Below, piece after piece: positions 1 through 32,000 of a stretch of DNA of 32,000 nucleotides. Position numbers and translations under genes: made by a program. The stretch comes from Candidatus Heimdallarchaeota archaeon B3_Heim (GTDB taxonomy: Archaea > Asgardarchaeota > Heimdallarchaeia > Hodarchaeales > Hodarchaeaceae), in contig NJBF01000004.1 of the NCBI GenBank assembly GCA_003144275.1, positions 94,559-126,558 of the forward strand, in the 5' to 3' direction. Position 1 is the stretch's first letter, and the number at the start of each line of letters is the position of its first letter. The notes below the pieces were generated by a model that saw only the letters and a program-made list of their open reading frames with translations, searched no databases and had not been told where the DNA came from.

Positions 1-1329
1 TTGAACACCGAGCTTCACCCCTCAGAACGTTATAGTAATGAGGCAGAAATTCTCCATATTGATATTTTAGCAGCAGGCAACATGGACACAGTCGCTCACG
101 AATTTCAACATCTTATTCATTTTGGTCATGATGATGATGAAGAAACTTGGTTCGAAGAAGGAGCATCAATGTTTGCAGAGTATTTAATTGGCGGTGATGC
201 CTTTAGTGGTGGAGTTGGTACAGATTTTCAAGATAATCCTGATGTTTCATTAACTTATTGGGATCTAGGAGGTTCCTCGGTTCTAGCTAATTATGGTGCA
301 TCCTACACATTCTTCTTATATTTAGCTGAACAATATGGGGGTAATCTCATTATCAAAGATTTAGTTGAACGATCAGTAAATGGAATTACAAGTATAGAAA
401 ATTCTCTGATCCAGAGTGGATATGATGTCCCATTCGTAGAAGTATTCCGCAATTGGACAATTGCTAACTTCTTAGATGATACTTCATTTGCAGATGGGGC
501 TTATGGGTATTACAATGATAGTGTATTAGTCAACACCGAATATACATATGTAATGTCGCCGCTACCTCGTACTGAGAATTCTGTTCCGTTTTGGGGAACG
601 GATTACTTGAAGTTCAGTTATCCCAGTGAACTACCTTTTACATTTGAGTTTCAAAGTGAATCTTCTGATGGTTTTCTAGTTAGTATAATCATGAAAAACA
701 CAACTACAATTCCACTGAATACAGAGGTCATTCCGATTATGATCACTCCTGATGGCTTCGGAAACTTTTCTACATCAGAACTAAACATCACAGCCGACGA
801 AATATATGTTGTCGTGAGTGCCTATACTGAGGCCGGAACTCCTGACCACGACGATGAGAATCCTGCACCTGCACAAGAATATTGGTTCATTGTTAATCCA
901 GAAGGAATCTACATAGCCCCAGGTACTCTCATCTATTTAGATAATATCCTCAATCTAAGTAATATTACCGTGGTTGATTCCCACGGCTTTGTGTGGGTGG
1001 TTGCTGATGGTGCCACCTACGAAATATTATCCTCAACTGGTGAAACAACTGGTATTACAGGTACCTTCGTCTATGATTCAGAGAACCAAAGTTGGCAAGC
1101 GCTCAATATCGATCTTGGAACGCTTTCACAAGACGAATATAAGGTTAAATATATGTTTTATAATACCACATCAACTGGAATCACTTATTCAGAAATATTT
1201 ACCACCATTATCTCGACGACACAGACCACATCGGCCTCTAACTCCACAAATACAATAATTCCAGGATTTCTTGCAGTCTTCTTAATCATTACAATGGGAG
1301 CATTTACCCGTTCACGGAAACGGAAATAA
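1..1329 (+). CDS. Cell-surface zinc metallopeptidase (HExxH; M30/MA-like), 5'-truncated by the window, with a C-terminal PGF-type sorting signal
   Basis: HEFQHLIH zinc motif followed by WFEEGASMFAE. C-terminus is a Thr/Ser-rich linker, then IPGF, a hydrophobic helix and the basic tail RSRKRK. Confidence 0.75.
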   Translation: MNTELHPSERYSNEAEILHIDILAAGNMDTVAHEFQHLIHFGHDDDEETWFEEGASMFAEYLIGGDAFSGGVGTDFQDNPDVSLTYWDLGGSSVLANYGASYTFFLYLAEQYGGNLIIKDLVERSVNGITSIENSLIQSGYDVPFVEVFRNWTIANFLDDTSFADGAYGYYNDSVLVNTEYTYVMSPLPRTENSVPFWGTDYLKFSYPSELPFTFEFQSESSDGFLVSIIMKNTTTIPLNTEVIPIMITPDGFGNFSTSELNITADEIYVVVSAYTEAGTPDHDDENPAPAQEYWFIVNPEGIYIAPGTLIYLDNILNLSNITVVDSHGFVWVVADGATYEILSSTGETTGITGTFVYDSENQSWQALNIDLGTLSQDEYKVKYMFYNTTSTGITYSEIFTTIISTTQTTSASNSTNTIIPGFLAVFLIITMGAFTRSRKRK

Positions 1330-1354
1330 GACTCTCCAATAATACTGCCTCTTA

Positions 1355-3025
1355 TTATTTTTCAAAAATAAGAATACTTTGATGAACAACGCTTGGGATA
1401 TAAGAATAAGGATAGCCAAAAATGTGGAGGGCCTTATCGGGTGCATACCACACAATTTCCTCACGAAAATGATAACCAAGTGACACTAGGATTTCTGCAA
1501 GTGACGAAGCAAGGAGTAAAAATCGACCAACCTTAATTGATCTTCCCTCTTGTTGTTCTGTCAATGTTCGATACATATTACCGATAAATACGGCTAAAAT
1601 TCTTCCATTAGCGAGCTTGCTAAAGCAATCCCTGAAGACATTCTGAACCAGATCGCGCCATTCCTGGATTGTAAGGATTGTAGCTTGATCAAACTGTTTA
1701 AGAGAGGAATGAAGCTTTTCTTTTGACTCCTCCCCCGCTTTGGAAAATCGACCACGAGTTTTCCTCAATTTGTCCATTGCCCAGTATGGAACATCTGTCA
1801 TTATCATCCCTATACTTTCATCCTCAATAATCTCATTTACGATGTGAGTTGAGTCTCCGACCACGTATGTTTGTTCTGGTAATTGCATACGTCGACACAC
1901 TTCATAGTATACCTCTTGCCATTGAGTATTGATATCAATACCAATCGCTTTCCGACGAGCAAGTGAAGCACCCAATAAAGAACCTCCAACACCCACAAAT
2001 GGATCAAGAATGAGGTCAGTTTGGTTTGGGGAATAACGACGGATTAAATACTCGATTAATTCAGGTGGTTTCATTCCACCATGTTGACCACGCAATTTAT
2101 GCTCAAAAGAAGGAGGAAAACTTCTGTGCAACATGAAAGTAGGCCCAATGGGGAGCTGCGATTGATCAGTAAAATCAAGCGCCTGAGAAGGATTCGATAT
2201 AAATGACTCTTTACGCAATACTAGGAATCGTCTTTGAGGAGGTATGACTGTTATTTCTTCTTTAGAATTTGAAGGTTCAAACCAGAATCGCTCGGCTTTT
2301 AAAATTAGCCCTAACGAGTTCAGTTGAGTCGTCATTAATTTTGTTAAGGCAAAGTTCCATTCTTGAGATCTTTTTTCGTCATTAGTTGTAATTTGATTAT
2401 AGAAAGGAATTGCTAAGACCATATACCCATTTTCTATCAACTTTGAGGCAGTATTTCTGATTTTATTAGTAACCTCCCTTACCCACCCATTTATTGCGGC
2501 AGTAAATTGGGATTCTGTTAACTGGTTTTCCTTTATACTTTGATTGAGCATATCTGTTAAAACAAAATTGATGGAATTATCAGCGACTTGGGTAAGCTCA
2601 GAAAATGGTTCATATGTTATTTTACCTAAATTAGTGATCTTTAAATAATCCACTACCTTCCTGAATTTATCTAAGTTAACTGGATCACTATCTAAACCAA
2701 TTATTGATCGGTCAGATGATTCAAATTTCATATTAGTATAATAACCAGCTAATAATGTACTTCCAAGTCCTGCGAGGGGATCAAGAATGATACCATCAGG
2801 TTTAGTAAATGTTTCAATGAATTCTTGACTTAAATCGATTGGAAGTGAATGTAAACCGCGACTATTAGTGGGGGGAGGAAAACGAGAGGGGAAAACTTTT
2901 GGAATAATGGTTTTAGTCGAAAATAACCACTCTTTCCCTGTGAAATCATTGAGGGCATTTCTTCTATCATATACCCCACGCTCTAAACGATCTTCCTGAT
3001 AGTCTTTCAACGGTTTTTGTGGCAT
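1355..3025 (-). CDS. Tandem two-domain DNA N4-C/N6-A methyltransferase-like protein; first domain appears degenerate
   Basis: Two SAM-binding motif I copies (ILDPLAGLGS, ILDPFVGVGG). Motif IV-like sequence is TDVPYW in the second half but TDML in the first. N-terminal NALNDFTGKEW resembles this MTase family. Confidence 0.7.
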   Translation of the reverse strand: MPQKPLKDYQEDRLERGVYDRRNALNDFTGKEWLFSTKTIIPKVFPSRFPPPTNSRGLHSLPIDLSQEFIETFTKPDGIILDPLAGLGSTLLAGYYTNMKFESSDRSIIGLDSDPVNLDKFRKVVDYLKITNLGKITYEPFSELTQVADNSINFVLTDMLNQSIKENQLTESQFTAAINGWVREVTNKIRNTASKLIENGYMVLAIPFYNQITTNDEKRSQEWNFALTKLMTTQLNSLGLILKAERFWFEPSNSKEEITVIPPQRRFLVLRKESFISNPSQALDFTDQSQLPIGPTFMLHRSFPPSFEHKLRGQHGGMKPPELIEYLIRRYSPNQTDLILDPFVGVGGSLLGASLARRKAIGIDINTQWQEVYYEVCRRMQLPEQTYVVGDSTHIVNEIIEDESIGMIMTDVPYWAMDKLRKTRGRFSKAGEESKEKLHSSLKQFDQATILTIQEWRDLVQNVFRDCFSKLANGRILAVFIGNMYRTLTEQQEGRSIKVGRFLLLASSLAEILVSLGYHFREEIVWYAPDKALHIFGYPYSYIPSVVHQSILIFEK

Positions 3026-3055
3026 CTCCTTAAACGCCTAGCATTTATAATTTCA

Positions 3056-3355
3056 TTATATTGATAAAAGCACCCACAATATAACAGGGAGGCCAAACAT
3101 TAGTAATAGCCCAATGTAACCTGCTAATCGAATACGTACCACTCGTGTTTGGCATGGTTTACAATAATATTTCTGAATGAAATCACGTTTCTGCCCAATA
3201 AACTGCGAAAAAAAGTTCTCGTGCCAATCCTCTACAATGCAATCAGTACAAAAGAATTTATGACATCTCTCACATTCTTTCGTGTCATAACTCTTTGAAT
3301 GATTGACACACACTGATCCCTGTTTCCGTGAGATTTGTCTTTTTGTGTTACCCAT
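3056..3355 (-). CDS. B-box-like zinc-finger protein with C-terminal transmembrane helix
   Basis: CxxH...CxxC...CxxC plus a later CxxC; hydrophobic C-terminus GYIGLLLMFGLPVILWVLL. ATG at 3355 preferred over TTG at 3373. Confidence 0.65.
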   Translation of the reverse strand: MGNTKRQISRKQGSVCVNHSKSYDTKECERCHKFFCTDCIVEDWHENFFSQFIGQKRDFIQKYYCKPCQTRVVRIRLAGYIGLLLMFGLPVILWVLLSI

Positions 3356-3525
3356 GATTCTTTCACAATTCAAGTTTTAAGGGGTAGTAATGGTTAAAAA
3401 AATACCTTAATTTTGAGTATTTATCATTAAAGATCAATCTTACCATATGAGTATTTTCCGTCCCAATGTTTTGAATTTTTACCAAAATAATAATATATTA
3501 AATCTGTTCACTTTTTATTTATAAG

Positions 3526-4734
3526 ATGATATCTATGATCTGCCGTCTAGCCACGAATGATGACAAAGAAGCAATTAGGAAAATTAGAGTCTATGCATTC
3601 GAGGGAAGAAAAAATCAATATGACCCTCCAAAAGTAGCTGGTACAAAGCCTTTAGTGGTTTATCCATTAATAGATTATGTCGTAGAAGAGGATAATACGA
3701 TTACAGCGGCCATAGGTGTAATAGATTTTAGTCAGCGTATTCGAGGAGTATGGGTAAGAATGGCAGGCATTTCAGCTGTCGCATGCAAACCAGAATATCG
3801 AAGGAAACATCATATCACTAAATTACTCGAATTCTTATTTAAAGATCTTGACAAGAAAGAATACCTTGTCTCTTCTCTCTACCCCTTCTCTTATGAATTT
3901 TATGAAAGGGTAGGGTATGCGCATGTAGATTCCCTAGAAGTATATACCGTTCGATGTTCTGATATAAACCAAAAACCCACTCCAAACCGTCGGATAGAGG
4001 AAGATTATGATTCCGAGTTTGCACGATGTCAACCCCTGTACCAAAAAATGACGGCAAAAATTGATGGATTAGTAAAACGTCCTTCGAATATTTGGAAAGA
4101 TTTGTTAGGATGGAGATGGTATGAAAACGGGTTTCAATTTATTTGCCAAGATCTTGAAGGGAATGATCTAGGATATATTATCATTCGATTTGAGCAAAAA
4201 AGTCACCAAAACAAATTTCCTTTTATTGAAGTAAAAGAAATGGTCAGTTTTGACCCTGAAACGAAGCAAGCGTTACTAAACTTTCTAGCAAATCATGATT
4301 CGCAACGAAAACATATACAATTTGCTCCACTCGATTCAAACTACCTGCTCTTTATGAAGAATCCTGATATTAAAGAAAAACGGTCAAAGACCAATTCGAT
4401 GTTTAGGATACTAAATATTGAGAAACTTCTCCCTAAACTAAATTTCCCAGCAGATATTGCAGAAGAAGTGTGTTTCACGATTTCGGATCCCAATTGCTCT
4501 TGGAATAATAAAACATTCGAATTACATATAATTAAAGGCAAGGGTCAAGTAATGATTAGCCAAAACGATTCTAATCTTCTATTGACCATTAATTCATTAA
4601 GCCAAATCATTTTTGGGTTTTATTCAGTCGCAGAATTGGCAGAAGTAGGAAAAATAACTGGTTCTCCTACTGAGATTAATAAATTATCATACATATTCCC
4701 AAAACAGTCAGCTACTCTTCGTGATTATTTCTAA
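3526..4734 (+). CDS. eis: Eis-family GNAT acetyltransferase with SCP2-like C-terminal domain
   Basis: GISAVACKPEYRRKH acetyl-CoA motif, LYPFSYEFYERVGY, C-terminal CPWN-like (CSWNNKTF) region, 402 aa. Confidence 0.85.
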   Translation: MISMICRLATNDDKEAIRKIRVYAFEGRKNQYDPPKVAGTKPLVVYPLIDYVVEEDNTITAAIGVIDFSQRIRGVWVRMAGISAVACKPEYRRKHHITKLLEFLFKDLDKKEYLVSSLYPFSYEFYERVGYAHVDSLEVYTVRCSDINQKPTPNRRIEEDYDSEFARCQPLYQKMTAKIDGLVKRPSNIWKDLLGWRWYENGFQFICQDLEGNDLGYIIIRFEQKSHQNKFPFIEVKEMVSFDPETKQALLNFLANHDSQRKHIQFAPLDSNYLLFMKNPDIKEKRSKTNSMFRILNIEKLLPKLNFPADIAEEVCFTISDPNCSWNNKTFELHIIKGKGQVMISQNDSNLLLTINSLSQIIFGFYSVAELAEVGKITGSPTEINKLSYIFPKQSATLRDYF

Positions 4735-4925
4735 TCGTCTTTTACTCATCTTTCAGTATGTTTTAGAATTACCAGACTCCGTAGACAACCAACTATAAGC
4801 ACTACTGATTGTATATACAAATTGAACCTTTTAATAGCGATTTATCCTAGTCACTGTTCCGTCATTTATACCTTTAAATAGATCTATGCCCTGAAGTATA
4901 TCAGAAGATTGATTTTATTAGAGTT

Positions 4926-5201
4926 GTGAATTGGATGATGGAAAATATAACGTTAGAAATGGCTGAAGCAAAATTAATAACATCTCTAAGTAATTTAGTT
5001 TGGATACTCCCATGTTTAATGATATTAGAGAATATTATATCTATTGGTTTCTTACAGAACGATACCTGGAGTTCCAAGGGGACAATGTCAATTTTAACAA
5101 CCGTTTTATGGGTTGTTGTAATCTTCAAAGTCATCAATGTTGTAGAACGTCAACTCAATGCTGAACGAGAACTCCGAATTAAAAGGTACAAGTCTAGGTA
5201 A
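4926..5201 (+). CDS. Small membrane protein, two predicted TM helices
   Basis: 91-aa ORF filling the intergenic gap, with two hydrophobic segments and a charged tail. Confidence 0.45.
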   Translation: MNWMMENITLEMAEAKLITSLSNLVWILPCLMILENIISIGFLQNDTWSSKGTMSILTTVLWVVVIFKVINVVERQLNAERELRIKRYKSR

Positions 5202-5211
5202 TACGATTAAA

Positions 5212-6474
5212 TTACTCTGGCTTACTAAACGAATATTGACGATCAAAATCTCCCGAGAGAATCTCATCATGAGCTAGGCGACCGATTTCGGAGTGAACTT
5301 GGGGAAAAAGGGGAACAGGCTTTTCTGATGACCAGGGTGTACCAGGTAGTGGCATGAAATAATGTAACCGAACGCGGGCTTTTCTTCCAAGGTCGCGCAT
5401 CACTTCAAGCGTATCCCATTGATCTTGCTCAGTTTCTGAAGGAGTTCCGAGAATGAAATCAAAGACAGGCGTATAGCCCTGAGAAGTTAGCAGATCGTAC
5501 GCACGCATTCCTGCGTCTACGGTGTGTCCACGACGCATATCATGAAGGATTTTATCAGAACCACTTTGAAATCCAACTGAAATTTGAGTATTATCGACCG
5601 AGGAAAAGATAGAAACAATATCTTCTGTGATATATTCGGGTCTAACTTCAGAGGGAAAGGTTCCTAAAAATAACCGAACATCATACTGACGAATCTGCTG
5701 AACTAATTCCTTGAGTATGGGGATATTCGGGATCCCTCGTTTTTTCTCCATGTAACCTAATGAATTTGGTGCAATAAATCGTATATCCACCTGTTTTTTC
5801 AATGGATGAAAATACTCGTAATAATGCTCAATTATCTTTAAGATGGCATCTATAGATCGAAACTTTGGATTTCCATACATATATGGTACTTGACAGAAAC
5901 GACAACGAAACGCACAACCACGCATGATTTCAATGGGTGGGTGAAGAGGAAAAGGTTCATGAACCGAATAAGGACAATAATGATTAAGATCAATACGTGG
6001 ACGTGCGGAAGTTTGTACCAAATCATCATTTGTATCCAGATACCCAATACCTGGAATGGTAAGTGGATGATGGAGAGAAAAATGTTGTTTACTTAACGAG
6101 TGTATGAGTTCAGGAAAAGTTACCTCTCCTTCACCAATTACAACGAAATTTGCACCCATTTTCAGAATCTCAAGGGGGTTTCCTGAAGCATGAGGGCCTC
6201 CGATAACTGAGATCACTTCTGTAGAGGAAAAATTGTCATTTAAACTCTTTAATCGAGTTTTCAACTCTGAAAGAGTCATATTTCGTGAAGATTCTCCATA
6301 AATTACCCTATATCCCTTGGAAGTCCAATTTTCAATCGTTTTAGTAACTTCCCCCTTGATAACTTCAAATGGAATATTATGCTGAGAAAGACTTGCTGAT
6401 ATTGCTCCAAAAGCATACCAAGTGATTTTATCCCAATAAAGTAAAACGACATACTTATTGACATCTTTTAACAT
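5212..6474 (-). CDS. B12-binding-domain radical SAM protein (TIGR04013 / MJ1487-like)
   Basis: IGGPHASG...VVIGEGE B12-binding-like N-domain; RGCAFRCRFC CxxxCxxC motif; IRFIAPN; GTFPSEVRPE. Confidence 0.85.
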   Translation of the reverse strand: MLKDVNKYVVLLYWDKITWYAFGAISASLSQHNIPFEVIKGEVTKTIENWTSKGYRVIYGESSRNMTLSELKTRLKSLNDNFSSTEVISVIGGPHASGNPLEILKMGANFVVIGEGEVTFPELIHSLSKQHFSLHHPLTIPGIGYLDTNDDLVQTSARPRIDLNHYCPYSVHEPFPLHPPIEIMRGCAFRCRFCQVPYMYGNPKFRSIDAILKIIEHYYEYFHPLKKQVDIRFIAPNSLGYMEKKRGIPNIPILKELVQQIRQYDVRLFLGTFPSEVRPEYITEDIVSIFSSVDNTQISVGFQSGSDKILHDMRRGHTVDAGMRAYDLLTSQGYTPVFDFILGTPSETEQDQWDTLEVMRDLGRKARVRLHYFMPLPGTPWSSEKPVPLFPQVHSEIGRLAHDEILSGDFDRQYSFSKPE

Positions 6475-6554
6475 AGAAAAAAGCCCTTGTATAAATATAA
6501 TTAAAGAAAAGTAAGGAATCCCTTGGCCGTGATTCGAACACGGGACAACTCGGT

Positions 6555-6607
6555 GACTACCCTGACTAACAACCTCATCATCGATTACTCAAAGGTGTGA
6601 CTTTTGC
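6555..6607 (-). other. tRNA intron 2, canonical position 37/38, 53 nt
   Basis: C32-U33-G34-U35 pairs with intron GUAG (6560-6557); bulges AG|G and UC|A38 give a BHB. Removal restores a 7-nt anticodon loop. Confidence 0.88.
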
Positions 6608-6623
6608 CTACAGCCGAGGGCTC

Positions 6624-6652
6624 ATTAGACTAGGGCTCTACACGAGCCATAG
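6624..6652 (-). other. tRNA intron 1, non-canonical D-loop position (~21/22), ~29 nt
   Basis: Removal restores D loop AGCCTGGAAA-GAGC. Central helix TGGA/TCTA with 3-nt bulges AA|C and AT|G; internal hairpin GGCTC/GAGCC. The BHB is relaxed, so junctions may shift by 1-2 nt. Confidence 0.75.
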
Positions 6653-6981
6653 TTTCCAGGCTGAGCTACCAAGGGAAAGGATTCATCTAGTGATTTTAAG
6701 ATCTGGTTCTGATAAGGATATTTCTCCTATTTTCCAAATCTCACCATGAGACACGATAAAAGAATATTTTATATTCATTCTGTAGTTATCAAATTTAATT
6801 TTTTAGGTTTGAATCTCTTAGCATTGTCGGATATAAACGAGAACTCCACCTATAATGTTTCCAGGGATCTTTTCCGGATTAATATCTGTTGATAAAGGAC
6901 TGTTTCATAATGAGAACTTGATTCTTGGGTGTATAAAAATAATTAAAACTATTAACTATAACCTTCTATTCTAATTAAGAG

Positions 6982-7839
6982 TTGAAACTAGAACTGAAAC
7001 ATATTTATGCTGAGAGAGACACCTGGAGAAGGGTGTATCATGATCTTAGCCAAAAAGGATATACACATAAAAAACTTAAAGAAACATTTGGCACGACTTT
7101 ATATCACCAACGATTTGTTGGTTATGGGTTGACTAAGGAGAAGTTTGCTAAATTACAAGAAATTCTTGAGTATCAGATACCGACAATTCCAAATCCACAT
7201 GGGATCAAACCTAAATTCCTTGAAAAAAATGAAAAATTAGCTGAACTGATTGGAATAATCCTTGGAGATGGTGGAATGTCGAAAAACTCAATTGTTATTT
7301 CGATACATTCGGAAAATAAAGAATACATAAGAAAGGTAACAATTCTAATTAATGATGTATTTTCCTATGCGCCAAAATACCATAAGCGGAAAAATAAGAA
7401 TGTCATCGATGTGAAAGTCCACTCGCAAGGAATTGTGCTTTCATTATTAAATCTAGGTTTAGATACAGGAAATAAGGTGAAAAAACAAGTAAATATCCCT
7501 AAATGGATTAAAAAAAATGATTCTTTTTTTATTGCTTGTGTAAGAGGATTAATTGATACGGATGGATATATTGGAAAATATGTAAAGAAAAGAGGTAAAT
7601 ATACTTGGTTTCAATATCATGTTGGTTTTGATAATTATTCTCTTAACTTGCTTAGCGATTTCGTTGAATTTTGCAATCGTTTCGATATCCCAGTATCACG
7701 CACTAGTAAGTACAAAGTAATCATTGGAAGTAGGAGAGGAGTATTAAGAATCTTGAAGATTACACAGCCTTTCAAACTAAAAAACATAAAGTTTGACCTC
7801 AATGAATTGGGAAAACACTTGGCCAATATTCCTTCATGA
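6982..7839 (+). CDS. Free-standing two-motif LAGLIDADG (DOD-type) endonuclease with ~80-aa N-terminal extension
   Basis: LAELIGIILGDGG (D96) and CVRGLIDTDGY (D194), ~100 aa apart. Block D-like KKQVNIPKWI and block H-like LLSDFVEFCNRFDIP are present; no Hint splicing motifs. Lys-rich and AT-rich. Confidence 0.85.
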   Translation: MKLELKHIYAERDTWRRVYHDLSQKGYTHKKLKETFGTTLYHQRFVGYGLTKEKFAKLQEILEYQIPTIPNPHGIKPKFLEKNEKLAELIGIILGDGGMSKNSIVISIHSENKEYIRKVTILINDVFSYAPKYHKRKNKNVIDVKVHSQGIVLSLLNLGLDTGNKVKKQVNIPKWIKKNDSFFIACVRGLIDTDGYIGKYVKKRGKYTWFQYHVGFDNYSLNLLSDFVEFCNRFDIPVSRTSKYKVIIGSRRGVLRILKITQPFKLKNIKFDLNELGKHLANIPS

Positions 7840-7885
7840 ACTAAATAGCTACTCATCTTGTGTTTGCATTTCTAATATTGTTTTA

Positions 7886-7944
7886 AGGGTTCATTAGACT
7901 ATGATTCTACTCAAGCCACAGCTTTCAGGTTGAGCTACCAAGGG
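7886..7944 (-). pseudogene. Degenerate copy of the tRNA-Tyr 5' part (position 1 to ~29, including the D-loop intron); direct repeat of 6617-6675
   Basis: Ungapped hand alignment gives 49/59 identity, 8 of 10 differences being transitions. G19, G15 and one D-stem pair are lost; no anticodon arm or 3' half follows. Confidence 0.85.
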
Positions 7945-8047
7945 GAAAGCACGAATTACTAGTCAAACAGGCGGCAGAATGAATCTATATAGAGATTCAC
8001 ATGACCTCAGAGGTAGAAAAGAATGAAAATTCTATCTTGAGAAGCAG

Positions 8048-8452
8048 TTATTCTTGAGAAGTTTGGGCTTCCAAGAGGATTTCTATTTTATCGAGACGCT
8101 TGTTGATTTTTTGTAAGGAAGTCATAATCAGTTGAAGACGTCGATCGACAGCAGAAGCGTCACCTGTTGTTTCGAATTCTTGGGGTACAAGCGATTTGCC
8201 TTCGGCTAATCCCGCATTTTTGTATAGTTCCCCTGCAACTTGAGCTAGTAATGCTTTTGGTACTTGATGCTCGATGTCTGCTTCTTTACAGGCTAATTTC
8301 AGACCAGTTTCAACGACCGCCTCTGATAAGTGCTCGCCTAAGTCAACAGAAGTAGCTACATCGCCACGAAATATAAGTTCAACGACAGGATTCCCTTCTC
8401 TTTTTGTTAAACGGGCTTTAAAGGCCATTCCTGGAATATTTGCTTCGGGCAT
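8048..8452 (-). CDS. Hypothetical protein with C-terminal coiled coil
   Basis: 134-aa ORF with ATG start; heptad tail LQLIMTSLQKINKRLDKIEILLE. Confidence 0.7.
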   Translation of the reverse strand: MPEANIPGMAFKARLTKREGNPVVELIFRGDVATSVDLGEHLSEAVVETGLKLACKEADIEHQVPKALLAQVAGELYKNAGLAEGKSLVPQEFETTGDASAVDRRLQLIMTSLQKINKRLDKIEILLEAQTSQE

Positions 8453-8580
8453 TAGATTTTTCCTCGTAAAAGTGTATTCAATAGTTTAGAATAATAGGTG
8501 AATCGGAAAGTGATATACACTTTCTAGTAATTCAATGCGCATTAATAATCATATGTAAATTCAGATGTGGGAATGGAAGT

Positions 8581-8940
8581 CTAACCACCGAACATATCTT
8601 TAATTCCACGGCGAATCGAATCAAGGAAAGATAACCCATTCATCATTAAGCGTTGGATCTCCAGTAAATATCGTCTACGGGAAAGAGTTTCTTGAAATAC
8701 TAAGTATAATATACCGACATTACTGATAGCCGCAAAACCAACGATTAATCGTACAAAAATCAAGTTTTCATTACTTTCAAACGCAAAAAGTAGAATAGAT
8801 GCCACAATCAATAATATAGTTGAGATAGCCAACAATAATGTTGCTACTAGCCAGAAAAGATATTCGTGTTCGAGCTGTCGTACTTCTCCACGTCCTGAAT
8901 CTAAAAATTTTCGAATAGAAGGGGGAATAGCTGATATCAG
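8581..8940 (-). CDS. Small membrane protein, probably starting upstream of the called TTG (8835) at CTG 8940 or ATA 8937
   Basis: Frame is open from 8940. GAGGTG SD-like motif at 8949-8944. Two hydrophobic helices. Confidence 0.55.
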   Translation of the reverse strand: MISAIPPSIRKFLDSGRGEVRQLEHEYLFWLVATLLLAISTILLIVASILLFAFESNENLIFVRLIVGFAAISNVGILYLVFQETLSRRRYLLEIQRLMMNGLSFLDSIRRGIKDMFGG

Positions 8941-8986
8941 TTACACCTCTCACGATACAACTCTTGAGTCCTCATAGAATGCCAGA

Positions 8987-9796
8987 TTAATTAACACTTC
9001 TACTTTCTGCTTCTGATTGAAGATCAGGTATAATATACTTTAATCCAGTCGAGGCATCTCGTCCGACTATTACTTTCACACCATACGCATCAAGGATAGA
9101 TTCTACATTAATCACATCATCAGGAGATCCAAGAACTCGAATCTGTCCATTTTTCAAGATTATGAGGCTATCACAATATTGGGCAGCAAGAGCAAGGTCG
9201 TGCAGTACAAGTATCACTCCAATCTGTTTGGTATGACATACTTCTTTACATAACTCCATAATTTTGTACTGCATATTGATGTCAAGATGGAGCGTTGGTT
9301 CATCAAGACAGAGAATTTTTGGATCCTGTGCAAGACCTAGTGCAATAGTCACGAGTTGTTTTTCCCCTCCACTGAGCTCACTAACATCTCTATTCACAAG
9401 ATGAGTTATTCCCACTCGCTCCAATGCTGAATTCACAATTTGATAGTCCGTTTCTGACTCTCGTTGATATACCCCCAAATGTGGATATCGCCCCATAAGA
9501 ACGGTTTCAAATACTGTAAATCCTGCAGTAAAACTACTAATTTGTGGGACAACTGAAAGTATTCGTGCAAGTTCTTTCCTTTTATATTGGGTTATTTCCT
9601 TGTCGTTGATATGAATAGAACCCTGATCCACTTTTAATATACCAGCAATACACCGCAAAAGCGTGGTTTTTCCAGAGCCATTAGGCCCAATAATTCCAAT
9701 AATCTGCCCTGGACCTGCATTAAATGTGATGCTATCGAGGATTTTTACGTCTTCATACTGAAAAGACACCTTTTCAACCTTTATTTCCATTTTCAT
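8987..9796 (-). CDS. btuD: Cobalamin/Fe-chelate ABC transporter ATP-binding subunit (BtuD/FepC-like)
   Basis: Walker A GPNGSGKTT, signature LSGGEKQ, Walker B LCLDEPT, H-loop VLHDL. Confidence 0.9.
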   Translation of the reverse strand: MKMEIKVEKVSFQYEDVKILDSITFNAGPGQIIGIIGPNGSGKTTLLRCIAGILKVDQGSIHINDKEITQYKRKELARILSVVPQISSFTAGFTVFETVLMGRYPHLGVYQRESETDYQIVNSALERVGITHLVNRDVSELSGGEKQLVTIALGLAQDPKILCLDEPTLHLDINMQYKIMELCKEVCHTKQIGVILVLHDLALAAQYCDSLIILKNGQIRVLGSPDDVINVESILDAYGVKVIVGRDASTGLKYIIPDLQSEAESRSVN

Positions 9797-9803
9797 TCCT
9801 CGT

Positions 9804-10958
9804 TCAGTATCCTGTCTTCTTGTATTTTCTTAAAAGATAAAGAAAAAATGGTGCACCACAAAAAGCAGTTATTATTCCAACAGGCAGCTCAGTTGGATAA
9901 ATGATAGTTTTTGCAACAACATCTGCTAAAATCAAAAAGCTTGCACCACTTAGAGCGGAAACAGGAAGCAAAATTCGATGGTCAGGCCCCGTAATCAATC
10001 GAACCAAATGTGGAATAATCAGCCCAACGAAACCAATAACTCCTGTAAAGGCAACAGAAATTGCAGTCATTAAAGTAGCTAAGACTAATAATAATTGTCG
10101 AAGTTTTTGTACATCTAATCCACGAAATTGTGCAGATTCTTCACCTAACAATAATAAATTTAAGGGTCGCGATAATAAAAGGCAAAGAAAACAGGAGGGG
10201 ATAATAACCATGGCTGCAATAAGCACAGAATCCCAATCCCCTTCAACTAATGATAAACCGCCCATTAACCAGAAAACAATAGGTCGTAAATGTTCTCCTG
10301 AAATATATGTCAAAAAAGATGTGATTGCAGTCATGAAAGATCCAACTGTAATTCCCGACAGAAGTAAGGTATCAACACTAATTGTACCACGAATATTTGA
10401 AATGTAATACACTATCGTAATTGTAATTAGCGCCCCACCAAATGCAAAAATAGGAAGAGTGTAGCCTGCTAAGAAGAATAGCGATCCACCAGCAACTATG
10501 GCGATTGAAGCTCCAACCGAGGCCCCAGATGCCAAACCAATGATATACGGATCAGCCATAGGATTCCGAAAAAGCGCTTGCATTACCGTTCCTGCAACAG
10601 CTAATGCCATTCCAGCAAAAGCACCCATAATAACCCTTGGAAGACGAATATCCCAGATAATCACTTTTGAAATATCTGTACTGCCACTTATGGGGATATT
10701 CAAGAATTCGAGTAAAGGACGAATAATATTTTTCCCAATTTCTCGCAGTACATCAAAAATACTAAAAATTCTTGTACTTGCTGGACCAAATGGACCAGCA
10801 GATCCAAACATAATTGCAAAGACTATACTAAAAACAAGTCCTAATGAACTTGCAGTTATCATCAAAGTCCAGTATAATCTCCTTCGTTGATATCGCTCAA
10901 GGGACGTATGAAGAATAGTATCGTCTGTTCCTTTTTGCAGGTTCTGCGACATCTTCAT
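9804..10958 (-). CDS. btuC: FecCD/BtuC-family ABC permease
   Basis: IRLPRV, QALFRNPMADPYIIG, GVIGFVGLIIPH, ELPVGIIT motifs. Confidence 0.92.
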   Translation of the reverse strand: MKMSQNLQKGTDDTILHTSLERYQRRRLYWTLMITASSLGLVFSIVFAIMFGSAGPFGPASTRIFSIFDVLREIGKNIIRPLLEFLNIPISGSTDISKVIIWDIRLPRVIMGAFAGMALAVAGTVMQALFRNPMADPYIIGLASGASVGASIAIVAGGSLFFLAGYTLPIFAFGGALITITIVYYISNIRGTISVDTLLLSGITVGSFMTAITSFLTYISGEHLRPIVFWLMGGLSLVEGDWDSVLIAAMVIIPSCFLCLLLSRPLNLLLLGEESAQFRGLDVQKLRQLLLVLATLMTAISVAFTGVIGFVGLIIPHLVRLITGPDHRILLPVSALSGASFLILADVVAKTIIYPTELPVGIITAFCGAPFFLYLLRKYKKTGY

Positions 10959-10977
10959 AATCTCCTAGTCCCCTCTA

Positions 10978-12075
10978 CTATGAATGAACACGTCTAAATA
11001 TTATGACAGCCAGTACAGGAATTATCCCCATGATATCGAACATGTGAAAGGTGACTATATCCTTGGTACTTGGAGATATCGTCATTGTAGTAGTATTTGA
11101 TGTACTTAGAGTGGTTGAAGTACTCAGAGTTTTTGATTTAACCTCATCCTGTACCTTGGAATGAATAGCTTCGAGCCCATCAATAATCCTAGGCCCACCT
11201 CGTGACACCCAGTCTTCATTAATAGGAAAAATCATCCCATTTTTGACTGCACTAATTGCTTCCCAGCCCACTCTTGCAGTTATTGATGAGGTATTTGTTG
11301 TTGTCCAAGATCCCTTGGTATAAAATATGATATCGGGATTATTAATTATAATAAATTCATGGTCAACTTGTGGGTAAAGGCCTGTAGCGTTCTCAGCTAT
11401 ATTGATAGCACCCGCGAGCTCAATTAAATCATGACCATAAGTCCCTTTTCCAAAAGTATAGAGAGGATCTGATGCAAATTCAAGATAAATCTTGGGTTGA
11501 TAGGTGAAGGATGAAGCATTCAACAGTACAGAGTCCAGTCGAGTTCTTAATGAATTTTTGAGTAGTGTTGCTTCAGTTGTATGATTGGTTATTTGTCCTA
11601 CTTTTACGATGTCATCAAAAACATCTTCTAGAGTAAAAGGAGCCAAGATAAAGACTTGAATACCTTGGTTCTCCATCGCCGTCACATCATCATTGCTGGT
11701 GATCCCTGCTCCAAAAACCAAGTCAGGATTAAGTACAAGAAGTGCTTCCAAGTCAATAGCTGGAAAATTGGACACTTTGGGTAGTGATGCAGTTTCATTT
11801 GGAAAATTACTGCTGAAGTCAACAGCAATAACTTTATCACCAGCCCCAACGGCATATATTACTTCTGTTGTACTAGGGGCAATACTTACAATCTGTTGCG
11901 GTTCTTCAGTAAATGTCACGTTACGACCATAGCCATCGGTTAGAGTAAGCGGATAAGAAGCATTAGCTAGAGAAATTAATTTATTCTCATCTTCTATATT
12001 TGCTTTCACTATTGTTATACTGAGTGAAATGGTAAATGTTAAAATTAAAATATAATTAAAAGATCGATATCTCAT
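10978..12075 (-). CDS. btuF: Cobalamin-type substrate-binding protein (BtuF-like) with signal peptide and C-terminal membrane anchor
   Basis: IVSIAPSTTEVIYAVG, LLVLNPDLV, RGGPRIIDGLE; Thr-rich linker plus hydrophobic tail and RR. The substrate is inferred. Confidence 0.85.
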   Translation of the reverse strand: MRYRSFNYILILTFTISLSITIVKANIEDENKLISLANASYPLTLTDGYGRNVTFTEEPQQIVSIAPSTTEVIYAVGAGDKVIAVDFSSNFPNETASLPKVSNFPAIDLEALLVLNPDLVFGAGITSNDDVTAMENQGIQVFILAPFTLEDVFDDIVKVGQITNHTTEATLLKNSLRTRLDSVLLNASSFTYQPKIYLEFASDPLYTFGKGTYGHDLIELAGAINIAENATGLYPQVDHEFIIINNPDIIFYTKGSWTTTNTSSITARVGWEAISAVKNGMIFPINEDWVSRGGPRIIDGLEAIHSKVQDEVKSKTLSTSTTLSTSNTTTMTISPSTKDIVTFHMFDIMGIIPVLAVIIFRRVHS

Positions 12076-12432
12076 ATATATCCCATAAACGGTAATTAAT
12101 TGAATGTATTATCGTAAATTGTTTTTTATTATAGGTGTAACTACCTATAGATTTTAAAATAAATTACAATGATTAATGGTATTTCATTGTCTCTTCCATG
12201 TTCTAACTAGTAATAGCAATTTAACCTTATTGTATGTCAAGAAAGTATGAAATTAGTTTTATTTAATCTAAAATTTGCTATTATTAATTGATAATACTTT
12301 AACATGGTGAATAAGAAGGTAACCATTCTAGAAAGGGGAAAAAAAAGTAAGAAGAGAGAATTTAGACCATGATAGCTAAGGAAACACACATTATTAATTG
12401 GAATCTGTATATAGAAAGGATTATTTGTGAAT

Positions 12433-13596
12433 CTAAATACCAGCTTCTTCTCGTAAAATTGATGCCATATCAGTTTTCTCCCAGGTAAAATCAGGATCGT
12501 CTCGACCGAAATGGCCATAGGCCGCTGTTTTGGTATAAATAGGCCGTTTAAGTTCCAATCTTTGAATAATCATTCCTGGACGAAAATCAAAATGCTTCTG
12601 GATAAGCTTTAGTATCTCCTTCTCTGGTACATTACTAGTACCTCTTGTGTCCAGATTGATAGATAATGGTTTAGCTACTCCAATACTATACGCAATTTGA
12701 ATTTCACATTCAGCCGCTAAACCTGCAGCTACAATATTTTTAGCAGTCCATCTTGCTGCATAGGAACCTGATCGATCAACCTTTGATGGATCTTTGCCTG
12801 AAAAACAACCTCCACCGTGAGAACCAACACCACCATAAGTATCTACAATAATTTTGCGTCCAGTAAGGCCAGTATCACCATGAGGGCCACCGATTACAAA
12901 ACGACCTGTTTCGTTCACGAAAAATTTAGTTTCTTTTGTAAGATATTCGTCAGAAATGACTTTTTTAATAATTTTACCTATAATTTCATCTTTGATTTCC
13001 TTATGAGAAACTTCATCTGAATGCTGGGCCGCAATTACCACACTAGAAACAGCTACAGGCTTACCATTATCATATCTAACAGTAACCTGAGATTTCCCAT
13101 CGGGTCGCAACCATGAGATCTCTTTTTTCTTCCTAGCTTCCGTAAGTTTTTGAGTAAGAGCATGAGCAAGTGTTATTGGAATTGGCATTAATTGTTCAGT
13201 TTCACGACAGGCGTAACCAAACATCATTCCCTGATCACCTGCTCCTTGGTTTTCTGGATTATTCCTCTCAATACCTTGTGCAATATCAGTGCTTTGTTTA
13301 TTAATTGCATTTAAAATAGCTACAGAATTGTAATCGAAGCCCATTCGAGAATTTGTGTAACCTATCTCCTTAATTTTCTTCCGGACTATTTTTTGAATAT
13401 CAACGTAGGTCTTAGTGGAGATTTCACCTCCAATTATTGCCATACCTGTTGTTAAGAACGTTTCACAGGCTACATGTCCATCAGGATCTTTAGCTAAGAC
13501 TGCATCAAGTACTACATCCGAAATCTGATCAGCCATTTTATCTGGATGACCCTCTGTGACGGACTCTGAACTAAATAAATGTCGTGTTGAAACCAT
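12433..13596 (-). CDS. metK: S-adenosylmethionine synthetase, bacterial/eukaryotic type
   Basis: [66 protein letters not shown]. Confidence 0.97.
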
Positions 13597-13714
13597 TTTG
13601 CATTCCTTCTTTTTATTATTCTAATTACCAATATTTCATTCAATGTTGTTTTGGGATTTATTTTATCTTAATTTTCTGTGAAGATTTATCTAATATCTGA
13701 GCCATTTGAGCTGA

Positions 13715-14677
13715 CTACTCCTTTACTGTAGGAGTACCCTCCGTAATCATCTTGAATACATCATAACGGCCAAGACCATAAACATGAATCCATGGTACTC
13801 CATTTTCTCGTAATGTGCAATAATTTTCATGAGCAATTTGAAGAGCTACTTGAAATTGTTGCTTTTTAGACGTTTTTTGTTTCAAACGAGTTTTAATTTC
13901 CTGTGAAAGAGGGATACCAGTAACGTTTGCGATAGTAAATGAAGGTGGAATCACACCTACACCTATTGGAATATCTTTACAATCTATCTCATCTTTAAAA
14001 TTTAAGAATTGGAGAGGGTCAAAAAGACCTTGAGTAATAAAGAAATCTGCTCCAAGATCTCGTCTTTTGTTAAATAACTCGATTTGCTGTTTTCTGATAC
14101 GTCTTTTAGATCCATTTGCTGATTCTTTAAATTCATTAGGATCAATAACACTCCCAACAATGAAGTTACCATCATCAATATAAGGAACATCGACTGTTTT
14201 CATGCTTGGAATCTGATTTGATAGAGAAGAATACAAATCTGGGTTTGTAACGCCTTTAATAAAGGTCAACAACTCAAGAGAATTATTAAAAAAACCTGAA
14301 ACCTTTGGACCTCTTGGATCACCCAACACTGGTAAAAGGTATTCAATCCCAAGCCTTCTTGCATCTAAAAGCTCGTTAAAAGTATCGTGTAGAGAAAGAC
14401 GTGTCGTTAAATGCTGAACTGGGTATGTAATGGCTGCGTGATTTGAATTTCTTAAAACTGTTGAAATTAGCTTCATGGTTGATATTGATGATAAACGGAA
14501 AGTGGCACGATTTGTGACAGAAATGAAGTCGATAGATGAAGCCATTTGTCGAATTAAGTAAGAAAATTTGGAAATCTCTGAATGTTCAAGCTCATTTGAA
14601 TGAATATGAGGAGGTTCTATTTCAACACTTAAGCTGGGTTGAAATTTCTCTCTCTCTATCATGAAAACGCCTCTCAA
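13715..14677 (-). CDS. metF: Methylenetetrahydrofolate reductase (MetF-like, divergent)
   Basis: SVEIEPP, FISVT, HLTTR, VLGDP, GADFFITQGLFD, WIHVY; lies between MetE and MetK. Confidence 0.75.
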   Translation of the reverse strand: MRGVFMIEREKFQPSLSVEIEPPHIHSNELEHSEISKFSYLIRQMASSIDFISVTNRATFRLSSISTMKLISTVLRNSNHAAITYPVQHLTTRLSLHDTFNELLDARRLGIEYLLPVLGDPRGPKVSGFFNNSLELLTFIKGVTNPDLYSSLSNQIPSMKTVDVPYIDDGNFIVGSVIDPNEFKESANGSKRRIRKQQIELFNKRRDLGADFFITQGLFDPLQFLNFKDEIDCKDIPIGVGVIPPSFTIANVTGIPLSQEIKTRLKQKTSKKQQFQVALQIAHENYCTLRENGVPWIHVYGLGRYDVFKMITEGTPTVKE

Positions 14678-15945
14678 ATGGACCGATAAGTTGGTAAGCC
14701 TAATTTATCCTGTAAGATAGATCGAGCTTTGTGAGTACCCTCAACCATTGCAGAAAGCATCATATGGAGGTCATTGAGCTTCCTAACTGGTCGTAACCCA
14801 CAATCTGGAGCAGCTAATAATAAAAAGGGCCCTATTTCACCCAATTTCCCCTCTAGAAATTCTGCTTGGTAAAGAAGACGATCTCTAACGAGTTCACGTA
14901 ATTGCTGCTGTGCAGTACCTGATTTTACTTCTTCATCAGAAAAATGACGGTCAGCATGTACCTCTAGAATACCGAGCGCCAATTTACATCTTGATCCTTC
15001 ATTAAACGCCTTTACAGTTCTTTCCAAACTATCTTGATAAGAAGAACGGTCATTATGGGAAGTACCAAGAGATTTTTTATCTCTATTTGCATATTCAAGA
15101 CTACCGTAATCCCATGGAAGTTGTGGAAGATCTTCAAACAAAATATCATAACGATGAGAAAAGCAAGTATGAAAACCGAATTTACAGTTATATTTCTTTA
15201 ATTCGTTCCGAATTCCTTTGAATAACCGCTTATAAGCTTCAATATAACTTTCTCTATCTGCTGGAATAGTAGTATATGCAGGTTCGTCAGAGGTAATATA
15301 TCGTGCACCACTTTTAATTGATTCTTTGATTTCAGGGATGAATACTTCGTCAACTAGATCAAATAAGAATTGTTTATCACTAGAAGGGGTTATCGTCCAA
15401 TTGAAAACCGTATAAGGCCCAGTAAAACAGAGTTTGAGGGGTTTTTTAGCCACCTGTTTGGCATATTCAAATTCATCAATGTAAATTGGATTTTTTCGTC
15501 GGATATTTACATCTTTTATGCGTACCCCAGGCTTATAGAATCGGTCATCGAAAGAACGTACATGTTCATTTTCTAAAAATATGCCTTCAATATCTTTTGC
15601 AGCATGTTCATACATCTCCCGTCTCCATGCTTCTCCAGTAAATACAATATCAAGCCCTGTACTTTCGAGAAGACGAATATTGAAACGTAATCTCAATTTT
15701 AGAACATCCAACTCCCACCGTTGAAGGTCAATTTCATTCGTTTGAGGTCTATTCATAAGTAATGAAATAGCTTCTTGAGATTCACCTAATTCTAATTTTT
15801 CCCACCAGTAATGAACTTCATCTAAGTGATCAGGGGGGATCTCTCTTCCTTGCAATGCCAGAATTGTAGCATTCAATTTCCGCATGGATCCTATTTCATG
15901 GGTTGGCAGTAAAAGATTGAATGGATCATTGTCACTATTGGTCAT
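14674..15945 (-). CDS. metE: Methionine synthase catalytic (Zn) subunit; MetE C-terminal barrel
   Basis: THEIGS start, TGPYT, Zn ligands FHTC, LEYAN and PDCGLR. Confidence 0.85.
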   Translation of the reverse strand: MTNSDNDPFNLLLPTHEIGSMRKLNATILALQGREIPPDHLDEVHYWWEKLELGESQEAISLLMNRPQTNEIDLQRWELDVLKLRLRFNIRLLESTGLDIVFTGEAWRREMYEHAAKDIEGIFLENEHVRSFDDRFYKPGVRIKDVNIRRKNPIYIDEFEYAKQVAKKPLKLCFTGPYTVFNWTITPSSDKQFLFDLVDEVFIPEIKESIKSGARYITSDEPAYTTIPADRESYIEAYKRLFKGIRNELKKYNCKFGFHTCFSHRYDILFEDLPQLPWDYGSLEYANRDKKSLGTSHNDRSSYQDSLERTVKAFNEGSRCKLALGILEVHADRHFSDEEVKSGTAQQQLRELVRDRLLYQAEFLEGKLGEIGPFLLLAAPDCGLRPVRKLNDLHMMLSAMVEGTHKARSILQDKLGLPTYRSI

Positions 15946-15949
15946 ACTA

Positions 15950-17011
15950 TCACCTGTCTTTCAGTAGCTTCACGATAACTTTACCTAATTGTTGTACCTT
16001 GAGATCGGCCACAGCCCTTGGAACAAATTCCAAACGAGAGGTAGGAGCCAAAATAATCTCTTTGGCTTGAGACTCGGCAAGTTCACTTCCTAATTTAATC
16101 AGCTCATCAGATTTTTCTACCACAAGCTCCCCCTGAGCATCTCTAAAATAGCTTTGAGCATCCACAACACCTGCAATTAGTGATTTGCCATTAATATCAT
16201 AAGAAAGTAATTCCTGAATATTATTTCTTAAACAATCAACACCAATCGCCCAAGCATTGGAATTTAGCAATAAATGCAGAATATCTGAAGAAAGCTGATT
16301 ATAAGTATGAAAAGCTATATTTAACGATGTGCTTGAACTTATTTGACTCCAGAGATCATTTAATAAGGAAATAGTATCCTTTCCTATTGATTCCCAGGCA
16401 ATAAACGACTCATTGAATACAATATGTGAATAGCCACGCGATGAAAGGAATTTCAATTCAGAGATTAAAATCTCTGAAAAGTCAATCATGAGATCATCTA
16501 TGGATTTGTATACCTTGTCCCCATCTTCATTGATTGCAGCTGCTCGCGAGAAAGAAAACGGACCTGGCAAACATATGCTCCAAGCATTATTTTTGAGCTC
16601 ACTTGGTAGAAAAGGCATTTGCAAGATATTTCCATCAAGAAAAGGATGTTTAGCGTTTTGGAGGATGGAGTTTTCTGAGAAGATTCTTCCAGTGACGATT
16701 GGCTGGCGATAAAAGGTATTAGTTAATGGTATACGGGCAACTGGGAGGTTCTTAACAGATTTATCCGTAGATAAACCCCCTAGTTCTTCGGAAAAGGGTC
16801 TAAAAATATCCCACCATCCTAAATTTCCAGTGGAGATAGCCAGACAAGATGTTTGGGTTAAAAGCTTAGTAAGATTTATAATATCGTCTTTAAAAGCCTT
16901 CTTGACATTATCAGGGGAGGATGTTCTACCATACTTGAAATCAAAAATTTTTCTGATCAAGGGTTCGGAGAGAGGATGAATTCCTGTTAAAATTGAACTA
17001 AATCGGGTCAA
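15950..17011 (-). CDS. MetE N-terminal-barrel-like subunit of a split MetE
   Basis: TGIHP, GNLGWWDIFRPF, TNTFYRQP, LPGPFSF, LIAGVVDA, LEFVPR; no Zn-ligand set; directly upstream of the catalytic half. Confidence 0.75.
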   Translation of the reverse strand: MTRFSSILTGIHPLSEPLIRKIFDFKYGRTSSPDNVKKAFKDDIINLTKLLTQTSCLAISTGNLGWWDIFRPFSEELGGLSTDKSVKNLPVARIPLTNTFYRQPIVTGRIFSENSILQNAKHPFLDGNILQMPFLPSELKNNAWSICLPGPFSFSRAAAINEDGDKVYKSIDDLMIDFSEILISELKFLSSRGYSHIVFNESFIAWESIGKDTISLLNDLWSQISSSTSLNIAFHTYNQLSSDILHLLLNSNAWAIGVDCLRNNIQELLSYDINGKSLIAGVVDAQSYFRDAQGELVVEKSDELIKLGSELAESQAKEIILAPTSRLEFVPRAVADLKVQQLGKVIVKLLKDR

Positions 17012-17065
17012 TATGAATCAGGTACCAAGTTCTGAAATGGCTATTCATATATTGCTGTGAGAAAT

Positions 17066-17234
17066 ATGATTGAGGGGAATATTAATAGGCCTCACCATCC
17101 ACGTTTTTAATTGTAAACCTGACAATCATTATCAATTCAAGCAATTAAAATATTGTGAAATGACATTCAAACCGCTTAACAGATAAGGTACTATTATTAG
17201 GATAATCTTTGATAGTATATATTCCCTCAAGCAT
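17066..17234. promoter_or_regulatory. Divergent promoter region with an inverted pair of ~16-nt motifs (candidate operators)
   Basis: ATGATTGAGGGGAATAT (17066-17082) versus reverse complement of 17219-17234, ATGCTTGAGGGAATAT: one mismatch and one indel. Confidence 0.35.
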
Positions 17235-17251
17235 AGACTAAGGCTAAAAAA

Positions 17252-17821
17252 GTGAATGAACCCATGTTACCAGATTTAATTGATTTACGCCGACTAAGGA
17301 AAATTACTGGAATCACACAGGATGAAGTAGCTCATCGAGCGGGGATTTCTCAATCCATGATAGCTAAAATAGAAGCAGGAACTCTTAATCCATCTTACAA
17401 TGTTATTCGTAAAATCTATAACATTCTATATTCAATTGAACACAAGAATCAAACCAAAGCGTATGAAATCATGTCTCCTGTGATTTTTGTGAAAAATACT
17501 GACAGTGTTCAACAAGTATTTGAAATTATGAAGCAAAATAATATATCCCAGTTACCAGTCTTGACAGAGAGTGGAAAAAATGTGGGAAGTGTAACGGAAC
17601 ACACCCTATTAGATATTTTGTTAAAGGGGCAAACGTTAGAGGAAATAGCCGAGAAAGCAGTTGACAATATAATGAAAGATGTATTTCCTGTAGTAAGCCG
17701 AGAAATACCATTGGATGCAATTGCAAATTTGTTAAAGTTTTCACCCTGTATTTTAGTCTCAGAAAATGGACAAATTACGGGCATAATAACGAAGGCAGAT
17801 TTACTGAAAACTTCAAGGTAA
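17252..17821 (+). CDS. XRE-HTH plus tandem CBS-domain transcriptional regulator (COG3620-like)
   Basis: LRKITGITQDEVAHRAGISQSMIAKIEAG HTH; CBS pair (ISQLPV, GIITKADLL). Confidence 0.9.
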   Translation: MNEPMLPDLIDLRRLRKITGITQDEVAHRAGISQSMIAKIEAGTLNPSYNVIRKIYNILYSIEHKNQTKAYEIMSPVIFVKNTDSVQQVFEIMKQNNISQLPVLTESGKNVGSVTEHTLLDILLKGQTLEEIAEKAVDNIMKDVFPVVSREIPLDAIANLLKFSPCILVSENGQITGIITKADLLKTSR

Positions 17822-17905
17822 ATTGTCGATTATTCCATTATTGAAAGTAATTATGACAACATAATTAAGAGAGAATAAAGCAGAAGTGTTGAGAGGTTGG
17901 AATGA

Positions 17906-18406
17906 TTGTTTGAAGTAAAACCAATTGGTTATATTCGCAAATCAGAGGAAGGATCGTTCATAAAAATTCTCCCCGAATACAAAATGGGTCTATATCGCTT
18001 GGAAACAATATCTCATATCTTCATTCTTTGGTGGATTCACGAAAATGACACAAAGGAGGCCAGACAAGCGCGTATAACGATACCTCGAGTTAGAAATGCC
18101 GAGGTTGAACCTGAACAAATGGGAACATTTGCGACACGATCTCCAAGAAGGCCAAATCCTATAGGAATGACTTTAGCTCGGATAACATCCATCATTGATA
18201 ACCATATTTATGTAGATTATATTGATGCCTTTGAAGGAACACCTGTAATAGATTTGAAACCCTATCTCCCAAATGGGGATAGAATTGATGAAGAAATTAG
18301 CCTCCCACCATGGTTTGCTCATTTACACACTTCTAGACCACCGAACTTAAACAAAAATGATCAAGAAAAATGTGGGAGTGAATTTACGGAAGAAGGACGT
18401 TTTTAA
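17906..18406 (+). CDS. tsaA: TsaA/TrmO-family SAM-binding protein (tRNA m6t6A37 methyltransferase-like; short form)
   Basis: VKPIGYIR, GTFATRSPRRPNPIG, IDAFEGTPVIDLKPY. Confidence 0.85.
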   Translation: MFEVKPIGYIRKSEEGSFIKILPEYKMGLYRLETISHIFILWWIHENDTKEARQARITIPRVRNAEVEPEQMGTFATRSPRRPNPIGMTLARITSIIDNHIYVDYIDAFEGTPVIDLKPYLPNGDRIDEEISLPPWFAHLHTSRPPNLNKNDQEKCGSEFTEEGRF

Positions 18407-19019
18407 GAGCCTCAGGGAAAAGTAATAACCCAGCAGCAATAGCCCCTTTCTGAGCAAGGGAAAAAGACTCCGCAGTACCGACTATTACTACGATTTTTCC
18501 CCATGATAGACCTTGTGTCACTTTTTGAATCCGTTGCTTGACTTTTCTGGAAGTCAGAGGCGATGTAGGTAGGGGGGGATAAATAACATTCAGCAAATAG
18601 AATTTATCTCTTGCTTCTTGAAAAAAGACAGTACAACCCTTGGAACCGGCAAGTAAGGCCTCGTCACGAAGAACAACAGTATTTAGATAGTCAATTCCAG
18701 TCGCTTCCAGACAAACAACTGCATCTTTCGATCCGACTGTAAAATTAGCGCCAAAAGAAACGTGAATAGGCGAAATATGCATAATTTCCTCACATTTGGC
18801 CAAATAATCAGCCCCTTCTTGAGAGAGTGTATGCCCTTCACGACGACTAATTTTCTTAATGAGCTTCTTATCCACCAAGTGATGAATAATAGGGCGAGTT
18901 TGATCCTTTGTTAGACCGAGATGCTGAGCTAACCGATAACGGCCTAGATTTTGATAACGGGTAAATTGATGAAGAGAAAGATAGTGTTCTATGAAGGAAT
19001 GATCGCTCTTAAGACTCAT
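18384..19019 (-). CDS. Archaeal winged-helix protein, DUF4443-like
   Basis: LGRYRLAQHLGL...GHTLSQEG wHTH; C-terminal LRDEALLAGSKGCTV. Convergent 23-nt overlap with tsaA. Confidence 0.6.
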   Translation of the reverse strand: MSLKSDHSFIEHYLSLHQFTRYQNLGRYRLAQHLGLTKDQTRPIIHHLVDKKLIKKISRREGHTLSQEGADYLAKCEEIMHISPIHVSFGANFTVGSKDAVVCLEATGIDYLNTVVLRDEALLAGSKGCTVFFQEARDKFYLLNVIYPPLPTSPLTSRKVKQRIQKVTQGLSWGKIVVIVGTAESFSLAQKGAIAAGLLLFPEALKNVLLP

Positions 19020-19128
19020 ATTGTAATTATTCCTATTTGCAAATCACAAAATTCGAAGTGAACTTTGACAAATTGTTTCGAGGTCCACTGAGATTTCATT
19101 CAGGAAAGACTTTAATTGTTATCGATAC

Positions 19129-19494
19129 ATGGTAATTATCCTAGAAAGGTTAGGAGAAATATCAATGTATTACGCAGATGCGCTCAGTGACGGATTGGCA
19201 TGGTGGGGAGAAAAAATATGGATTTTCCTGCATGATTTACCCCCAACCGAGTGGGTCGAAGGAACAGAGTATACTCTAAAGATTCTCTTGTATCTATCAC
19301 CGATAATTATTTTCCACCTGCTTATATTCATTATTTTCAAGCTCCGTTCACGAAGAACAGAAGATAAATTGATGAAGCGATTTAAACTCGCGAAGCTCTC
19401 CTATGTGTGTCCACATTGCAACTATATTCCAGAATATGCCCCAAAAACGGGTGTTTTCTTTTGCCCAAAGTGTGGAAAAATGTCACATATTTGA
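19129..19494 (+). CDS. Small membrane protein with C-terminal Zn ribbon
   Basis: One TM helix, a basic patch, then CPHC-x12-CPKC. Confidence 0.6.
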   Translation: MVIILERLGEISMYYADALSDGLAWWGEKIWIFLHDLPPTEWVEGTEYTLKILLYLSPIIIFHLLIFIIFKLRSRRTEDKLMKRFKLAKLSYVCPHCNYIPEYAPKTGVFFCPKCGKMSHI

Positions 19495-19640
19495 ATAATA
19501 GGCATTCTCACTCAAATATGTAGAAACATTGGTTTATTACCTATCAGAATTCATTTGCGGTGTAAGACTTCAGCAATGAGTAGAAATTTTTTGAGAATAA
19601 GATTAATCAAATATAGATTATTGTAACTAAATGACTTAGA

Positions 19641-20636
19641 ATGACTACTTCTAATAAATATACAGCTTTAGAAGCTGTAATGAAACAACAGCTAACAATG
19701 GAAGTTCCTTATGCTGTATGGAAACATTTTGTTGAAGCAGATAGGACAGCAACAGGATTAGCAGAGGCTCAACTACAATTTCAAAAAGAATTTAATTCCG
19801 TCTTCATGAAAATCTCGCCCCATGGCAGCTATTGTGTTGTAGATTTTGGAGGTATTCTGGGAGGATATCGACCCATATCTGGGTCACGTATTTGTGAACG
19901 GGTACCTATTCTATCATTAGATGATTGGGAAACATTAGAACCTGTGGATCCAAATGAAGGGGAATTTGGAGAGCAAATAAAAGCAGTAAAAATTATAACT
20001 CGAGAAACAGAGGGGAAAGTACCCACTGTCATGACAGTTTTCTCTCCGTTCATGGTAGCTTCAAAGCTAGATCCAAATTTACTTGAAAACCTAAGTCAAG
20101 ATCGGGATTTACTCACCAGTCAACTAAAAATGCTGACCAAAGTTATGAATGACTTTTCACGATCTGCTCTCGATGCAGGTGCAGATGGATTATTTTTAGC
20201 TACACAGCATTTTAACGAACAATTACAATTAAATGATTTACAAGAATTTGAGTATCAACCAATGGAATCCATCTTATCAAGTAGTGAAAGGAAATCTTTT
20301 TTCAACATTCTCCACTTACATGGAGAGAACCCCTACTTTCGTATGGCAAGTGAATTGCCCGCGATTCATGCAATCAATTGGCATGATCAACAAACAAGCC
20401 CCGCATTAATGGAAGGTAGACAAGATTTTAATGGAGCACTCTTGGGAGGGTTAGATGAAATGGGAATGATACGAGAAGGATCGAGCACACAAATTCAAGA
20501 AGCCATTTATCAAATTTATCGGGAATTTGATGGTCGAGGGCTAATCTTTGCTCCAGGATGTGTTCTCCCTCAAAATTTTGCTGATGAACAAATAAATCAT
20601 GTCATAACGGCGATAGCGTCCTTACAGCCTATATAA
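19641..20636 (+). CDS. Uroporphyrinogen decarboxylase-family protein (function uncertain)
   Basis: TVFSPF, AGADGLFLATQ, ILHLHG, AINWHD, LLGGLD, LIFAPGCVLP. Confidence 0.8.
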   Translation: MTTSNKYTALEAVMKQQLTMEVPYAVWKHFVEADRTATGLAEAQLQFQKEFNSVFMKISPHGSYCVVDFGGILGGYRPISGSRICERVPILSLDDWETLEPVDPNEGEFGEQIKAVKIITRETEGKVPTVMTVFSPFMVASKLDPNLLENLSQDRDLLTSQLKMLTKVMNDFSRSALDAGADGLFLATQHFNEQLQLNDLQEFEYQPMESILSSSERKSFFNILHLHGENPYFRMASELPAIHAINWHDQQTSPALMEGRQDFNGALLGGLDEMGMIREGSSTQIQEAIYQIYREFDGRGLIFAPGCVLPQNFADEQINHVITAIASLQPI

Positions 20637-20643
20637 TCACCAA

Positions 20644-23601
20644 TTACCCTAAAATTTTTTCTGGAAGATGCTTGGAATAAATTTCATTGACTTTTTGGCT
20701 GGCTTTAACCACAATTACAATGAGATTAGAGAAGAGAATTGCCATTACAAGCCAAAAATCAACACGGGGACTAATAATTACCCCACCGATGTTGATATGT
20801 TGAAAATTAGGGAGAATGGTCATTCCCCACATTCCAAGAATGCTTCCACTGAGGCTGGCAATAAAACCAAGAGTTGCTAGTTGCAAAACAAGACTAAAAG
20901 TAATTTGTTGACGATTTGCTCCTAAATATTGAAAAGTAATTATCGTACGCTCATTTGCCACAATTGGATGAGAAATAACTGAAGCAATACTTAATAATGA
21001 TAAAACAGAAACTATAATCACTATAGTCGTCAATGTTGTAGTAATTAGAGAAAGAGTAGAAGACAGAAATCCAGAAACAAATTCGGATGACCATACTACT
21101 GAAAAACTGCTATCTTGCCAAAATGCGTATTTCCCTGAAGTTAAAATTGGTCCATTAGTATCAATTCGAATTAGGATCTCAGATTCATGATCAACAAATG
21201 AAATCAATTGCTTAGGATAGATTTCTTCATTATGGGTTACAACTAAGGAATAATTACCCCATGGAATTCCTAATAGTCGAATTTCACCTGCAGTATCAGT
21301 GAATACCTTAATTTCAGTATTATAAAAATCATTTCGGAGAACTACGAAAGCCAGATCAAGATTTTGATAAAATTGATTCTCAAATGTAAGATAAAGATCG
21401 CCACTCAACTCTATTGTTATGTTCAACCACAATATCTGACTTTCAGTTAAATTTTGAATATGAAGAGATGAAAAACCCAGTGTGGTAAGCTCAATCGTGT
21501 AATTTCCAATAGGTACAATGAACTCAGCCATCCCTGATCTATTTGTAAGCAAAGTGAAAAGTTGTCCAGAAGAATCAGCAACTGATACTTCTATATTATT
21601 GATAGGAGAACTACTTACAGACTGAGTCAGGAGGGTCACACGAACCTTACCAAGATTTATATCAATGTGAGTTGTTTGATTGTATACTAATACATAACCA
21701 TTCCAACTGAAAATATCTTTAGATACCGAGATACTATAATTTCCTGGATCGGGAAAAGAAAACTGAACGTCTCCTGTGCTATTTGTCAATCCAAATGCTA
21801 CTAAACTCTCATTATCCCTTATCTCAAGATAAGATTCATCTAGACCGTTTGTATGGGGATCAAAGCTCGTTCCATTTCTTACACGTATATTCAATTTGTA
21901 TTCGTCATAGAAATCGATAACAAGAGACAGAAAATTTGTAAAAGTGACAACACGTGTGTGAATTTTACTTTGATTGTCGATTAAAGATATAATAATTGAA
22001 TAATTTAAACCCACGTTTAAAACAAATACACTCGTCCCGTTAGTATCAGTAAGTTGCGAAATAATTGTATTATTAGGCCAGCGAACCGATATATTTGCAG
22101 AAACACCATTCTGTTGGGAATTTCGAATCCACAGATGTAATTCATCAGCTCCTAAAATAATAGTGCGACGAATTAACCCCTCAATTGAGATGTTAAATGC
22201 GTGGAGATAACTAGAATATTTGTATATGACCCGATATGGCCCTGGCTCAAGATAGATTGAAGTATTACTCAAATAATTTGCTGTATGATAAATTTGTGTC
22301 CCATTAGGAAGAAGGATAGTGAAATTTCCCCCATTAATCTCGAGACCTGCAGTATAATTCCTTACAACTAATGAAAAAGAGCTATCAATATTGATAGATA
22401 CTAATGTAGATTGGGTTACATGATATAATGAATAGTAGGAGAGATTTTGATAATATACTGCAAGGTTGTATGCTTTATCAGGAACATTTGGGAAAAATAC
22501 AACTCCTGATTCATTAGTCCTACCAGAGTAAATACCTTGATTACTAAAACGCTCGATTACGTTAACTGTAGCATTGAAAGCTAGATTAGAATTATGCAAA
22601 ACCTTTATCGCAAGATCATGGAAGGTGCTACCGATAGATATAACAAAAGGAGTATAAAAAAACTGATTGACAAAGACACGAAGAACATTACTTTGACCTG
22701 TACTCGGAGGAGAGGCGACAAATTCATAAGTTCCGAATCGGAGATGAAAAAAAGTAATATTTCCCGATTCAATATATTGGGTTTTGACATGTTGACCATA
22801 GGGAGTATAGGCAATAATTGGTATGTCTTGGAAGGTACTTTTTAATTCTGGATCATCAGTGGATAAAGAGATAGGGACTAAATATTCTTGTGTCAGATGC
22901 TCGGATACGTCCTCTTTTGATATAACATTGGTATCAATAAGCACTTGTAAGAATGATACAAATCCAGTACTCTTACCAGTCATAGTTTGACCTAGAGATA
23001 ATGAAACTATCAATTCTTCATCACTAGGAGAGTCAGATCGTAAGATACCAGTTATTACAACTTCTATAACAGTCTCATCCAATGTACAGGCAAGTTGGAG
23101 AGTATCGCCTACAGAAAGTCCCAAATTATCCGCTAAAATGTACCCTACCATGGCTCCATTAATCACCGTCTTGCTAGAATGACCAAACCTTGGATCAAAC
23201 CATGAACCTCTGATAACTTGGGTTGAAACAAGAGAAGTAAAATTAAATGTCACTCCACGAACAACAACTGATTTATCAGCCAAGTTCTGGGCCACTGATA
23301 AACCAAGTGTTTCAGGACTGATCGTAAGAACGCCTCGTATCTTTTGAATATCTTGTTGAAGTGATAATGGGACTTGGCCTGTGAAAGGAGTTGTAATTCC
23401 AGGTTGAGTGACAACAATAATATTTTCACTTTCACCAAGGAAAAACTCCTCTGCACCCACCCCCAACATGAAGGCACCGATTGAGCCTGAAGTAACAGAT
23501 ACGAAAATTATCCCTAGAATGAATAGCCAAAGATCCTTGAATGAAAAGATCTTGATTCGAGCTAAATTTGTACTTTTAGGGGGTGAGAATTGTTGTAACA
23601 C
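20644..23601 (-). CDS. FtsX/MacB-type ABC permease with a ~600-aa extracellular insertion of repeated beta-sandwich-like units
   Basis: TM1, MacB periplasmic-core-like region (VVVRGV, AMVGYILADNLGLSVGD), repeats, then three C-terminal TM helices with ERTIITFQYLGANRQQI. Probable GTG start at 23601 after a GGAG and the upstream stop. Confidence 0.8.
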   Translation of the reverse strand: MLQQFSPPKSTNLARIKIFSFKDLWLFILGIIFVSVTSGSIGAFMLGVGAEEFFLGESENIIVVTQPGITTPFTGQVPLSLQQDIQKIRGVLTISPETLGLSVAQNLADKSVVVRGVTFNFTSLVSTQVIRGSWFDPRFGHSSKTVINGAMVGYILADNLGLSVGDTLQLACTLDETVIEVVITGILRSDSPSDEELIVSLSLGQTMTGKSTGFVSFLQVLIDTNVISKEDVSEHLTQEYLVPISLSTDDPELKSTFQDIPIIAYTPYGQHVKTQYIESGNITFFHLRFGTYEFVASPPSTGQSNVLRVFVNQFFYTPFVISIGSTFHDLAIKVLHNSNLAFNATVNVIERFSNQGIYSGRTNESGVVFFPNVPDKAYNLAVYYQNLSYYSLYHVTQSTLVSINIDSSFSLVVRNYTAGLEINGGNFTILLPNGTQIYHTANYLSNTSIYLEPGPYRVIYKYSSYLHAFNISIEGLIRRTIILGADELHLWIRNSQQNGVSANISVRWPNNTIISQLTDTNGTSVFVLNVGLNYSIIISLIDNQSKIHTRVVTFTNFLSLVIDFYDEYKLNIRVRNGTSFDPHTNGLDESYLEIRDNESLVAFGLTNSTGDVQFSFPDPGNYSISVSKDIFSWNGYVLVYNQTTHIDINLGKVRVTLLTQSVSSSPINNIEVSVADSSGQLFTLLTNRSGMAEFIVPIGNYTIELTTLGFSSLHIQNLTESQILWLNITIELSGDLYLTFENQFYQNLDLAFVVLRNDFYNTEIKVFTDTAGEIRLLGIPWGNYSLVVTHNEEIYPKQLISFVDHESEILIRIDTNGPILTSGKYAFWQDSSFSVVWSSEFVSGFLSSTLSLITTTLTTIVIIVSVLSLLSIASVISHPIVANERTIITFQYLGANRQQITFSLVLQLATLGFIASLSGSILGMWGMTILPNFQHINIGGVIISPRVDFWLVMAILFSNLIVIVVKASQKVNEIYSKHLPEKILG

Positions 23602-23605
23602 TATG

Positions 23606-24787
23606 TTAACTCTCCAAGCCCCGTGTGTTAATAGAAAGTCGATTAGGTTTGGTAAACGAAAGTCGGATTGCAGGAAATGCAGCTGCAACAACAATGATGA
23701 AATTTGAAAGAATAAACGTAAGAATAATAATGGATAGTGAGAAATCAGGGATGATATAACTTCCTTGGAAGAATAACGTTAGGATCGAGAAAATGATAGA
23801 AGGAGTGATTAAACCAAGCATGAGTCCAATTATTAATCCCACATTCCCCACTATTAATGCCAAAATTCCAACTATTGTAAATAATTGGACAGAGGATAGT
23901 CCACAAGCCTTCATAATTAGGAAATCCCGTTCATAATTTGTTAAAAACCATGAGATTGAATGGAAAATCCTAATTAGTGCGATGATGAAAAGAACAACAA
24001 ATAAGAGATTAAGTTGCTCAAGAATATCCGAAAACATGCTCGCGGTAAAAATATCTGCTTGTTTTTCTGGTCTAATAATTAAGTTGGGAAATTGATTATC
24101 CAATGAAGTTTGCAAATCTGTTATGGTTTCATGTGCAAAAGCACCATTCTTCAGTAAAATTTTTATTAACTGATAACCATGAATGGCTGAAGTACTGTTA
24201 AAAACCCTAAGATAATCAGTTATATCCAGAATAACGGTATATTGTAGCTCTTTCATATTTTGGACAATACCTGCAACGTATAGATTCATTGATACGTTTC
24301 TATCAGGATGATTAATAAAAACATCCAAAGATGGCAAAAAATTCTGTAATTCCTTGCCAATTAAACATTCAATAGAAGTGTTACGCGATTTTGGCAAAGT
24401 ACCACCAATCAATTCACCTTGAGAATAAAAATCGAAGAGAGTAGAGAGATTTGTCCCTAGGATTTTCACAGTGAAGGAAGAATTAAGGCTAATAAGTTCA
24501 ATTGTTTCTTCCATTAAGGGTAATATAACATCTATATTAGTATGGTTCAACATAGAAGGAAGAGTAGTCGGAAGAGGGGCAGAAGGGAAAGAAGGGGCAA
24601 TGTACAAGCTTTGGGAATCCCCAGCCTTGGCTGTAATACCAAAGATCTGGGAAGAAAAACCCGAAACAACACCTGAAACAGCAATAATCATAGCAATAAT
24701 TAAAGCGAAACCCATAATAGAACGAAAAGAGTGTTTTTGACTACGTCCAATGATTCTAAGGATAAAATGAAAGTACAATAAAAACAC
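23606..24787 (-). CDS. FtsX/MacB-type ABC permease (short partner)
   Basis: N-terminal TM, extracellular domain, ERDFLIMKACGLSSVQL, three C-terminal TM helices, AAAFPA. Confidence 0.8.
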   Translation of the reverse strand: MFLLYFHFILRIIGRSQKHSFRSIMGFALIIAMIIAVSGVVSGFSSQIFGITAKAGDSQSLYIAPSFPSAPLPTTLPSMLNHTNIDVILPLMEETIELISLNSSFTVKILGTNLSTLFDFYSQGELIGGTLPKSRNTSIECLIGKELQNFLPSLDVFINHPDRNVSMNLYVAGIVQNMKELQYTVILDITDYLRVFNSTSAIHGYQLIKILLKNGAFAHETITDLQTSLDNQFPNLIIRPEKQADIFTASMFSDILEQLNLLFVVLFIIALIRIFHSISWFLTNYERDFLIMKACGLSSVQLFTIVGILALIVGNVGLIIGLMLGLITPSIIFSILTLFFQGSYIIPDFSLSIIILTFILSNFIIVVAAAFPAIRLSFTKPNRLSINTRGLES

Positions 24788-25001
24788 ATACTTAAACGGA
24801 TTAGTTTAATATACAACAGATAGAATAATTAAAATCTTTGCTTATGTTTTGAATGATTGATAATAATATGCAGCTCAAGTACACTTAAATTCACAAAATA
24901 ATTCATAATATTGAATTATAAGAAATAATTTCTGCCAAGCAAGAAATATTTAGTCCTTATCAGACAAAGTTTTTGCTCGAAGAGTCTACTAGGGAAAAGT
25001 A

Positions 25002-27350
25002 ATGATATCTATACTCGATCTCCTACCGATATTGACGATATTTTCGATAGGAGCTGTTGCGTGGAAGGGAATAACCGTAATTTTTCCCACTGATATGAGA
25101 AAAACAGAATTGTATAATATTTTTCTGATATGTGGAACAATAATACTAGTTTTTCCATTAATGCTGATAGGAATACAGGAGGAAGGAGCAGTAAAAATTG
25201 TAACTAGTACAATTTCTATTACAATAATTAATTTTCAGGGATGGAGTCTATTATATTTCTTTGTAGGATTGATCACAGCAATATTCTTTGGTTATAAGCT
25301 ACTCAGAAAGCTACTTGCTAATCTCGAGAATTTTCAATTCCGAAAAGAAACATTTGCTAACTATCAGATAATATTGTTAACTTTTTTATTATTGGATTAT
25401 CTATTTATTCAGGTAGTACTCCCTTTACGAGGATTTGATGCCTTATACTATTATTTACCAGAAACAGAAGTATTTTATCAAGCGAATCGAATTACTGAAT
25501 TTAATTATCTATCATTTTTACCAGTAACTAAAAGTCCACTTAATGTATTACTGTACGTATATTCTCTATATACCACAGGTGAATTAGCTATTCAGCTAAT
25601 GCCATTTATTTTTCTGGTAGGAATAGTCTTTTTAGTTTATGATTTTGCATTAGAATTCTTTGATAATAAATCCTTAGCTCGAACTGCAGCAATCTTTACT
25701 TTAGTTTTTCCACTTGCATATTGGCTAATGAATTACTGGGCGTTTTACCAGGATCTATACCTGTGCTATTTCTTTTCAGCTAGCTGTTATTTTAGCTGGA
25801 AATGGTATAAAAGTCCATCAAATCACGGATATGCACTATTAATAGGCTTTGCTATAATCAATACAATATTATCGAAAATTACTGGTTGGGTTTTGTTGAT
25901 TGTTTTATTGCTCTGGATACCAACTCAAACACGATATAAATATATTAGATTAGGCACTGTAGTAATACTGGGAATGTTTTTATGTATACAAGCAGCTACT
26001 CGTATTTATATTGGTGCAATACTGCCAGTTTCTATCGCATTCATCTTAACAGGGTTTTTAATCGTAAAGGAACATGATCCCATTAATCCAAGAAAAATAG
26101 TTAATTATAGTCCATTGATATTCGGTATAGTCCTAGGTGGGATGTGGTTAATGGATCGGATGAGCTTATCAGCTTCGGTTTGGTACGAAATAAGTGAATT
26201 ATACTTCAAGGTATCACATTCAATTATCTGGACATATCCTACACAACCACAAGATCCACTTCTTTTTACTCTAGAAACCGTCCATAGGGCTAATTTTATT
26301 TCTGCAGCAGGATTTTTATTTTTGAGCTCTGCATTCGTTCTACCATGGGCATTCTTGAAAGTATCAGCATTAGTTGAGTATAAGAAAATCTCCCCACTAC
26401 TCATTTGGGTTCTAGTTTTTTTTGGTATATGGACAACTTACTACCTAACTAATTCAATTCGATACCTTGTTCCTATTATTGTACCAATTATTCTAATTAT
26501 TACTTGGGGATCTCACCAATTCTATCAGAAACTAAATGTATACATTTCAAATGAGTTCTATATATCTATTATTGCTTTCATGGGCTGTTTCAACATCTAT
26601 TATTTAATTTCAAGTGACTTGTTAGTACTAAACGAACAAACACAGGTTGAGATTGGGAAAAACTATAATCAAGCTGCTCTTAGCTATTATAACCATCCTG
26701 AGATATTAGTTGTCCAAATAATTATGTTTACATTTATTATGTTGTTAATGACAAATATAAATCGTAAAATACCTTCGATTCAAGGAATGAAGCGATTTTC
26801 AAAAATAAAACTCTACAGAGTGACTTTTATCATCGTGATAATTATTCCAATTGCTGTTCAATCTTATCTACTAATATATACCCAAGGGGACTTTGAACAA
26901 TTTCATGCTATCCATGAATATGAGTATAGGCCTGAATATCAAGAAGTAGTAACAGTAATTCAGCAACAAAACCAACCCCTTTCAGGAATTATGACCGTTA
27001 GAATGCCTGGGTTGCAGTTGTTCACAAAACAACCAGTAATCGATATTTATTATCAGAATACTTTCTTTGTGGGGGATCCCTTTTTCACGAATACCAATTT
27101 AACAGAATTAATTAATATCCTACACGACCCTCTGAGTTATACTATCCAAATTGGAGAAACAACTACTTATCAATTTTCTATTAGATATATCATTGTACCA
27201 TCCACTAAGAATATATATTATAATATTTATATAACCCAAATTAAAGCAAATTCGGTACTTTTCAAAAGCTTGGAACAAAATGACCAATCCTTTAATCTTT
27301 TGTTTTTGAATTCTGATTATAAAATTTTTGAATTGATTTTTTTGGAGTAG
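25002..27350 (+). CDS. Multi-pass membrane glycosyltransferase, GT-C fold (ArnT/PMT-like)
   Basis: More than 12 hydrophobic segments; GFDALYYYLP loop motif, YQDLY, SKITG, RYLVP; soluble C-terminal domain. Confidence 0.6.
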   Translation: MISILDLLPILTIFSIGAVAWKGITVIFPTDMRKTELYNIFLICGTIILVFPLMLIGIQEEGAVKIVTSTISITIINFQGWSLLYFFVGLITAIFFGYKLLRKLLANLENFQFRKETFANYQIILLTFLLLDYLFIQVVLPLRGFDALYYYLPETEVFYQANRITEFNYLSFLPVTKSPLNVLLYVYSLYTTGELAIQLMPFIFLVGIVFLVYDFALEFFDNKSLARTAAIFTLVFPLAYWLMNYWAFYQDLYLCYFFSASCYFSWKWYKSPSNHGYALLIGFAIINTILSKITGWVLLIVLLLWIPTQTRYKYIRLGTVVILGMFLCIQAATRIYIGAILPVSIAFILTGFLIVKEHDPINPRKIVNYSPLIFGIVLGGMWLMDRMSLSASVWYEISELYFKVSHSIIWTYPTQPQDPLLFTLETVHRANFISAAGFLFLSSAFVLPWAFLKVSALVEYKKISPLLIWVLVFFGIWTTYYLTNSIRYLVPIIVPIILIITWGSHQFYQKLNVYISNEFYISIIAFMGCFNIYYLISSDLLVLNEQTQVEIGKNYNQAALSYYNHPEILVVQIIMFTFIMLLMTNINRKIPSIQGMKRFSKIKLYRVTFIIVIIIPIAVQSYLLIYTQGDFEQFHAIHEYEYRPEYQEVVTVIQQQNQPLSGIMTVRMPGLQLFTKQPVIDIYYQNTFFVGDPFFTNTNLTELINILHDPLSYTIQIGETTTYQFSIRYIIVPSTKNIYYNIYITQIKANSVLFKSLEQNDQSFNLLFLNSDYKIFELIFLE

Positions 27351-27496
27351 AAAGACATTATTTTTTTTTAAGATATTTGAGTCAGTTTTAATGCATATCT
27401 CAAAAATAAAGAAAATAAATTTCAGATACTAGTCTTTTCATACAAAACTTAGCAAATTAGAAAATCTATTAAATTTTTAAAAAGGAGACACTTGAT

Positions 27497-28447
27497 ATGT
27501 CAATTTTCATATCTGGTGGTGCAGGTTTTATTGGTAGTCATTTGGCCGAGACTCTTTCAAAAAAAGATGAGAAAATAACTATCTATGATAATTTTTCAGC
27601 AGGACGATTTAACAATAAATTGTTAGAAAATTTTCCAAATATCAGGATAATTGATGGTGATATAACAGATTATCCTAAGTTGAATGATGCAATGAAAGGC
27701 TGTGTTAAGATTTATCATCTAGCTGCGTTGAATCGGGCTCCTCGAAGCATAGAAAATCCATTTCTTTCAAATAGTGTTAATATTACTGGAACATTAAACC
27801 TACTAGAAATCGCTAGGAAAATGGATATAAAGGATTTTGCTTTTTCATCCAGCTCATCTGTTTATGGGTTATCTGAACAATTTCCAAGAAAGGAGGATGG
27901 CAAGACAATCCCAACTCACCCTTATGGAGTTGGTAAATTATCCTCTGAATATTACTGTAACGTTTATCATCAACTTTATGGAATTAATGTTGTAATACTT
28001 AGATATTTTGCGGTTTATGGACCACGTCAGTCACCAAATATGAAATATTCTGCAGTAATTCCTATATTTATTAAAGCTTTCTTATCAGGAAAAACAATAG
28101 CCGTATATGGTGACGGTGAACAAAAAAGGAACTTTACATATGTATCAGATACGATAAATGCTACAATTAAGGCAATGAAATTAAATAAAGGGGGATATAA
28201 GATTATTAACATAGCAAATCATAATGAAGTTACCCTTAATGAGATATTAGAACGTTTAAAAGAAATTTCAGGTAGAAAACCAGATGTTGCTTACAAACCT
28301 TTTAGGAAAGGAGATGTTAAAAGGGCAAATCCAGATTTATCAAGAATGAATTTTGATCTTGGTTATCAAGCTCAGAACAATATTGAAAGTGGATTGAGAA
28401 AAACGTTTGAGTGGTATCAGAAACACCCAAGATATTTTGACGTATAG
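27497..28447 (+). CDS. NAD-dependent nucleotide-sugar epimerase/dehydratase (GalE/WbpP-like)
   Basis: GGAGFIGS, SSSSVYG, YGVGK (YxxxK), RYFAVYGPRQ, RNFTYV; GGAG SD motif. Confidence 0.9.
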   Translation: MSIFISGGAGFIGSHLAETLSKKDEKITIYDNFSAGRFNNKLLENFPNIRIIDGDITDYPKLNDAMKGCVKIYHLAALNRAPRSIENPFLSNSVNITGTLNLLEIARKMDIKDFAFSSSSSVYGLSEQFPRKEDGKTIPTHPYGVGKLSSEYYCNVYHQLYGINVVILRYFAVYGPRQSPNMKYSAVIPIFIKAFLSGKTIAVYGDGEQKRNFTYVSDTINATIKAMKLNKGGYKIINIANHNEVTLNEILERLKEISGRKPDVAYKPFRKGDVKRANPDLSRMNFDLGYQAQNNIESGLRKTFEWYQKHPRYFDV

Positions 28448-28470
28448 ATTGAGAATAAAGGTGTCCGAAA

Positions 28471-28762
28471 TTGTATAAATCGAAGCGTATTGGTGTAGAA
28501 ATACATACTTAGTAAAATGATCTCATCTGTATCAGATTATTTTGATAGCATAATTGTAGTCAATGATGGTTCAAGCGATAAAACAGAAGAAATTGTAATT
28601 ATAAACAATGGTTCAAGAATTGTATTAGTCTCTCACTCATCAAACCTTGGAGTTGGTGGTACAATTGCGTCAGGAAATCAAATATTCATTAAAGAAGAAC
28701 TCGATATTGTAGTTATACTCGCTAGTGATAATCAAATACAAAAAGGAATTCCGAGTATTTAG
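28471..28762 (+). pseudogene. GT2 (Dol-P-mannose synthase-like) glycosyltransferase pseudogene
   Basis: TTG start gives MYKSKRIGV, then stop TAG at 28510. The sequence resumes in another frame with IIVVNDGSSDKT and NLGVGGTI and stops again at 28762. Confidence 0.7.
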
Positions 28763-28912
28763 GAGCAATTAAACCGCGAATCACTTCGTTGGAGAAGTAG
28801 TAGACGATGAACTGGATGGATTTCAGTATTTAGGAGAAAAAGCTTAAAAGATAAACGATCTGGCTAATTTGAGCAGTTAGTTTTATACTGTGTAATTTAA
28901 ACAAATCTTAAG

Positions 28913-29872
28913 TCATTGAGATACATTTTTTTCAGAAAAATCTGTGATATTATTAGCAACTTCTTTAACTGTACTAATTTTCATTATAAAAGAAGATAAA
29001 GAACCAGAAAGTAGAATAACGATTGTTTCAATAATTCTTACTGTAAAAACAATCGTTAATGCTATGAAAGCTTCTAATTCAAGTAAACCTGTCAATAAAT
29101 ATGTCCATGAATATTCTTGTGCTCCTAAACCTGCAGGTAGCCCAGAAAATACACCAAAGAGTTGACTTACAAGGGAGAGAGATGCAAAAATAAAATATGG
29201 AATATCAAAAACTAATGAAAGGACAAATAACTGTAATAAAAATGGAATCTGAATAATAAAAGTCCAAGTCAAACATAAGATGATAGATTTGGTATCATTG
29301 GGGTTAAAATCTCCTGGTTTTAAATTTAGGTTTTTCTTGAAATATCTATTAGCTAGAAATGTGACAATAAAAACTATTAGAGCTAAAATTATTCCAGAAT
29401 ATATAACTAGTGAAAAATCTGTAAGGAATTCGGGGGGTAAAAACAATTCATTAGAAAAAAAAGCAAGAATAAGGAATAGAATGGAATAAAAGCATAAAAC
29501 AGTTACATCACAAACCCTTTCATATATATAGGAGGTTTTTTTTTCAATATTGTCTCTTTTACCAATTAAAATCTCATCACGAATTACTTCACCAGCTTTT
29601 CCTGGTGTAAAGTAGCCAATAGCTAATGAAATATTTGTAGCCAATAAAAGCGTTTTATATTTTTCATTTGGTTTAAAAATTTGCCATCTTTTTGCCCGAC
29701 CTGGTAAATATAATAGATTTAGAATTATTAGAACAATTATTCCCAAAATTGTAATTCTGTTTATACTTTCAATGATTTTTTCTATGTTCCCTAAAAGTAT
29801 ATATAAGACAATTACTAGTGTCAATATTCCAACAAACAATCGTACTGCTAAATATATATTTGATGTTCTCAT
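28913..29872 (-). CDS. Lysylphosphatidylglycerol-synthase TM / UPF0104 flippase-like membrane protein
   Basis: RAKRW, TPGKAGEVIR, ERVCDV, LPAGLGAQE, VRII motifs; about 8 TM helices. Confidence 0.8.
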   Translation of the reverse strand: MRTSNIYLAVRLFVGILTLVIVLYILLGNIEKIIESINRITILGIIVLIILNLLYLPGRAKRWQIFKPNEKYKTLLLATNISLAIGYFTPGKAGEVIRDEILIGKRDNIEKKTSYIYERVCDVTVLCFYSILFLILAFFSNELFLPPEFLTDFSLVIYSGIILALIVFIVTFLANRYFKKNLNLKPGDFNPNDTKSIILCLTWTFIIQIPFLLQLFVLSLVFDIPYFIFASLSLVSQLFGVFSGLPAGLGAQEYSWTYLLTGLLELEAFIALTIVFTVRIIETIVILLSGSLSSFIMKISTVKEVANNITDFSEKNVSQ

Positions 29873-30129
29873 AGCTCTGCTCTTAAAAAGTAAATCACCA
29901 TCTATTCATATAACTTTCGCGAACTAAAGTTAAAACTATATTTTGCCAATAGTATCAGGTTCATCATTGAGGAAGAGCGGAAATCCACTGGTGATTGTAT
30001 ATTGTTTTCAGAACATCAAACAAAACCGCGATATCACCTCTGAAAAATCCAAGTTATGCAGCTTTAGGACTTGAAACAACCAAATAAAAGCAACCATGTG
30101 AAACATAACAGTGAGAGTAAAATACTTCT

Positions 30130-30360
30130 CAAGAATGCCTCATTAGTGTAAGTGAGGATTATTCGCTTAGTATAAACGGTGTATACACTATATATTTCAT
30201 AAGCAAATGGCATAACCAAAGAAAGAAAATCGTACACACCAATCAGTAGATGATGTAGGAATGAGAAACTTGTTCTTGTCTCGATAACCAGGCTCAATGG
30301 CAAACAGGTGATATTATCGTTAAAAAAACCTTCCCTCCTCATAAGTCTTTGCATTCGGTC
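30130..30360 (-). mobile_element. Decayed IS4-superfamily (ISH3-like) transposase C-terminal fragment
   Basis: A frame not in the ORF track reads AIEPGYRDKNKFLIPTSSTDWCVRFSFFGYAICL*NI*, resembling the IE(T)xYR...TTS...VR motif; several in-frame stops. Confidence 0.55.
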
Positions 30361-30541
30361 ATGATTGCTTCGATCAAGAGTCTTCCGATAGACTCAAGAA
30401 AAGAAAGATTAGAAAGTCAAAAAGGCTGATTTAAGATCAACAGGTTAAGATTGATTTGTTTTAAACTATTGTTGACGTATCACCTCCAAACATCCAATCG
30501 AATCGCAGGGGGAAAACGGAAGAGATTTAGTTGGACTATAA

Positions 30542-31106
30542 GGAAAAACAGTCATAAAGATTCCAAAATTTTATATCGACGGGTTTTACACTCTGCAATT
30601 GTTGAACAGTGTAATAAAACGGGATATCTTAGACTTCTGGGAACAATCGTATCAAAGAAAAATTCACAAATTACGTGTTCTCCACCGCTGGATCACAACC
30701 ATTCAAAAAGAATTCAAAGACATGGGATAAGTTTCACTAACAACTTTAGCCAATTCTCCGGTCATTAAGGGTACTCATTTAGAGATTTTGAAATGTTTTA
30801 CTGGTTTCTCCCTCTTCAACCTGAAAATCTAACAACAGAAAGGATCAGACTATTAAATGACTTTTTATCTAAATATACATCCCTACAGAAATATCGGGAC
30901 AGGATATGTTAGCCATCGTTGATCATCAAACTGATGAGTTGATCCCAGAGCCTTCTCATTCTGATCCCTTAAAAGCGGCGATCTATACGCTAAGAAGACA
31001 CAAAAGCACCATTCTCAGGTTTTTGGAAGTTTATACTGAAGAACCCTTCCACATCGCCCTACCTTACCGCGTAAACATGGATATTTAATAGAAACGTTAG
31101 AGAACC
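30542..31106 (+). mobile_element. Decayed ISL3-like transposase with possible right end
   Basis: Fragments in three frames: YIDGFYTLQLLN, QPENLTTERIRLLNDFLSKY, LKAAIYTLRRHKSTILRFL. Ends in AGAACC at 31101-31106 (reverse complement GGTTCT, ISL3-like terminus). Confidence 0.5.
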
Positions 31107-31212
31107 ATTTGAGTGTGGATTGATGTGTATTAAAAATAAGTTACGTAAGTATGCGATTGTAATTTGGATATGAAACAAGTTTTTTCTTGAAGAAAGACGA
31201 TCCTGATTAAGA

Positions 31213-31347
31213 ATGAGCGAAATTTATCCTTTACTATTGGAGGCTGACGGCTTGTTGCTGGCATCACCTGTTTATTTTGGTAGGCTTTCCGGGTGCTTGG
31301 CTAATTTTGTGGATAGGCTTCGGGTATTTCATTTAGGCAATTATTAA
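31213..31347 (+). pseudogene. Flavodoxin-like (iron-sulfur flavoprotein / NADPH-FMN reductase) fragment
   Basis: MSEIYPLLLEADGLLLASPVYFGRLSGCLANFVDRL; 44 aa, truncated at both ends. Confidence 0.7.
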
Positions 31348-31408
31348 GAAATGAGGCCCTGGAAGCGTTCGAAAAATGGGAAAAGAATGAAAAGAAAATA
31401 TTGTATTA

Positions 31409-31920
31409 ATGTATGAAAAGTTATCTAAGGATTTTTTTTAAGAGATGCACTTGAAGTAGCTCCGGAACTGTTAGGTAAATACCTGGTAAGAAATTATGAG
31501 ACAAGCGGTGTTGTCAGGTACCTTATTACGGAAGTAGAGGCATACAGAGGCGAAGAAGATAAAGCTTGTCATGCAAGCAAAGGGCGCACAAAACGAACCG
31601 GGATAATGTACCACCGGGGAGGTAGGATTTATGTTTATCTTATATACGGAATGTACTGGATGCTGAATTTTGTTACAGGTGAAAAAGATAATCCCCAGGC
31701 AGTATTGATTAGGGGAATAGAGAATTTCAAAGGTCCGGGGATATTGTCAAGAGAATTAAAAGTTAATAACTCATTTTATGGTGAGGATCTTAATAATTCA
31801 AACAGAATATGGATTGAGAATAGCCACAAAAAGAATGATTTTTATACTGCTTCAAGAGTGGGGATAGATTATGCCGGGGATAAATGGAAAAATAAACCAT
31901 GGCGGTTTATTTTAATGTAA
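31409..31920 (+). CDS. mpg: 3-methyladenine DNA glycosylase (MPG/AAG), frameshifted in a T8 tract at 31432-31439
   Basis: MYEKLSKDFF* in one frame, then RDALEVAPELLGK, ITEVEAY, YVYLIYG, AVLIRGIE, GPG, RVGIDY, PWRF in another. One extra T restores a full-length ORF. Confidence 0.88.
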
Positions 31921-32000
31921 ATTAAGGGGCTATAACGAAAGCAGACGAGTAGTCCTGATTTTATGAATTTTATGAATTAGCCAGGTAATATCGATGATTA

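Follow-up and report, generated by a model that had tools for sequence, protein, structure and literature searches.

A probable homing-endonuclease cassette of the free-standing LAGLIDADG type in the tRNA-Tyr gene of an Asgard archaeon

Interrupted and split archaeal tRNA genes and those with odd introns are well known, and their causes have been debated since the discovery of split tRNAs. Protection against integrating elements is the usual suggestion, and we know of little direct evidence for an aggressor. A precedent for gene disruption by a mobile endonuclease is found in the mitochondria of Allomyces macrogynus, where a mobile endonuclease open reading frame (ORF) in atp6 brings a foreign gene terminus with it, while the original terminus persists as a downstream pseudogene. 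The closest published parallel to the locus described here is the heterogeneity of the tRNA-Thr(GGU) locus of Caldiarchaeum subterraneum (Sugahara et al. 2012, PMC3293823). An 813-bp ORF at that locus, termed "b" and represented by six further paralogues, was classified by SVMProt as a putative DNA recombinase, integration of the pNOB8 type was invoked, and neither LAGLIDADG nor homing was mentioned (PMC3293823). A further related system is SegB of the phages T4/T6, a free-standing GIY-YIG homing endonuclease encoded in a tRNA gene cluster (PMC13096335).

The window, i.e., the whole stretch of 32,000 nt from Candidatus Heimdallarchaeota archaeon B3_Heim (genome G000), was analyzed. A first-pass annotation had described a tRNA-Tyr gene at 6675–6519, a 49/59 identical copy of its 5' part at 7944–7886 and a LAGLIDADG gene as the only gene between them, and this layout was re-found. 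The features are as follows.

6519–6675, minus strand: complete tRNA-Tyr(GTA) gene of 157 nt with two intervening sequences, which splices to a 75-nt cloverleaf.
6627–6655, minus strand: D-loop insert of 29 nt (gene positions 21–49), a hairpin with a relaxed bulge-helix motif.
6555–6607, minus strand: canonical 37/38 intron of 53 nt (gene positions 69–121), removal of which together with the D-loop insert gives the cloverleaf.
6617–6675, minus strand: functional tRNA 5' part (gene positions 1–59), insert-borne, with a cassette-type upstream flank.
6683–7885, no strand: insert of 1203 nt, missing in empty-site genomes (BLAST against G013).
6982–7839, plus strand: free-standing LAGLIDADG homing-endonuclease gene of 285 aa (Pfam, alignment, PDB matches and dN/dS).
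7886–7944, minus strand: displaced and decaying original tRNA-Tyr 5' part including the D-loop insert (49/59 identity).
7945–8047, minus strand: native tRNA-Tyr upstream flank and promoter region (alignment to G013 and G003).
6300–8900, no strand: divergent haplotype block with approximate limits (lower identity to G013).

This layout shares several properties with the Caldiarchaeum locus, which was compared by description: a 5' tRNA fragment (positions 1–27) that retains the upstream flank of the native gene, a single ORF of about 270 aa that adjoins the tRNA within about 1.9 kb of inserted DNA, and a rebuilt tRNA with an extra intron in the incoming 5' part. Moreover, empty and occupied alleles occur in one Caldiarchaeum population, and the junction lies at the same tRNA position as here. 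In contrast to the Caldiarchaeum report, the ORF in the window can be clearly identified as a LAGLIDADG endonuclease gene, and it comes from an Asgard archaeon. SegB, like the endonuclease in the window, is free-standing and statistically associated with tRNA genes, and it drives the inheritance and duplication of adjacent tRNA DNA including tRNA-Tyr. SegB differs in its GIY-YIG fold, its phage genome and its position between intact tRNA genes, without interruption or a replacement part. The Allomyces atp6 system shares with the window a free-standing endonuclease gene within a host gene, a replacement end and a stranded original; its target is the 3' end of a protein-coding organellar gene, whereas a chromosomal tRNA gene is targeted in the archaea, and the replaced portion can be its 5' part, its 3' part or all of it.

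Manual removal of 6627–6655 and 6555–6607 yielded a clean 75-nt tRNA-Tyr(GTA) cloverleaf. The two-intron gene was called neither by ARAGORN, with or without the intron option, nor by Rfam at gathering thresholds. The tRNA-Tyr exons were nearly invariant among 18 congeners, and most alleles of these congeners are intron-less and lack the D-loop insert. The hairpin stem of the D-loop insert showed compensatory changes between G000 and G013/L069. The fragment at 7944–7886 (minus strand) was the sole other match to the tRNA 5' part in the 3.95-Mb assembly (BLAST E-value of 9e-11); it carries a D-stem mismatch, and its homology to tRNA-Tyr stops at mature position 28–29. The insert between the fragment and the tRNA has a G+C content of 31%, versus 36% for the window, and holds only one ORF, namely the LAGLIDADG gene, which is antisense to tRNA-Tyr. 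A domain search of the insert and of about 5 kb around it detected neither integrase nor transposase domains. These values agree with the earlier description of the element as antisense, AT-rich and integrase-less. A reading as an intron-encoded endonuclease was rejected because the ORF is antisense to and outside of the tRNA, and only the 29-nt and 53-nt sequences have to be removed for the cloverleaf. A group I intron was likewise rejected, since Rfam found neither a group I intron nor another Rfam family in the window; the archaeal group I introns reported in a published account were all in rRNA genes (PMC6125680).

Comparison with relatives revealed a presence/absence polymorphism at the homologous site. 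In the closest relative G013, whose neighboring proteins are 89–99% identical, and in G003, the order is radical-SAM gene, tRNA-Tyr and a gene for a 134-aa protein; the intergenic region has 309–314 bp, and the endonuclease is absent. The window segments 1–6682 and 7886–10390 each aligned to G013 by BLAST, overlapping there by 67 nt, and both copies of the 5' part in the window mapped onto the single G013 copy. The flank located directly upstream of the intact tRNA-Tyr in G013 and G003 aligned with the window sequence beyond the fragment. By comparison, the flank upstream of the intact tRNA in the window is cassette sequence common to L069 and differs from the native flank of G013 and G003. 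A TATA-like CTATATAG at 7985–7992 in the native flank now lies upstream of the orphan fragment only. Since the native promoter flank adjoins the fragment, the fragment is the displaced original 5' part, and the working 5' part is insert-borne. Thus, the search for empty sites in relatives that the first-pass annotation had suggested was successful, and support was obtained for its proposal that a unit of about 1.27 kb had entered tRNA-Tyr by duplicating the 5' part and leaving the upstream copy to decay. A block of about 2.6 kb (about 6300–8900) was 83–92% identical to G013, as compared to 96–99% elsewhere, which fits import by recombination and co-conversion. Alternatively, the empty sites could have arisen when a cassette was excised precisely by recombination between the direct repeats, and need not be sites that were never occupied.

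The same slot was occupied in at least six other Hodarchaeales assemblies (L069, L070, L071, L073, L074 and G014), with protein identities of 55–82% for the endonuclease. Displaced fragments were present in four of them (22/24, 20/26, 24/26 and 28/29), and G014 harbored a 49/54 copy of the anticodon plus intron; at the cassette locus of L069, no displaced fragment was left. The ORF kept its slot and its orientation with respect to the neighboring genes, the tRNA was always present and the fragment usually so; stable synteny of the ORF without tRNA linkage was not what these assemblies contained. Within the genus, the distribution of the endonuclease was patchy (4/22 genomes, one copy being a pseudogene). 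Across genomes, the identity of the endonuclease followed that of the flanking genes, a pattern that would also result from long-term vertical inheritance with repeated losses.

With respect to assembly quality, one Logan contig from a public run spanned 7806–7956, i.e., the endonuclease-to-fragment junction. This contig and the recurrence of the layout in independent assemblies rule out an assembly artefact, which the first-pass annotation had considered. The public runs contain small shares of the stretch (6–13% of sampled words). At the left junction, positions 6608–7011 were without read or contig cover in four public runs. A weak empty-site joint connecting 6554 to 7886 (side 27), which stems from a relative, was seen in a single contig of the public runs.

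The ORF matched Pfam LAGLIDADG_3 (7.9e-11); it starts with TTG at 6982 or GTG near 7033. The N-terminal 80 aa or so form a helical domain, which is followed by two LAGLIDADG domains, and Pfam gave no match in the N-terminal 85 aa. In an alignment of 13 family members, D96 of the first LAGLIDADG motif was nearly invariant and D194 of the second was invariant; these are the two residues that had been named as the catalytic pair from the window alone. The AlphaFold2 model (pLDDT of 87.5) displayed the pseudo-dimeric alpha-beta-beta-alpha-beta-beta-alpha LAGLIDADG fold, and the top Foldseek matches were I-Tsp061I (E-value of 3.9e-11) and E-DreI. In the PDB, I-Tsp061I and an I-DmoI chimera matched by sequence and fold. 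I-Tsp061I and I-DmoI, the best sequence and fold matches, are monomeric double-motif archaeal enzymes, as is the case here. Their genes are part of BHB introns in rRNA and are removed together with these by splicing, whereas the gene in the window is free-standing and antisense to the tRNA; moreover, the extra N-terminal helical domain is not present in I-Tsp061I and I-DmoI. The dN/dS values of 0.14–0.21 indicated purifying selection. From the conserved Asp pair, the predicted LAGLIDADG fold and these values, the endonuclease looks functional. The dS of the endonuclease was about half that of the flanking genes in 3/4 close pairs with similar GC3, as calculated by the simple Nei-Gojobori method for AT-rich genes, which hints at lateral movement. 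WhiA was also among the fold matches.

A paralogue with 44% identity was found in G008, where it interrupts tRNA-Pro(CGG) after position 29. The G008 cassette carries a complete two-intron replacement tRNA-Pro(CGG), and an empty tRNA-Pro allele is present in the same MAG (146/151 identical flank, alignment from position 27). At the tRNA-Pro locus, G021 carries a pseudogene and decaying orphan tRNA-Pro halves, G012 and G009 carry remnants, and G011 and G000 carry the replacement-type tRNA only; the native tRNA-Pro is intron-less in G015 and G010. Native tRNA-Pro(CGG) genes are of the GGGTAGG type, and replacement genes are of the GGGACG type. The 1.7-kb interruption in G008 was considered as a giant spliceable intron or a split tRNA, and this was rejected based on the same-anticodon replacement inside it and the decay of the orphan halves in G021. 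All junctions at tRNA-Tyr and tRNA-Pro fell at tRNA positions 26–30, and the duplicated segment varied by locus, comprising the 5' part, the mid or 3' part, or both halves of the interrupted gene. Further Asgard copies adjoin tRNA-Thr and tRNA-Arg. Scoring of tRNA adjacency, a check proposed with the first-pass annotation, placed a tRNA within 300 bp in 66/80 wider homologue loci, and the paralogous cassette in tRNA-Pro points the same way.

Taken together, a free-standing LAGLIDADG homing-endonuclease cassette probably invaded the chromosomal tRNA-Tyr gene. The alignments showed that the resident tRNA-Tyr is disrupted in the 5' strand of its anticodon stem, at about mature position 28/29, and that the 1.2-kb insert comprises the endonuclease gene, a tRNA copy of its own that runs from position 1 to about 29, and an upstream region that would provide a new promoter. 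On the same comparative grounds, tRNA-Tyr is a chimera whose 5' part came with the cassette and whose 3' part is the resident one, and the original 5' part with its promoter is stranded 1.2 kb upstream, where it evolves neutrally. The layout of a mobile ORF, i.e., an interrupted gene, a cassette-supplied part and a decaying orphan original, was present at both tRNA-Tyr and tRNA-Pro. The enzyme would break both strands of unoccupied tRNA alleles near positions 26–30, the junction positions (26–30) alone serving as the hint for the cut site. During repair, the cassette would be copied from an occupied allele, and the flanks would be co-converted over a few hundred bases. When a new tRNA is reached for the first time, the cassette would insert illegitimately at the break, and it would therefore carry the tRNA part needed for host viability; which part is carried (5' part, 3' part or whole replacement gene) would depend on the locus. 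Afterwards, the element would spread, decay and be lost, as is usual for homing endonucleases, and it could leave orphan tRNA pieces or a replaced tRNA gene. Since the rebuilt tRNA restores the same exon sequence across the junction, immunity would have to rest on flanks, introns or weak self-cutting.

Three other explanations were weighed. The gene may be a long-resident domesticated host gene, e.g., for a WhiA-like DNA-binding factor, next to tRNA fragments from unrelated local duplications or inversions. The tracking of flanking-gene identity, the purifying selection, the conserved slot and orientation and the WhiA fold match are compatible with such a gene, and the locus is prone to rearrangement, as the orientation of tRNA-Tyr flips between congeners and unrelated inserts occur in G007 and G011. 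However, WhiA has lost the catalytic Asp residues, whereas both are conserved in the endonuclease family. The occurrence in only 4/22 genomes of the genus, the pseudogene and remnant copies, the empty/occupied polymorphism of the tRNA-Pro paralogue inside one MAG and the linkage of the divergent haplotype block to presence or absence also speak against domestication, which is thus unlikely.

Still less probable is a relic of site-specific integration of the pNOB8/SSV type, in which an integrase used an att site over the 5' part and only a passenger LAGLIDADG gene was left. Direct repeats of a tRNA part around foreign DNA are the classic signature of integration, and the Caldiarchaeum case has the same arrangement of a 5' fragment (positions 1–27), a 1.87-kb insert and an incoming copy with an extra intron. 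However, no integrase or recombinase domain is present in the insert or within 5 kb, and at least seven assemblies contain the same minimal unit, composed of the endonuclease and a tRNA piece. A fixed att core would not give a constant junction at 26–30 together with a duplicated segment that can be the 5' part, the 3' part or all of the tRNA, and the repeats in G000 are 83% identical rather than identical as in att sites. It is also the endonuclease family with which the tRNA linkage goes (66/80 loci).

Finally, the first-pass annotation had proposed that the enzyme may cut tRNA-Tyr without the D-loop intron and so spread both itself and the BHB intron; in the version weighed here, only such alleles are cut, and the intron confers immunity. 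The D-loop insert is about 8 bp away from the inferred junction and would hence lie within a 20–22-bp LAGLIDADG target, endonuclease and intron coexist in G000 and L069, and at tRNA-Pro introns are present in the incoming replacement but not in the native gene of G015 and G010. Nevertheless, co-spread is the least probable explanation and did not hold up, because intron and endonuclease occur independently at tRNA-Tyr (intron alone in G013 and G003; endonuclease beside intron-less tRNA-Tyr, with fragments intron-less or none detected, in G014, L070 and L071), and the displaced native fragment of G000 already has the intron, which means that the invaded allele was intron-bearing. In the allele comparison, the tRNA-Tyr exons hardly differed between genomes that have the endonuclease and those that lack it.

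Invasion by a homing-endonuclease cassette would be one concrete way in which archaeal tRNA genes become broken or replaced. The locus would name an aggressor, namely a nuclease family located at tRNA genes in 66/80 sampled loci, and a single Asgard genus offers a defined junction together with natural intermediates (empty, occupied, decaying and replaced). A selfish element could then replace a chromosomal tRNA gene partly or wholly with its function kept. The endonucleases would also represent new meganucleases, with natural diversity and with targets that are conserved and predictable. It is conceivable, and proposed here tentatively, that the cassette family is a general engine of archaeal tRNA-gene disruption and turnover, Asgard archaea included, which cuts at the D-arm/anticodon-stem junction, installs replacements often with introns and, upon decay, leaves orphan halves and spliceable repeat-flanked inserts. 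If so, non-canonical tRNA introns, split tRNAs and the replacement of tRNA genes could originate from such cassettes, and the Caldiarchaeum "recombinase" ORF would be one such endonuclease. In this regard, tRNA-Tyr of G010 has a different D-loop insert of 19 nt, flanked by a 12-nt direct repeat of positions 20–31, which is possibly the footprint of cassette decay.

No tRNA was called in the window by ARAGORN or Rfam at default settings. At 6519-6675 on the minus strand, acceptor stem and T-arm were both perfect, and a 75-nt tRNA-Tyr(GTA) cloverleaf was obtained once a 29-nt D-loop insert and a 53-nt intron at 37/38 were taken out. A single further match was present in the 3.95-Mb assembly (E 9e-11), a 59-nt copy of the 5' part of this gene. 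The homology of this copy stopped at mature tRNA position 28-29, on the 5' side of the anticodon stem. Together with a Pfam match of the ORF in between, this confirmed the arrangement read in the first-pass annotation, i.e., an intact tRNA-Tyr and a 5' copy with a lone LAGLIDADG gene between them:

6519-6675, minus strand: tRNA-Tyr(GTA) gene, cloverleaf after splicing out two inserts
6627-6655, minus strand: D-loop insert, 29 nt, gene positions 21-49, removed to give the cloverleaf
6555-6607, minus strand: intron at 37/38, 53 nt, removed to give the cloverleaf
6982-7839, plus strand: LAGLIDADG ORF, the only ORF between tRNA and fragment, Pfam LAGLIDADG_3 match
7944-7886, same orientation as the tRNA: gene positions 1-59 copied, with the D-loop insert, 49/59 identity
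7945-8047: native upstream flank of the tRNA, right of the fragment, TATA-like box at 7985-7992, matching the tRNA upstream flank in the related genomes G013 and G003

No integrase or transposase was present within 5 kb of the ORF. In the family alignment, the catalytic residue D194 was invariant and D96 nearly so. The top match of the AlphaFold model (pLDDT 87.5) was the archaeal intron endonuclease I-Tsp061I, and dN/dS values of 0.14-0.21 indicated purifying selection. By the names given to close homologues, the organism belongs to the Asgard order Hodarchaeales. Of the 22 genus genomes searched, 4 yielded a close (family-level) homologue, one of the four being interrupted by stop codons; these genomes are incomplete MAGs, so that "not found" does not equal absent.

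The order radical-SAM gene, tRNA-Tyr, 134-aa gene was kept throughout the genus. The first-pass annotation had proposed a comparison with related genomes for empty sites, and these were present in G013, the closest relative (neighbouring proteins 89-99% identical to those of the window), and in G003. In both, 309-314 bp separated the radical-SAM and 134-aa genes, with one tRNA-Tyr inside and the endonuclease absent. Two BLAST alignments to G013 (window 1-6682 and window 7886-10390) both covered the same 67 nt of G013, at its single tRNA 5' part. The sequence upstream of the intact window tRNA was unrelated to the native flank and common to the occupied relative L069. The native flank beside the fragment and the foreign flank beside the intact gene show that the resident 5' part was displaced and is now the fragment, and that the working 5' part came in with the 1203-nt insert. 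Genomes that have the endonuclease and genomes that lack it shared the same tRNA exons. The insertion site and its polymorphism, a chimeric rebuilt gene, and a stranded promoter and orphan were established.

The window and G013 were 96-99% identical in nucleotide sequence across most of 10 kb, and identity dropped to 83-92% at ~6300 to ~8900, i.e., ~400 bp to the left and ~1 kb to the right of the insert, and the tRNA region was nearer to G003 than to G013. This haplotype block would be the trace expected from co-conversion at import or loss of the cassette, and it does not indicate which allele moved. In three of four close pairs, the endonuclease had about half the synonymous divergence of the genes flanking it, with similar GC3, a modest hint of lateral movement. 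Endonuclease protein identity otherwise followed that of the flanking genes; because of this, long residence with repeated loss is a possible alternative reading.

Six other assemblies (L069, L070, L071, L073, L074 and G014) had homologues of 55-82% identity in the same slot, with tRNA-Tyr on one side and the 134-aa gene on the other. The displaced 5' fragment was retained in four of them (22/24, 20/26, 24/26 and 28/29), abutting or near the endonuclease stop codon and followed by a native-type promoter; in L069 it was lost. In G014, the tRNA was in reverse orientation and the orphan copied the anticodon loop together with the canonical intron (49/54), implying that the cassette there would have provided the 3' part of the tRNA.

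Other changes were seen in this slot. Among 13 congeners (L051-L063), tRNA-Tyr orientation between the radical-SAM and 134-aa genes varied within one genus: minus in G000 (the window's own genome), G003, G013, G012, G016, G019 and G021, and plus in G002, G006, G009, G011 and G014. IS605/IS607-type genes (TnpB/OrfB; in L074 also a resolvase) were inserted beside the slot (L069:5509-6714, L074:1108-2825), in L074 immediately upstream of a shortened (229-aa) endonuclease gene. In G007 (L059:6268-8889), a 5' piece of tRNA-Tyr covering exon positions 1 to ~38 came first, then a 2.4-kb insert whose 654-aa ORF has no Pfam family, then a full, reversed tRNA-Tyr; the insert may represent another element that uses this tRNA. 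In G011 (L057:8818-10287), the radical-SAM gene and tRNA-Tyr were separated by a 2.2-kb insert encoding a DUF2334 (polysaccharide-deacetylase-like) protein.

A 44%-identical endonuclease paralogue was found in G008 and G021, downstream of Pus10, L21e and RpoF. In G008 contig C232, a "GGGTAGG"-type tRNA-Pro(CGG) was broken after position 29 and resumed at position 27, 1.7 kb on, and the intervening DNA held the endonuclease and a complete two-intron tRNA-Pro(CGG) of different sequence. Contig C32 of the same MAG carried an uninterrupted tRNA-Pro, with the contig end inside its 5' part; the downstream flanks of C32 and C232 were 146/151 identical, the alignment beginning exactly at position 27. 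The native tRNA-Pro(CGG) was intact and intron-less in G015 and G010. In G021, the endonuclease was a pseudogene and the orphans were decayed; remnants of 65 aa (G012) and 15 aa (G009) remained beside the replacement tRNA, and in G011 and G000 (C80:45477-45593) the replacement-type tRNA alone was left. These states make up the cycle that would be expected, from invasion through decay to loss, and its end product is a replaced tRNA gene. The G000 copy, outside the window, was of the replacement (GGGACG) type, with D-loop and T-loop introns and a U7-C66 acceptor-stem mismatch. In G015 (L086), a 10-nt copy of the first tRNA-Pro bases (GGGTAGGTAG), ~120 nt upstream of the intact gene and just past the RpoF stop codon, could be coincidental or could have been left by an earlier event.

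Further Asgard copies lay 17-330 bp from tRNA-Thr(TGT) (two cases, differing arrangements) and tRNA-Arg(TCG). The tRNA adjacency of homologues, also proposed as a check, was analyzed in 80 related loci from Asgard and DPANN archaea and CPR bacteria: in 66, ARAGORN called a tRNA no more than 300 bp from the endonuclease match, the chance expectation being a few per cent, the loci being phylogenetically non-independent and a few calls looking dubious. The tRNAs, mostly on the same strand and directly downstream, represented more than 10 isoacceptors, and the linkage of the endonuclease family to tRNA genes was established. One homologue (G076, L080:1447-3756; profile-search E 1.3e-64) lay inside a 769-aa open frame, which may be a fusion or intein-like arrangement.

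The empty sites, the native flank at the fragment, the family-wide linkage and the tRNA-Pro paralogue support the selfish element proposed from the sequence. The junction recurred at tRNA positions 26-30 across three architectures. The endonuclease would cut empty tRNA alleles near this junction, and the cassette would spread through double-strand-break repair templated by the occupied allele. First arrival at a tRNA would be an illegitimate insertion, whose survival would depend entirely on the cassette bringing the part of the tRNA that is missing. The locus joins two known kinds, a predicted free-standing homing endonuclease and gene-part replacement, and would be of high relevance to tRNA-gene evolution. 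Fungal mitochondrial mobile ORFs bring replacement gene ends. Phage SegB is a free-standing endonuclease tied to tRNA genes (PMC13096335). The layout at Caldiarchaeum tRNA-Thr(GGU) is almost identical: its 5' fragment spans positions 1-27, its insert measures 1,868 bp and contains an 813-bp ORF, and the incoming copy has an extra intron (Sugahara et al. 2012; PMC3293823). It was credited to pNOB8-type integration and a "putative recombinase", with LAGLIDADG and homing unmentioned (PMC3293823). Literature searches returned no description of chromosomal archaeal LAGLIDADG cassettes rebuilding tRNA genes.

It had also been proposed that the endonuclease and the D-loop BHB intron spread together. 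The intron occurred without the endonuclease in G013 and G003, whereas the endonuclease occurred with an intron-less tRNA-Tyr in G014, L070 and L071 (in the latter two, the fragments were also intron-less), and the displaced native fragment in G000 was already intron-bearing. Therefore, co-spread at tRNA-Tyr was unsupported. A weaker link survives at tRNA-Pro, where the incoming replacement has introns and the native gene in G015 and G010 has none. A target of the typical 20-22 bp, if centred on the junction, would also take in an insert at position 20/21.

The tRNA-Tyr of G010 (L053:5327-5488) carried a distinct 19-nt D-loop insert between the two copies of a perfect 12-nt direct repeat (AAGAGCCCTCGG, tRNA positions ~20-31). 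It looks like a mark left by partial duplication at this same junction, and it could be an intron that has only just arisen. Extra T-loop introns of unrelated sequence were present in tRNA-Tyr of G012 (L060), G007 (L059) and G008 (L066), and the canonical intron of these genes was conserved in position and variable in sequence.
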